A stretch of DNA of 64,000 nucleotides from NCBI RefSeq assembly GCF_963921235.1, contig NC_086097.1, positions 136,464,001 to 136,528,000 of the forward strand, given 5' to 3'. Source of the stretch: Mobula hypostoma. Lineage: Eukaryota. Below are positions 1 to 64,000 of this stretch, one piece after another (the stretch's first letter is position 1; every line of letters begins with the position of its first letter). The notes under the pieces are model-generated. The model was not told the origin of the DNA. It ran no database searches and worked only from the letters and a program-made list of their open reading frames with translations. The position numbers and the translations under genes are program-made.

Positions 1-3000
1 CCCCTCACCTCTCCTCCCCTCCTCACTGTCCTCCACCTCTCCTCCCCTCCTCACTGTCCCTTCAACTCTCCTCCCCTCCTCATTGTCCTCCACATCTCCT
101 CCCCTCCTCGCTGGCCCCTCACCTCTCCTCCCTCCTCTCTGTCCCCTCACCTCTCCTCCCCTCACTGTACCCTCACCTCTCCTCCCCTCCTCCCTGTCCT
201 CCACCTCTCCTCCCCTCCTCACTGTACCCCCACCTCTCCTCCCCTCCTCACTGTCCTCCACCTCTCCTCCCCTCCTCACTGTCCCCCACCTCTCCTCCCC
301 TCCTCACTGTCCCCTCACCTCTCCTCCCCTCCTCGCTGTCCCCTCACCTCTCCTCCCCTCGTCACTGTCCCCCACTTCTCCTCACTGTCCCTCCACCTCT
401 CCTCCTCACTGTCCCTCCACCTCTCCTCCCCTCCTCACTGTCCCCCACCTCTCCTCCCCTCCTCACTTTCCCCTCACCTCTCCTCCCCTCCTCGCTGTCC
501 CCTCACCTCTCCTCCCCTCCTCACTGTCCTCCACCTCTCCTCCCCTCCTCACTGTCCCTTCAACTCTCCTCCCCTCCTCATTGTCCTCCACATCTCCTCC
601 CCTCCTCGCTGTCCCCTCACCTCTCCTCCCTCCTCTCTATCCCCTCACCTCTCCTCCCCTCACTGTACCCTCACCTCTCCTCCCCTCCTCACTGTCCTCC
701 ACCTCTCCTCCCCTCCTCCACTGTACCCCCACCTCTCCTCCCCTCCTCACTGTCCTCCACCTCTCCTCCCCTCCTCACTGTCCCTCCACCTCACCTCTCC
801 TCCCCTCACTGTACCCTCACCTCTCCTCCCCTCCTCACTGTCCCTCACCTCTCCTCCCCTCCTCACTGTCCCTCCACCTCTCCTCCCCTCCTCACTGTCC
901 CTCACTTCTCCTCCCCTCCTCACTGTCCCTCCACCTCTCCTCCCCTCCTCACTGTCCCCTCACCTCTCCTCCCGTCCTCACTGTCCCCTCACCTCTCCTC
1001 CCCTCACTGTACCCTCACCTCTCCTCCCCTCCTCACTGTCCTCCACCTCTCCTCCCCTCCTCACTGTACCCCCACCTCTCCTCCCCTCCTCACTGTCCTC
1101 CACCTCTCCTCCCCTCCTCACTGTCCCTCCACCTCACCTCTCCTCCCCTCACTGTACCCTCACCTCTCCTTCCCTCTTCACTGTCCCCTCACCTCTCCTC
1201 CCCTCCTCACTGTCCCTCCACCTCTCCTCCCCTCCTCACTGTCCCTCACCTCTCCTCACCTCCTCACTGTCCTCCACCTCTCCTCCCCTCCTCACTGTCC
1301 CTTCACCTCTCCTCCCCTCCTCACCTCTCCTCCCCTCCTCACTGTCCCTCACTCCTCCCCTCCTCACTGTCCCTCCACCTCTCCTCCCCTCCTCACTGTC
1401 CCTCACCTCTCCTCCCCTCCTCACTGTCCCTCCACCTCTCCTCTCCTCCTCACTGTCCCCCACCTCTCCTCCCCTCCTCTGTCCCCTCAACTCTCCTCCC
1501 CTCCTCACTGTCCCTCCACCTCTCCTCCCCTCCTCACTGTCCCCTCACCTCTCCTCCTGACTGTACCCTCACCTCTCCACCCCTCCTCACTGTCCCCTCA
1601 CCTCTCCTCCCCGTCCCCCACCTCTCCACCCTCCTCACTGTCCCCTCACCTCTCCTCCCCTCCTCACTGTCCCCTCACTTCTCCTCCCTCCTCACTGTCC
1701 CCTCACCTCTCCTCCCCTCCTCACTGTCCCCCACCTCTCCTCCCCTCCTCACTGTCCCCTCACTTCTCCTCCCCTCCTCACTGTCCCTCCACCTCTCCTC
1801 CCCTCCTCACTGTCCCCACCTCTCCTCCCCTCCTCACTGTCCTCCACCTCTCCTCCTCACTGTCCCTCACCTCTCCTCTCCTCCTCACTATACCCTCACT
1901 TCTCCTCCCCTCCTCACTGTCCCCCACCTCTCCTCCCCTCCTCACTGTCCCCTAACCTCTCCTCCCCTCCTCACTGTCCCCTCACCTCTCCTCCCCTCCT
2001 CACTGTCCCCCACCTCTCCTCTCCTCCTCACTTCTCCGCCCCTCTCCTCTCCTCCTCACTGTCCCTCCACCTCTCCTCCCCTCCTCACTGTCCCTCCCCT
2101 CTCCTCCTCTCCTCACTGTCCCCTCACCTCTCCTCGTGACTGTACCCTCACCTCTCCACCCCTCCTCACTATACCCTCACTTCTCCTCCCCTCCTCACTG
2201 TCCCCTCACCTCTCCTCTCCTCCTCACTATACCCTCACTTCTCCTCCCCTCCTCACTGTCCCCCACCTCTCCTCCCCTCCTCACTGTCCCCTCACCTCTC
2301 CTCCCCTCCTCACTGTCCCTCCACCTCTCCTCCCCTCCTCACTGTCCCCCACCTCTCCTCCCCTCCTCACTGTCCTCCACCTCTCCTCCCCTCCTCACTG
2401 TCCCTTCACCTCTCCTCCCCTCCTCACCTCTCCTCCCCTCCTCACTGTCCCTCACTCCTCCCCTCCTCACTGTCCCTCCACCTCTCCTCCCCTCCTCACT
2501 GTCCCTCACCTCTCCTCCCCTCCTCACTGTCCCTCCACCTCTCCTCCCCTCCTCACTGTCCCCTCACTTCTCCTCCCCTCCTCACTGTCCCTCCACCTCT
2601 CCTCCCCTCCTCACTGTCCCCACCTCTCCTCCCCTCCTCCCTGTCCTCCACCTCTCCTCCTCACTGTCCCTCACCTCTCCTCTCCTCCTCACTATACCCT
2701 CACTTCTCCTCCCCTCCTCACTGTCCCCACCTCTCCTCCCCTCCTCACTGTCCCCTCACCTCTCCTCCCCTCCTCACTGTCCCCTCACCTCTCCTCCCCT
2801 CCTCACTGTCCCTCCCCTCTCCTCCCCTCCTCACTGTCCCCTCACCTCTCCTCGTGACTGTACCCTCACCTCTCCACCCCTCCTCACTATACCCTCACTT
2901 CTCCTCCCCTCCTCATTGTCCCCTCACCTCTCCTCTCCTCCTCACTATACCCTCACTTCTCCTCCCCTCCTCACTGTCCCCCACCTCTCCTCCCCTCCTC

Positions 3001-3320
3001 ACTGTCCCCTCACCTCTCCTCCCCTCCTCACTGTCCCTCCACCTCTCCTCCCCTCCTCACTGTCCCCACCTCTCCTCCCCTCCTCACTGTGCCCCCACCT
3101 CTCCTCCCCTCCTCACTGTCCCCCAACCTCTCCTTCCCTCTTCACTGTCCCCTCACCTCTCCTCCCCTCCTCACTGTCCCTCCACCTCTCCTCCCCTCCT
3201 CACTGTCCCCCACCTCTCCTCCCCTCCTCACTGTCCCCACCTGTCCTCCCCTGCACACTGTCCCCTCACCTCCCTTCCTCACTGTCCCCTCACCTCTCCT
3301 CCCCTCCTCACTGTCCCCCC
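1..3320. repeat. Pyrimidine-rich minisatellite, ~27-31 nt unit CACCTCTCCTCCCCTCCTCACTGTCCCCT, running off the window start
   Basis: Tandem variants of the unit are directly visible throughout. The long Pro/Ser/Leu ORFs are by-products of the repeat. Confidence 0.97.
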
Positions 3321-4278
3321 TTCCTTCCTTTATTTCTCTTCATAGCCATTCAACACATCTCCTTCCCTTACCTTCCTTCCTCTACCCACCTCCCTCCACA
3401 CTAGCTCCTCACTCACCGCCTTCCCTCCCTTACATACCCCTCCCAACTCCCTACCATGGGACATTATTTTGTTCTGCAGTAAAGTCTCAAGGTGTGGTAT
3501 AACGTTATGGAGAATGAATGCATCACTTACATTCTGTCTGTTGGCTAAACCTCTGTGCGACTGACGCCACAACAAGCAAGTTTTTCATTGTAATGGTCCC
3601 TCAGTGTGCTTGTGCACCTGACAGTAAATTTAACTGGATTGACCTTTCATATATATCCTCCCCTCCTGTCTACTATCCCCTCCTTTTGTCTCTTACTTCT
3701 GTTCACCTGCACTCCCACCTCCCCTTCCACCTATTCTCCATCCTGATCCCTTTCCAGCTTCCCTCTCCAGTCACTCAGTCCGCCCTCCTCCCCTCCCTGC
3801 ACCCTTCCCCCCCTCCCCCATCTGCAAGACCATTAGCAGCCGTTATCCGCGGGCAGTACCGGGCAAATTGCGCTGGTGGTGTTTTGAGTGGTTAGCCCCT
3901 TTAAGGACTGGATCCAGAGGTCACAGCTGCATGGACGAATGCCAGCTGTGCAGCGCAGCTATAGAATAATTTGTGTCAGATGTGCAGAGACAGAGAACAA
4001 TGCCATTTCATAACCCAGTGTTTCTTAATAGGAGCTATATTCAAACAGCATAACCTTAATGGCACTTTGCAATTCAACAGCCTTTGCACTTTAGACACGA
4101 GCAAGGTGAATTATAGACGGACAGTTGTCACAACACAACGTAGCTTAAGCAAGCTGACATAATGTGGCTGGAGGCCTGAGCCTGAGCCAGTGCATTATTA
4201 CAGTCAACTGCACAAATAGGTTATGTAGCTCTTTGATAATCCTGATTCCAGCCTGTCTGTTAAAGCATATTCAGGGTC

Positions 4279-4875
4279 CAAAGTTCAAAGTAATCTTATT
4301 TTCCAAGCACAAATATGCCACCGTATATGCAGTCCTGGGATTCATTTTCTTGCGGGCATTGACAGTGAATACAAGAAGCACAATCGACGCAGTGGGAGAT
4401 CGTACCCGACAGGGTGGACAAACAACCAGCGTGCAAACGGTAGTAAACTGTGCAAATACAAAGGGATAATAATAAATAAATAAACAAATCAATCGATCAG
4501 TAAGTAATAAATATCGAGAACATGAGATGAAGCGTTCCTGAGGTAAGTCCATAGGTTGTGAGAACAGATCAGTGATGCGGGGAGTGTAGTTGAGAGATGT
4601 TGTCCCCTCTGGTTCAATAGCCTGATGGTTGAGGGGTAATAACTGTTCCTGAACATGGTGGTGTGTGTCCTGAGGCTCCTGCGCCTGCTTCCCGATGGCA
4701 GCAGTGAGAAGAGAGCGTGGCCTGGACGGTGGGGGTTCCTGATGGTGGATGTTGCTTTCCTGTGACAGCGCTCCGTGTAGATGTGCTCAATGATAGGGAA
4801 GGCTTTACCTGTTGGACTGAGCTGTACCCAGTACTTTTTGTTGGCTCTTCTTTTCAAGACATTGGCGTTTCCCAT
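4279..4875 (-). mobile_element. Rex1/Babar-type LINE 3' fragment
   Basis: Minus-strand translation HRPGHALFSLLPSGSRRRSLRTHTTMFRNSYYPSTIRLLN followed by the family 3' tail (...ACTTTGAACTTTG). The same tail recurs elsewhere in the window. Confidence 0.85.
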
Positions 4876-5129
4876 GTGATGGCCTCCTATACGCGCCTCT
4901 CTCCTCCCTGTGTTTCCTGGGAGTGGGATGATCGAGGGAGAGTGTGCATGAGGCAGGGTAACCAGAGGAGATAAACAATACCTCCGCTCGACCAGGCTTC
5001 GGCCACTGGCATTTGCCTTCACTGCAGGTAGAGCTGCTCCCTGCCAGTTCCGGCCACACCAGTTCAACCCCGACCCCTGTGCTGCTTGTGTGGAGTTTGC
5101 ATGGCGCAGGGAGACGGTCTCGGATAAGA

Positions 5130-5355
5130 TTAGGGTGGCATGATAGAGTAGCAGTTGGCATAACTTTATTACGGCGCCAGCAACCCAGGTTTGGTCCCGC
5201 CACTGTCTGCAAGGTATTTGTACAATCTCCCTGTGACCTCGTGCATTTTGTATGGCTGTTCCGGTTTCCTCCCACATTCCGGAGACATACGGGTTAGAGG
5301 TTAATTGGTCACATGGGTGTAATTGTCTGGAGGGGCCTGTTACTGTGCTGCATCT
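5130..5355 (+). mobile_element. V-SINE (HE1-like) copy
   Basis: tRNA-like head plus V-domain-like TCCGGTTTCCTCCCACATTCC...GTTAATTGGTCACATGGGTGTAATTG. Confidence 0.7.
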
Positions 5356-5977
5356 CAAAACAAGTAAAATCAGTTAACAAAATTAGCAACATCAGACAGA
5401 AGCGAAGAGCGTGACAGAGGGCAGATTGTAGCGGTTGTTGTCCTGTGCAGCAATTTGGTCAATATCTTGGTAATAAAAGCAAATTCAGCAAACATATTGT
5501 GGAACGTTGTCCTGTGCAAAGATTACCAGATCACCAAGCCCCTGTCCAGCTCCAGTTGCCAAGATGTTAAGCTGTAGCCCTACAGCTGTTGGCTGACTGC
5601 GAGCAATATCTGCCTCCCATGACTCATGTTTTGCCACTCTTCTGTGATCCAATAGACTTAGACTGCCAAACTTGCTCCAGCTGTGAACATCAAGCCACAT
5701 GTGTTCATGTGATGGATTTAACTTAACTCCCTCAGCACTGCGGTAAAACATTCATAATCCTTGCTGGACTGTGTCCATTAACCAGGCAGTAAAACGTGCT
5801 CTGATGGCAGCACAGTTTTCACACTCTCTGGACAGACAGATACGGGACTTGGGTAAGTGTAGGCCATCCCCACCCATCGGGGAACAGGTCAGAACGGGGC
5901 AGCTCTGTGGCACAGCTGGTAGAGCTGCAGCCACCCCACCCCGTGCCAGAGACCTGGTGTCAGTCTTGACCTTGGAT

Positions 5978-6162
<185 letters not shown>

Positions 6163-6665
6163 AGCTCTCTGGCCACTTGGGTTTTCTCCAAGCGATATTC
6201 ATAGAACTACACAGCACCGTCACAGCTCCACAACCCGAATTGCCCACACTGACCATGATGACTATCTACACTAATCTCATTAGCCTGCGCTTGGCCCATA
6301 TCCCTTCCTACCATGTACTTGTCCGAATTTCTTTTAAAAGTAATAATTACAGACATCTTCCCCACTTCCCCCGACATCTGTGTAAAAAATTCAGCTTCCC
6401 TTTATAGATTTCACCTTAAGTGCAACTCACTAGTCTTACACTTCCTTACCCTGGAGAAAAAAAATATACTGTGACTATCTAACCCCTCTCTGCCCCTTAT
6501 AATTTGGTAAATCTCTATAAGGGCACCCTTTAGCCCCCTTTGCTCTAGTTTCTTCTCTTATCCTAAAGATGCATGAATTGATTGGTGATTTGGCCACTGT
6601 AAATTGCCCCCTGTATGTAGGTGAGAGGTGGAATCTGGGCGAGTTGGTGGGAACATGGGAAGAAT

Positions 6666-7105
6666 TGTCATGAGTCCTGCAAGTCTCTGCGGCTTGCTGG
6701 AGAACGTTGATCTTCTCAGGTTCTCGAGCACCTGTATTTACTAACTGTTATCTTAACTAGAGCCGTTAAGCCCTCATGCTTTCGGTTTAATCTGGTCAAG
6801 TTAATTGTAACTGGCATGTGTTTCCTACATTCTATGAATATTTAAAGAGTCTCCAGCTAGCTCTTTAGTGGAGCCCTATCGTGTTATGTGGACCAGCTGG
6901 TGGTGTAGCGGCATCAGCACCGGACTTCAAGGCAGATGGTCCTGAGTTCAAACCCAGCCGGGTCTCAACCTGGGCAGCAGCAGAGTCTGCACTGAAGAAA
7001 GGCCTGGCAATCTACTTCCATGAAAACCCTGTGTTCAACATCGCGTTACATAGTCACGGTAATCGCTGTCCCTCTGCACATAGGTCCAGTCCTGCCACCA
7101 TGACA
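6666..7105. mobile_element. Probable solo LTR containing a tRNA-derived SINE
   Basis: Termini TGTCATG...CATGACA form a 7-bp inverted repeat with TG..CA ends, flanked by a 5-bp TSD AGAAT/GGAAT. The host SINE resumes on the far side. Confidence 0.65.
6889..7050 (+). mobile_element. tRNA-derived SINE with an RTE-partner-like body
   Basis: A-box TGGTGTAGCGG, B-box GAGTTCAAACC, then GAAGAAAGGCCTGGCAATCTACTTCC...GAAAACCCT. Confidence 0.6.
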
Positions 7106-7239
7106 GGAATAAACAATGGGATCAGTACAAACAGGTGGCTGATGACCGGCACGGAGTCAGTGGTCTGAAGGACCTGCTTCCAGGTGACCCTAGATTCCAT
7201 GTAGTCCCACTCCAGAGGTTCGGACATGTAGAAAATAGA

Positions 7240-7660
7240 GGACGTAGCACAGAACAGCACAACACAGGAACACATCCTTCGGCCCACACGTCTGTGCCAA
7301 ACACAATGCCAAGCTAAACGAAATATCGTCTGCCTACATGTGACACACATCCCTCCATTCCCTGCCTGTTCTAACTAAAAGCATCTTAAATGCCACTATC
7401 ATACCAGCTCCCAGCACCATCCAGCAGCCTGTTCCAGGCACCTATTACTCTGTGTGTGGGGGGAAGAAAAAACTTGCCCCATGCATCCCCATTAAAATTC
7501 CCACTCTCACCTTAAATAGATATCCTCGGGTATTTGACCTTTCTACCCTTGAGAAAAGACTAATCTGCTCTATCTATGCTCCTCAATACTATAAACCTGT
7601 ATCAGGTCATCCGTCAGATTTGGATGCTCCAGACAATCTAGTCAAATTTATCCAACCTCT
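7240..7660 (-). mobile_element. Degenerate CR1 LINE 3' fragment
   Basis: Similar to the reverse complement of the CR1 3' ends elsewhere in the window. Confidence 0.6.
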
Positions 7661-8450
7661 CATTATGGGGGCCTGTGACTAGTGGAGTGCTGCAGGGATC
7701 GGTGCCGGGTCTGTGTTGTTTGTCATCTACATTAACAATCTGGATGGCGATGTGATAAACTGGATCAGGAAATGAGCAGATGACACCAAGAATGAGGGTG
7801 CAGTGAACAGCAAGGAAGACTATCAAAGCCCGTAACAGGATCTGGAGCAGCTGAAAAATGGAAGGTGGAATTTAATGCAGCAAGCAGGAGGTGTTGTACT
7901 TCGGAAGAACAAACCAGGGTAGGACTTACACAGAGATCAGTAGGGCACAGGTAGAACAGAGGGATCTGGGAATACAGGTCCATAATTCCTCGGAAGTGGC
8001 ATCACAGATAGACAGGATTGGAAAGAGAGCTTTTGGCACATTAGCCTTCATAAATCAAAGTATTGAGTACAGGCATTGGGATGTTAGGTTGAAGTTGTAT
8101 GAAACATTGGTGAGGCCTAAATTGGAGTATTGTGTGCAGTTTTGGTCACCTACTGGAAAAATATTTAATGAGTAGAGAGAAAATTTACAAGGATGTTGCT
8201 GGGTCTTGAGGACCTGAGTTATAGGAAAAGATTGGATGGGGTTAGGACTTCATTCTCTACAGCACAGGAGAATGAGGGGAGATTTGATAGAGGTATACAA
8301 AATTATGAGGGGTTTAGACAGGGTAAATGCAAGCAGGCATTTATCATTGAGGTTGGGTGAGACTAGAATTAGAGGTTATGGGTTGAGTGTGAAAGGTGAA
8401 ATGTTTACGGGGAACATGAGGGGGGTGAGAGTGTGGAAAATGCTAGCAGA
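7660..8450 (+). mobile_element. CR1 LINE ORF2 (reverse transcriptase C-terminal part), degenerate
   Basis: LYETLVRPKLEYCVQFWSP and RRMRGDLIEVYKIMRGLDRV motifs. Confidence 0.9.
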
Positions 8451-8451
8451 A

Positions 8452-8746
8452 GTTTATTTATTTACTTAGTGATACAATGCAGAGTAGGTCCTCCCAGCCC
8501 TTCAAGCCATGCCTCCCCAGTAATCCCAAATAAGCCAATTAACCCTAATCACAGGACAACTTACAATGATCAATTAACCTACCCCGTATGATATTTGGAG
8601 TGTGGAAGGAAACCGGAGGACCAGAGAAAACCGATGCATTCCACGGGGCAGACTCGTTATGGAACAGCACCGGGATTGAACTCTGATTCCAGAATACCCC
8701 GAGCTGTAACAGCATCGTGCTAAACACTACACTACCATGACATCCC
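8452..8746 (-). mobile_element. V-SINE copy
   Basis: The reverse complement gives a tRNA-like head, TCCTCCGGTTTCCTTCCACACTCCAAA and a TAAA tail. Confidence 0.7.
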
Positions 8747-8799
8747 ATACCTTCATTATTACTGAGTGCACCAAGTGTAGCAGATCTAAATATGGTGAA

Positions 8800-10420
8800 A
8801 TTGGTTTATCGTTGTCACATGTACTGAGGCACAGTGAAAACCTTGTCTTGCATGTGCCATCATCTATACAGATCATTTCATTACAACAGCACTTTGAGGT
8901 GGGACAAGGGAAAACAGTAGCAGGCGTAGAATATAACGTTTATAGTTACTGAGAAAGTGCAGGGCAAGCAGACAAAAAAGTGCAAAGTCATGACAAGGTA
9001 GATTGTGAGGCCAAATATTCATCTTTATCGTACAAGGTGCTTATAACAGTGGGGTGGGAGCTGTCCTTGAGTGTACTTTCAAGCTCTAGGATCTTCTGCC
9101 TGATGGGAGGAGGAAAGAGAGAGAATGGCCAGAGCCAGAGTGGTCCCTGACATACCAGCAGCGAGAGGTCTGTCAGAATCAGAACAAAGTTTTTTATCAC
9201 CGGCACGTCATGAAATTTATTGTTTTGTGGCGACAGTGCAGTGCAAATCATAAAAATTGCCATATGTTACAAAAAATGCAAAAGAGGCATAATGAGGTAG
9301 TGTCCATGGGTTAGCTGACTGTTCAGAAATCTGATAAAGGACAGGAAGAATCTGTTCCTAAGATATTATGAGTCCTGTTCCTCCTCCTTGATGGTAGGAA
9401 GAAGAAACCATCCATGCCTTGGATGGTTTAAGATGGCGATGGTGAAGCCCGGGAACTACTCAGCAGCAAACAAAACAAAGAGTACAACTTTATTACTAAT
9501 ACTTTTTCTGGTAAAGTTTATGGTAAACAATCACCACAAACAATGGGGAGGCGAGCAAAGGCGAGTTATATTTGAGGGTCAAAGCAAGTACAGGCGAGAC
9601 AAAGTCAAGGCGAGGTTGAAGCAGATTCAGGGCAAATTCGGGGCAAATGGAGGCAAGGAAGAGTCGAGACCCATCAAGAGCAAGGAGACACCCGAGGTTT
9701 GATTGATCTAAGTGCCAGGCCATTTTGGAAAGGTCGGGTACGGGCTGAAACATGGTGGCAGGGTCCAGACCCAGAGTGTATCGAAGTGTCAGCGCCCGGG
9801 CTCTAGAGCAAGGAACAACGTGCTGTTTGGACCATTTAAATGCCAGTCCAGATTGAAAAGGCAGGGCGTTGGGACCAGAGGCAAGAGCTGGGCTGGTTCT
9901 GCTCACTGCTCTGCAATATTTACTCAGCTCTGTGCTGAACTGAGGTTGAACCTGCGGCCTGCTCCAGCTGCTCCAGGCTTCAGGTCTGAGGACTCACTTT
10001 TGTTCTGAATGCCATTTGCTTACTTTTATTGTTTGCACGACTTGTCTTTCTTTCCTCTGCCCATTGGGTGCTTGACAGTCTTCTTTTAAAATTGGTTCTT
10101 TTAGGTATCTTTGTTTTGTGGCTGCCTGTAAGGAGATGATTCTCAAGGTTGTATAGTGTACGCATGTTTTGATAATAAATGTACTTTGAACTATGAACGT
10201 CCTTAATGATGGATACAGACTTCATGAGGTGCCACCTCTTGAAGATATCCTCTTCAATGGGGAACGTTGTGCTGTGATGGAGCTGGTTGAATCTACAATC
10301 CTCTGTAGCCACCTTTGATCCTGCACATTGGAACCTACATGCTAGGCAGTGATGCAACCAGTCAGAATGGCCCCCCATGGTACGTCTGCAGAGACTTGGT
10401 GACATACCAAATCTCCTGTT
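8800..10420 (-). mobile_element. Rex1/Babar 3' fragments (8800-9425 and 10199-10420) split by a plus-strand insertion
   Basis: The host CTTGGATGG...GTCCTTAATGATGGAT reading is continuous across the insertion. Confidence 0.6.
9427..10198 (+). mobile_element. Non-autonomous LINE-derived element with a Rex1/Babar-type 3' tail
   Basis: Starts AAGATGGCG and ends GATTCTCAAGGTTGTATA...AATAAATGTACTTTGAACTATGAAC. No reverse-transcriptase coding sequence recognised. Confidence 0.55.
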
Positions 10421-10543
10421 CTAGATAAGAGTCCAAAGGAGGGAAGGCTGGTTTCAATAACAGTCTGGGCAGAGCCTATAACTTGCTGCAATTTCTTTCA
10501 GTCTTAGGCACATTTGCCATACTAAGCTATGATGCATCCACCA

Positions 10544-10849
10544 AGACACAAGGAAGTCTGCAGATGTTGGAAATTCAAGCAACACACACAAAAAATGCTG
10601 GTGAATGCAGGAAGCCAGCTCTTAGCTCCATCCCTCCCCTCCTGTTTTCTCCTATCATTTCCAATCTCCCCCTCCCCCTCCCACTTTCAAATCTCTTACT
10701 ATCTCTTCTTTCAGTTAGTCCTGACGAAGGGTCCCGGCCCGAAACGTCGACTGTACCTCTTCCTAGAGATGCTGTCTGGCCTGCTGTGTTCACCAGCATT
10801 TCTTGTGTGTGTTGCTTGAATTTCCAGCATCTGCAGATTTCCTCGTGTC
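10544..10849. mobile_element. Penelope-derived foldback element
   Basis: 10544-10609 is an inverted copy of 10781-10849. The sequence matches the termini of the GIY-YIG-coding Penelope copy at 55566-56271. Confidence 0.85.
10717..10752 (+). ncRNA. Minimal type I hammerhead ribozyme motif (Penelope-associated), intact core
   Basis: AGTC-CTGACGA-A-GGGT(CCCG)GCCC-GAAA-CG-TC-GACT: stem I AGTC/GACT, CUGANGA, stem II, GAAA, palindromic ACGU stem III, GUC cleavage triplet. Confidence 0.75.
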
Positions 10850-10869
10850 ATAGCGTTACTAAACTTTAG

Positions 10870-11150
10870 AGATAAGGGTTGTGCTTGTTGGTTCATGAAC
10901 TGACAGTTGAAAGGAAGTGGCTGTTCTTGAATCTGGTGACGTGGAACCTGAGGCTTCTGTACCCGACGTTGGCATGGCTCAGACTGTGGGGATCTTCGAA
11001 GATGGATGTTGCCTCCTGTGGATACTGTCACTGACCGTGAGGCATTGCACTGTGTCCGTTACTTTCTGCAGCTTCTTGCATTCCTGAGCATTCAGATTGC
11101 TGTACCAGACCATGATGTAACCGGCCAAAATACTTTCAATAGTACATCCA
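10870..11150 (-). mobile_element. Rex1/Babar 3' fragment, degenerate
   Basis: Similar to the other Rex copies (CTGTTCTTGAATCTGGTG...AGGCTTCTGTACC). Confidence 0.6.
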
Positions 11151-12234
11151 CCAGATCAAGTTCCTCTGAATTTCAGTATTTCCTTTAGTTTTGTTTCCTG
11201 TCCCCAGGTGCTCTGCTTGGGGTTACCACAGTACAACCCATAACTGGAGCCCCTGGTGACGTTACATTGCCTGTTGCCTCTCTGCTTTATATTTCAATCA
11301 ACTTTCAAACTTGGGGTTACCTTTAGAAGTTAATTTATCCCACTTTTGACTCTAGCATCTTAACATCTGCAAACAAAGTCGTCTTGTCTTTGGTCAATAC
11401 TTTCATCACAGGATTAGCTGTCTCATGTTTGTGGGATTTCCTCCTTTAGGTCTGCCTTTGTGACTCTGGGACCTTTCATCTCTGTGGAGTGCCGGCCTGA
11501 GAGGAGCCTTCTCACACAGCCGTTCTTTGTTCTGCCTCCACCTTACCCTCGCTCTTTTCCGCGTTACCTCCGCCTGACGCATTCCCTGATTCACTCACGG
11601 CTTTCTGGAGCCCAGGCTTTTCCTTCCCCATTCCCTGTGAGGAAGTCAGCAGCATCAGGTTCCTGGGCGTTAAAATCTCCGATGAGCTGTCCTGGGGCCA
11701 GCACATCAATGGCGATAGGTACAGACATGAGATTCTGTGGCTACAGAAGAAACGTCAGGATGACGAGTTGCCTCCTGCATGCTAGGGTCAAGGATGACTA
11801 TGAGCGGCCGCAGAATATTCTCATGTGGGAGGGTGAACTGCCAGAGGTCGTTGTTGATGTAACATTCCTCACACAATATGGTAAAGGTTTTACTCTGCAA
11901 GGAGCAATTTTGGATTTCTTAGGGAATGAGGTGGGCCAAGTAATTGAAGAAGCAGTTGGGGAGCACTCCAGGGTCAGCAACCACAACATGTGAGCTTTAA
12001 AATAGCTGTTCATAAAGGCAGGGTGGGTTCACAGGATGAAGTCCTGTACTGGAGCACGGCCAACTTTCAGGGCATTAGGCAGAATCCAGCTGGGGTGCTC
12101 TTCAGGAACAGTTGCTAAATGGGAGGCTTTTAAAAGGGGCAGCATGCTCCTGTTAGGGTGCAACAAAAGTCTAGAAATGGAAGTGAGGGTCCTTGTCTCA
12201 GTTCATCCTGAGCATGTGCACAGCAGAGAGCTCT

Positions 12235-12846
12235 CTGATCTTTACTTCCTGAGAAAGCTAAAGAAATTTGGCCTGCCCCCTAAAACCCTCACTAATTTTT
12301 ATAGATGCACTGTAGAAAGCATTCTTCCAGGGTGCATCACAACCTGGTATGAAAGTTGTCCTGTCCAAGACTGAAAGAAGCTGCAGAAGATTGCGAACAC
12401 AGCCCAGCACGTCACACAAACCAATCTTCCGTCCTTGGACTCACTTTACACCGCACGCTGTCGAAGCAGTGCTGCCAGGATAATCAAGGACACGACCCAC
12501 CCAGCCAACACACTTTTCATCCCTCTTCCCTCCGGGAGAAGGCTCAGGAGCTTGAAGACTCGTACGGCCAGATTTGGGAACAGCTTCTTTCCAACTGTGA
12601 TAAGACTGCTGAACGGATCCTGACCCGGATCTGGGCCGTACCCTCCAAATATCTGGACCTGCCTCTTGGTTTTTTTTTGCACTACCTTACTTTCCCTTTT
12701 CTATTTTCTATTTATGATTTATAATTTAAATTTTTAATATTTACTATCGATTTGTACTCCAGGGAGCACAAGTGCAGTATCAAATATCACTGTGATGATT
12801 GTACGCTCCAGTATCAATTGTTTGGTGACAATAAAGTATAAAGTAT
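12235..12846 (+). mobile_element. Rex1/Babar LINE 3' end, relatively young
   Basis: LYFLRKLKKFGLPPKTLTNFYRCTVESILPGCITTWY...PLPSGRRLRSLKTRTARFGNSFFPTVIRLLN, tail AATAAAGTATAAAGTA. Confidence 0.9.
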
Positions 12847-12865
12847 CTATGGGTTGTTCCCAAGC

Positions 12866-12874
12866 ACAGACACA

Positions 12875-12911
<37 letters not shown>
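12866..12911. repeat. (CA)n microsatellite
   Basis: Directly visible. Confidence 0.95.
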
Positions 12912-12912
<1 letters not shown>

Positions 12913-13365
12913 AAATGCTACTGAAAGATCATCGGCTGAGTGGTTTACCCCAAACTTGCTGGTCTTGCAGTATGATGAGCTGGCCTTGAGGGAATGTCAC
13001 CAACTTGCACTCGCCAGGCTGCAGGGGTATGTGCTGAGAGATGCCATGAAGCTTGGTGCAACCAGCACAATGGTTCTGTGGACAAGGACCACTGTCTAGG
13101 GTCATGCCACCCTGAACGCAGAGGGGATAAATCTGTGTAGAAGAGTCTCAAGCATTTAAAGCTTCTTTCATTCCAGGAGGCCACACGAGTGACAATGACG
13201 CTCTGTACACAGAAGGTACCGACACTGCTCATGTATGTAAAACCAATATGAATGTATTGACTGAACGACAACCGTAATGTAAAGAATGCCATGCAGTCCA
13301 TTGTTTTTTGTATTCTTTGTATGATATATTTTTGATGAATAAAGTTTATCTTTAAAATCAAAAGG
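12912..13365 (+). mobile_element. Tx1/L1-clade LINE 3' end
   Basis: NLLVLQYDELALRECHQLALARLQGYVLRDAMKLG...TTV* resembles a Tx1 ORF2 C-terminus; the 3' UTR ends AATAAAGTTTATCTTTAAAATCAAAA. Confidence 0.6.
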
Positions 13366-14138
13366 TAGGTACTCCTCCACTCCTTTAAGAGTTGGCACAT
13401 TGTGCCAAGGGTTGGCAAAGAACCAGTCCACTACTGGCTGGCGAATGCTGAATGACTTCACTTCACTGTAATCAGGTGTGCTACGAGCCAGCACTGAATG
13501 AGGCTTTGTGTGCTGAGGGTTCAAGGTTTTATGAGCTGGACTGTTGACTCTGAATCCTGGCCAGAAGTGGAGCGCTAGGACCCTGAATCTCAGTGTCCCT
13601 GAGAGGAATCTCCCCCACCGAGCTGCGGCTTTGCTGGGGCCAGGTGGACCAGACAGTCCCTGCCAAATTCAAGTTCCAATCAGTGGACTCCCAGCAACAA
13701 TAGCCTCTCAGCTCCCAGATGTCAGAGAAAGTGAGCCAGGGGATTGCCAGCATTCTCATTAGCCGGATCTTCACTACATATTGTAATTCCTACGAGATAG
13801 GCAGGCCCAGAATCTGTGCCCCCTTGTAAATAAAATCTGTAGTACTCTGATCCATGCTGGTATTAATGTGCGTGTGTGTGCGTGTGTGTCACACTGCCTT
13901 ATCATTATGTCATCTCTGCCTCCTCTCCCAGTCCTTGTAGGATAAGGCCACAGAGTTTAAGTTTTAAGTTGCTGACGTGGCAGTGAGAACAAAGGAGCAC
14001 AAGGGTGATGGTTTGAGCTGGGCCTTTATATAGGAGCCAGTGTGATATGACACAGCGCAGCTCAACGCCATCAGCCCTACGCACACTGTGTAACAGATTC
14101 TGTCACATCTTCAAACGTTAACAGCATTAATAATATGC

Positions 14139-14254
14139 AGGTCAACCTTTTCCTTTTATCATCTTTGACCTACAACTGACCTCAGGGTTAATTCTGCCTT
14201 GACCTTCACACCCATACAGAAGGTAGAGACAGTGATGAGTATGGTTTGAGGTCA
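14139..14254. promoter_or_regulatory. Cluster of five AGGTCA nuclear-receptor half-sites including a perfect DR5 (14166-14182)
   Basis: AGGTCA at 14139 and 14249; TGACCT at 14166, 14177 and 14200; TGACCTacaacTGACCT is the DR5. Confidence 0.5.
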
Positions 14255-14514
14255 CATTGAATCAGGGCTCAGTCACTGCATTGTTCCAAGGACACAGCCT
14301 AGAGCAGCCCCCCTTGGGCCAGCCCACTCTAACACAAGCATTCTGCTGTGACTGGAAGCGGCTTGGAATTGGTGTGGTGTGACTTTCAATGGTCTCTTCT
14401 CTATCACCTCCTTCAACCTCTCTGGCTCGCTGCTCCTTTAACACACATCTGTGACCTAGCCTTTCATCGTCTGTCCTAATACGTGGCTCAGCCACAGGTT
14501 TCATGGTCACAGAG

Positions 14515-14830
14515 CCATAGAAAGTCTCAGAGTAGAATCAGGCCCTTGGGCTCACAGAGTACATGCCAATCATCAACACACCTAATTTTTAATAATCCTA
14601 ATTTCCCACACTCCCATCAATTTCTCCCAAATTTTACCACGTACCTACACATGGGGGGAGATATTAATGGCCTATTAAACAACCTACTGAAACATTTTTG
14701 GGATGTGGGAGAAAACAGGAACAACCCTGGGGGAATCAGCCACTTGCAAACTCCATGACAACAGTCCTGGAGGCTGGGATTGAAACCGGGTCTCTCGCAC
14801 TGCGTGGATGCTGCAGCAAGGGTGATGGCT
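14515..14830 (-). mobile_element. V-SINE copy
   Basis: TTTTTGGGATGTGGGAGAAAACAGGA...GGGATTGAAACCGGGTC is the reverse-complemented V-domain and B-box. Confidence 0.65.
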
Positions 14831-15738
14831 GAACAAGGCCTACATACAGGAGCCAGTATGATACGACATGGCCCGACCTCATCAGCCCCACACACACTTT
14901 ATCAGCTGTGCCATTGGGCCACTCCTTCAGCTGGTTACAGACTCGTGAACAACTTTGTTGTGTTCTACCATCCCACATCTGAGTTCCTCCATTTATAATA
15001 GTCGATTTTAATTGTTGTTAAATTGTGCACCTCAGAATGGACCCCATCACTTTGCTGCCAATTTACAGCTGCTTTCGTTTGTACATTTTTCAGCCACATT
15101 CTTCAATGGGCACTGAAGACTTGCATTCAGTACCGTGGACAAGGGGACTGAGCGTACGGCAGCCAGATTTGCTGATGAGACAGTGATAGGTTGGTTTGTC
15201 GATTGTGAGGAGGACACAAGGGATCTGAAGAGGGATGTAAAGAAGTTAATTGAGTGGGCAAGAAGTGAGAGTGTAATGTGTATATTGTGATGTTGTCCAG
15301 TGAAAAATGGCAAAATAAATAAATACTTAAACAGAGTGAGATGACACAATCATGTGTTACAAAGGGATTCTACAGTGTGAATGTATGGAGGGGGTAAGGA
15401 GTTATCGTGCCGGTTGAGTTAGGAGGACTAGTGGAATATTGGGCTTTATTTCAAGGGTATAAAGGTGGGAACCTTTGATGCAACTCTTCAGGGTGCTGGT
15501 GAGGGGTCCCTAGAGTACCAGGTACATTACTTGAAGCAGAATGTGCTGGATTTGGAAGCAGTGCAGCAAAGGCTCACTGGATCAATTCTTGTGATGAAGA
15601 GGATTTTGTGCGAAGAGAAGCTGAGAAAGTTAGGCCTCAAATCATTGAAGACTAAAAGAATGAGGGGTGATCTTATTGAAACGTAAGATTCTGAGGGCAG
15701 TTGATAGGTTGGACACTTTTCCCCCATGTTGTTTCAGA

Positions 15739-16303
15739 TTGGGGTGTATGAAGTGTCAGGGAGGGGTAGCACTTCTGGTGGGGGAACATGTCGTGTCCTT
15801 TTTCAGGGCGGTTAGTCCACCTTTGCTCCCCACCTGGCACTCAGCTCTCACCTGTGGCTCCTCGTAGCTGTTTGCATGCGACAGCGGCCACACCCCAGGC
15901 AATGGCTTCGACAAGCCGGCTAAACCAGGTGAGGGTATCCGACGGGTCTCAAACCCTCGGTGAGATAGGGAGTTGCCTATCCCAGCATGTGAAGACAGAC
16001 TCTGACGGATTGAGTGGACAAGACCAATGGAAAGTCCAATGGTCAAGAAGGCAGTCTCTGCAAGCGTCGTGGAACATGTAGAGCAGGACAAGACACACAA
16101 GACGTCCTGGTCATCCACTGCACCTAGTCCCATCTCCAGCCGTCTAGACTCTGTCTTGTCACCGGATCCAGATGGGAATTGGGAAAGGAGAGTGAGGCTG
16201 ACACTGCGCAACTCTCCCTCACTTAAATCCAAATCACGCGCTAGTCTCAACACCATCATTATGGTGTCGAGGTCCTCATCGACGTCGACGACGGACGAAC
16301 ACA
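15739..16303 (+). mobile_element. Non-autonomous RTE-derived element (5' UTR joined to 3' end), 565 bp
   Basis: Perfect 14-bp TSD CATGTTGTTTCAGA (15725-15738 and 16304-16317). CpG-rich. The 3' end GAGAGTGAGGCTGAC...CTCACTTAAATCCAA...GGACGAACACA resembles RTE-related SINE tails. Confidence 0.8.
15741..15933 (+). ncRNA. HDV-like self-cleaving ribozyme fold
   Basis: P1 GGGGTGT(15741-47)/ACACCCC(15890-96); P2 CTCACCTG(15847-54)/CAGGTGAG(15926-33); P3 GGC/GCC; L3 starts TCCTCG; P4 GGCTT/AAGCC; J4/2 GGCTAA with candidate catalytic C15920. Confidence 0.75.
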
Positions 16304-17994
16304 CATGTTGTTTCAGAGTAAGGGGTTGGCCATTTCAGATGGAGGTGAGGAAGAATTTCTTTTCTCAGAGATTTGTGACTCTTTGGAGTTCATTACTGCT
16401 GAGAGTTGTGGGATGGTGTCAGTCAGTATGTTCAAGGGAGAGACTGACAGACAAAAGAACAGCGGAACAGAAAGAGAGCAGGACAGTTGTGCTGAGACCA
16501 AGATGAGAACAGACATGACCTTATTGAATGGTAAAGCATCTTCAAGGGACTATGTGAAGAACAAGTTGCTGGAGGGTCTCACAGGATAGGCAGCATCTGT
16601 GGAGGGAAATGTAAAGTTTCGGGCCAAGACCTTTCACCCAACAGAGAAAACGTTGAGCCTCAGATCTCTTTTAACCCATGTCTTATAGTTTTAGATTCCA
16701 CTGGGAAAAACCAGTGACTATCCACCCTATCTATGCTCCTCATGACCTTATCTACCTCCCCTCACTCTCCTACTGTCCAGGGGAAAATAAACCTCAGCCT
16801 ATCCGGTCTCCGCCTATACTCAATTTCAATATGCTCCTAAGTTTTCCATTCTGAATAGACTTTGCTGAGCTTAAAATACTGCCCTCTTTATTCCTTGACA
16901 AGTCCTACCAACTTCAATCAGGAAACTAAGTATTTATTGAGAGTTGGGACCTCTCTCATTCTTAAGTAGGTCCTAGCTCCAAGTACCCTAAATTAATTTA
17001 TAAAATGAACAAAAGAGTTTGTGGAAAACACTTCCTTGGAGAAAGCATTGCTGAATTATATGTGTGTGTGCGGTTCTGGACTGAAGTGAATGAATACAGA
17101 GTTACTGAGGGATATACCAAAGAACAAACATCTTGCAGAGTTGCATAATACTGGGGAGTATTAATCAGTAGCTGCTTAGAAATCAGCCTCTAGGTGGGCT
17201 CCAGTTTTGGGAACCAGCACTTATAGTAAACATTATGTACTTTTGTTGCTTTAGTTTCTCCGATTTTGGAACTAATAGTGTCTCTTTAGGCCAACATCTG
17301 CCTTGAATTACCCCTGCTGATATTTTATTCTTACTGTGCTAACTCTACAATGTTGGCTCTATGACATGTTACCATACCAGGGAACTGAATTAAACTACCT
17401 TCTTTATATACCTCTGTCATTTTCCCTGCAGCTACCAAGTGAGGAAATTGAATCAGCATCTTTATTGTCTTATCATTCTCTCTCTCTGTAATTTTCTCTA
17501 CCACCCCCCACCCCTCCTTATCTCTCTAACCTCCTCTGGCCACCCAAATCCCTCCTTATCTCTGCAAACCCCCTCAGCCCTATACCTCCCTCATCTCTAT
17601 AACCTCCTCTAATACAGTAACCCTCTTTACAACGCTGCAAGAATCCAATTATAACACCCACTGCTTCCCAGATTCCCTCTTTAGGATGGTCCCCACACCC
17701 ATCCGATTGGCCTAGCCTTTGGTCTCCCTCCCCAATACATGACTGGGTGACAGATTTTGTTGGGTGAAGCTCCTGCAAAGCAAGTTCGATTTACTGGTTG
17801 GAAAGTGCTTTATAAATGCAATGGCTGATGTTATTGATGGTCCCGGCTATGTCATGGTAGAATTGCTCCTGAACTGTGGCGGCTTGATAAAGTACTGCTT
17901 CAACGCATCTCCAACTGAGGAGTTGTAACCTGGTTGTCTCTGAGAAAAGATCTCTGTGCCGATGGGAGCTATTTCATTTGGGAACAGTTTAAAA

Positions 17995-18770
17995 CATACA
18001 ACATAGAACTCAATAGCACAGTTCAGCCAAACTTTTAACTAAGATCAATCTAACCCTTTCCTCCTATATAGCCCTCAATTTTTCTTTCATCCATGTCCCT
18101 ACCTAAGAGTTTCTTAAATGTCCCTAATGTATCTGACTCTATCACCACCCCTGGCAGGGTTCTCAGCGCACCCTCTGAGTACAGAATATACCTCTGATGT
18201 CCCCCCTATACTTTCCTCTAATCACTTAAAATTATGTCCTCTTGCATTAGTTATTTCCACCCTGGGAAACTGTTTCTGGCTGTCCACTAGATCTCTGCTT
18301 CTCAACATCCTCTACACCTCTATCAAATCACCTCTCATCCTCTTTCACTCCAAAGAGAGGAGCCCTAGCTTGTTCAACCTATCTTCTAATCCAGGTAGCA
18401 TCCTGGTAAATTTCTTATGTACCCCCTCTAAGGCTTCCACATCCTTTCAATAATGAGGTGACCAGAACTGAATACAATATTCCAAGTGTGGGCTAAGAAA
18501 GGATTTATAGAGCTGCCACATTACCTCTTGAACTAAATCCCTGACTAATTAAGGCCAGCACACCACACGCCTTCTTAACGGCCCTATTAATGTGCGGCAA
18601 CTTTGAGAATCTATGGATGCAGACCCCAAAATCCCTCTGTTTCGCTATATTATCCTGCCATTAGCCTTATATTTTGCCTTCAGGTTCAACCTTCCAATGT
18701 GTATCACTTCATAATTTTCTAGGTTGAACTCCATCTGCTGATTCTCAGCCAAGCTCTGCATCCAATCAAC
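17995..18770 (-). mobile_element. CR1 LINE 3' fragment
   Basis: The reverse complement encodes LEYCIQFWSP and RGDLIEVYRML-type motifs plus a CR1 tail. Confidence 0.8.
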
Positions 18771-19039
18771 CTCCAAATTCAATGAGCAACAAAATCATCC
18801 AATTGGATTTCCTTTCCTTCTCTTATCATCTTTGATGGAAACCTTTCTCCCACAAGAAAGGTGTCAAAACAATGGAATAATAAGTTTAGGGAAGGAGAGT
18901 TGGAGACATTTACTTGTAAAGTTTACATGCCAGTTTTCAAAAGTGAGCAGGGCCTGTTGGAATTTGGCTCTGGACCAAGAGGTTGCCTGGATCATTAACA
19001 CGAGCTCATAAAAATATGCGAGGTGTAAAAGAGTGGCCA

Positions 19040-22000
19040 TTGTGAGAGCAGCCATTGTTGGAGTGGGCCAGAATTAGAGTGGGGTGATTTGGCTCAACAG
19101 GCTTCAACAAGAAGGCTTAAGTAAATCTCTAGTAAGCTTTTTTTCTCTTTCTTTGTCTATTGGTACATAGCTAGTGTATTCAGAATGGTCTAGGGTTAGC
19201 GGTATGTTCTTTGCGTGAGATGTGGCAACTCTGGGAGACCTCTAGTCTCCCTGATAACTACATCTGCATGAAGTGCATCGAACTGCAGCTCCTTAGAGAC
19301 CATGCTAAGAAACTGGAGCTTTGGCTCGTACAGAAAAATGCGGAAGTGATAGATATAAGCTACAGGGCAGTAGTCATCCCCGAGTTGCAGGAGGCTGGTA
19401 GCCAGGTGACTGTCAGGAAAGAAAAGAGAATAGGCAGCCAGTGGAGAGTACCCCATGGCCATCTCCCTGAATAACATGTATACCTCTTTGGATACAGTTT
19501 GGGTGAGGGGGTGACCTATCACAGAAAGCAATGGTGATGGGGTCTCAGGTACTTAGTCTGGCTCTGTGGCTCCAAAGGGGAGGGGAGAGAAGAGGAGTGC
19601 AGCAGTGATTGGGGATTCTATAGATAGAGGCGATTCTGTGGAAATGAAAGAGACACCAGAATCATATGTGCCTTCCCAGGTGCTAAGGTCAGGATGTCTT
19701 AGATCAGATCCACAGCATTCTAAAGGGGGAGGGTGAACAGCCAAAAGTCGTGGTACATATTCTACCAATGGCATAGGTAGAAAAACAGATGAGTTCCTGA
19801 AGAGAGAAGTATGAAGAAAGCTGAAAGGCGGCTTTCTTCATACTCCAGTGAGCGCAAGAATAGGATGATCAGGCAGATGAATGCTTGGCTGAGGAATTGG
19901 TTCAGGGGGCAGGGTTTCACATTTCTGGATCATTGGGATTTCTTCTGGTGAATGTATGACCAGTACAAAAAGGACAAGTTACACCGGAACTTGAGGGGAA
20001 CCAATATCCTTGCAGGCAGGTTTGTTAGAGCTGTTGGGGAGGGTTTAAACTAATTTGGCAGGGGGATGGGAACTAGAGTGATAGGGCAGAGGAAGGGGCA
20101 ACTGGTGTAAAGTAGATGCAGTGTGTAGTGAGACTGTGAGGAGGGACAAGCAGATGATAGTGTAAAATTGCAGAGAGTGAGATAAATTCAAGTGTAATGG
20201 AAGAAATCAAAAAGGGTGATCAATACAGGACTGAAGATGTTATATTTGAATGCACACAGCGCACGGAATAAGATAAATGATCTTATAGTGTATTTGGAGA
20301 TAACGTTATTATGGAAATCACTGAGTCAGGGCTGAAAGAAGGTTATAATCAGGAGCTTAATATTGAAGGATACATATTGTGTCAAAAGGGCAGGTAGGTA
20401 GGCAAAGGGGGTGAGGTGTTTTGCTAGTAAAAAATAAAATCAAGTCCTTAGAAAGAGGTGGCATAGGAAGATATAGAATCCTTATGGGTACAGTTAAGGA
20501 ACTGCAAGGGTTAAAAACCCCTGATGGGAGTTATATACAAACCTCCGTACAGTAGCCGAGATGTGGGGTACAAATTACAGTGGGAGATAAAAGGACATGT
20601 AAAAAGAGACAATGTTATGATAGACTCAATGATTTTAATATACTGTACAGGTAGATTGGGAAAGCTAGGTTTGAGCTGGATTCCAAGAGAGGGAATTTGT
20701 AGAATGCCTATGAGATTGCTTTTTAGAGCAGACTGTAGTTGAGTCCACTAGGTAAAAGGCAATTCTGTATTGGATGTTGTGTAATGAACCAGATTAGATT
20801 AGGAATCTTAAAATAAAGGAACCTTTAAGAGGCATTAATCATAATATGATAGAATTCACCCTACAGTTTGAGAGGGAGAAGCTAGCGTGTCAGGGGGTGT
20901 GTGTTGTTGCTTGGAAAGTTGAAAGGTCTGAAGGAAAATTAGTCAACTGGACCAGATGGACTACTAACCAGGATTCTGAAGTGGCAGCTGAAGAAATTGT
21001 GGAGCATTAAAAAAGTTCAAAGTTCAAAGCAACTTTATTATCAAAGTTTATATACGTCAGCATATACAGCCCTGAGATTCATTTTCTTGTGGGCATACTC
21101 AATAACACCAATAACCATAATAGAATCAATGAAAGACCACACCAAAAGAGCAGACAACCAGTGAGCAAAAGATAACAAACTGTGCAAATACAAAAAGAAA
21201 GAAAAATAAATAACAATAACAATAATAAATAAACAAGGAATAAGTATCAAAACATGAGATGAGAAGTCCTTAAAAGTGAGTCCATAGGTTGTGGGAACAG
21301 TTCGGTGATGAGGCAAGTGAAGTTGATTGATTTTATCCCCTCTGGTTCAGGAGCCTGATGGTTGAGGGGTAATAACTGTTCCTGAAGTTGGTGGTGTGAG
21401 TCCTGAGGCTCCTGCACTTTCTTGCTGGTGGCAGCAGCAAGAAGAGAGTATGACCTTGGTGGCGGGGGTCCCTGATGATGGATGCTGTGTTCAATTGGTA
21501 ATGTTCCGTGTAGATGTGCTTAATGGTGGGAGGGCTTTACCCATGACAGACCAGACAGCATCCACTACTTTTTGTAGGATTTTCCATTCAAGGATGTTGG
21601 TTTTTCCATACCAGGCTGTGCACTAGATACTGGAATGGTTCTGGAGGTCAGGAAAATTCCAAATGTCACTCCACTCTTTATGAAAGGAGGGAGGCAGAAG
21701 AAAGGAGATTATAGGTCAGTTAGCATGACTTCAGTGTTTGGGAAAATGTTGGAGTCCATTATTAAGGATGAGGTTTTGGGGTACTTGAGGACAAATGATA
21801 AAACAGGCCAAAGTCAGCATGATTTCTTTAAGGGCAAATCTTGCCTGACAAATCTGCTGGAATTCTTTGAGGAAATAACAAGCAGGATAGGCAAAGGAGA
21901 ATCATTGGACGTTGGTTACATGAATTTTCAGAAGGCCTTTGACAAGTTGCCGCACGTGAGGCTGCTTAACAAGTTAAGAGCCCATGGTGTTACAGGGAAA

Positions 22001-22875
22001 ATATCAGTACAGATGGGAGATTGACTGACTGGCAAGAGACAAGAGGGTAAAAGGAGGCCTTTTCTGGTGGTATTCGCAGGGGTCAGTGATGGGTCTGTTT
22101 CTTCTCACGGTATATATTAATGATGTTGGAATTGTGGCCATGTTTGCGGTTGGTATAAAGATAGGTGGAGGGACAGGTAGTAGTGAGGAAGCAGGGAGTC
22201 TGCAGAAGAAATTGGACAGATTGGAAGAATGGGCTAATAAGTGACAGATGGATTATAGTGTAGAGAAGTATATGGTCATGCACTTTGGTGGGAGGAATAA
22301 AGGTGTAGATTATTTTCTAAATGGGAAGGAAATTCAAAATTCATAGGTGGACTGGGACTTGGGAGTTCTTGTGCAGGATTCCCTAAAGGTTAACTTGCAG
22401 GTTTACTCAGTGGTGAGGAAGGCAAGTGATTCCAGGAATGAAAGAGTTAACATATGAGGATTGTTTGATGGCTCTGTTGTTTAGAAGAGTGAGGGGGGAT
22501 CTCATTGAAACCTATCGAATATTGAAAGTCCTAGATAAAGTGGATGACGAGAGGATGTTTCCTATAGTTTCCTATAGGACTGGAGGGTACAGTCGCAGAA
22601 TAGAGAGACATTCATTTAGAACAGAAATAAGGAGGAATTTCTTTAGCCAGAGGGTGGTGAATCTGTAGAATTCATTGCCAAAGACAGCTGTGTAGACCAA
22701 ATCATTGGGTATATTTAACGCAGAGGTTGATAGGTTCTTGATTAGTCAGGGAATCAAAGGTTACGGGGTGAAGGCAGGACACTAAGCTTGAGAGAGATCA
22801 GAAATCATCCATGATGGAATGGTGGAACAGATTTCATGTGTCTAATGGTGTAACTCTGCTCCTCTGTCTTATGCG
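19040..22875 (+). mobile_element. Near full-length degenerate CR1 LINE (ORF1 ~19184-20050, endonuclease, reverse transcriptase), internally deleted and split by a Rex insertion
   Basis: EMWQLWETSSLPDNYICMKCIELQLLRD (ORF1), GVIYKPPYSS (endonuclease), KSCLTNLLEFFEEIT...FQKAFDKLPH (RT), tail CCTCTGTCTTATG. Confidence 0.9.
21013..21622 (-). mobile_element. Rex1/Babar 3' fragment nested in CR1
   Basis: Tail AAAGTTCAAAGTTCAAAG at the left end; body homologous to 4279-4875. Confidence 0.85.
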
Positions 22876-23929
22876 GGAATCTGTGGAAGGCCATCTTCAC
22901 CCAAAGTTTCATTGAATGTGCAGCATACTGTCTGAGAAGGTGGTGGAGACAAATACTCTTACAACATCTAAGAAGTATCTGGAGTGTACTTAATGACTCT
23001 TTAATACTCTTTATAAATATGTATGTACAAAGTATCTCATGTGGGCTTTACAGATTGAGCCAGCATTTAATTACCCATCTCTAGTTGCCCTTCAGACGAT
23101 GGAGGTGAAATATACAGGGTCACGAGAAAAGTAAAGGGTATGAAATTAATTAGATAGCTGTACAAAAAAGGTAGAAACAGTCAGAATCTTTTTCCAGGAT
23201 AGAAATGTCAAATGCAAGCACATACACATTTAAAGTGAGAGAAGGAAAGTTTAAAGGAGATGTGGAGGACAATTTTTGGTACACCATTAGATCATAAGAC
23301 CCATAAAATATAGGAGCAGAAGTTGGCCATTTGGGTCTACTGCACCATGGCTGATTTATTTTCTCTCTTGCCGGGAACGGGCTGGCAGGGATAGTGGTGG
23401 AAGCAGATTTGACAGTGGTGTTTAGGAGACTTTGAGACAGTAACATGAAATATGCAGGGAATGGAAGGATGTGGATCACGTACATGCAGAAGAGGTTTGG
23501 CTTACTCATGTCCAGAACAGACGCTGGGGGCCAAAGGGCCTGTTCCTGAGCTGTACTGTTCTATGTTCATTGTTATTCATCCAAAGAGCCCTTCATTAAA
23601 TTTCTGCATTCACCCCTTGGTCAGAGCATTAGTGATAAAGTAGGAGGTAGGAGGGAGTAGAAGAAAGGATGGAAGGAATAGAACCGGGGATGGTGTAAGA
23701 CAGAGCAGGGATATACAATGGGCTTTGGGAAAATGAGGATCTTGTGTTCTTAAGTACTAACCTGAGGTTACAAACACAGTGAGGACAACAACCTTCCCTG
23801 TGTGAACTTGAGGATCTCAGGAGCAATGATATATTAATGCCAAAAGGTAACTGGGGAGGGTTTTTTTTGGCTAAAATATATACATGGAGATAGTTGAACT
23901 GAAAGCAGAAGAACAAAATCCTCATCAAT

Positions 23930-24470
23930 ACACAATCTGCCCGAGGAATTCAGCATCAATGAAGGGAAATGGACAGGTGATGTTTCAGTCAACCCTTCCT
24001 CAGGACTGGAAAGCTGGGGGAGGAGTGGAGTAAGAGCTGGCAGGTGGGGAAGGGGGAGAAAGTGGGGGTGACGAAAGAAACTGAGAGCTGATAGTTGGAA
24101 GCAACAAAGAGCTGAAGAATATGGAACCTGACAGGGCAGTGGACCATGGAATAAAAGAGCTGAGGAGAGGAACAGGAGGAAGGAATGTGTGGGAGACCAG
24201 CAGATTGCGAGGGCAAGGGAGGGGAAAACAGCAAGGTGATAGGGCCAGTGGGATAAACGAAAACAAAGGGGGACAGAGGGGAATGATTACCGGAAGTCAG
24301 AGAAGGCAGTGTTCATGCCAAACAGAATATGAGGTGTGGTTCCTCTAATCTCTGCAGAGCCTGAACTTGGCAGTAGAGAAGGACATAGACAGACATGTGT
24401 GTGGGAATGAGAAAGGAATTAAAATAATTAATCACTGGAAGGCACTGGCTGTTAGGGTGGACAAAATGAA
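23930..24470 (-). mobile_element. Degenerate Penelope 3' fragment
   Basis: Minus-strand LQRLEEPHLIFCL matches the GIY-YIG C-terminus; decayed hammerhead at ~23975-24008. Confidence 0.7.
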
Positions 24471-24605
24471 CCCTAACCTTATGTAACAAATTAGACCATA
24501 AGACCATAAGACCATAAGACCATAAGACAAAGGAGCAGAAGTAGGCCATTCGGCCCATCGAGTCTGCTCCACCATTTTATCATGAGCTGATCCATTTTAT
24601 CCTAT

Positions 24606-27459
24606 TTAGTCCCACTGCCCTGCCTTCTCACCATAACCTTTGATGCCCTGGCTACTCAGATACCTATCAATCTCTGCCTTAAATACACCCAATGACTTGA
24701 CCTCCACTGCTGCCCGTGGCAATAAATTTCATAGATCCACCACCCTCTGACTAAAAAAATTTCTTCGTATTTCTGTTCTGAAAGGGCGCCCTTCAATCCT
24801 GAAGTCATGCCCTCTCGTACTAGACTCCCCCATCATGGGAAACAACTTTGCCACATCCACTCTGTCCATGCCTTTTAACATTCAAAATGTTTCTGTGAGG
24901 TCTCCCCTCATTCTTCTAAACTCCAAGGAATACAGTCCAAGAGCGGACAAACGTTCCTCATATGTTAACCCTCTCATTCTCAGAATCATTCCAGTGAATC
25001 TTCTCTGTATCCTCTCCAACGTCAGCACATCCTTTCTTAAATAAGGAGACCAAAACTGCCCACAGTACTCCAAGTGAGGTCTCACCAGCGCCTTATAGAG
25101 CCTCAACATCACATCCCTGCTCCTATACTCTATTCCTCTAGAAATGAATGCCAACATTGCATTCGCCTTCTTCACTACCGACTCAACCTGGAGGTTAACT
25201 TTAAGGGAATCCTGTACCAGGACTCCCAAGTCCCGTTGCATCTCAGAACTTTGAATTCTTTCCCCATTTAAATAATAGTCTGCCCGTTTATTTTTTCTGC
25301 CAAAGCGCATAACCATACACTTTCCAACATTGTACTTCATTTGCCACTTCTCTGCCCATTCTTCCAATCTATGCAAGTCTCTCTGCAGACTCTCCGTTTC
25401 CTCAGCACTACCGGCCCCTCCACCTATCTTCGTATCGTCAGCAAATTTAGCCACAAAGCCATCTATTCCATAATCCAAATCGTTGATGTACAATGTAAAA
25501 AGAAGCGGCCCCAACACTGATCCCTGTGGAGCACCACTGGTAACTGGCAGCCAACCAGAATAGGATCCCTTTATTCCCACTCTCTGTTTCCTGCCAATCA
25601 GCCAACGCTCTATCCATGTATGTAACTTTCCTGTAATTCCATGGGCTCTTATCTTGTTAAGCAGCCTCATGTGTGGCACCTTGTCAAAGGCCTTCTGAAA
25701 ATCCAAATATACAACATCCACTACATCTTCCTTGTCTAGCCTACTGGTAATTTCCTCAAAAAGTGTAACAGGTTTGTCAGGCAGGATTTTCCTTTAAGGA
25801 ATCCATGCTGAGTTCTGCCTGTCTTGTCCTATGCCTCCAGGTACTCTGTAACCTCATCCTTGACAATCGACTCCAACAACTTCCCAACCACCGATGACAA
25901 GCTAACAGGTCTATAATTTCCTTTTTGCTTCCTTGCCCCTTTCTTAAGTAGCGGAGTGACATTTGCAATCTTCCAGTCCTCCGGAACCGTGCCAGAATCT
26001 ATCGACTTTTGAAAGATCATCGCTAATGCCTCCGCAATCTCCACAGCTACTTCCTTCAGAACACGAGGGTGCATTCCATCTGGTCCAGGAGATTTATCTA
26101 CCTTTAGCCTATTCAGCTTCCTGAGTACTTTCTCTGTCATAATTGTGACTGCACACACTTCTCTTCCCTGCCACCCTTGAGTGTCCGGTATACTGCTGAT
26201 GTCTTCCTCAGTGAAGACTGATACAAAATACTTGTTCAGTTCCTCTGCCATCTCCTCATCTCCCATTACAATTTCTCCAGTATCATTTTCTATCAGTCCT
26301 ATATCTACTCTCACCTGTCTTTTACTCTTTATATACTTGAAAAAGCTTTCTTGGTTTCCTTTTGTAAGGTTTTAAAGACTTCCCAATCCTCTGTCTTCCC
26401 ACTAATTTTTGCTTCCTTGTATGCCCTCTCTTTAGCTTTAACTTTGGCTTTGACTTCTCTTGTCAACCACGGTTGCATCCTTTTTCCACTCAAAAATTTC
26501 TTCTTTTTTGGAATATACCTGTCTTACACATTCCTCATTTCTCGCATAAACTCCAGGCACTGCTGCTCTGCCGTCTTTCTCGCCAGTGTCTCTTTCCAGT
26601 CAACTTTGGCCAGTTCCTCTCTCATGCCACTGTAGTTTCCTTTACTCCACTGAAACACCGACACATCAGATTTTGGCTTCTCTTTTTCTAATTTCACAGT
26701 GAACTCAATCATGTTATGATCACTGCCTCCTAAGGGTTCCTTCACCTCAATCTCTCCAGTCACATCCGGTTCATTACACAATACCCAATCCAGTACAGCC
26801 TATCCCCTAGTGGGCTCAACAACAAGCTGTTCTAAAAAGTCATCTCGCAGACATTCTACAAATTCTCTCTCTTGAGATCCAGTGCCGACATGATTTTTCC
26901 AATCTACTCGCATGTTAAAATCCCCCACAATTATCATAACACTGCCCTTCTGACAAGCCTTTTCTATTTCCAGTTGTAATTTGTAGTCCACATCCCTGCA
27001 GCTGTTTGGAGGCCTATAAATAACTGCCAGCAGGGTCCTTTTACCCCTGCTATTCCTTAGCTCAACCCATAAAGATTCTGCACCTTCCGATCCTATATCA
27101 CCTCTTTCTAATGATTTAATATCATTTCTTACCAATAAAGCCACACCTCCCCCCCCCCTGCCTACCTTCCTATCCTTCCAATACACCGTGTATCCTTGGA
27201 CGTTCAGCTCCCAGAGACATGCATCCTTTAGCCAGGTCTCAGTGATGGCCACAATATCATACCTGCCAATCTGTAGCTGTACAACAAGATTATCCACCTT
27301 ATTCCTTATGCTGCATGCATTTAAGTACAACACCTTAAGACCAGTATTTGATACTTTTTGCTTTGATTTCACTGCAACTTTTTTGCACTGCAACTCATCC
27401 CAATGGCTACACATTTGCCCCATCACCTGCCTGTCTTTCCTGACATCTTTACTGCTCAC
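24606..27459 (-). pseudogene. CR1 ORF2 (APE endonuclease plus reverse transcriptase), broken by stops, frameshifts and an internal deletion near 26350
   Basis: YLNACSIRNK, AITETWL, VGDFNM, SPGPDGMHPRVL, DFQKAFDKV, PQGSVLGP, KFADDTK. Confidence 0.92.
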
Positions 27460-27527
27460 TATCTTAGATTTATTTCTGTTTTCCCCTTCCTCTGCTCTAT
27501 CATTCCGGTTCCCATCCCCCTGCCAAA

Positions 27528-28490
27528 TTAGTTTAAACCCTCCCTAACAGCTCTATTAAACTTTCCCGCCAGGATATTGGTCCCCTTCGGGTTCAGGTGT
27601 AACCTGTCCTTTTTGAACAGGTCATACTTCCCCCAGAAGAGATCCCAATTATCCAAGAATCTGAAGCCCTGTCCCCTACACCAGTCTCTCAGCCAGGCGT
27701 TCATCTGCCTGATCCGACTACTCTTGCCCTCGCTAGCACGTGGCACAGGTAGCAATCCCGAGATTACTACCCTGGAGGTTCTGCTTCTCAGCTTCCTTCC
27801 TAACTCCTGGAAATCTCTCTTCAGGACCTCCTCCTTTGTCCTATCTATGTCATTGGTACCAACATGTACCAAGACAACTGGCTGCTCACCCTCCCCCTTT
27901 AGAATATTCAGGACCCGATCCGAGACATCCCGTACCCTGGCACCTGGGAGGCAACACACCATGCGGGTATCTCTGTCAGGCTCACAGAATCTCCTGTCCG
28001 TTCCCCTGACTATGGAATCCCCCACGACTACCGCATTTCTCTTCACCCTCCTTCTCTCCTGCACAACAGCGCCAGGCTCAGTGCCAGAGACCCGGTCACC
28101 GTGGGCATCCCCCGTCAGGTCACCCCCCTCAACAGCATCCAGAACAAGATATTTGTTGCTGAGGGGGACAGCCACAGGGGTCCTCTCCACTATCCGGGCA
28201 TTTCCCTTCCCTCTCTTGACAGTGACCCAGTGTTCTGACTCCTGTAGCCTAGGGATGGCTACTGACTCCTGTAGCCTAGGGATGACTATCTCCCTGTAGC
28301 TCCTACCTAGCACCTCTTCACTTTCCCTGATAAGCAGTTGGTCATCAAGCTGCAGCTGCAGATCCCTAACACGGTCCCTGAGGAGCTGCAACTCGGTGCA
28401 CCTGGCGCAGATGTGGCCATCAGGGAGGCTGGAAGTCTCCCAGGATTCCCACATCTGACACCCTGAACAAAGCACTAACCCTGCAGGCAT
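27528..28490 (-). CDS. CR1 ORF1p: zinc finger, coiled coil and SGNH/GDSL esterase domain; open for 320 aa
   Basis: CSGC..HICARC, VVGDSIVRG, LPGARV, HVGTND, DRLH blocks. Confidence 0.9.
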   Translation of the reverse strand: MPAGLVLCSGCQMWESWETSSLPDGHICARCTELQLLRDRVRDLQLQLDDQLLIRESEEVLGRSYREIVIPRLQESVAIPRLQESEHWVTVKRGKGNARIVERTPVAVPLSNKYLVLDAVEGGDLTGDAHGDRVSGTEPGAVVQERRRVKRNAVVVGDSIVRGTDRRFCEPDRDTRMVCCLPGARVRDVSDRVLNILKGEGEQPVVLVHVGTNDIDRTKEEVLKRDFQELGRKLRSRTSRVVISGLLPVPRASEGKSSRIRQMNAWLRDWCRGQGFRFLDNWDLFWGKYDLFKKDRLHLNPKGTNILAGKFNRAVREGLN

Positions 28491-29439
28491 GCTATCTAAT
28501 TCTACACGAATGAAACAGGAAAAATGTGTCTACTCACCCACTTACCTTGCCAAACAGACAAACTTTTTAAACTGTTAGCTGTGAGAGCCTTGCTGATTCG
28601 TCCGGGCCGACGAATATATTAATCATGGGTCTAAAATAACAAAAATTGATATAATTTGCCAATTATAAACTTGTCATGCTCACTGGCATAATAAAGTTAC
28701 CTCATTGATACACAGAAATTCTATTAATTTAAAGTTTAATGCTCAAAATAATGTCACATCTAAACCCAAAAGCTGAAGATACTGAAAGAACTGTAAGTTA
28801 TAACCTAGGTTATAGCTCCCTCCAGTGTTACTTTCAGTGACCTGCTAGAAAAAGACAATAGAAAAAGGAATAGTTTGTTGACTTATATTTGACAATGTTT
28901 AATGAACTTCGTGAAAAATTTATAGTCCAAATTGTGCTTTATGAAATTGCCAGAGAGAAATGTGCCCTCCCACCTCAAGTACAACTAACTGGAAACGAGG
29001 GATAGACATAGGCTTGAAGAAGGTTAAGAAGCTGTGGTGGAAAGATTACAAAGTCTAGGAAGGAAGGTAAATGAGAACAGCAGTAGCCCCTGCACCGTAG
29101 TGCCTTGCTTTGAATTAGATTGAGGCAAATTTCTGCCGTAACTCAATCTCCCATCCACAATGGGTGATATCAGATTCTTGAGCAGACCTCTCAGACACTA
29201 ACGACAAATTATTGATCCAACCTACATCAAACTAGCAATCTACCTCATGGTTGTCCTTGCTCTTTACTCACTGCACTTTCTCAGTAACTGTAATACTGGC
29301 TTTTGTTTTCTTTTCCTTTTTACTCCTTAAGTGTAATTATGTATGGCATGACCTCTCTGGATGGCAGACAAACAAGTTTTTTTTTACACTGTATCTCATT
29401 ACAACAATAAACCATTTCTATTTCCAATTCCATCATGGT

Positions 29440-29740
29440 TATAGTCATAAAGTTACAGACTCTTCAGCCCACTGAGGCTCTACCAACCACTAACTTACAC
29501 TAATCCTGAACTAATCCCTATTTTTTCCCCAACATTTTAATTGACTTGCACACAATTCTATCACTCACCTGTACACCAGGAGTAATTTACCTCAGAACCT
29601 GAGGCGTGGGAGGTAGCTTGAACACCCTGAGAAATCTCACATAGTCATAGTGTGTGGCTCCAGATTCCAACGCCTGCCATTGTGTCTTCTTCATGCATTA
29701 TCCGAGACTGGGATTGAACCCTGGTCCTCAGTGCTGTGGT
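29440..29740 (-). mobile_element. Degenerate V-SINE
   Basis: GGGATTGAACCCTGGTC reverse-complemented B-box and V-domain remnants. Confidence 0.5.
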
Positions 29741-29999
29741 TAATGCTCATAAACTGACAAACTCAACCAATCCCACACAACTGTGCTGCATTTTGGGGAT
29801 TATATTTTCAACTGGCCCATATCATGCAGCTTCAGCAGATTGTTTAAGGGTGTGATCTCCAGGTCTCTCCCCACCTGTGTGATAAGCAGCCTCCTGACTC
29901 CACAATCATTTTAACATTCTGTCCTCTAGTACTGGTCTCAGCCCACTAGTGGAAATAGTTTATCCACCGGTCAAGTCTTTTGATAAATCCAGAGTCTTA

Positions 30000-30535
30000 A
30001 AGGCTCCTTCCACATGTGGCATCAGTTCACTTGCACGTTTTCCAGTCAGGTGTACATGATGTGGCCTTGATTACACAGGAGAAAACAAACACAGACCAGG
30101 TATCTGCTTCACAGAACACCTTTGTCCAGTCTGAGAGGCTGACCTTGAGGTTCCAGATGCCTGTCACCTTATTTCTCCGTCCATAAGACACAAGAGCAGA
30201 ATGAGGCCATTTGGCCATTGAGCCAGCTCTGCCATTTGATTATGGCTGAATTATTATCCCTCTCAACTCCAATGTACCCCCTCTCTGAGCTCTCCCTCTG
30301 GCCTCTTACCCTGTTTCAGTGAAGCTCAACATAAACTCAAAGAAAATTACCTCATCTTCCAACTAGGCACATTACAATCCTCACCAACCAATCTTGCCAG
30401 TCTGTGACAGAAAACTCATTAAACAGTAACATTGACTCTGTGTTTCTCTCAACGGATGTTGCCTGACTTGCAGGGTATTTAGAGAACTCTCCCTAATTTC
30501 ATATTTCCAGCAGCTGGAATGTTTTGTATCCTACA
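30000..30535 (+). mobile_element. Degenerate Penelope 3' fragment with a short CR1-tail insert (~30180-30270)
   Basis: HKLKENYLIFQLGTLQ resembles RLEEQHLIFRLGSLQP; Penelope-type terminal sequence. Confidence 0.55.
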
Positions 30536-30699
30536 AGCCCAGCATTGTTTTATCACCTCCTTCTGTTTACACTTCCCCAAGAAAGATCAGCTGTGATTAA
30601 CCATCCTTCACCACCCTCTCCCAGCTAGCACCACCTCTACTTGCGACGTTTGGTCTCCCTTTGTTCTCTCCTTTTGTCCCCAACTCCACCATTTATAAC

Positions 30700-31208
30700 T
30701 AGGGTTGCTGGGACATCCCGTATATTGGGCTAAATTGGTTTGTCCCATACGGGACCACCCTTGTCCCATATTTCCCCCGCTAAGGTCGAGCATTCCTATG
30801 AAACCGTTCGTAAGCCAAAATGGCATAAAGCGTAGAAGCAATTGCCATTAATTTATATGGGGAAAAATCTTGAGCGTTCCCAGACCCAAAAAATAACCTA
30901 CCAAATCATACCAACAACACATAAAACCTAAAATAGCACTAACACATAGTAAAAGTAGGAATAATATGATAAATACACAGCCTATATAAAGCAGAAATAA
31001 TGTATGTGCAGTGTAGTTTCACTTAACAGAATCCGGAAGATTAAGTCAAAAACAATTTGTAGAAAAAAAATCGGCACATACACGCATGCGCACAAAGGTG
31101 CCCGCGCAAGGCTTCATGGTCATGGTAGTCTTTCTCGGGGTAAACACTGTCCCGTATTTGACTGCTACTTTTGTCCCTTATTTGGGAGTGAGAAAGTTGG
31201 CAACCCTA
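30700..31208. mobile_element. Non-autonomous hAT-type (Blackjack-like) MITE
   Basis: TIRs TAGGGTTGC/GCAACCCTA, imperfect 8-bp TSD TTTATAAC/ATTGTAAC, repeated subterminal GTCCCRTATTT motifs. Confidence 0.75.
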
Positions 31209-31549
31209 ATTGTAACATCTCTGACCTTCAAGTTATGAAGAAAGGTCACTGAACTGTCTCGTTATCTTCCCTATCTTTGCTAAAATGTCTCAATTAATCC
31301 TCTAAATTCCAGAGAATGCAAGCTGAGACCATGTAATTTGTACTGGTAATTTAACCCTCAGTTGTAGAATCACTCAAAGAATGCCCGATGACTGCATGAG
31401 CTGGAACAGCTTACAGTCATTGACTCATTGAGTCATACAGCATGGAAACAGGCTGTGAAATGAGCCAGTCACAGTTGTGAGTCTGGAGACATATAGAGGT
31501 CAGACTGCACTAAGGGGGAAGATGTCCAGCAATTGGAGTGTTGTCACAG

Positions 31550-32220
31550 CATCACTGTGTAATACAGCACAGAAACAGGCCGTTCAGCCTCACTCCTCCA
31601 TATCCACCAAAGTGCACATTTAATCTAGTCCCATTCACCTGTGTCCCATCCGTATCTCTCTAAATCATTTCAATCCAGGTACTTCTCCAAATGTCTTTCA
31701 AATGTCATCATTGTGCCTGCCTCAATCATTTCCTCTGGTAGTTCGTCCAATATATATACCATCTTCCTCATGAAGAAGTGCCCCTTAAATCTCTCCTAAA
31801 TCCTTCCCTTCTCAACTTAAACCAATGCCCTTTTTTATTTCATTTCTTTGGTAAAAAGATCCTGTGCATTCACTATCTATGCCCCATGATTTTATACACC
31901 TCTATAAGTTCACTTCTCAGTCCTCTATGTTCCAATGAATAAGGCCTGCCCAATCTCTCCATATAACTTCAGTCCTTGGGTCCTGAAAGAAGCAAAAGTT
32001 CTTCTTTGCACTCTTTTTAACTGAATGACTTCTTTCCTAAAACAGAGTAATGAAAACTCTACATAATACTCCAGATGAGCCCTTACTGAATGTCTTTTTC
32101 AACTGCAACACAAGATCCCATCTCCTACAGTCAATGCCCTAACAGATGAAGGCCAGCAAGCCAAATGCCTTCACCCACCTGTGGCACCAGTTTCAGGGAA
32201 CCATGTACTTGTTTCTCACA
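31550..32220 (-). mobile_element. Old CR1 3' fragment
   Basis: Homologous to the other minus-strand CR1 ends. Confidence 0.65.
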
Positions 32221-32319
32221 GTTCCAGCATTGTCATGTATTCGATGACTTCCTCTTTTCTTTGTCGGCATTTATTCCTTGATTAGAGAGCAGTCTAGTAG
32301 TCTTGTAGTGAGTGTTACT

Positions 32320-33330
32320 AACTGATAAATTGTTTTTTTATTGTCACACGTACCCAGGTATAGCAGAAAACTTTGTCTTGCATACCTTCCATACAGATTA
32401 TATCATCAAGGTGGTTCAAGGGAAAGGCAACAATAGAATGCTGACAAAAGTGTTATGAGTTGAGCCAAAGGACCTGGTTACATGCTGCATGACTCTGTGA
32501 CTCTATGAGTTGCAGAGAAAGTGCAGAGCAGGCAGACAATACAGTGCGAGCTATAATGAGGTAGATTATGAAGTCAAAATTCTATTTTATCGTTCTATGG
32601 GACCATCCAGAAGTCTTACTACTACAGGATAGAAGATGCCCTTGAGCCTGGCACTACATGCCCTAAAGCTTTTGTATCCTGAAAGGAGGAAGAAGAGAAA
32701 CTTCAGAGGTGGGCACTGGGCAGCTTGATTATGCTGGCTACTTTACCGAGGCAGCAAGAGATGCAGACAGAGTCCATGGAGGGAGACTGTTCCTTGATGT
32801 GCAGAGCTGTGTCTGCAACTCTCACCAGTGTCTTGTGGTCTCATGCAGAAAAGCTCCCATTGCAAACTGTGGAGCATATGGATGGAGTGCTCTCTATGGA
32901 ACATTTATAAAAATCAGGGCATGTCAAAGGGAACAGGCCAAATTCCCTAGTGTCCCGAGCCAGTAGAGGCACTGGTATGGTTGGACCAGGGCATGCTATT
33001 ATAGATGTTCAGGCCGAGGAACCTGAAGCTCTCTGCCCATTCAACCTCAGACAGAAACATGTGAACTGACCCCTCACCCCCATTTCCCTGAAATCAATGA
33101 CCAGCTCTTTTTGTTTTGCTGACATTGGTGTCACAAGACCATGCCACTAAGCTCTCTGTTTCCTTTTCCTTCCTGCACTCCAACTCAGCTTTATTTGAGA
33201 TTCAACCACCTACACTGGTGTCATCTGCAAACTGTAGATGGAGCTCGAGCAGGATCTGGCCACGTTGTCATGAGTGTACAGGGGGTAGAGTAGAGAGGGC
33301 TAATGACACAGCCTTGTGGGGCACCAATGT
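32320..33330 (-). mobile_element. Old Rex1/Babar fragment
   Basis: GTGTCATCTGCAAAC (FADD on the minus strand) and a Rex-like 3' region. Confidence 0.55.
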
Positions 33331-33454
33331 TAAGGAGACTAATAAGATATAGTAACAGAAGCAGGCCATCAGTCCATTGTGTCTACACCAGCATTCCATC
33401 GTGGCTCACTTATTTTTCCTCTCAATCCCATTCTCCGGTCGTCTCTCTGTAAAC

Positions 33455-33933
33455 ATTGTTTTGTGTGGTTCCATCGTTTTTTAAAAATATTTTTATTTTT
33501 TATTAAAAAACAAAAAAAAACCCACAAAAAATACAGCACATCCACAAAAACCACAACCATAACAAAATCAAACTAAATATTGAACAGCAAAAGGGAGAAA
33601 ATATAAAGGCAAAAGTAAACATACACAGCAGCGCACCAAAAAACCTCAGTCCTCACCCCGTGAGAAAGTCCAATACAGGGCCCCATATCCTTTCAAAGAC
33701 GTCCCCTCTGTCCTCATTATATAGTCTCAGTCTCCCCAAATGTAAAGTATTTGCCAGTTCTCTCAGCCACAGATTGTACATAGGCACAGAGTCCATTTTC
33801 CACATTTGCAGGATTAATTTCTTAGCAATCATCATTCCAAACAATACAGCCACTTTTTCATACATATTGGCTGAAGATAGGGAGCTTGTTACTCCAAGGA
33901 TGGCTATGAGCGGGTCTGGTTCCCACCGCTTTA
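33455..33933 (-). mobile_element. L1-clade LINE 3' end
   Basis: AKKLILQMWKMDSVPMYNLW...FERIWGPVLDFL; 13-bp TSD TCTCTCTGTAAAC/TCTCCCTGTAAAC. Confidence 0.75.
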
Positions 33934-36900
33934 TCTCCCTGTAAACTTTGATCCCCTTACTAATCAAGAACCCATCAACCTCTGCTTTAATTATACTTAA
34001 TGACTTGACCTCCACAGCCATCTGTAGCAATGAATTCCACAGATTCACCATCCTCTGGCTAAAGAAATTTCCCCCACTTCACTGTTCTAAAGGGATGTCC
34101 TGTTATACTGAAGCCACGCGCTCTGGTCCTAGACTTTCCCATTATTGGAAACATCCTCTGCACATCAACTTTACCTAGGCCTTTCAAGATTCCATGAGAT
34201 TTCCCCTCCCCTGCCATTCTTTTAAATTCTAGCCCAGAACCATCAAGTGCTCCTCATATATTAACCTTTTCATTCCCAGGATCATTCTTATAGACCTTCT
34301 CTGGATCCTTTACAAGGCCAGCACACCCTTCCCTAGATATGGGGCCAAAACCTCTTAAGGTACTCCAAATGTGATCTAACTAATGCCTTAAAAAGTTTTA
34401 GTATTATATCCTTGCTTTTAGATTCTCGCCCTCTCAAAATGAATGCTATCACTCCTTACTACCAACTCAACATGCAAGTTAAACTTTAGGGGTTCTGCAC
34501 AAGGACTGCCAAATACATTTACAACTCCAATTTATGAATTCTATTTATCCCTATTTATAAAATTGTTTATGACTTTATGCCTTCTACCAAAGTGTGTGAC
34601 TATATACTTCCTTACGTTGTATTCCACCTGACGCTTCTTTGCCAATTCTCCTAATCTGTCCAAGTCCTTCTGCAGACTCCCTGCTTCCTCAGAACTATCT
34701 GCCCCTCCACCTATCATTGCATCATCCACAAAGCCATCAATTCTGCCATCCAGATCATTAACATATAACACGAAAAGTAAAGGACCGAACACCGACCCTT
34801 GCCGAACACCACTAGTCACCAGCAACCAACTAAGAAGGTTCCCTTGATTCCCACTCTTTGCCATCTGCCAGTCAGCCAATCTTCTCTCCATGTTATTATC
34901 TTCTCTGTAATACCACAGTTTTTCAGCTTGTTTAACAGTCACATGTGCAACATTTTATCAAAGGCCTTCTGAAAGTCCAAGAAAACAACATCTATTGACT
35001 CTCCATTGTCTACCCTGCCTATTAATTCCTCAAAGAATTCCAACTGATTTATTAGACAGGACTTCCCTTTTAGGGTACCATGCTGAATTTGGCCTATTCG
35101 ATCATGTGCCTCCAGGTACCTGGAAACCTCATCCTTAATAAAATCTTGCCAACCACTGAAGTCAGGCTAACTAGCCTATAATTTTTGACATGTTGTGTAT
35201 TTAACATTTCAGTAATATTTGAGTAACATTGTAAATATGTTATTTTATTAAATATTCTTTGTGTTTATATAATCCATTATGGGTTATATATAAAAATACT
35301 TGAGTGGTATATGTCATTATGCCACCACATCATAAATGCATGCCTCACTTAAAGTAAAGATTAAATTAGGCAGACACATCTCTCGGGCTTCCTTGTTTTT
35401 CTTTCTATTAGTTTTATGCTTTAGAGTTACAAAGCATTACAGTGGCAATGAGTAAGATTGAAGATGAATCCAAGATGACTAGCTACCTGTTGAACATGTT
35501 CTTTTTTTCTTTACCAAGGGAAAAGAGACATTCAAGTTTTTTTAAAAAGCACAGCACATGGTTTCTTCAGGAAAGGAAAGATGACTGAGTTTAAAAAAGG
35601 GCAGGAAAGGGATGAATTCATGGGTTCATAAACAGTGAATACCAGATGATAATAATCATAAATTTAAAAAAAATAAATGGCTGGCTATATCGGAAAGATA
35701 GACAGGTTCAATTGGACAAAAGTCAACAGGATACTGTATATTGAGTGAATTGAACAGTGTTTTGAAGAAAATGAAATAGCCAATAAGAATTGAGTGACAG
35801 TTTTGCCAAGTGCATTGGCTGGAAAAGCATATAGTTTGCTTAGACATTTAACTGCTCCAACCAAACCAGCTGAAATGAGATTTGCTGTATCATGAACATA
35901 ATGCGAGACCATTTAGAACCAAAACCATTGATGATTGCAGAACGTTTTACATTTCATAAGTGGAATCAAAAGGAAGGGGAGCCCATTTCAACTTACGTGG
36001 CTGAATTGAAGACATTTTCTGAGCATTGTGAGTTCAGTGACAACAATGCACTGAGAAATTATTTGGTTTATGGAATCTTACAAGAAAGTATTCAAAATCA
36101 GCTCCTAACTGAAGTACAACTCACATTTAAAAGAGCAGTTGAAACTGTTGTACCAATGGAAACAGGCAGACAGACATGCAAGTAAGCTGCAGTCAGGAAC
36201 AAATGTGAGCATGAGCAAAATTGCAGCGTCTAGATGGAGGCTTGCCCTGCTGAACAAACTGTTACCATGTGGCAGGGGCTCACATACACCAGACCAATGC
36301 AGGTGTGTGATGCCACAGGAGTGTTCAAGGACAGCATTGGAAAATGCAAACATATCAAGGGCAAAATAGCATTAAATGAAAATGCGACACCCAAGTTTTA
36401 TGAAGGCTGTCCAGATCGTTATACCAACTGTGATAAAGTAGTCAGTGAGCTAGATCATATGGAGGCTGAAGGAATTTTTTTCAAGGTTGAGTGGAGCTTA
36501 TGGGCAACAGCAGTGTTCTCAGTAGTAAAAAAAGATGGATCTGCCAGGATCTGTGGTGATTTTAAGGTTACCACCAACTCCGTACTGAAAGTAGATCAAA
36601 ACCCTCTGCCCAGGATAGGGGATATCTTTGCAAACCTCTCTGGAGGGAATCACTTCAGCAAAGTGAACATACTGAGGTCTATCTACAGATGGAGATGGAA
36701 GAAGAGTCCAAAATGTTTCTCACCTTAAACACACACACACAAAGGGCTTTATCGCTATAATAGGCTTATTTTTGGAGTAGCATCTGCACCTGCACTCTAG
36801 CAGAAAGCTATGGACCAGGTGTTGCAAGGCTGCCCAGGCATCCAGTGTTACCTGGATGACATCATGGTTTCCAGTGAGGATGACAAGGAGCATCTCAAAA

Positions 36901-38345
36901 TTGCAAGACAGTGTTAAAAAGATTAGAAGGTTATGGGCTCAGAGTGTGATGCAAAGAGTGTGAATTCTTTAAACCAAGTATCACTTACTGTGGTCACACC
37001 ATTGACACACAAAGTTTACACAAGTGTGCTGAGAAAATTCAAGCAGTGGTGGATGCCACAAGACCAAAGGATGTGTTACAATTGTGGTCCTCTTTACGAT
37101 TTGTCAATTACTGTAACAGGCTCCTGCTTAACTTGGTTACTGTACTCCACCCCTTCAACTCATTTCTACAGATTGGGAAGAAATGGAAATGGACAAAGCA
37201 GTGTTTGGTGGCTTTCCAAAAGGCAGAGGAAATGGTGACGTTAGACATTGTACTCACACATTATGGTCCACATCGTCCAGTGAAGCTTATCTGTGACGCC
37301 TTGCCTTATGGTATAGATGCAGTTATGTCACGTGTTATGAGTGATGGAAGTGCATCACATTGCTTTATCGCTGCAGAGAAAGATTACACACGGATTGATA
37401 GAGAGGCCTTGAGTCTCTGGTTTGGGGTGTAAAACATCTCAACCAGTACTTGTTTGGGAGAAAGTTTACCCTCATTACTGACCATCAATCACTAGTGTCC
37501 ATTTTCAACGCACAGAAGGTTGTTCCACTAAAAGCAGCAGCACAAATGCAGAGACGGGCCCTCTTTACTGGAGGGGCACAACTACAAGATTGAATTCAAG
37601 AGGACGCCAAATCATGGAAGTGCTCATGGATTGTTCCACTTACCATTGGAAAAAGAAATACCTGAAAAGTATTCAAAAGAGTACAGTCCTCTTGATGGAT
37701 TCCTCCAATGCAAATCAAAAGTCTTCTTATTATGGCAGAGATAATCCAAAGGGAAACCAGAAAAGACCCCACACTGTCTCAAGTCTACATGGCAACCCAA
37801 AGTGGCTGGAATGTGCAGCAGAAACTCCAACCCCCCATTTCTACCAATCCCAGAATGAACTTTCCCTTGATGGGGGTTGCCTTGTGTGGGTATGAGTGTT
37901 CTTGTACCATCCAATCTGAGAGCTAAAGTGTTAAGTAGCTACATGCCAGTCACCTAGGTGTGGTCAAAATGAAAGCATTGGCTCAGAGCTTTGTCTGGTG
38001 GCCTGGGATAAATCAACAAATCGAGCAGCTTGCCATGTACTTTTTGAGATGTCAACACATGCACAAGAAAAATGTCCAGAGCTGGCAGAAACACTTTCTG
38101 CAATCCCAGAGTCAATTCATACAACCACCATGGAGGAGACCTCAAAACCTGTGATTGTTTCACAACCACAAGTCTCACCTGCCAAGCAGAGTGACTTTCT
38201 TCGTCAGGGAAGGCGTAGTCCCACAAGAGTAAGAAATCCTCCACAGATGTTAAATCTTTAGACTGATTGGGACAAATTAAAATTTTCAGTGCTGTGGATG
38301 TCTATATAGTAGTTGTATTATATAGTATACTGAATATATGTATGC

Positions 38346-40750
38346 ATCTAGATATAAAAAGTATTCACCACCCCATTGGAAGTCTTCATGTTTCATTGTT
38401 TTACAACATTGAATCACAGTGGATTTAAATTGGCTATTTTTTACACTGATCAACAAGAAAGACCCTTTTGTGTCAAAGTGAAAACAAATGTCTACAAATT
38501 GGTCTCAATTTTTACAATTATTACACACAAGGTATTTGATTGCATAATTTCTCACCCCCTTCACGTCAGTATTTAATAGTTGCCCCTTTGGCAGCAATTA
38601 CAGTGAGGAGACTGTGTGAATAGGTCTCTATCAGCTTTGCACATCTGGACACTGTAATTTTTATCCATTCTTCTTTACAAAACTGCTCAAGCTCTGTCAG
38701 GTTGCATGGGGATCATGAGTGAACAGCCCTTTTCAGGTCCAGCCACAAATTCTCGATTGGATTGAGGTCTGGACTCTGACTTGGCCACTCCAGAACATTA
38801 ACTTTGTTGTTTTTAAGCCATTTCTGTATAGCTTTGGCTTTATGCTTGGGGTCAGTGTCTTGCTGGAAAGCACATCTTCTCCCAAGTCGCAGTTCTTTTG
38901 CAGATTGCATCAGGTTTTCCTCCAGGATTTCCCTGTATTTTCTGCATTCACTTTACCCTGTACCTTTACAAGTCTTCCAGGGCCTGTTACAGTGGCACAT
39001 CCGCACAGCAAGATGCAGCTACCACCAAGCTTCATGGTAGGGATGGTATGTTTTTGATGATGTGCTGTGTTTGGCTAGACGGCTTGACGTAGTGTTTAGT
39101 CTGATGGCCAAAAAGCTCAATTTTGGTTTCATCAGACCATAGGACCTTCTTCCAGCTGACTTCACAGTCTCCCACATGCTTTCTGGCAAACTCTCGCTGA
39201 GATTCTATATGAGTGTTTTTCAACAGTGGCTTTCTCTTTGCCACTCTCCCACCAAGCTGTGACTGGTGAAGCACCCGGGCAACAGTTGTTGTCTGCACAG
39301 TCTCTCCCATCTCAGCCACTGAAGCTTGTAACTCCTCTAGAGTTGACACAGGTCTCTTGACCTCCCTCACTAGTCCCCTTCTTGCATGGTCACTCAGTTT
39401 TTGAAGACAGCCCTCTCATGGCAGATTTACAGCTGTGCCATATTCCTTCCATTTCTTGATGATTGACCGAACTGTTCTTACAAGGGATTTTCAGTGACTT
39501 GGAAATGTTCTTGAACCCATCTCCTGACTTGTGCTTTTCAATAACCTTTATGTGGTGTTCGTTTGTCTTCATGGTGTAGTTTTTGTCAAGATACTGACTC
39601 ACCAGTGGTTGGTCCTGTCTGTCTGTCTGTATCTTGTTTTTACGGCGGTTGGCATCCAGCTTAATGGTGCATTACCGCCACGCTCTGCTCCAGAATGTGC
39701 ACTAGACATACATTCTAAATCCCTTCACCCAATCTCTCACACACACACTCACAAACCTACACTTCACCCTCCCATCTTTGACCATCCTAGTATCTTATTC
39801 CTGTTTATTCATCATATTCTATAAAAAACCCCTGTACCCCTTAAAAATGCTAAAAATACCAGGACATGTGCTCTCTCACCCATGCCCAGCAACCTTTTTA
39901 ATGTGAATTCCTGCATCCCCAACTCCCTTAATTTATTTCTCATCATCTCTCTCTGTATCCCATACTTCCTGCAACACAAAACTACATGTTCTACTGACTC
40001 CTCTTCCTGACATTCCTCACACAGTCCTGTCTGGTGTTTCCCTATCATTTTCAATGTTTTGTTTAATGCACAATGCCCCAGCCTTAACCTAGTCTACACA
40101 ATGTCCTCTCTTCTGTTTCCATTACCTACCCTAGTAACTGCAACACTCTTTTGTATTTGACATAAATGCCTCCCTTTCCCCTCCCTGTCCCATCTTTCTT
40201 GCCACATTCGGTTGACTTTTTCCCAGATTACACACTTACCCTCTGCTTTACTGATACTAATGTGCATTTCCACATTTTCTTTCTTTAACGCCCTCTTTGC
40301 CAACTCATCCACCCTCTCATTCCCCTTCACCCCTACATGTGCTGGAACCCATAGAAATTTTACCTGACCTCCCTAGTAGTTGGTCCTTTTAGATACAGGT
40401 GTATTTTTACTACAATCAGTTGAAACACCTTGACTACACACAGATCTCCAAAAACAGATCACCACTTAACTAATTATGTGACTTCTAAAACCAATTAGTT
40501 TCACCAGTGATGATTTGGTGTGTCATATTAAAGGGGGGAATACTTATGCAATCAATTGTATGCAATCAATTATTTTGTGTTTTATATTTGTAATTAATTT
40601 AGATCACTTTGTAAAGATCCGTTTTCACTTTGACACGGAAGAGTCGTTTTCTGTTGACCAGTGTCAAAAGAACGAAATTAAATCCACTGTGATTCAGTGT
40701 TGTAAAACATGAAAACTTCCAAGGGGAGTGAATACTTTTCATAGGCACCA
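38346..40750 (-). mobile_element. Tc1/mariner transposon with ~200-bp IR/DR-type TIRs; transposase pseudogene 38566-39572
   Basis: [23 protein letters not shown] and [30 protein letters not shown]...TTGGAAG at both ends. Confidence 0.93.
39617..40374 (-). mobile_element. Nimb/I-clade LINE 3' end (RNase H plus CCHC)
   Basis: KFLWVPAHVGVKGNERVDELAK, RLRLGHC, CEECQEEESVEHVVLCC; (AGAC)n tail; 13-bp TSD AGTGGTTGGTCCT/AGTAGTTGGTCCT. Confidence 0.85.
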
Positions 40751-41035
40751 TATATATATAAAACACCCTAACTGCATGCCTCACTTAAAGTAAAACTGAA
40801 ACAAAACACAAGCTTATCCCAGGCTCCCTTGTTTTTCTTTCAATTAGTCCTGTGCTTTGGAGTTACTTCCATCTCCCCACCCCCTACACATTTCTTAGAG
40901 TGGAGTGACATTAGCAATTTTCCAGTCTTCTGGAATAATTCCTGAATCTAATGATTCTTGAAAGATGACTTCTAATGCTTCAATAATCTCTTCCGCTGCC
41001 TCTCTCTGAACCTTGGGGTGTCATCTATCTGAATG

Positions 41036-41330
41036 AGTGGGGCTCAGCTGGAGCTCGCCTGCCTTGGATTTGAAGGGTTATGGGTTCAAGTCCCACAGCA
41101 GAGATGTAAGCACTAAGGTTGTGGCTGAGTTTCTCGGACAGTGCTGAGGGATTGCTGCATTATAGAAAATGCTATCTAATCCTTGCATAGAATTAGGCTA
41201 AGAGACTGGCCAATATTATTATGTGTCTGCATATATTGCAGTCTGCACTTCTGAACTCTGCTTCATGGGAGCTTGCTGTGTACAAACTGGTTTGAACTGT
41301 GACCACACTTGCACATGGTAAAGTGTTCCG
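41036..41330 (+). mobile_element. SacSINE1/DeuSINE-like tRNA SINE, old
   Basis: GGGTTCAAGTCCCAC B-box, CAGTGCTGAGGGATTGCTGCA, GGGAGCTTGCTGTGTACAAA. Confidence 0.6.
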
Positions 41331-41548
41331 TAAAAGAAAAGAATTTACCTTTTACCAGTCCTCTGGAAACATTTCAGAATTTAGTGATTCTTGAAGGATG
41401 ACTACTAATGCCTCCACAATCTCTTCAGCCACCTCTTTGAGAACCTTATGATGCAATCCATCTGGTCCAGGTGACTTATTTACCTGCAAACCTTTCAACT
41501 TCCGAAGCACCTTCTCCAAAGGAATAGTGACTGCATTCACTTCTGTAC

Positions 41549-43010
41549 GTCACCATATACAACCCTGAGATTCATTATCTTGCAGGCATACTCAATAAAC
41601 CCACAGAATAATGACCATAACAGAATTAATGAAAGACAGCACCAACTTGGGCATTTGACCAGTGTGCAAAAGACAACAAGCTATGCAAACACAAAAGGAA
41701 GAAATAATAATAAATAAATAAATCTTGAGAACATGAGAAAGTGACTTCAACATAGGTTGTTGGCACTTTTCAATGATGGGGCAAGTGAAATTGAGTGAAG
41801 TTATCCCCTTTGGTTCAAGAGCCTGATGGTTGAGGGGTAATAACTGTTTCTGAACATGTTGATGTGAGTCATGAGCCTCCTGTATCTTTTTCCTGATGGC
41901 AGCTGCGAGAAGGGAGCACGGCCAGGGTAGGGGTGGGGAGGGGCGGTCCCTGAAGATGGATGCTGCTTTCCTGCGACAGCATTCCATGTAGAGTGCTCAT
42001 TGGTAGGGAGGGCTTTACTCATGATGGACTGGGCTGTAGCCACTTTTTTTTTGTAGGATTTTCCATACCAAGCTGCGATACGGCCAGTCAATCTACTCTC
42101 CAATACATATTAATAGAATTTTGTTCAAGATTTAGATGTCATGCTGAGTCTTTGCAATCTCCTAAAGAAGTAGAGGTTCTATTGTGCTTTCTTTGAACTG
42201 CATTTACGTGCTGGGCCCAGGACAAGTCCCCTGAAATAATAACACTGGGAAATTTAAAGTGGCTGACCCTCTCCATATCCGAACCCCCAGTGAGTACTAA
42301 CTTATGGACCTCTGATTTCATTCTCCTGAAGTTAATAAGCAGCTCCTTGGTCTTCCAATGGCAAACAAGAGAAAATCTGCAGATGCCAGAAATCTGAGCA
42401 ATACACACAAAATGCTGGAGGAACTCAGCAGTCCAGGCAGCATCTAGGAAAAGAGTTAAGTCGATGTTTCAGGTCGAAACCCTTTGAAAGGTCCTGCTGA
42501 AGGACTTCGGCTCAAAACATTGACTGTACTCTTTTCCTAGATGCTGCCTGGACTGCTGAGTTCCTCCAGCATTTTGTGTGCGTTGCTCCTTGATCTTGCT
42601 GACATTGAGTAAGAGGTTGTTGTTATGGCACCACTCAGCCAGATTTTCAATCTCCTATATGTTGATTTGTCACAACCTTTGCTTTAGCCAATGATAGTGA
42701 TGTCGTCAGCAAACTTGAATGAAGCATTGGAGTTGTGCTTAGCCAAACAGTGTAAACTGAGTAGAGCAGGGGACTAAGCATGCAGCCTTGTGGCGCCCCT
42801 GTGCCGATGAAGATCGTGAAGAGGAGATGTTGTCAACCCGAACTGCTGGGGTCTGCACATGGAGGAAATTCAGGACCCAATTGCAGGAGGAGGTTTGAGG
42901 CCAAAGTCTTGGAGCTTATTGATTAGTTTTGAGGTGATGATACTATTGAATTCTGAGCTGTAGTTAATCACAAGCATCCTGATGCATGCATCTTTGCTGT
43001 CCAGAAGTCC
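41549..43010 (-). mobile_element. Rex1/Babar fragment inserted in a CR1 remnant (41350-41547 and 43010-43085)
   Basis: LPSGKRYRRL...NSYYPSTIRLLN, KTKELLINFRR, FADD. Confidence 0.85.
42355..42584. mobile_element. Penelope-derived palindromic element
   Basis: ACACAAAATGCTGGAGGAACTCAGCAGTCCAGGCAGCATCTAGGAAAAGAGT and its inverted copy; 13-bp TSD GCTCCTTGGTCTT/GCTCCTTGATCTT. Confidence 0.85.
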
Positions 43011-44469
43011 CAGTTCCCTGGCCCTCTTGAATTTCGGGGCATACTGCTGGTGTCTTTCACGATAAAGACTGACGCAAAATACTCACAGTGTTCTGTTACT
43101 GACTGCCCTCACTGATTATGGTCTGTTAGTGAGGAAGTTGAGGAACTGGTTGCAAAGGGAGCTACTAATGCAAACTGCTTGACCCCAGATTCTGTTGTTG
43201 ACGAACGGTGGCAACAGGAGGAAAAATGAAAAGACAAATTATTGTTCAGTGGAGCAAGACTGCAACATGTGGCTCAAAAAGCAAATAAGGTAACTGTGGA
43301 GGGCACTGGATGGTGAAGATTTTAAATGGGAGGCAAGAGGGATGGAATAAGATGGATTCAGACTCCTTTATTCCAACCATTAGTCCCAAGGACACCTCCC
43401 TTAGCTTCTTCTAGTACACCAATGACTACTAGCATTGCTTCCTGCACTTACACCTGCAGCAGGGGGGCCTTTAGTTCAGGAACACCGTTAAGTCCATGAG
43501 AAGGTTCCTTTTTTTTGACTGAATGCAGACTCTCTTAGTCTGGCGAGCTGGGAATGAAGGTCATGCTACACCTGTTATTACTAATTAGCAGCTGTAAAGT
43601 AGAGAACAGAACAAGTATGAAGGTCAGCCTGATGGTGAGGAATGGATAAACAAAGGAGGCATAGATTGTAGTTTGATTTTATTACCACAATGATTCCTAA
43701 CGTAAAAGAGAAGCGAGGGTGTGATAACAGGGTTGTGAATTAGGAGGGCGGAGACATTTGACAATTCAGAATTTGTCAGAATTTCTTGAGATGTTTGCAA
43801 GAATAGAGACTGGGGTTGATAATGATGTGTATGACCCTGAGCAGCACTGTGAATGTGTGAACACAGAGATGGTCAACGAGATTAAATGAAGAACACACAA
43901 AAAAACAAACATAAACAGGGGTCCCAGGGTGGTACAGGAACGCAAAGTTGGAGCAATGGAGGACCCTGTATTTGGAACTCAGTGCAAGTCAGCATGCACA
44001 CCTAATGCCAGTGATAGGTCCCCTTCGAGCCCCTCTGCGATGTAACATGTCTCTATAACTTCCTCTGGGTCTGCCTCCCCTCAAGATCACTTTAGAGTGA
44101 TAACTCTCCTGGAAATCAGCTGGGGATATTCTATTGCAGATACAGTACATAGTTGTTTAAAAATGGAAAATGCTAGAAACACACATCGGTGGAGAGAAAA
44201 GCAGAGTTAACTTTTCAAGTGTGGAAGACCCTTCATTGGAAAGGGAAAAAAGAGAAAAGAGCACATTCTGTTGAAGGGCCTCTGAACATGAAACACTATT
44301 GTGTTTCACTCTCTACAGATGTTGGTTGAGTGTTTCCAGCATTTGCCATTTTTGTTCCAGTTTTTCTGCATCTGCAGTTCTTTGCTCCTCTTCTTCAAAC
44401 CTGACAAGGTTGGCATTGGTGTCCTGAGAGAGGGGAATGTCAATTGATTTGGTGAAAATCAATTTATAA

Positions 44470-45010
44470 TGCATCAGGGAAACTTGCGCTCCAGCCCATC
44501 TTGTCCATGTCAACCATGTTGTCACCAGTCTAGTCCTATTTGCCCAGATCCCTCTAAACTCCTTCTATCTATAAACTTATTCAAATGTCTTTTAAATATT
44601 TTTATTGTACCAACTCAACCACTTCCTTTGGCAACTTATTTCATATATGGACCATCTGGTATGTGAAGTTGCCTCTCAGGATCTTTATAGATCTTTCACC
44701 TCTCACTTTAAGCCTATGCCCTCATGATTTTAGTTCCCCTGTGCATTCACCCTACCTACAGTATGCACCTCATGATCTTATACACCTCTGTATGATCATC
44801 TCTGAATCTCCTACATTTCAATGAATGAAGTCTGAGCCTACCCAATTTCTCCCTATAACTCAGGTCCTTGACACCTGGCAGCACCTTTATCAATCTTCTC
44901 CACATTCGTTTCAGTTTATTGGCATGTTTCTGATATCAGGGTGACCAAATCTGTCCATAAAACTCCAAGCGGTGTCTCACTTACAGCTTGTACAACTGCA
45001 ACATAATGTC
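44470..45010 (-). mobile_element. Old CR1 3' fragment, preceded by a decayed Penelope palindrome (~44150-44380)
   Basis: Similarity to other copies in the window. Confidence 0.6.
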
Positions 45011-46334
45011 TGATAGAGCATTTTTTGATTTTATACATATTTTAGAAGTGGTCAAAGTTGGCAGTCCAGCATTTATCAGTCTTTTGTGCTCGCTTTGACC
45101 AACATAGATATGGAAACACCTTCGCAAATCCCCACAGCCCTCAATGACCCTGTGATCTCACTTTCTGATGCCAACATGGGAGCTTCCTTCTGGGGGGTGA
45201 ATCCATGGAAAACATCTGGCCCAGACAGTCTATCTAGCTGAGTGCTGAAGATCCCTGCTAATCAACTTGGTGGAGTGTTTACAGATATCTTCAACTTCTT
45301 ACTTTGGCAGTCAGAGGTACTCACCTTTTCTATATAGGCATCAATTATGCTGGTGCCCAAGAAGACCATGGGTGACCTGCCTTAATGATTATCATCTAAT
45401 AACACTTGCATTCACTGTGATGAATTGCTTGGAGAAGTTGGTGATGAAGTCTATCACCTCCTGCCTGAGGAGTGGCCTGAATCCATTCCAATTTGCCTAT
45501 CATCACAACAGGTTAGCAGCAGATACCATTTTATTGGCTCTTCATCTAGCTCTGGAACACTTGGACAATGAAGATGCATACAAGACCATAAGACATGGGA
45601 GCCAAATTAGGCTACTTGACCTTTCGCGTCTGATTCACCATTTCATCATGGCTGATGCATTTCCCTCTCTCAACATCATTTTCCCGTCTTCTCCCCGTAA
45701 CCTTTAACACCATGACTAATCAGGAATCAAACAATTTCCATGTTAAATACCCCCAATGATCTGGCCTCCACAGTCACATGTGGCAATGAATTCCACACAT
45801 TCACCACCCTCTGGCTAAAGAAATTCCTACTCACCTCTGTTCCTCAACTCTTAGGCTCCCCCACTACAGAAAAACTTTCTCTCTGTATCCATTCTATCTA
45901 GACCTTTCAACATTTGATTGCTTTCAATGAGATCACCCCTCATTCTTCTAAGTTCCAGTGAGTACAGGCATGGAGTCATCAAACACACCTCAAATGATAA
46001 CACTCTCATTCTTGGAATAATTTTTGAGACCCTCCTTTGAACCCTCTCCAGCACCAGATAAGGAAACCAAAATGGCCCACGATATTCCGAGGCCTTGTCT
46101 GTACCTTATAAAGTCTCAATATTACATTGCATTGCCTTCCACACCACCAACTCAACCTGCAAGTTAACCTTTAGGAAACATTGCCAATCAGCCAATCCTG
46201 CACAAGGACTCCTAAGCCCACTTGCACCTCTGATTCTTGAATTTTCTCCCCATTTAGAAAATAGTCTATACTTTTGTTCCTTCTACCAAAGTGCATGACC
46301 ATACACTTCCCGACACTGAATTCTATCTGCCACT

Positions 46335-49300
46335 TGTAACACCTGCATAGCACCCGTCTTATCACGTGTGACTAGTCACTGCTCCCTTTAGAGAAAATCA
46401 AATTACACTAGGTGCTAGTAGGCCATCAGAACATTCTAGTATCGGTAGGAAGCAGTGAATAGAAACCACACACTTCTGGAGATAAGTTTTTTTTTAAGAA
46501 AAAGGAACTTTTTTTTAAGAAAAAGGAATATGTACAAAATATTTACATGAACAAGGACAATTAAAAAATTCCAACATTCTGTTTAGGTTCCAAATCTTGG
46601 ATATCAAACCAACACAAATTCCTTTTTAATTAGAATCAGTGAGGTTCCTTTATTACTCTAATCTCTCTAACTAATTAGATCCAGTGTTATTCCCTATTTA
46701 AAAGTTTTCAGACTAAACTTTTCTTTTTACTTATCCCTAGTCGTTAGAAAACTAATTGAATTCCTATTCTCAAGTATTATAGTTAACTTCAGTTACAGTT
46801 CCAGGCAGTATATTTACAAAAACAAAATACATCTCATTCAGTAACTTATCAAAGTTTTTGCAAAAATAATCATTTCTTGTAGAAAATCAAATTCAGATTC
46901 TTCGAATGAAAATGAACTTATACATCCAACCGTATTAAATCCCCTGCGTCATTACACATTTCGTTCCTGCAATGGTTCGTTATCTTGGGTGCCTCACCAT
47001 CTGTTTGTTGGTTCACTGGATGAAATAGTGGATCATCCACAGTAAGTCAATTCACAAACTTGTACAAAACCTGACCAAATCCCTTGGTATGAATTTACAG
47101 AACTAATTCCCGACTACACGGTAGGGACTTTGGACACTCGTCTCTGCCAATATTATCTCATTATAGCTGCTGTGTATTATAGCCAAAGCTTCAATAATTC
47201 TTTTATCGCTATTGTCTCCCCTCCAGGGGTTTCACCCTGAGGTTTTCAAGTTAGTAGGGTAAAGACACTCACTACTAATTCTGCTCTTAACAGTTCATGT
47301 CTTCAGCTTCTAATCACTGCCGTGTTTCTCTCCTCGCCTGTCCTGCATCATCCATGCCTCTTCTCACTTAGCATTTTTTTCACATTCTCTTTTTTAAAAA
47401 ACATTGGTAAACCTCGTTTTCATCCCTCCACAGATGAAACTTTCTAACATTACATCTCTGGGTTTAATTGACCTGGGTTACACGGTCTGCCTTTGAATTT
47501 ATGCAAGTCCCTTTGCATACGGCTACAGGTTGCACTATAATGGGTTTAGGGCATTCTTCATTTGTGAAATCTAGGAGACTCTACAATAGCTGAACTCAGA
47601 GCTTGGAAAAGGAACTGAACTACTGTCACTAAAGGATTTCCGAGCTCAGGATATGTTAGAGTTCTAGGTTTTTTTTCTGTGCCTAGAAGACCTCCTGAGT
47701 TCAGGCTCTTCTTTGTGAGAATTTTCATTTGTTGTGTCTTTTCTAGTCAACACTTCATCATGTGTTCCTTTTTCTTGTCAAGTCTCAAACTCATTTGGGA
47801 TTGACAAAATTTCTAGACTTCTGCCATCAGGTAAGATACACTGATTACGCACTTCCTCATTGGTTGTCGACGCTAACTTCAACCACGTCACTTGAGTTCA
47901 CCAGATGACTTTCAGTACACTTCAAGGTGTGTTCCTGCTCTCCCTAGGACTTTGTTTCACCAAGCAAGATCATGGAGCTTTTGGGACATGCTTTGCCAAC
48001 ATCAGCCTCCACTTGTCCCGCAACAGGATCTGCTTCTAGTTTAAAATGAGGCTTAGGAGTACATGACGTGACTCCCACTCACTCTATCTCTTTTCAGGTT
48101 GTCTTCTCTTTTCTACTGCTAATGCCGGATTGGGTTCTTAGCAGCAAGAGCTAGTTATGTGGCCATCTTTGGCACATTTAAAACAGTACCAAGGATTTGG
48201 TTTTACACTTGGCTGTTTGTTAGTGGTTGTGAACTCCTGTTTATCCCTGATGTCAGGCTTTCCTTTTCGTGGCATATCACTTGCTGTCCTAGAGTTCGCT
48301 TTTACCTTCTGCTGCTTTGTAGTTTGTAGAGCAGCTAGTTGACTTTGAAGCTCAGCCTAGCTACTTGAAGTTTAGTCAGTTGAGAAGTAATTGAAATTAC
48401 CTGTGCTACATCATCTTCTTTATGGGAGACTGTTTTACAGCATGTGGTTTGGCTATTCCTAAATGCTGGTTCATGCGTGTGGTTCTAGAAGCATGCTTGT
48501 CTTCCTCGTTGCGTAGAAATGTTAATAGTTCAGTAAACGATGGTGGGTTTTGTTTTTTCAGTTCCAGTTGCAGCTTTAACATTGGGAGTGGTCCCAATGT
48601 CCCCTGCAAAACTGCTTTAAGTGATGCTTGTTAGCCTCAGTTTCGGCAACTCCGCCTCACTTTACAGTCAGTGTCAACGCTACTTGAGGCCGCTGTAGGC
48701 AGGGGGACGGTTTTCACATGTGTTCTGTACCGTGTTCTTGAATTTGGCGAATAATTCATCACTATCTTCTATGGTTGCAAAAGCTGAATCCAGGAATGTA
48801 TGTAATTAGCGGGTGGACCTCCAGGGCTTGTTGACTTGATGATGTCAATAGTTGGTGGAAGTATACATTCAAATATTTTCCATGTTCTATGAATTATCAG
48901 ACACACTTGCGTCTTGCAAGAGCAGTTCGGCACTAGCATGCCAAGTCTCATAATCCGCCTCATTGGGGTTCTACCAGAAAAGGTTCGGAGCTTTACTGGT
49001 GGATTGCCATGAGCCATCAAGTCATTACTGCGCACAACGTGCTCCACTATGACTCTCTGAATATCAGGAGGGTTTAGGTCACAGGGAGAGAGTGATGGTT
49101 TCACTGAAACTCCATTTGTTTGTCTTTCAAGGACTGAGTTACTCTAACTCATAGTAGCTAGAGCTGTTTCTGGCTGGTTAGTATCAGAGGAGTCTGCTCT
49201 GAATTGAAGAGTTCTGGTCTTATTATAGAAACATAGAAACATAGAAAATAGGTGCAGGAATAGGCCATTCGGCCCTTCGAGCCTGCACCGCCATTTATTA

Positions 49301-51957
49301 TGATCATGGCTGATCATCCAACTCAGAACCCCGCCCCAGCCTTCCCTCCATACCCCTGACCCCTGTAGCCACAAGGGCCATATCTAACTCCTTCTTAAAC
49401 ATAGCCAATGAACTGGCCTCAACAGTTTCCTGTGGCAGAGAATTCCACAGATTCACCACTCTCTGTGTGAAGAAGTTTTTCCTAATCTCGGTCCTAAAAG
49501 GCTTCCCCTCTATCCTCAAACTGTGACCTCTCGTTCTGGACTTCCCCAACATCGGGAACAATCTTCCTGCATCTAGCCTGTCCAATCCCTTTAGGATCTT
49601 ATACGTTTCAATCAGATCCCCCCTCAATCTTCTAAATTCCAACGAGTACAAGCCCAGTTCATCCAGTCTTTCTTCATATGAAAGTCCTGCCATCCCAGGA
49701 ATCAATCTGGTGAACCTTCTTTGTACTCCCTCTATGGCAAAGATGTCTTTCCTCAGATTAGGGGACCAAAACTGCACACAATACTCCAGGTGTGGTCTCA
49801 CCAAGGCCTTGTACAACTGCAGTAGTACCTCCCTGCTCCTGTACTCGAATCCTCTCGCTATAAATGCCAGCATACCATTCGTCTTTTTCACCGCCTGCTG
49901 TACTTGCATGCCCACTTTCAATGACTGGTGTATAATGACACCCAGGTCTCGTTGCACCTCCCCTTTTCGTAATCGGCCACCATTCAGATAATAATCTGTT
50001 TTCCTATTTTTGCCACCAAAGTGGATAACTTCACATTTATCCACATTAAATTGCATCTGCCATGAGTTTGCCCACTCACCCAACCTATCCAAGTCACCCT
50101 GCATCCTCTTAGCATCCTCCTCACTGCTAACACTGCCACCCAGCTTCGTGTCATCCGCAAACTTGGAGATGCTGCATTTAATTCCCTCATCCAAGTCATT
50201 AATATATATTGTAAACAACTGGGGTCCCAGCACTGAGCCTTGCGGTACCCCACTAGTCACCGCCTGCCATTCTGAAAAGGTCCCGTTTATTCCCACTCTT
50301 TGCTTCCTGTCTGCTAACCAATTCTCCACCCACACCAATACCTTACCCCCAATACCGTGTGCTTTAAGTTTGCACACTAATCTCCTATGTACATCTTTTA
50401 TGTACATCTTCAGCAGTTTCAACAGTGACTACTTCCCTACTCTCACTAGTAAGGGTTTCACTGAACTGGGTTAACATCTCTCTCAAGATTTCATTATAAT
50501 CTTTCCCACTGCACTTTGCTAAGGTTTTCAACCCACCAAGGTAAGCTTGAGTGGTGTCTTTTCCAACTTTCTGAGTGTAAACACTGGCTAAAGTAACTAC
50601 ATGGAAGGAAACATTTTGGTTACCACTTGCCTGTTGAGTGTATGGGCTGGAGATCTTGCATGGCAGAAACAAAATAGTACTCTACTATGAGGGACCTGGG
50701 AAATTCTCACCAGGATCAGTTAAACAAATAACTCTGGCAACTGAACCACGTTCTTTTAGAAAGTCCAGTATCTCCTCATCTTGTTCTGTTCCTGTTATGC
50801 CATTGACTGAAACAGCATTTGGGATTTTGACACCCTTTTCCTCTATGACTTCCATTTTCATTCACTGTAAGCCTCAATTGAACAAGTAAGTTTGAACAAT
50901 AAGATTCTTTCAGTGCTTTGTATACTGATCGGTATGCTACTGGTTATCTAATACACTGCCTCCTGGCTGGCTTGCCACGTTTTATCTAACACCTGTGTAG
51001 CACCAGTCTTATTGTGTGTGACTAGTCATCGCACTCTTTAAAGAAAATCAAATTACACTTGGTGCTAATAGGCTTTCAGAAGATTCTAGTATCGGAAGGA
51101 GGCAGTGAATAGAAACCACACTCTTCTGGAGATAAGTTTTGCTTATAGGGAAAAAAGAACAATATGTACAAAATATTTACATGAGCAAGAACAATTCAAA
51201 TTTCCAACATTTTGTTTAGGTTCCAAATCTTAGATATCAAACCAAAACAAATTCCTTTTTAATTAGAATCAGTGAGATTACTTTATTACTCTAATCTCTC
51301 CGACTAATTAGATCCGGTTTACAGACTATACTTTCCTTTTTACTTATCCCAAGTTATTTAGAAAGCTAATTGAATTCCTGTTCTCAAGTATTATAGTTAA
51401 CTTCAGTTTCAGTTCCAGGCAGTATATCCGCAAGTTTAAATTCAAATTAAAAATGTTATATATATATATATATACACACACACAGTTTAACTCCATTTAT
51501 GACAATTCTCCAACATCACAACTTTTAAACAAAATAAATCTCATTCAGCAACTTATCAAAGTCTTTGCAAAAATAGTCAGTTCTTGCAGAAAATGTAATT
51601 TGGATTATTCGAATGAAAATAAACTTATACATCCAACCATATTAAATCCTCTGTGTCATTACACATTTCAGTAAATCTTTTATTGCTATTGTCTCTCTTC
51701 CAGGGGTTTCACCCTGACATTTTCAAGTTAGTAGGGTAAAGATACTCACTACTAATTCTGCTCCTAACAGTTCATGATTTCAGCTTCTAATCATTGTTGC
51801 GTTCTCTCCTTGCCCGTCCTGTGTCAGCCACGTCTCTTCTCACATAGCAATTTTTCAAATTCTCTTTTTTTTAAAGAATTGATAAACCTTGTTTTCATCC
51901 CTCCACAGGTAGAACTTTCTAACATTACATCTTTGGGTTTAATTAACCTGGGTTACA
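46335..51957 (-). mobile_element. Gypsy LTR element with PNMA-like gag and pol almost wholly deleted (LTRs 46335-47482 and 50985-51957)
   Basis: TGTAAC..GTTACA LTR ends; TSD CACT/TACT; PBS matching tRNA-Arg(ACG) at 50960-50977; gag MEVIEEKGVKIPNAV, QRVIVEHVV, LRTFSGRTP, CCHC knuckle CFKCAKDGHITSSC. Confidence 0.92.
49225..50388 (-). mobile_element. Young 5'-truncated CR1 with an uninterrupted RT C-terminal frame (49304-50388)
   Basis: PQGSVLGP and KFADDTK with no stops; (TTTCTATG)n tail. Confidence 0.95.
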
Positions 51958-52825
51958 TACTTCTTTACCCATCCTCCTAATCTATCCAAGTCCTTCTTCA
52001 GCCTTCCTGATTCCTCAGCACTACCTGCCCCTCTACCTACCTTCATAATGTCTCCAAACCTGACCACAAAGCTATTAAATCCATCATCCAAATCAATGAT
52101 ACACAATGTAACAAGAGACAGTCCAACACCAACCCAGGCAGAACACCACAAGGCACCGGTAGTCGATCAGAAAAGGCTCCCTTTATTCCCACTCTTTGCC
52201 TTCTGCCAATCAAACAATCTTCTATCAATGCTAGTATCTTTCCTGTAATACTATGGGGTCTTAACTTGTTAAGCAACCTCATGTGTGACATCTTGTCAAA
52301 GGACTTCTGAAAATCCAAATACACAACATCCACTGATTCTCCTTTGTATCTCCTGATTGTTATTTCCTCAAAAATTTCTCAAGCAAGATTTTCCTTAAGC
52401 AAACCATGCTGATGTCGGTCTATTTTATAATGTGTCTCCAAGTACCCCAAAACCTCATCCTGAACAATCGACTCCAACTTCTTCCCAACCACTGAGGTCA
52501 GGTTAACTGGCCTATAATCTCCTTTCTTCTGCCTCCCTCCCTTCTGGAAGAGTGGAGTGACATTTGCAATTTTCCAGTCCTCCGGAACCGTGCCAGAATA
52601 TATTGATTCTTGAAAGATTGTTACTAATGTCTCCATAATCTCTTCAGCTACGTCCTTCAGGACCCTGTGGTGTAGTCCATCTGGTCCATGTGACTTATCT
52701 ATCTTCAGACCTTTCAGCTTCCCAAGCACCTTCTACCTAGTATTAGCAATTGCACTCACTTCCGTCCTTTAACACACTCGAACCTCTGGTATACTCCTAG
52801 TGTCTCCCACCGTGAAAACTAATGC

Positions 52826-53430
52826 AACACACACAAAATGCTGGTGGAACTCAGCAGACCAGGCAGCATCTGTGGAAAAGGGTACAGTCAACGTTTCAAG
52901 CCGAGACGCCTCATCAGGACTGGAGAAAAAAAGATGAGGGGTCGGAATTAGAAGGTGGAGAAGAGAAAGGTGAAACACAAGGTAACAGGTGAAACCGGGA
53001 AGGGAAGAGGGGTGAAGTAAAGAGCTGGGGAATTGTTTGGTGAGAGAGATACAGGGCTGGAGAAGGGGGAATATAATTGGAGAGGACAGGAGGCCATGGA
53101 AGAAATAAAAGGGGGAGGAGCACCAGAGGCAGGCAAGGAGATAAGGTGAGAGAGGGAAGAGGGGATGGGGAATGGTGAGGGGGGGGGGCTATTATCAGCA
53201 GTTCGACAAATCCATGTTCATGCCATCAGGTTGGAGGCTACCCAAACAGAATACAAGGTGTTGTTCCTCCAACCTGAGCGTGGCTTCATCGTGATGGTAG
53301 AGAAGACCATGGACTAGCATGCCAGAATGGGAATGGGAAGTGAAATTAAAATGGGTAGCCATTGGGAGATCCCGCTTTTTCTGGCACTTGGAGCATAGGT
53401 GCTTGGCAAAGCAGTCTTCCAACCTATGTC
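52826..53430 (-). mobile_element. Penelope 3' fragment with a hammerhead motif at 52885-52922
   Basis: HFNFTSHSHS...LRLEEQHLVFCLGSLQPDGMN; CAGTC-CTGATGA...GAAACGTT-GACTG on the minus strand. Confidence 0.85.
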
Positions 53431-54473
53431 GGTAAATTCTATCATATTATGATCACTGCCTCCGAAAGGTTCCTTTACCTTAGCTCCTAATCAAATCTGA
53501 TTTAGTACACAACACTCAATCCAGAACAGCTGATTCCCTAGTGTGCTCAACCACAACCTTCTCCAAACAGTCATCTCATGGACATTCTTCAAATTCTCTC
53601 TCTTGGGATCCAGCACCAACCTGATCTTCCCAATCTACCTGCAACTGAAATCCCAAATGACTATCGTAACATTGTCCTTTCGACATGCCTTTTCTATCTC
53701 CTATGTAATTTGTAGCTCACATCCTGAAAAAGGTTTGAAGGCTTGCATATAACTTTTATCAGGGTCTTTTTACCCTTGCAGTCTCTGAACTCCACCCACA
53801 AGGATTCTACATCCTCCAATTCTATCTCATTTCTTCCTAAGGATTTGATTTCCTTTTTTAACCAGCAGAACCATGCCACACCTTCTGCCTGCCTGCCTGC
53901 CCTTTCAATACAATGTTTATCCTTCTATATTAAGCTCCCAACTATAATCTTCTTTCAGTCACAATTCGGTGACACCCACACCGTCATACCTGCCAATCTC
54001 CAACTGCGCTACAAGATTACTTACCTCATTCCATATGCTGCGTGCATTTAAATATAGTGCCTTCTATCCTATATTTGTCCCCCTTTTAGATTTTGTCCCT
54101 CTGTTACACTGCAGATCATCCCACTGACTGCAGTTTTGCTCTATCATTTGTATGTCCTTCCTGACAATCTCCCTACACACTGCCTCTGCTTCTATAGCAG
54201 CTGCCCTATCACTCAGGTTCATCCCTCCCCCCCCCCGAAAAATTAGTTTACACTTCCCCAACAGTTCTAGCAAACCTACCCGCAATGATATTGGTCCCCT
54301 TCAGTTCAGGAGTAACTCATCCCTTTTGTACATGAAACCCCTTTTTACTTGGCATCTCTGGAAATGTAATGTTGTACCAGTTCCTCAGCCACACTTTAAT
54401 CTGCCAAATCATCCTATTCTTACCCTCACTGGCATGTGGCACAGGCTGCAATCAGAGATTACTACCCTTGAAG

Positions 54474-56271
54474 CAACACACACAAAGTGCCGGTGGAAGG
54501 CAGCAGGCCAGGCAGCATCTATAGGAAGAGGTACAGTCGATGTTTTGGGTCGAGACCCTTCGTCAGGGCTAACTGAAAGAAGAGATAGTAAGAGATTTGA
54601 AAGTGGGAGGGGGAGGGGGAATCTAAAATAGGAGAGAAGACAGGAGGGGGAGGGATGGAGCTAAGAGCTAGAAAGTTGATTGGCGAAAGGGATACAAGGC
54701 TGGAGAAGGGAAAGGATCATGGGTCGGGAGGCCTAGGAAGAAAGAAAGGGGGAGGGGAGCACCAGAGGAAGATATAATGAGAGGGACAGAGGGAGAAAAA
54801 AGAGAAAGAAAGGGGGAAATTTTTTTTAAAATAATAAATAAATAAATAAGGAATGGGGGTAAGAAGGGGAGGAGGGGCCTTAACAGAAGTTAGAGAAGTC
54901 AATGTTCATGCCATCAGGTTGGAGGCTACCCAGACGGAATATAAGGTGTTGTTCCTCCAACCTGAGTGTGGCTTCATCTTGACAGTAGAGGAGGCCATGG
55001 ATGGACATATCAGAATGGGAATGGGACGTGGAATTAAAATGTGTGGCCACTGGGAGATCCTGTTTTCTCTGGCGGACAGAGTGTAGGTGTTCAGCGAAAT
55101 GGTCTCCCAGTCTGCGTCGGGCCTTGCCAATTTATAGAAGGCCTCACCGGGAGCACCGGACTTCCCCCAGGCCATCAGACTCCTCAATACACAGAGCTGG
55201 GACTGACACCAATCTACTGCCCTCTACTGTGCCTATTGTCTTGTTTATTATTTATTGTAATGCCTGCACTGTTTTGTGCACTTTATGCAGTCCTGGGTAG
55301 GTCTGTAGTCTAGTGTAGTTTTTGTGTTGTTTTACGTAGTTCAGTGTAGTTTTTGTATTGTTCATGTAGCACCATGGTCCTGAAAAACGTTGTCTCATTT
55401 TTACTGTGTACTGTACCAGCAGTTATGATCAAAATGACAATAAAACGTGACTTGACTTGACTTGAGTATATCACACCAACAGACTCACAGGGGAAGTGTT
55501 GCCTCACCTGGAAGGACTGTCTGGGGCCCTGAATGGTGGTGAGGGAGGAAGTGTAAGGGCATGTGTAATATACTGCGTCCAGTGCTCCCGATGCGGCTTT
55601 CTATAATTGGCAAGACCCGATGCAGACTCGGAGACCGTTTCTCTGTCCACCAGAGAAAGCAGGATGTCCCAGTGACCACACATTTTAACTCCACATCCCA
55701 TTCCCATTTTGATATGTCCATCCATGGCCTCCTCTACTGTCAAGATGAAGCCACACTCAGGTTGGAGGAACAACACCTTATATTCCGTCTGGGTAGCCTC
55801 CAACCTGATGGCATGAACATTGACTTCTCTAACTTCTGTTAATGCCCCTCCTCCCCTTCTTACCCCATCCCTTATTTACTTATTTATTATTTTAAATCCC
55901 CCCCCCTTTCTTTCTCTCTCTTTTTTCTCCCTCTGTCCCTCTCACTATATCTTCCTCTGGTGCTCCCCTCCCCCTTTCTTTCTCCCTAGGCCTCCCGTCC
56001 CATGATCCTCTCCCTTCTCCAGCCTTGTATCCCTTTTGCCAACCAACTTTCCAGCTCTTAGCTCCATCCCCCCCACCCCCAGTCTTCTCTCTCTACTATC
56101 TCTTACTATCTCTTCTTACTATCTCTTCTTTCAGTTAGTCCTGACGAAGGGTCTCGCCCAAAACGTTGACTGTACCTCTTCCTATAGATGCTGCCTGGCC
56201 TGCTGCCTTCCACCAACATTTTGTGTGTGTTGCTTGAATTTCCAGCATCTGCAGATTTCCTCATGTTTGTG
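54474..56271. mobile_element. Inverted pair of Penelope 3' ends (GIY-YIG endonuclease C-terminus) forming one insertion
   Basis: IGKTRCRLGDRF...HFNSTSH...RLEEQHLIFRLGSLQPDGMNIDF; arms on opposite strands; 15-bp TSD TTACTACCCTTGAAG/TTACTACCCCTGAAG. Confidence 0.9.
55162..55466 (+). mobile_element. Short Rex1/Babar 3' end with (GACTT)n tail inside the Penelope element
   Basis: FPQAIRLLN and AATAAAACGTGACTTGACTTGACTTGA. Confidence 0.8.
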
Positions 56272-56952
56272 TTACTACCCCTGAAGTCGTGTTTTTCAGC
56301 TTTCTACCTCGCTCCCTAAATTCTTTCTAAATATGTCAGGTTGTTCTTAATTGACTACAGCTCAGCATTCAACGCTATTATCTCCTTGAATCTGATCACT
56401 AAGCTCCAGGAACTAGGCCTCAGTACTTCCCTGTGCAACCAGTTCCTTGATTTCCTCATTGACAGAACTCAGGTAGTTTGAATTTGCAACAACATCTTTT
56501 CCACATTCCTCATCAGCACAGGAACACCACAGGGCTGTGTATACTTAGCCCCCTGCTCTACTCTATATTTATGACTGTGTAGCTAGGAACAGCTTCAATG
56601 CCTTATTTAAGTTTACTAACAACACCGCTGTTGTTGGCCACTAGAGAAATGGAGGTGAAGAGGATCAGTAGCTTTAAGTTCGTTGGGTTAACATATCCGA
56701 GGATTTGTCCTGGGACAAGCACATATGTATCATCACAAAGAAGGCAAGACAGTGCCTTTACTCTCTTAGAGGTTTGTGTACATTCAGCATGTCACCAAAA
56801 ATGTTGACAAACTTCTACAGATGCACAGTGGAGAGTATCCTAATTGGTTGCATCACAGCTTTGTTTGGAAACTTGTCAATTTACCTGTCTCAACTATTTC
56901 CTCTGGAAGCTCATTCTTTTGGTGGAAAAAGAATTTCCCCTCGGGTCCCTAT

Positions 56953-57595
56953 TAAAGTAAAATAAATTTATTATAAAAGTACATATATGTCACCATATAT
57001 AACCCTGAGATTCATTTTCTTGTGGGCATACTCAACAAATCTGTAGAATAGATTCAATGAATGACTGAGCAGGGCGTTCAACCAGAGTGCAGAGGACAAC
57101 AAATTGAACAATGCAAAAAGAAGAAACAATAATATAAATAAATAAGCAATAAATATCAAGAGTGTGGGATGAAAAGTCCTTGAAAATGAGTCCATAGGTT
57201 GTGGAAACACTTTAATGACAGGGCAAGTGAAGTTGAATGAAGTTTGTTCAAGAGCCTGATGGTTGAGAGGTAATAACTGTTCCTGAACCTGGTGGTGTGT
57301 GTCCTGAGACTCTTGTACCTTCTTCCTGATGATAGCAGTGAGAAGAGAGCATGTCCTGGGTGGTGGGGATCCCCGATGATGGATGCTGCTTTCCTGTAAC
57401 AGCATTTCATGCAGTTGTGCTCAATAGTTGGGAGGGCTTTACCTGTAATAGACTGGGCTGTATTCACTACCTTTTGTAGAATTTTATGTTCAAGGGTATT
57501 GGTGTTCCCATACCAGGTAGTGATGCAGCCAGTCAATATATTCTCTACTGCACTTCTATAGAAGTTTTAAATATTATGCCAAATCTCCGCAATCT
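56953..57595 (-). mobile_element. Rex1/Babar 3' fragment
   Basis: GCITTWYG...HPGHALFSLLSSGRRYKSLRTHTTRFRNSYY. Confidence 0.88.
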
Positions 57596-58129
57596 CTCAC
57601 CTCTCATCTTAAACTTATGTCCTCTAGTTCTTGTTTCTCCAGTTCTGAGAAAAAGACTGTAGACACTTGTTGAAATCAATATTTCTTATTTAGTAACAGT
57701 TTGTATCAATAGTCCATCCAACAGCATACAGCCTGTCCAATGGACTGAAAAGACAACTCTCCATCACAGTATGTCAAAGAACTAAGAGTAAATTCTGCAC
57801 TTGTCCAAAATATATTTGGTGTGAACAATGTTCATCCAGCTAAACATTCCAGTGGTTTTGCATATGTCCTATATTAGCCAAGATATATCTTGTTTAACCA
57901 CAATGAGGTATGTTTAGTTACACACTTAATTTCCCTGGAGGAAAAGTACAATGTGTTTGGCAACTTCATTAACTTCATCAACATCAAATTGTTTTACAGG
58001 AGCATTTTGTTAAAAATTGACACAGAAATATTGGAAGTTTAATGTGGGCATATCAGGACTTTATCAAAAGCTTAAAGAAGGTATGTGGTATGTAGGTAGT
58101 GTAGAAGGTTGTTGTAGGAGGCAGAGCTG

Positions 58130-59310
58130 GGCTCAGAAATGACAAATGCATTTCAATCCAGGAAAGTGTGGAGTGATACAATTTGCAAGGTCGAACTTGA
58201 AGGCAGAGTGTAGGGTGAATGACAGGATTCTTGACTGTGTGGCAAAACAGAGAGCTCTTGGGCTCGTCGTCCACAGATCCCTCAAAGTTGCTGTGCAAGT
58301 TGTCAGCCTGGTTAAGAAGGTGTATCGTATGTTGGCCTTCATTAGTCAAGGGATTGAGTTCAAGAGCCATGAGGTAATGATGCAGCTCAGTAAAACTCAC
58401 TTGAGAGTATTGTATTCAGTTCTGGTCTCCTCATTATAGGTGGAAGCTCAAGGAAATTTATTAGCATTTTGCTGGGATTAAAGCGCATGTCTTATGAGGA
58501 AAGGTTGAGTGAGGTAGGGCTCTTCTCTGGAGCGAAGGAACTTGATAGAGGTGTATAAGATGATTGGAGGTATAGATAGAGTGGTCAGCCAGTGCCTTTT
58601 CCAAGGGCATAAATGACTAATATAAGGTGACATAATTTTAGAGTGATTGGAAGAAAATATAGGGGGGGGTGACAGATGTAGGTTCTTGACACAGAAGATA
58701 GTGGTGCATGGAATGTGCTGCCAAGCAAGGTGGTAGAGGTAAATATATTAGGGTTATTTAAGAGACCCTTAGAAAGGCACATGCTGTACTGTGCAAAAGT
58801 CTTAGACACCTTAGATTTTTTATATGGTTTCAAATGGTATTGCCTCCACGGAGCCCTGATCTCAACATCATTGAGGCTGTCCGTGATGACCTGGAGAGAC
58901 AGAAGCAAGTGAGACAGCCAAAGTCTGTAGAAGAACTGTGGCAGGTTCTCCAAGATGGAACAACTGAATAGCCAATTTTCTCATAAAACTGCACGGCAGT
59001 GTACCTAAGAGAACTGATGCAGTTTTCAAGGCAAAGGGTGGTCACATCAGATATTAATTTGATTTAGTTTTTACTGTTTCCTGCTCCTTATAGTAATTGT
59101 TTTGATATTTAGAAACTTTTCATTTCATTATTTTTGAAATCATCTTTGCTTTACAGGTTTTTTCACTTGTGCCTAAGAGTTTTGCACAGTACTGTAGATG
59201 AAAAGAAGAATGGAGTTCCAAGTGGGAGGGAAGCATGGCATTGACCTTGGTGTATTTTAAAAGGTCAGCACAAAATCGTGATCAAGGAACCTCTACTGTG
59301 CTGTATTGTT
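58130..59310 (+). mobile_element. CR1 RT 3' fragment split by a Tc1 deletion derivative
   Basis: MHFNPGKC and VKKVYRMLAFISQGIEFKS motifs. Confidence 0.75.
58784..59194 (+). mobile_element. Non-autonomous Tc1 deletion derivative
   Basis: TIR GTACTGTGCAAAAGTCTTAGACAC/GTGCCTAAGAGTTTTGCACAGTAC followed by TA; remnant PPRSPDLNIIEAV. Confidence 0.85.
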
Positions 59311-59319
59311 CTATCAATG

Positions 59320-59828
59320 GAAAAGGCTATAGAAAGTAGTGGCTACAGCCCAGTCCAACACAAGCAAATCCCTCCCCACCACTGAGTACATTTACATGGA
59401 GCACTGCCATAAGAAAAAGCAGTGTCGATTATTAAAGACCTCCACTATCCATGCAGTGGCCTTTTTTTGCTACCACCATTAGGCAGCAGGTACAGAAGCC
59501 TTAGGTCCCACACTACCAGGTTCTGAAACAGTTCTCACCCAACAACCATCAGGCTCCTGAACCAGTGTGGATCACTACTCTGAACTGATTTTGTGACCCA
59601 CAGACTCACTTTTAAGGACCCTTTACAACTCATGTTCTCATAATTATTTTCTATTTGTATAGTTTGTCATCTTTCTGCATATTGGTTGTTTGCCAATTTT
59701 TGCTAACATGTAGTTTTTCATAAAATTCTATTGTATTTCTTTTTTCCCGCAAATGCCTACAAGAGAGTGAATATCAAGGTAGCATATACAGTACATATTT
59801 TGGTAATAGTTCTTTTTTGAACTTTGAA
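59320..59828 (+). mobile_element. Rex1/Babar 3' fragment
   Basis: LGSRYRSLRSHTTRF...TIRLLN; tail TTTGAACTTTGAAC. Confidence 0.8.
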
Positions 59829-60659
59829 CATTGCACTACTGAGCTTAAAGCCCGTTTCTATACCAGTAATATAAAACTATTGAAATGGTCACTTCTACCT
59901 TAAGGATAGGCTCTTGTCCTCCCAATCTACCTCATTATGGCCTTGCACTTTAACATCTGCCTGCACTGCACTTTCTCTCTAACTGCAACACTTTATTCTG
60001 CATTCTGCTATCGCTTTTCCCTTGCACTGTCTCTGTATTGATGCAATGAAATGATCTGTCTGGATGGCATGCAAAACAAAAATCAATTCACGTGAAATGA
60101 ATAAAACAACTTACGATCCCAATTGCCTTTAAAAAGGTGTTAGTGAGCCACTTTCTTGAATTCCTTCTGGTGAGGGTTCCCTCGCAGTGCTGTTGGAGCA
60201 GGAGATCCAGGATTTAGACCGGCAATATGTGAACTTGCAGGAAGGATGGTTGAAAAGGATAGCGATTGGGCTCAGAAAGGGCATCAAGGTAATGATATCT
60301 TTAAAATTAGCTACCGGAGACAAAACAGGAAAAGCATGTGGCTATGTCTGTGTAAAGAGAAAAAAATGTGTAACCTGAAATTTGCTGAATTCAGTATTAA
60401 ATCCTAAGGACAGACCAAGGCAGAAGAATAGTTTCTGTTCCTGGACCCTACACTGGATGTCACTAGAACAACATAAGAGGCTGAAGATTGTGAATTAAGA
60501 GTGGGAGATGGTGGCGATGAAGAATAAAACGGATAGGAAGCTCAGGGTCACCCTTATGGACTGAAGGGGAGGTGTGTAAGTTTATTAATTGAGCTGGACT
60601 GCAAACCTTTTGGAAATGATGCTCCCTCAGAAATTTTTGTGGTTATGATCAACCACTTG

Positions 60660-61742
60660 AAGCTGAACATAAATATAATTTCAGACTAATTGATTAGCAT
60701 CAGAATTTAGAGAAACAAGGAATTGACTTTTATAGAATATTATGTGTTTAATTGCATAACTGTGCTGACACCTTGCAATAGTTCAACTAAGCTAAAAATA
60801 TCTTGTTGATGATTTTTGTTTGTACTCAGTGTCTGAGGCTTCTTGCTTAAGTGTCCAACAATAATCAACCAGTACAGAAAATTCCAGTTGCCCTGATACC
60901 ATTTCTCCATGACCGCAATGTCCTGGTGAAACTTTTCACCATGCTCATCATGGACAGCGCCAAGATTTGCGGGGAAGAAGTCTAAATGGGAATGCAGAAA
61001 ATGAATCTTCTATGACACGTTGTACTTCATGGCTTGTATGCCTGCAGCATGCTGTCAACCAGCTGTAAATAGTTTGTTGCTCTGTAGTTGCCAAGAAAAT
61101 TTTCAACAACATCCTTGAATGCCTTCCATGTGATTACGGCGCGACTAGAAGTTCTTTAAATTGTCTATCCTTGATGACCTGTTTGATTTGTGGACCAAAA
61201 AAGTGCCTTCCTTAATCTTGGCATTCAGCTTTGTCTTGGTCCACAGTTGTAAGTGCAAAGTAGAGCACATAGGCTTTCTTAATAAGAGGAGTCATACTCT
61301 ATCTTTGAGATTTCAGCATATACTCGCCACAGGTATAACAGAAAGTATCACAGCTGTTACAACATTGGCGAGGCACTTTGCTATCACAATTACTCCTGAA
61401 AATGCAATTACTTTATCATAATGAGTACACACAATATGCTATGCACGTAGAGATGAGCATCAACGTGATTGCAAAACAATATACATGTAAATGCAATGCA
61501 TAGGACAGTGTGTACGTGACGCTTTTACAGCCTTTCAAAACCTGTCCTGCCATGCAGCATCCGTCCTGCCCAAGCATTCCTAAGCATGCCTGAACAAGAT
61601 AGAAAACTTCAGTTTCCATAATGGGCAACATTTTAATTGATTTGAATTATGAATTGAAATAACAAATATAAGTGCTTTAAAAAAATGGTGCGTGATATGG
61701 AAATTTCATGGTGATGATCAGCAGCGCAAAATCCACAAGGTA
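60660..61742 (-). mobile_element. Internally deleted Chapaev3 (CMC) DNA transposon; transposase remnant 60792-61376
   Basis: N-terminal PRQCCNSCDTFCYTCGEY...KKAYVLYF..DQDK fused near 61224 to C-terminal AKIKEG..GPQIK..WKAFKDVVENFLGN..KIHFLHSHLDFFPANLGAVHDEHGEKFHQDI..DYCWTL. Confidence 0.85.
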
Positions 61743-64000
61743 TGTTGAGTTCTGTTCATTTGGACTATGTAAGTACTTAGTAGGCGTGCACACTTCCGCT
61801 GTTACGCGCATGGGCACCCGAGAAGGAGGGAGGAATGTGGAATAAAAAGGTGGCAGCCTTCAGGGATTGAACGGAGGCGTTGAAAGTAAAGTTCTTTAAA
61901 CAGAATAAAAACATGTCCTTGTTGTTTGGCGTTAACAGTGGTAGCAGAGAATGGTTTCCAATTATAGGATCTCGCCAGCATTTGCTGAGAGCAAGCCTTA
62001 CAAAAGCTGGAAAAATGAAATTGAAATATGGTCTCATATTGCAGAACTGGAGAAGACGAAGCATACCTTGGCTGTTGTCAGGAAGAGCGAGAGAGACTGT
62101 GATGGGAATTTCGGTGGAAGACTTGAACAAAGGTGACGCTATGAATAGGCTAATAAATCCACGTGACTTTTTTTTGAAGGAAGAAAAGGATCGGATTTAT
62201 GAGGCATATTCAGACTTTGACAAAATTTACAGAGAAAATTCTAAAGATATGGCTGATTATGTTATTGATTTTGAACTAAAGTACAGTCGCATGCAGAAAT
62301 ACAAAGTGGAACTTCCTGACACTGCATTAGCTTTTAAATTGTTGGTACTGCATGTCTAGACATAAAGGACAGATAGCTTGCGTTAACTGCATGCACAGAA
62401 CTTACACTTGCATCTATGAAATCAGCACTGAACAGGATTTTTGGAGAAAAGTCCATTAAGACAACAGTCCAGTTTGAGTCAGGAAATGGCATACTTCACT
62501 GAGCAAAACAAGATTATAGCGAGCGTAGATCCAACAGTGACCAGACAAGGGAACCATTACCTGCCACAAGTCCAATAAGCAAGTGTGGTGGGAGATCGAA
62601 ATGTGCGGTATCTCAAAGTACTTACCACGAGGCAAGAAACTGTCTGCACAGAACTGAACAAGTTAGGCTAACTGAAGAAATTAACAAATCTGAAGATGTA
62701 GAAGAGTGCCATATCACATTGTTTGCAAAGGAATCACTCGCTAATAAGCAGATATCTGAGGGAGAGATTTTGATGATAGAATCTCTAGGATCTGCTGTTA
62801 CTGGTGCACACACACAGAGCGGAGAAAAATGGCTTGAAAGCTATGTAAGTGAACAAAACCAGAATAAAATGCAGAAACTGGTGAACACAGATACACCTAG
62901 TAACAAAGCATTCACATTTGGAGATGGAAAGATTATACATTCTACCAAAAGAGTGAAAATTCCTGCAAAACTAGGGCAGACAAAATGTTACATTGAATTG
63001 GAGATGGTACTAGTGAACATTCCATTACTCTTTAGTAAAACTTCCCTCAAGAAACCTGAAGCAGTGCTGGATATGGAGAATGACCAGGCAACAATGAATC
63101 TACAGCCAGTGCCTCTTGAGCTCACCAGCTCCAGACATTACTGTGTGAACATTCTAGATAAAGATTTACTGAGAACCATTGTGAGAATGCAGTACTAACT
63201 GTCACACAAAACAAGACCACAGATGTGAAGTGTAAAGTATTGTTCAAACTTCACAAGCAGTTTGGAGACACTTCAATTGAAAGACTTTGGAGACTGCTCA
63301 GGTATTCAGGAAACAAAGACACAGATTGTTTTTCCACTGCAAAGCAGATAATTGACAGCTGTGAGATGTGCCAGAAGTTTAGAAAGCCCAAGCCCGTGCC
63401 TGTGCTTGGTCTGCCACCAGCATCTGAATACAATGAAACAGTAGCCATAGACCTACATGAACTGGAGCAAGGAGTGTGGTATCTGCACATCATTGATGAG
63501 TTCACATAAATACCTCAGAGATAGTAAAAAATCTTCATCTGTTCCTGGATAAGTGTGTATGGCCCACCTCAGAAAGTATTCAGTGATAATAGTCCTGAAT
63601 TTAGTAAAGATGAGTGCAGAGATATGGCAGAGAACTTGCACATTGAAACAAAGACAACAGCGGCATATAGTCCTTGGAGTAATGGACTTCTGGAGTGAGA
63701 CAATTGAACATTAACTGAAATAATACTGCAGGTATAGAAAAGCAATGGTTGTGATTGGAACACATCCCTGGACTGGGCCCTTATTGTGAAGAATACCAAG
63801 CACAATGTACATGGCTATAGCCCGTATAAATTGGTATTCGGCCAGAATCCAAACCTTCCCTCTGTACTGGTTGACAGCTTACCTGCTCTAGAGGGCACTA
63901 CAAGGAGTGAGTGGGTTGGGAAACATAGTTCAGATTGCATGCATCAAGGAAGGCTTTCTCTGAGGTAGAGTGTTCAGAGAGAATTCACAGAGCACAGAGG
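61743..64000 (+). mobile_element. Ty1/Copia (GalEa-like) LTR retrotransposon, degenerate, continuing past the window end; 5' LTR 61743-61937
   Basis: LTR TGTTGA..TTAACA; PBS TGGTAGCAGAGAATGGTTTC (tRNA-iMet); gag PYKSWKNEIEIW; protease region FTFGDG; integrase LHKQFG..CEMC, AIDLHE, FSDN, YSPWSNGLLE directly after the protease (Copia order). Confidence 0.88.

Follow-up and report, generated by a model that had tools for sequence, protein, structure and literature searches.

An HDV-fold variant with a hairpin in L3 at the head of a short RTE-derived element of Mobula hypostoma

HDV-like ribozymes occur on R2, L1Tc, baggins and RTE elements (PMC6765202, PMC7761336). The ribozymes described from retrotransposons (PMC6765202, PMC5786205; R2, PMC3774820) share a nested double pseudoknot with a catalytic C in J4/2 and cut at the first base of the element, with variable junction bases upstream; their P1 of 6-7 bp tolerates mismatches at the top, and position 7 is frequently mismatched in R2 ribozymes (PMC3774820). 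A G at position 1 opposite a pyrimidine and a P1 of 6-7 bp are typical of HDV-like ribozymes (PMC6326823). In drz-Agam-2-1 of Anopheles, a large structured J1/2 closed by P1.2 is combined with short linkers and an extended P2, and the P1.2 closure, linkers and long P2 speed cleavage by up to three orders of magnitude (PMC4908430). Self-cleaving RNAs at RTE 5' ends are not restricted to the HDV class, since the RNA that sets the 5' end of Perere-3 in Schistosoma is a twister variant, of an unrelated class (PMC8501958). Short elements such as WALLSI3, RTESINE2, MAR4_MD and Bov-A, which join an RTE 5' UTR to an RTE 3' end and have neither an ORF nor a tRNA head, are known as bipartite non-autonomous LINEs; their 5' end was proposed to be kept perhaps for ribozymes, with no structure shown in that account (PMC5786205).

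Here we describe a short element from contig NC_086097.1 of Mobula hypostoma that shares features with each of these systems. Like the bipartite elements it consists of an RTE 5' UTR and 3' end, and like drz-Agam-2-1 it begins with a large J1/2 closed by P1.2, short linkers and an extended P2. It departs from the described retrotransposon ribozymes in an L3 of 26-29 nt that holds a hairpin, in two additional bases in J4/2, in a doubled P1 strand and in its setting, a vertebrate non-autonomous element present in thousands of copies. An L3 insertion is not known from drz-Agam-2-1, the activity of which was measured (PMC4908430), whereas that of the present RNA is predicted from its sequence.

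The element and its predicted fold

The insert occupies positions 15739-16303 of the window (the whole stretch of 64,000 nucleotides that was analyzed) and is 565 bp long, flanked by exact 14-bp repeats (Table 1). A 5' UTR and an RTE 3' end are joined in it with the ORF absent, and target-site duplications, a microsatellite tail and many dispersed copies complete the features of a bipartite non-autonomous RTE element; a tRNA head was not found in the 565 bp. The first-pass annotation had proposed an RTE derivation, which is borne out by the similarity of the 5' UTR and 3' end to three autonomous RTE families, denoted X, Y and Z, and, by eye, by the likeness of the 3' half to printed segments of RTE-1_PSi, RTE-3_AMi and WALLSI1 (PMC5786205 supplement). 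One 24-mer of the element has exact matches at sites that place the family at no fewer than 2,751 copies in the 3.48 Gb of genome searched, as against none for the reversed control. The family is contained in four contig sequencing runs, and viral contigs yielded no match to the element. Three DNA searches, from which 90 loci of 120 listed were fetched, provided 62 distinct full-length copies, which diverge by 2.5% from their own majority sequence.

The host of the insert is an older LINE fragment that was broken by the insertion, given that both flanks match successive parts of a frame bearing a reverse transcriptase (RT) domain at window 49304-50428 (-), the 3' part of another LINE. Elsewhere in the window, a long C+T-rich tandem repeat with extreme skew fills positions 1-3500, a near full-length LINE copy lies in several frames at 24882-28529 (-), and broken frames are found at 36234-37895 (+) and 61871-63198 (+). 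We take the LINE copies at 24882-28529 and 49304-50428, including the RT-bearing frame of the latter, to be of the CR1 type; the broken frames presumably derive from LTR-retrotransposon proteins, which they resemble in their motifs.

Table 1. Features of the insert and of its ribozyme-like head (window coordinates)
Feature	Positions	Strand	Remarks
TSD, 5' copy, 14 bp	15725..15738	+	identical to 16304-16317
Junction bases TT, not element-encoded, U at -1	15739..15740	+	variable among copies
P1 5' strand; predicted cut 5' of G15741; element 5' end	15741..15747	+	partner 15890-96
Second P1-like unit, GGGGUGU in family, two G>A here	15750..15756	+	normally P1.2 5' strand
J1/2 domain, closed by P1.2 (15751-60 / 15833-42)	15751..15842	+	closure predicted in 12/12 aligned sequences
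P2 5' strand, 10 bp	15845..15854	+	partner 15926-35
P3 5' strand	15856..15858	+	partner 15887-89; paired in 62/62 copies
HDV-like part of L3	15859..15866	+	U20/C21/C22/G25 equivalents 15859/15860/15861/15864, invariant in 62/62
Extra L3 hairpin, 3' side of L3, 5-6 bp stem	15867..15885	+	five pairs intact in 58/62 copies
P3' 15887-89, P1' 15890-96, P1.1' 15897-98	15887..15898	+	A15897 breaks one pair here
P4 hairpin, 6 bp with 15903/15918	15903..15918	+	core pairing 15904-08/15913-17
J4/2, putative catalytic C15920	15919..15925	+	C in 62/62 copies, 12/12 aligned sequences
P2 3' strand	15926..15935	+	partner 15845..15854
Remaining RTE 5' UTR	15936..16256	+	similarity to families Y, Z; RTE-1_PSi, RTE-3_AMi by eye
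11-bp hairpin, loop = 5'UTR/3'UTR deletion junction	16246..16271	+	remnant of candidate long-range helix
RTE 3' end, about 40 nt	16261..16303	+	family tail of (CAA)n type
TSD, 3' copy, 14 bp	16304..16317	+	identical to 15725-15738

All HDV-type helices are present in HDV order at window 15741-15935, with C15920 as the putative catalytic base, and in the 62-copy alignment each helix named in the first-pass annotation was found at its place. P2, initially delimited as 15847-54/15926-33, extends at its outer end to 10 bp, and P4 to 6 bp. P1 has 7 bp and opens with the pair G15741-C15896; at least 6 bp including this first pair are formed in 47 of the 62 copies, and family X has a C at P1 position 7, consistent with a 6-bp P1. 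A single unpaired U separates P2 from P3, although the register of this junction may differ: U15855 may pair with A15924, which leaves a bulged C and a P1 of 7 bp, or with A15890, which makes P3 4 bp and P1 6 bp long. P1.1 is formed by 15860-61 and 15897-98, with both pairs in 50/62 copies and only one in the window copy, and together P1, P2, P3, P1.1 and P4 make up the nested double pseudoknot, with covariation in P2 and P4 only.

The joining segments hold both the typical and the divergent features. The catalytic C is followed by U-A-A, in agreement with the C-N-R-A pattern, and J4/2, which reads G-C-U-A-A-A-C, is two bases longer than the antigenomic HDV form to which it had been equated. 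J1/2, first described as about 100 nt long and able to pair internally, measures about 97 nt and has a predicted closing P1.2. L3 (15859-86, 28 nt) consists of eight HDV-like bases, a 19-nt hairpin and one G. Its HDV-like part has the U20 and G25 equivalents, both invariant, and the C21/C22 equivalents that pair with GG; the C24 equivalent is C in the window copy and in 8/12 aligned rows and A in the other 4/12. The motif UCCUCG reported for the start of L3 is present in the window copy, but its U15862 is a minority state, C being found in 55/62 copies. The extra stem GCUGU/ACAGC was correctly recognized as the hairpin that follows.

The family starts with a tandem of two GGGGUGU units, a feature that was missed at first; the second unit is mutated in the window copy, where positions 15751 and 15752, G in 60/62 and 57/62 copies, are both A. 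The remaining changes of the window copy are G>C at 15826 and C>T at 15862 and 15903. A15897 had been attributed to CpG decay, and accordingly G stands there in 50/62 copies and the neighboring C15896 is T in 6/62. All core features are kept in 33/62 copies. Given the several weakening changes in the window copy, the ribozyme claim suits the family better than the window locus, and the family master would probably cut faster than this copy. Separately, A at P1 position 6 (window 15746), which creates an A.C mismatch, occurs in 17/62 copies and goes together with T at 16260 (p 0.002), implying that a source copy with a mismatched P1 still transposed. Overall, we consider the 565-bp insert likely to be a bipartite non-autonomous RTE element in a decayed state, with a variant HDV-type ribozyme as its first 195 bases.

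The Rfam models of the HDV type gave no match in the window or in 15600-16400, either at the gathering score or up to E 10. The published RNArobo descriptor sets L3 at 7 nt, J1/2 at no more than 51 nt and P2' immediately after CNRA (PMC4870747 supplement), and the site, with its L3 of 28 nt, J1/2 of about 97 nt and two additional bases in J4/2, does not fit it; these fixed limits make the descriptor blind to this RNA. A looser descriptor of the HDV topology, written after the site had been seen and allowing 7-45 nt in L3, had a single match on both strands of the window, the one with the cut at G15741 and C15920, compared with one match in 60 dinucleotide shuffles of 60 kb and none in 3,000 shuffles of the element. 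The nested folding energy is only moderately unusual (z -2.06), and the minimum-energy nested fold extends P3 into P1' and leaves P1 unformed, pseudoknots being outside the model. The modest z score, the silence of Rfam and the retrospective composition of the descriptor could be read as signs that the helices arose by chance in a G+C-rich repeat; this reading is largely refuted, and very improbable, in the face of the 3,000 element shuffles that all failed the descriptor, the compensated changes in P4 and P2, and the clustering of 5' ends at G1 (both below). The site is a variant of the HDV fold rather than a canonical member, and a real, conserved one.

Conservation across lineages and parentage

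Because the copies of the family differ so little from their majority sequence, covariation within it is uninformative, and the lower rate of change in the ribozyme core among them is an effect of copy selection. A single pattern scan of metagenome contigs returned 35 loci, of which 22 were dropped as chance matches and 13 are true relatives, in five lineages; both tandem 5' units are seen in 7 of these 13. An endonuclease frame lies downstream in L149 (where Pfam confirmed it), in L154 and in the L139/L141/L160 group, and related full-length elements have APE and RT domains. L136 is another bipartite element; at L136:1835-2980 it continues in frame into a host frame downstream of it, which, from its motifs, we take to resemble a ubiquitin-specific protease. 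P4 and the P1 strand have been lost in L129/L159, and L160 has a deletion within J4/2.

With the L149 protein as query, 141 places in the genome of M. hypostoma were scored and 30 were fetched; 17 of these autonomous RTE loci are similar to the ribozyme region, and another 3 to the downstream leader only. The ribozyme, together with the L3 hairpin, is present in families X and Z, which were thus found without any RNA pattern. Family Y, whose near-intact frames encode 984-1,129 aa, has a different G+C-rich 5' end in place of the ribozyme head; it is young, its copies (L193-L196) being about 96% alike. An L3-variant word has 965 exact matches, and the 25 loci fetched (L213-L237) include family Z and an older family, more decayed, with the same fold and another version of P4, which was also observed as loose ends in four runs.

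For covariation, 12 sequences were chosen by hand to represent seven lineages, leaving out L129/L159, L141, L160 and near-duplicates. Across them, 93% of 460 cells pair, as against 38-47% for slid control structures, and seven pairs change on both sides, in 17 cells, a number reached by none of 500 shuffles in a control that ignores relatedness. Four of the seven pairs belong to P4 (of its 6), two to P2 and one to P1.1, the last in one decayed, misaligned row. P4 occurs in several compensated versions across the lineages, and in the hand-anchored P2 of the L152/L139/L156 group a U-A pair is replaced by A-U and a G-C pair is added. P1, P3 and P1.1 are invariant, and in the metagenome rows P3, P1.1 and P1' were fixed by the search pattern. 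All 12 sequences have the L3 stem, with loops that differ in length and sequence, but its outer five pairs change on one side only; a sixth pair, U-G, U-A, A-U or C-G, is formed in 6 rows and open in the remaining 6, and a C.A mismatch occurs in two rows from one family-Z subgroup. The covariation, a test that the first-pass annotation had proposed, supports P2 and P4 well and the L3 hairpin only weakly. To judge from these sequences, the variant with the L3 hairpin is not confined to this element or to this genome.

The short element matches family Z at 77% over 15739-16143 and family Y at 76% over 16034-16246, and combines an X/Z-like head with a Y-like leader and tail; no element with both ends was found. 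In a search for the direct autonomous parent, 93 pattern matches were obtained and 30 fetched, in none of which the 3' arm was attached to an RTE ORF: 28 were copies of the short element with loop indels or truncations, and two started at the loop. An RTE family with DUF6451 (L099/L111, 1,018-aa frame) was rejected as the parent, none of 37 loci resembling the element; in L111 the frame lies on the reverse strand, 3189-6242.

The head may also be the one with which marsupial WALLSI3 and RTESINE2 begin. Four short motifs of this ribozyme were not found in the supplement of the study that discusses such bipartite elements (PMC5786205).

5' ends of the copies and the proposed mechanism

The predicted cut site had been equated with the element's 5' end, and the copies agree with this assignment. 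Among 30 copies taken in genome order and selected by a word from the 3' part, 15 begin within 2 nt of G15741, where uniform truncation would place about 0.3 copies of 30 in such a 5-base window, and none begins at G15750. Of the others, 5 align from 15747-15754 and 10 are truncated further in. As delimited by target-site duplications of at least 9 bp, the end lies within 2 nt of G15741 in 22/30 copies. The base at -1 is T in 41/62 copies (background 0.37, p 3e-6) and G in 8/62; the lack of a G excess is expected for an uncapped 5' end. In genomic HDV, U is the best base at -1 (PMC1874588).

The cut had been placed 2 nt inside the target-site duplication; the bases 15739-40 do lie between the two, but they vary from copy to copy and do not belong to the element. 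They are probably non-templated additions, comparable to the variable untemplated junction bases of R2 elements, which are likewise cut at their exact 5' end (PMC3774820). Realignment of the cDNA end was rejected as a source of the extra 5' bases, the evidence being weak (T 10/15, A 6/11, T 3/7) and non-templated addition simpler. Upstream flanks are not propagated, with one shared pair among 64 distinct flanks. That pair involves L262 and L266. The latter (454-1590 in element orientation; compare L262:961-1590) is a head-to-tail dimer, probably flanked by a single target duplication and composed of a 5' copy cut at the junction hairpin, 69 bases of the L262 upstream flank and a full copy. Variants common to the two loci are swapped between the halves, which fits a circle from the L262 locus recombined into another copy; 5' transduction was dropped as the source of the shared flank, because the recombined circle explains it better.

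The HDV-fold variant very probably sets the 5' end of a branch of RTE elements. An element copy would be transcribed by read-through from host DNA; P1.2 would fold first and tie up the second GGGGUGU, whereupon P1' would pair with the first unit and C15920 would cut 5' of G15741. The uncapped RNA would be reverse-transcribed in trans by an RTE protein, often with one to few untemplated bases added, and reverse transcription of the cut RNA with such additions would account for the cut site as the starting point of new copies and for the usual U at -1.

Sharp 5' ends would likewise result from an internal polymerase II start in a structured 5' UTR, in which case the HDV-like core would be a non-cutting relic, perhaps switched off by the insertion into L3, a part of the catalytic core that measures 28 nt here and 7 in the published descriptor. 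Moreover, family Y transposes with its different, ribozyme-less 5' end, so that RTE elements here can do without a ribozyme. We regard such a relic as unlikely, since seven lineages with widely diverged J1/2 have retained the two pseudoknot strands as well as U20, G25 and the catalytic C, the 5' end falls on G1 of P1, and an excess of G at -1 of the cap type is absent.

The tandem GGGGUGU units allow a further alternative, in which the ribozyme is active at two sites, P1' also pairing with the second unit (G15750), and the tandem has a switch function or is restored when the cDNA end realigns. The absence of starts at G15750 in the ordered sample and the predicted engagement of the second unit in P1.2 in 12/12 sequences make this quite improbable, even though P1' is complementary to both units, L033 carries three and a half of them, and cleavage at two sites after duplication has been proposed for R2 (PMC3774820). 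The whole first unit is present in only one of the seven family X copies shown, and L139/L142 start at the second unit, but long elements often lack a few 5' bases.

With the ribozyme cutting at G15741 as the preferred reading, the L3 hairpin would most likely be oriented away from the active site, as a domain that assists folding or stability. The bases of HDV that lie 3' of G25 face outward. The hairpin is located 3' of the G25 equivalent, so that the U20-G25 pair and P1.1 could persist beside it.

A candidate 5'UTR-3'UTR helix and implications

The junction of 5' UTR and 3' UTR in the short element sits in the loop of the 11-bp hairpin at 16246-71, a loop with many small indels among copies L268-L297, a sample picked for loop changes. 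In families X, Y and Z the homologous arms, 3.2-3.5 kb apart (more with insertions), are complementary, with family-specific sequences (loci compared: L193-L196, L197/L204/L206/L207, L198/L199/L201 and L136). At fixed landmarks the family-matched arm pair scores best in 5/5 families, with only a narrow energy lead over Z in the case of X, and for 5 of 11 autonomous copies its pairing is equaled by no other window of the element. In a duplex-energy scan of whole elements, the predicted 5' partner ranked first in only 3 of the 11, and shuffled arms scored equally well. The printed arms of RTE-1_PSi and RTE-3_AMi are also complementary by eye (PMC5786205 supplement). On this complementarity we lean toward a real long-range helix between the two UTRs, and a reverse transcriptase skipping across it would yield bipartite short elements.

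The combined reading, in which an animal RTE branch is headed by an active HDV-like subclass with an L3 helix, an extended J4/2 and a duplicated P1 strand, and in which the RTE RNAs are looped by a 5'UTR-3'UTR helix, is put forward tentatively. No report of an L3 hairpin or of a 5'-3' helix was found in the literature, and Ruminski 2011, Webb 2009 and Webb and Luptak 2011 may bear on the novelty of both. Part of the HDV active site comes from L3, which the published descriptor treats as a fixed 7-nt loop (PMC4870747); a natural helix kept there across lineages would indicate that the core tolerates a peripheral domain at this position and that HDV-like ribozymes are undercounted in genomes, this one alone having thousands of copies. 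If the combined reading is true, the subclass has escaped descriptor searches and is undescribed so far. The candidate 5'-3' helix would offer a direct test of the question why few LINE clades make internally deleted derivatives (PMC5786205): if true, skipping explains why RTE elements, almost alone among LINEs, give rise to bipartite short elements.
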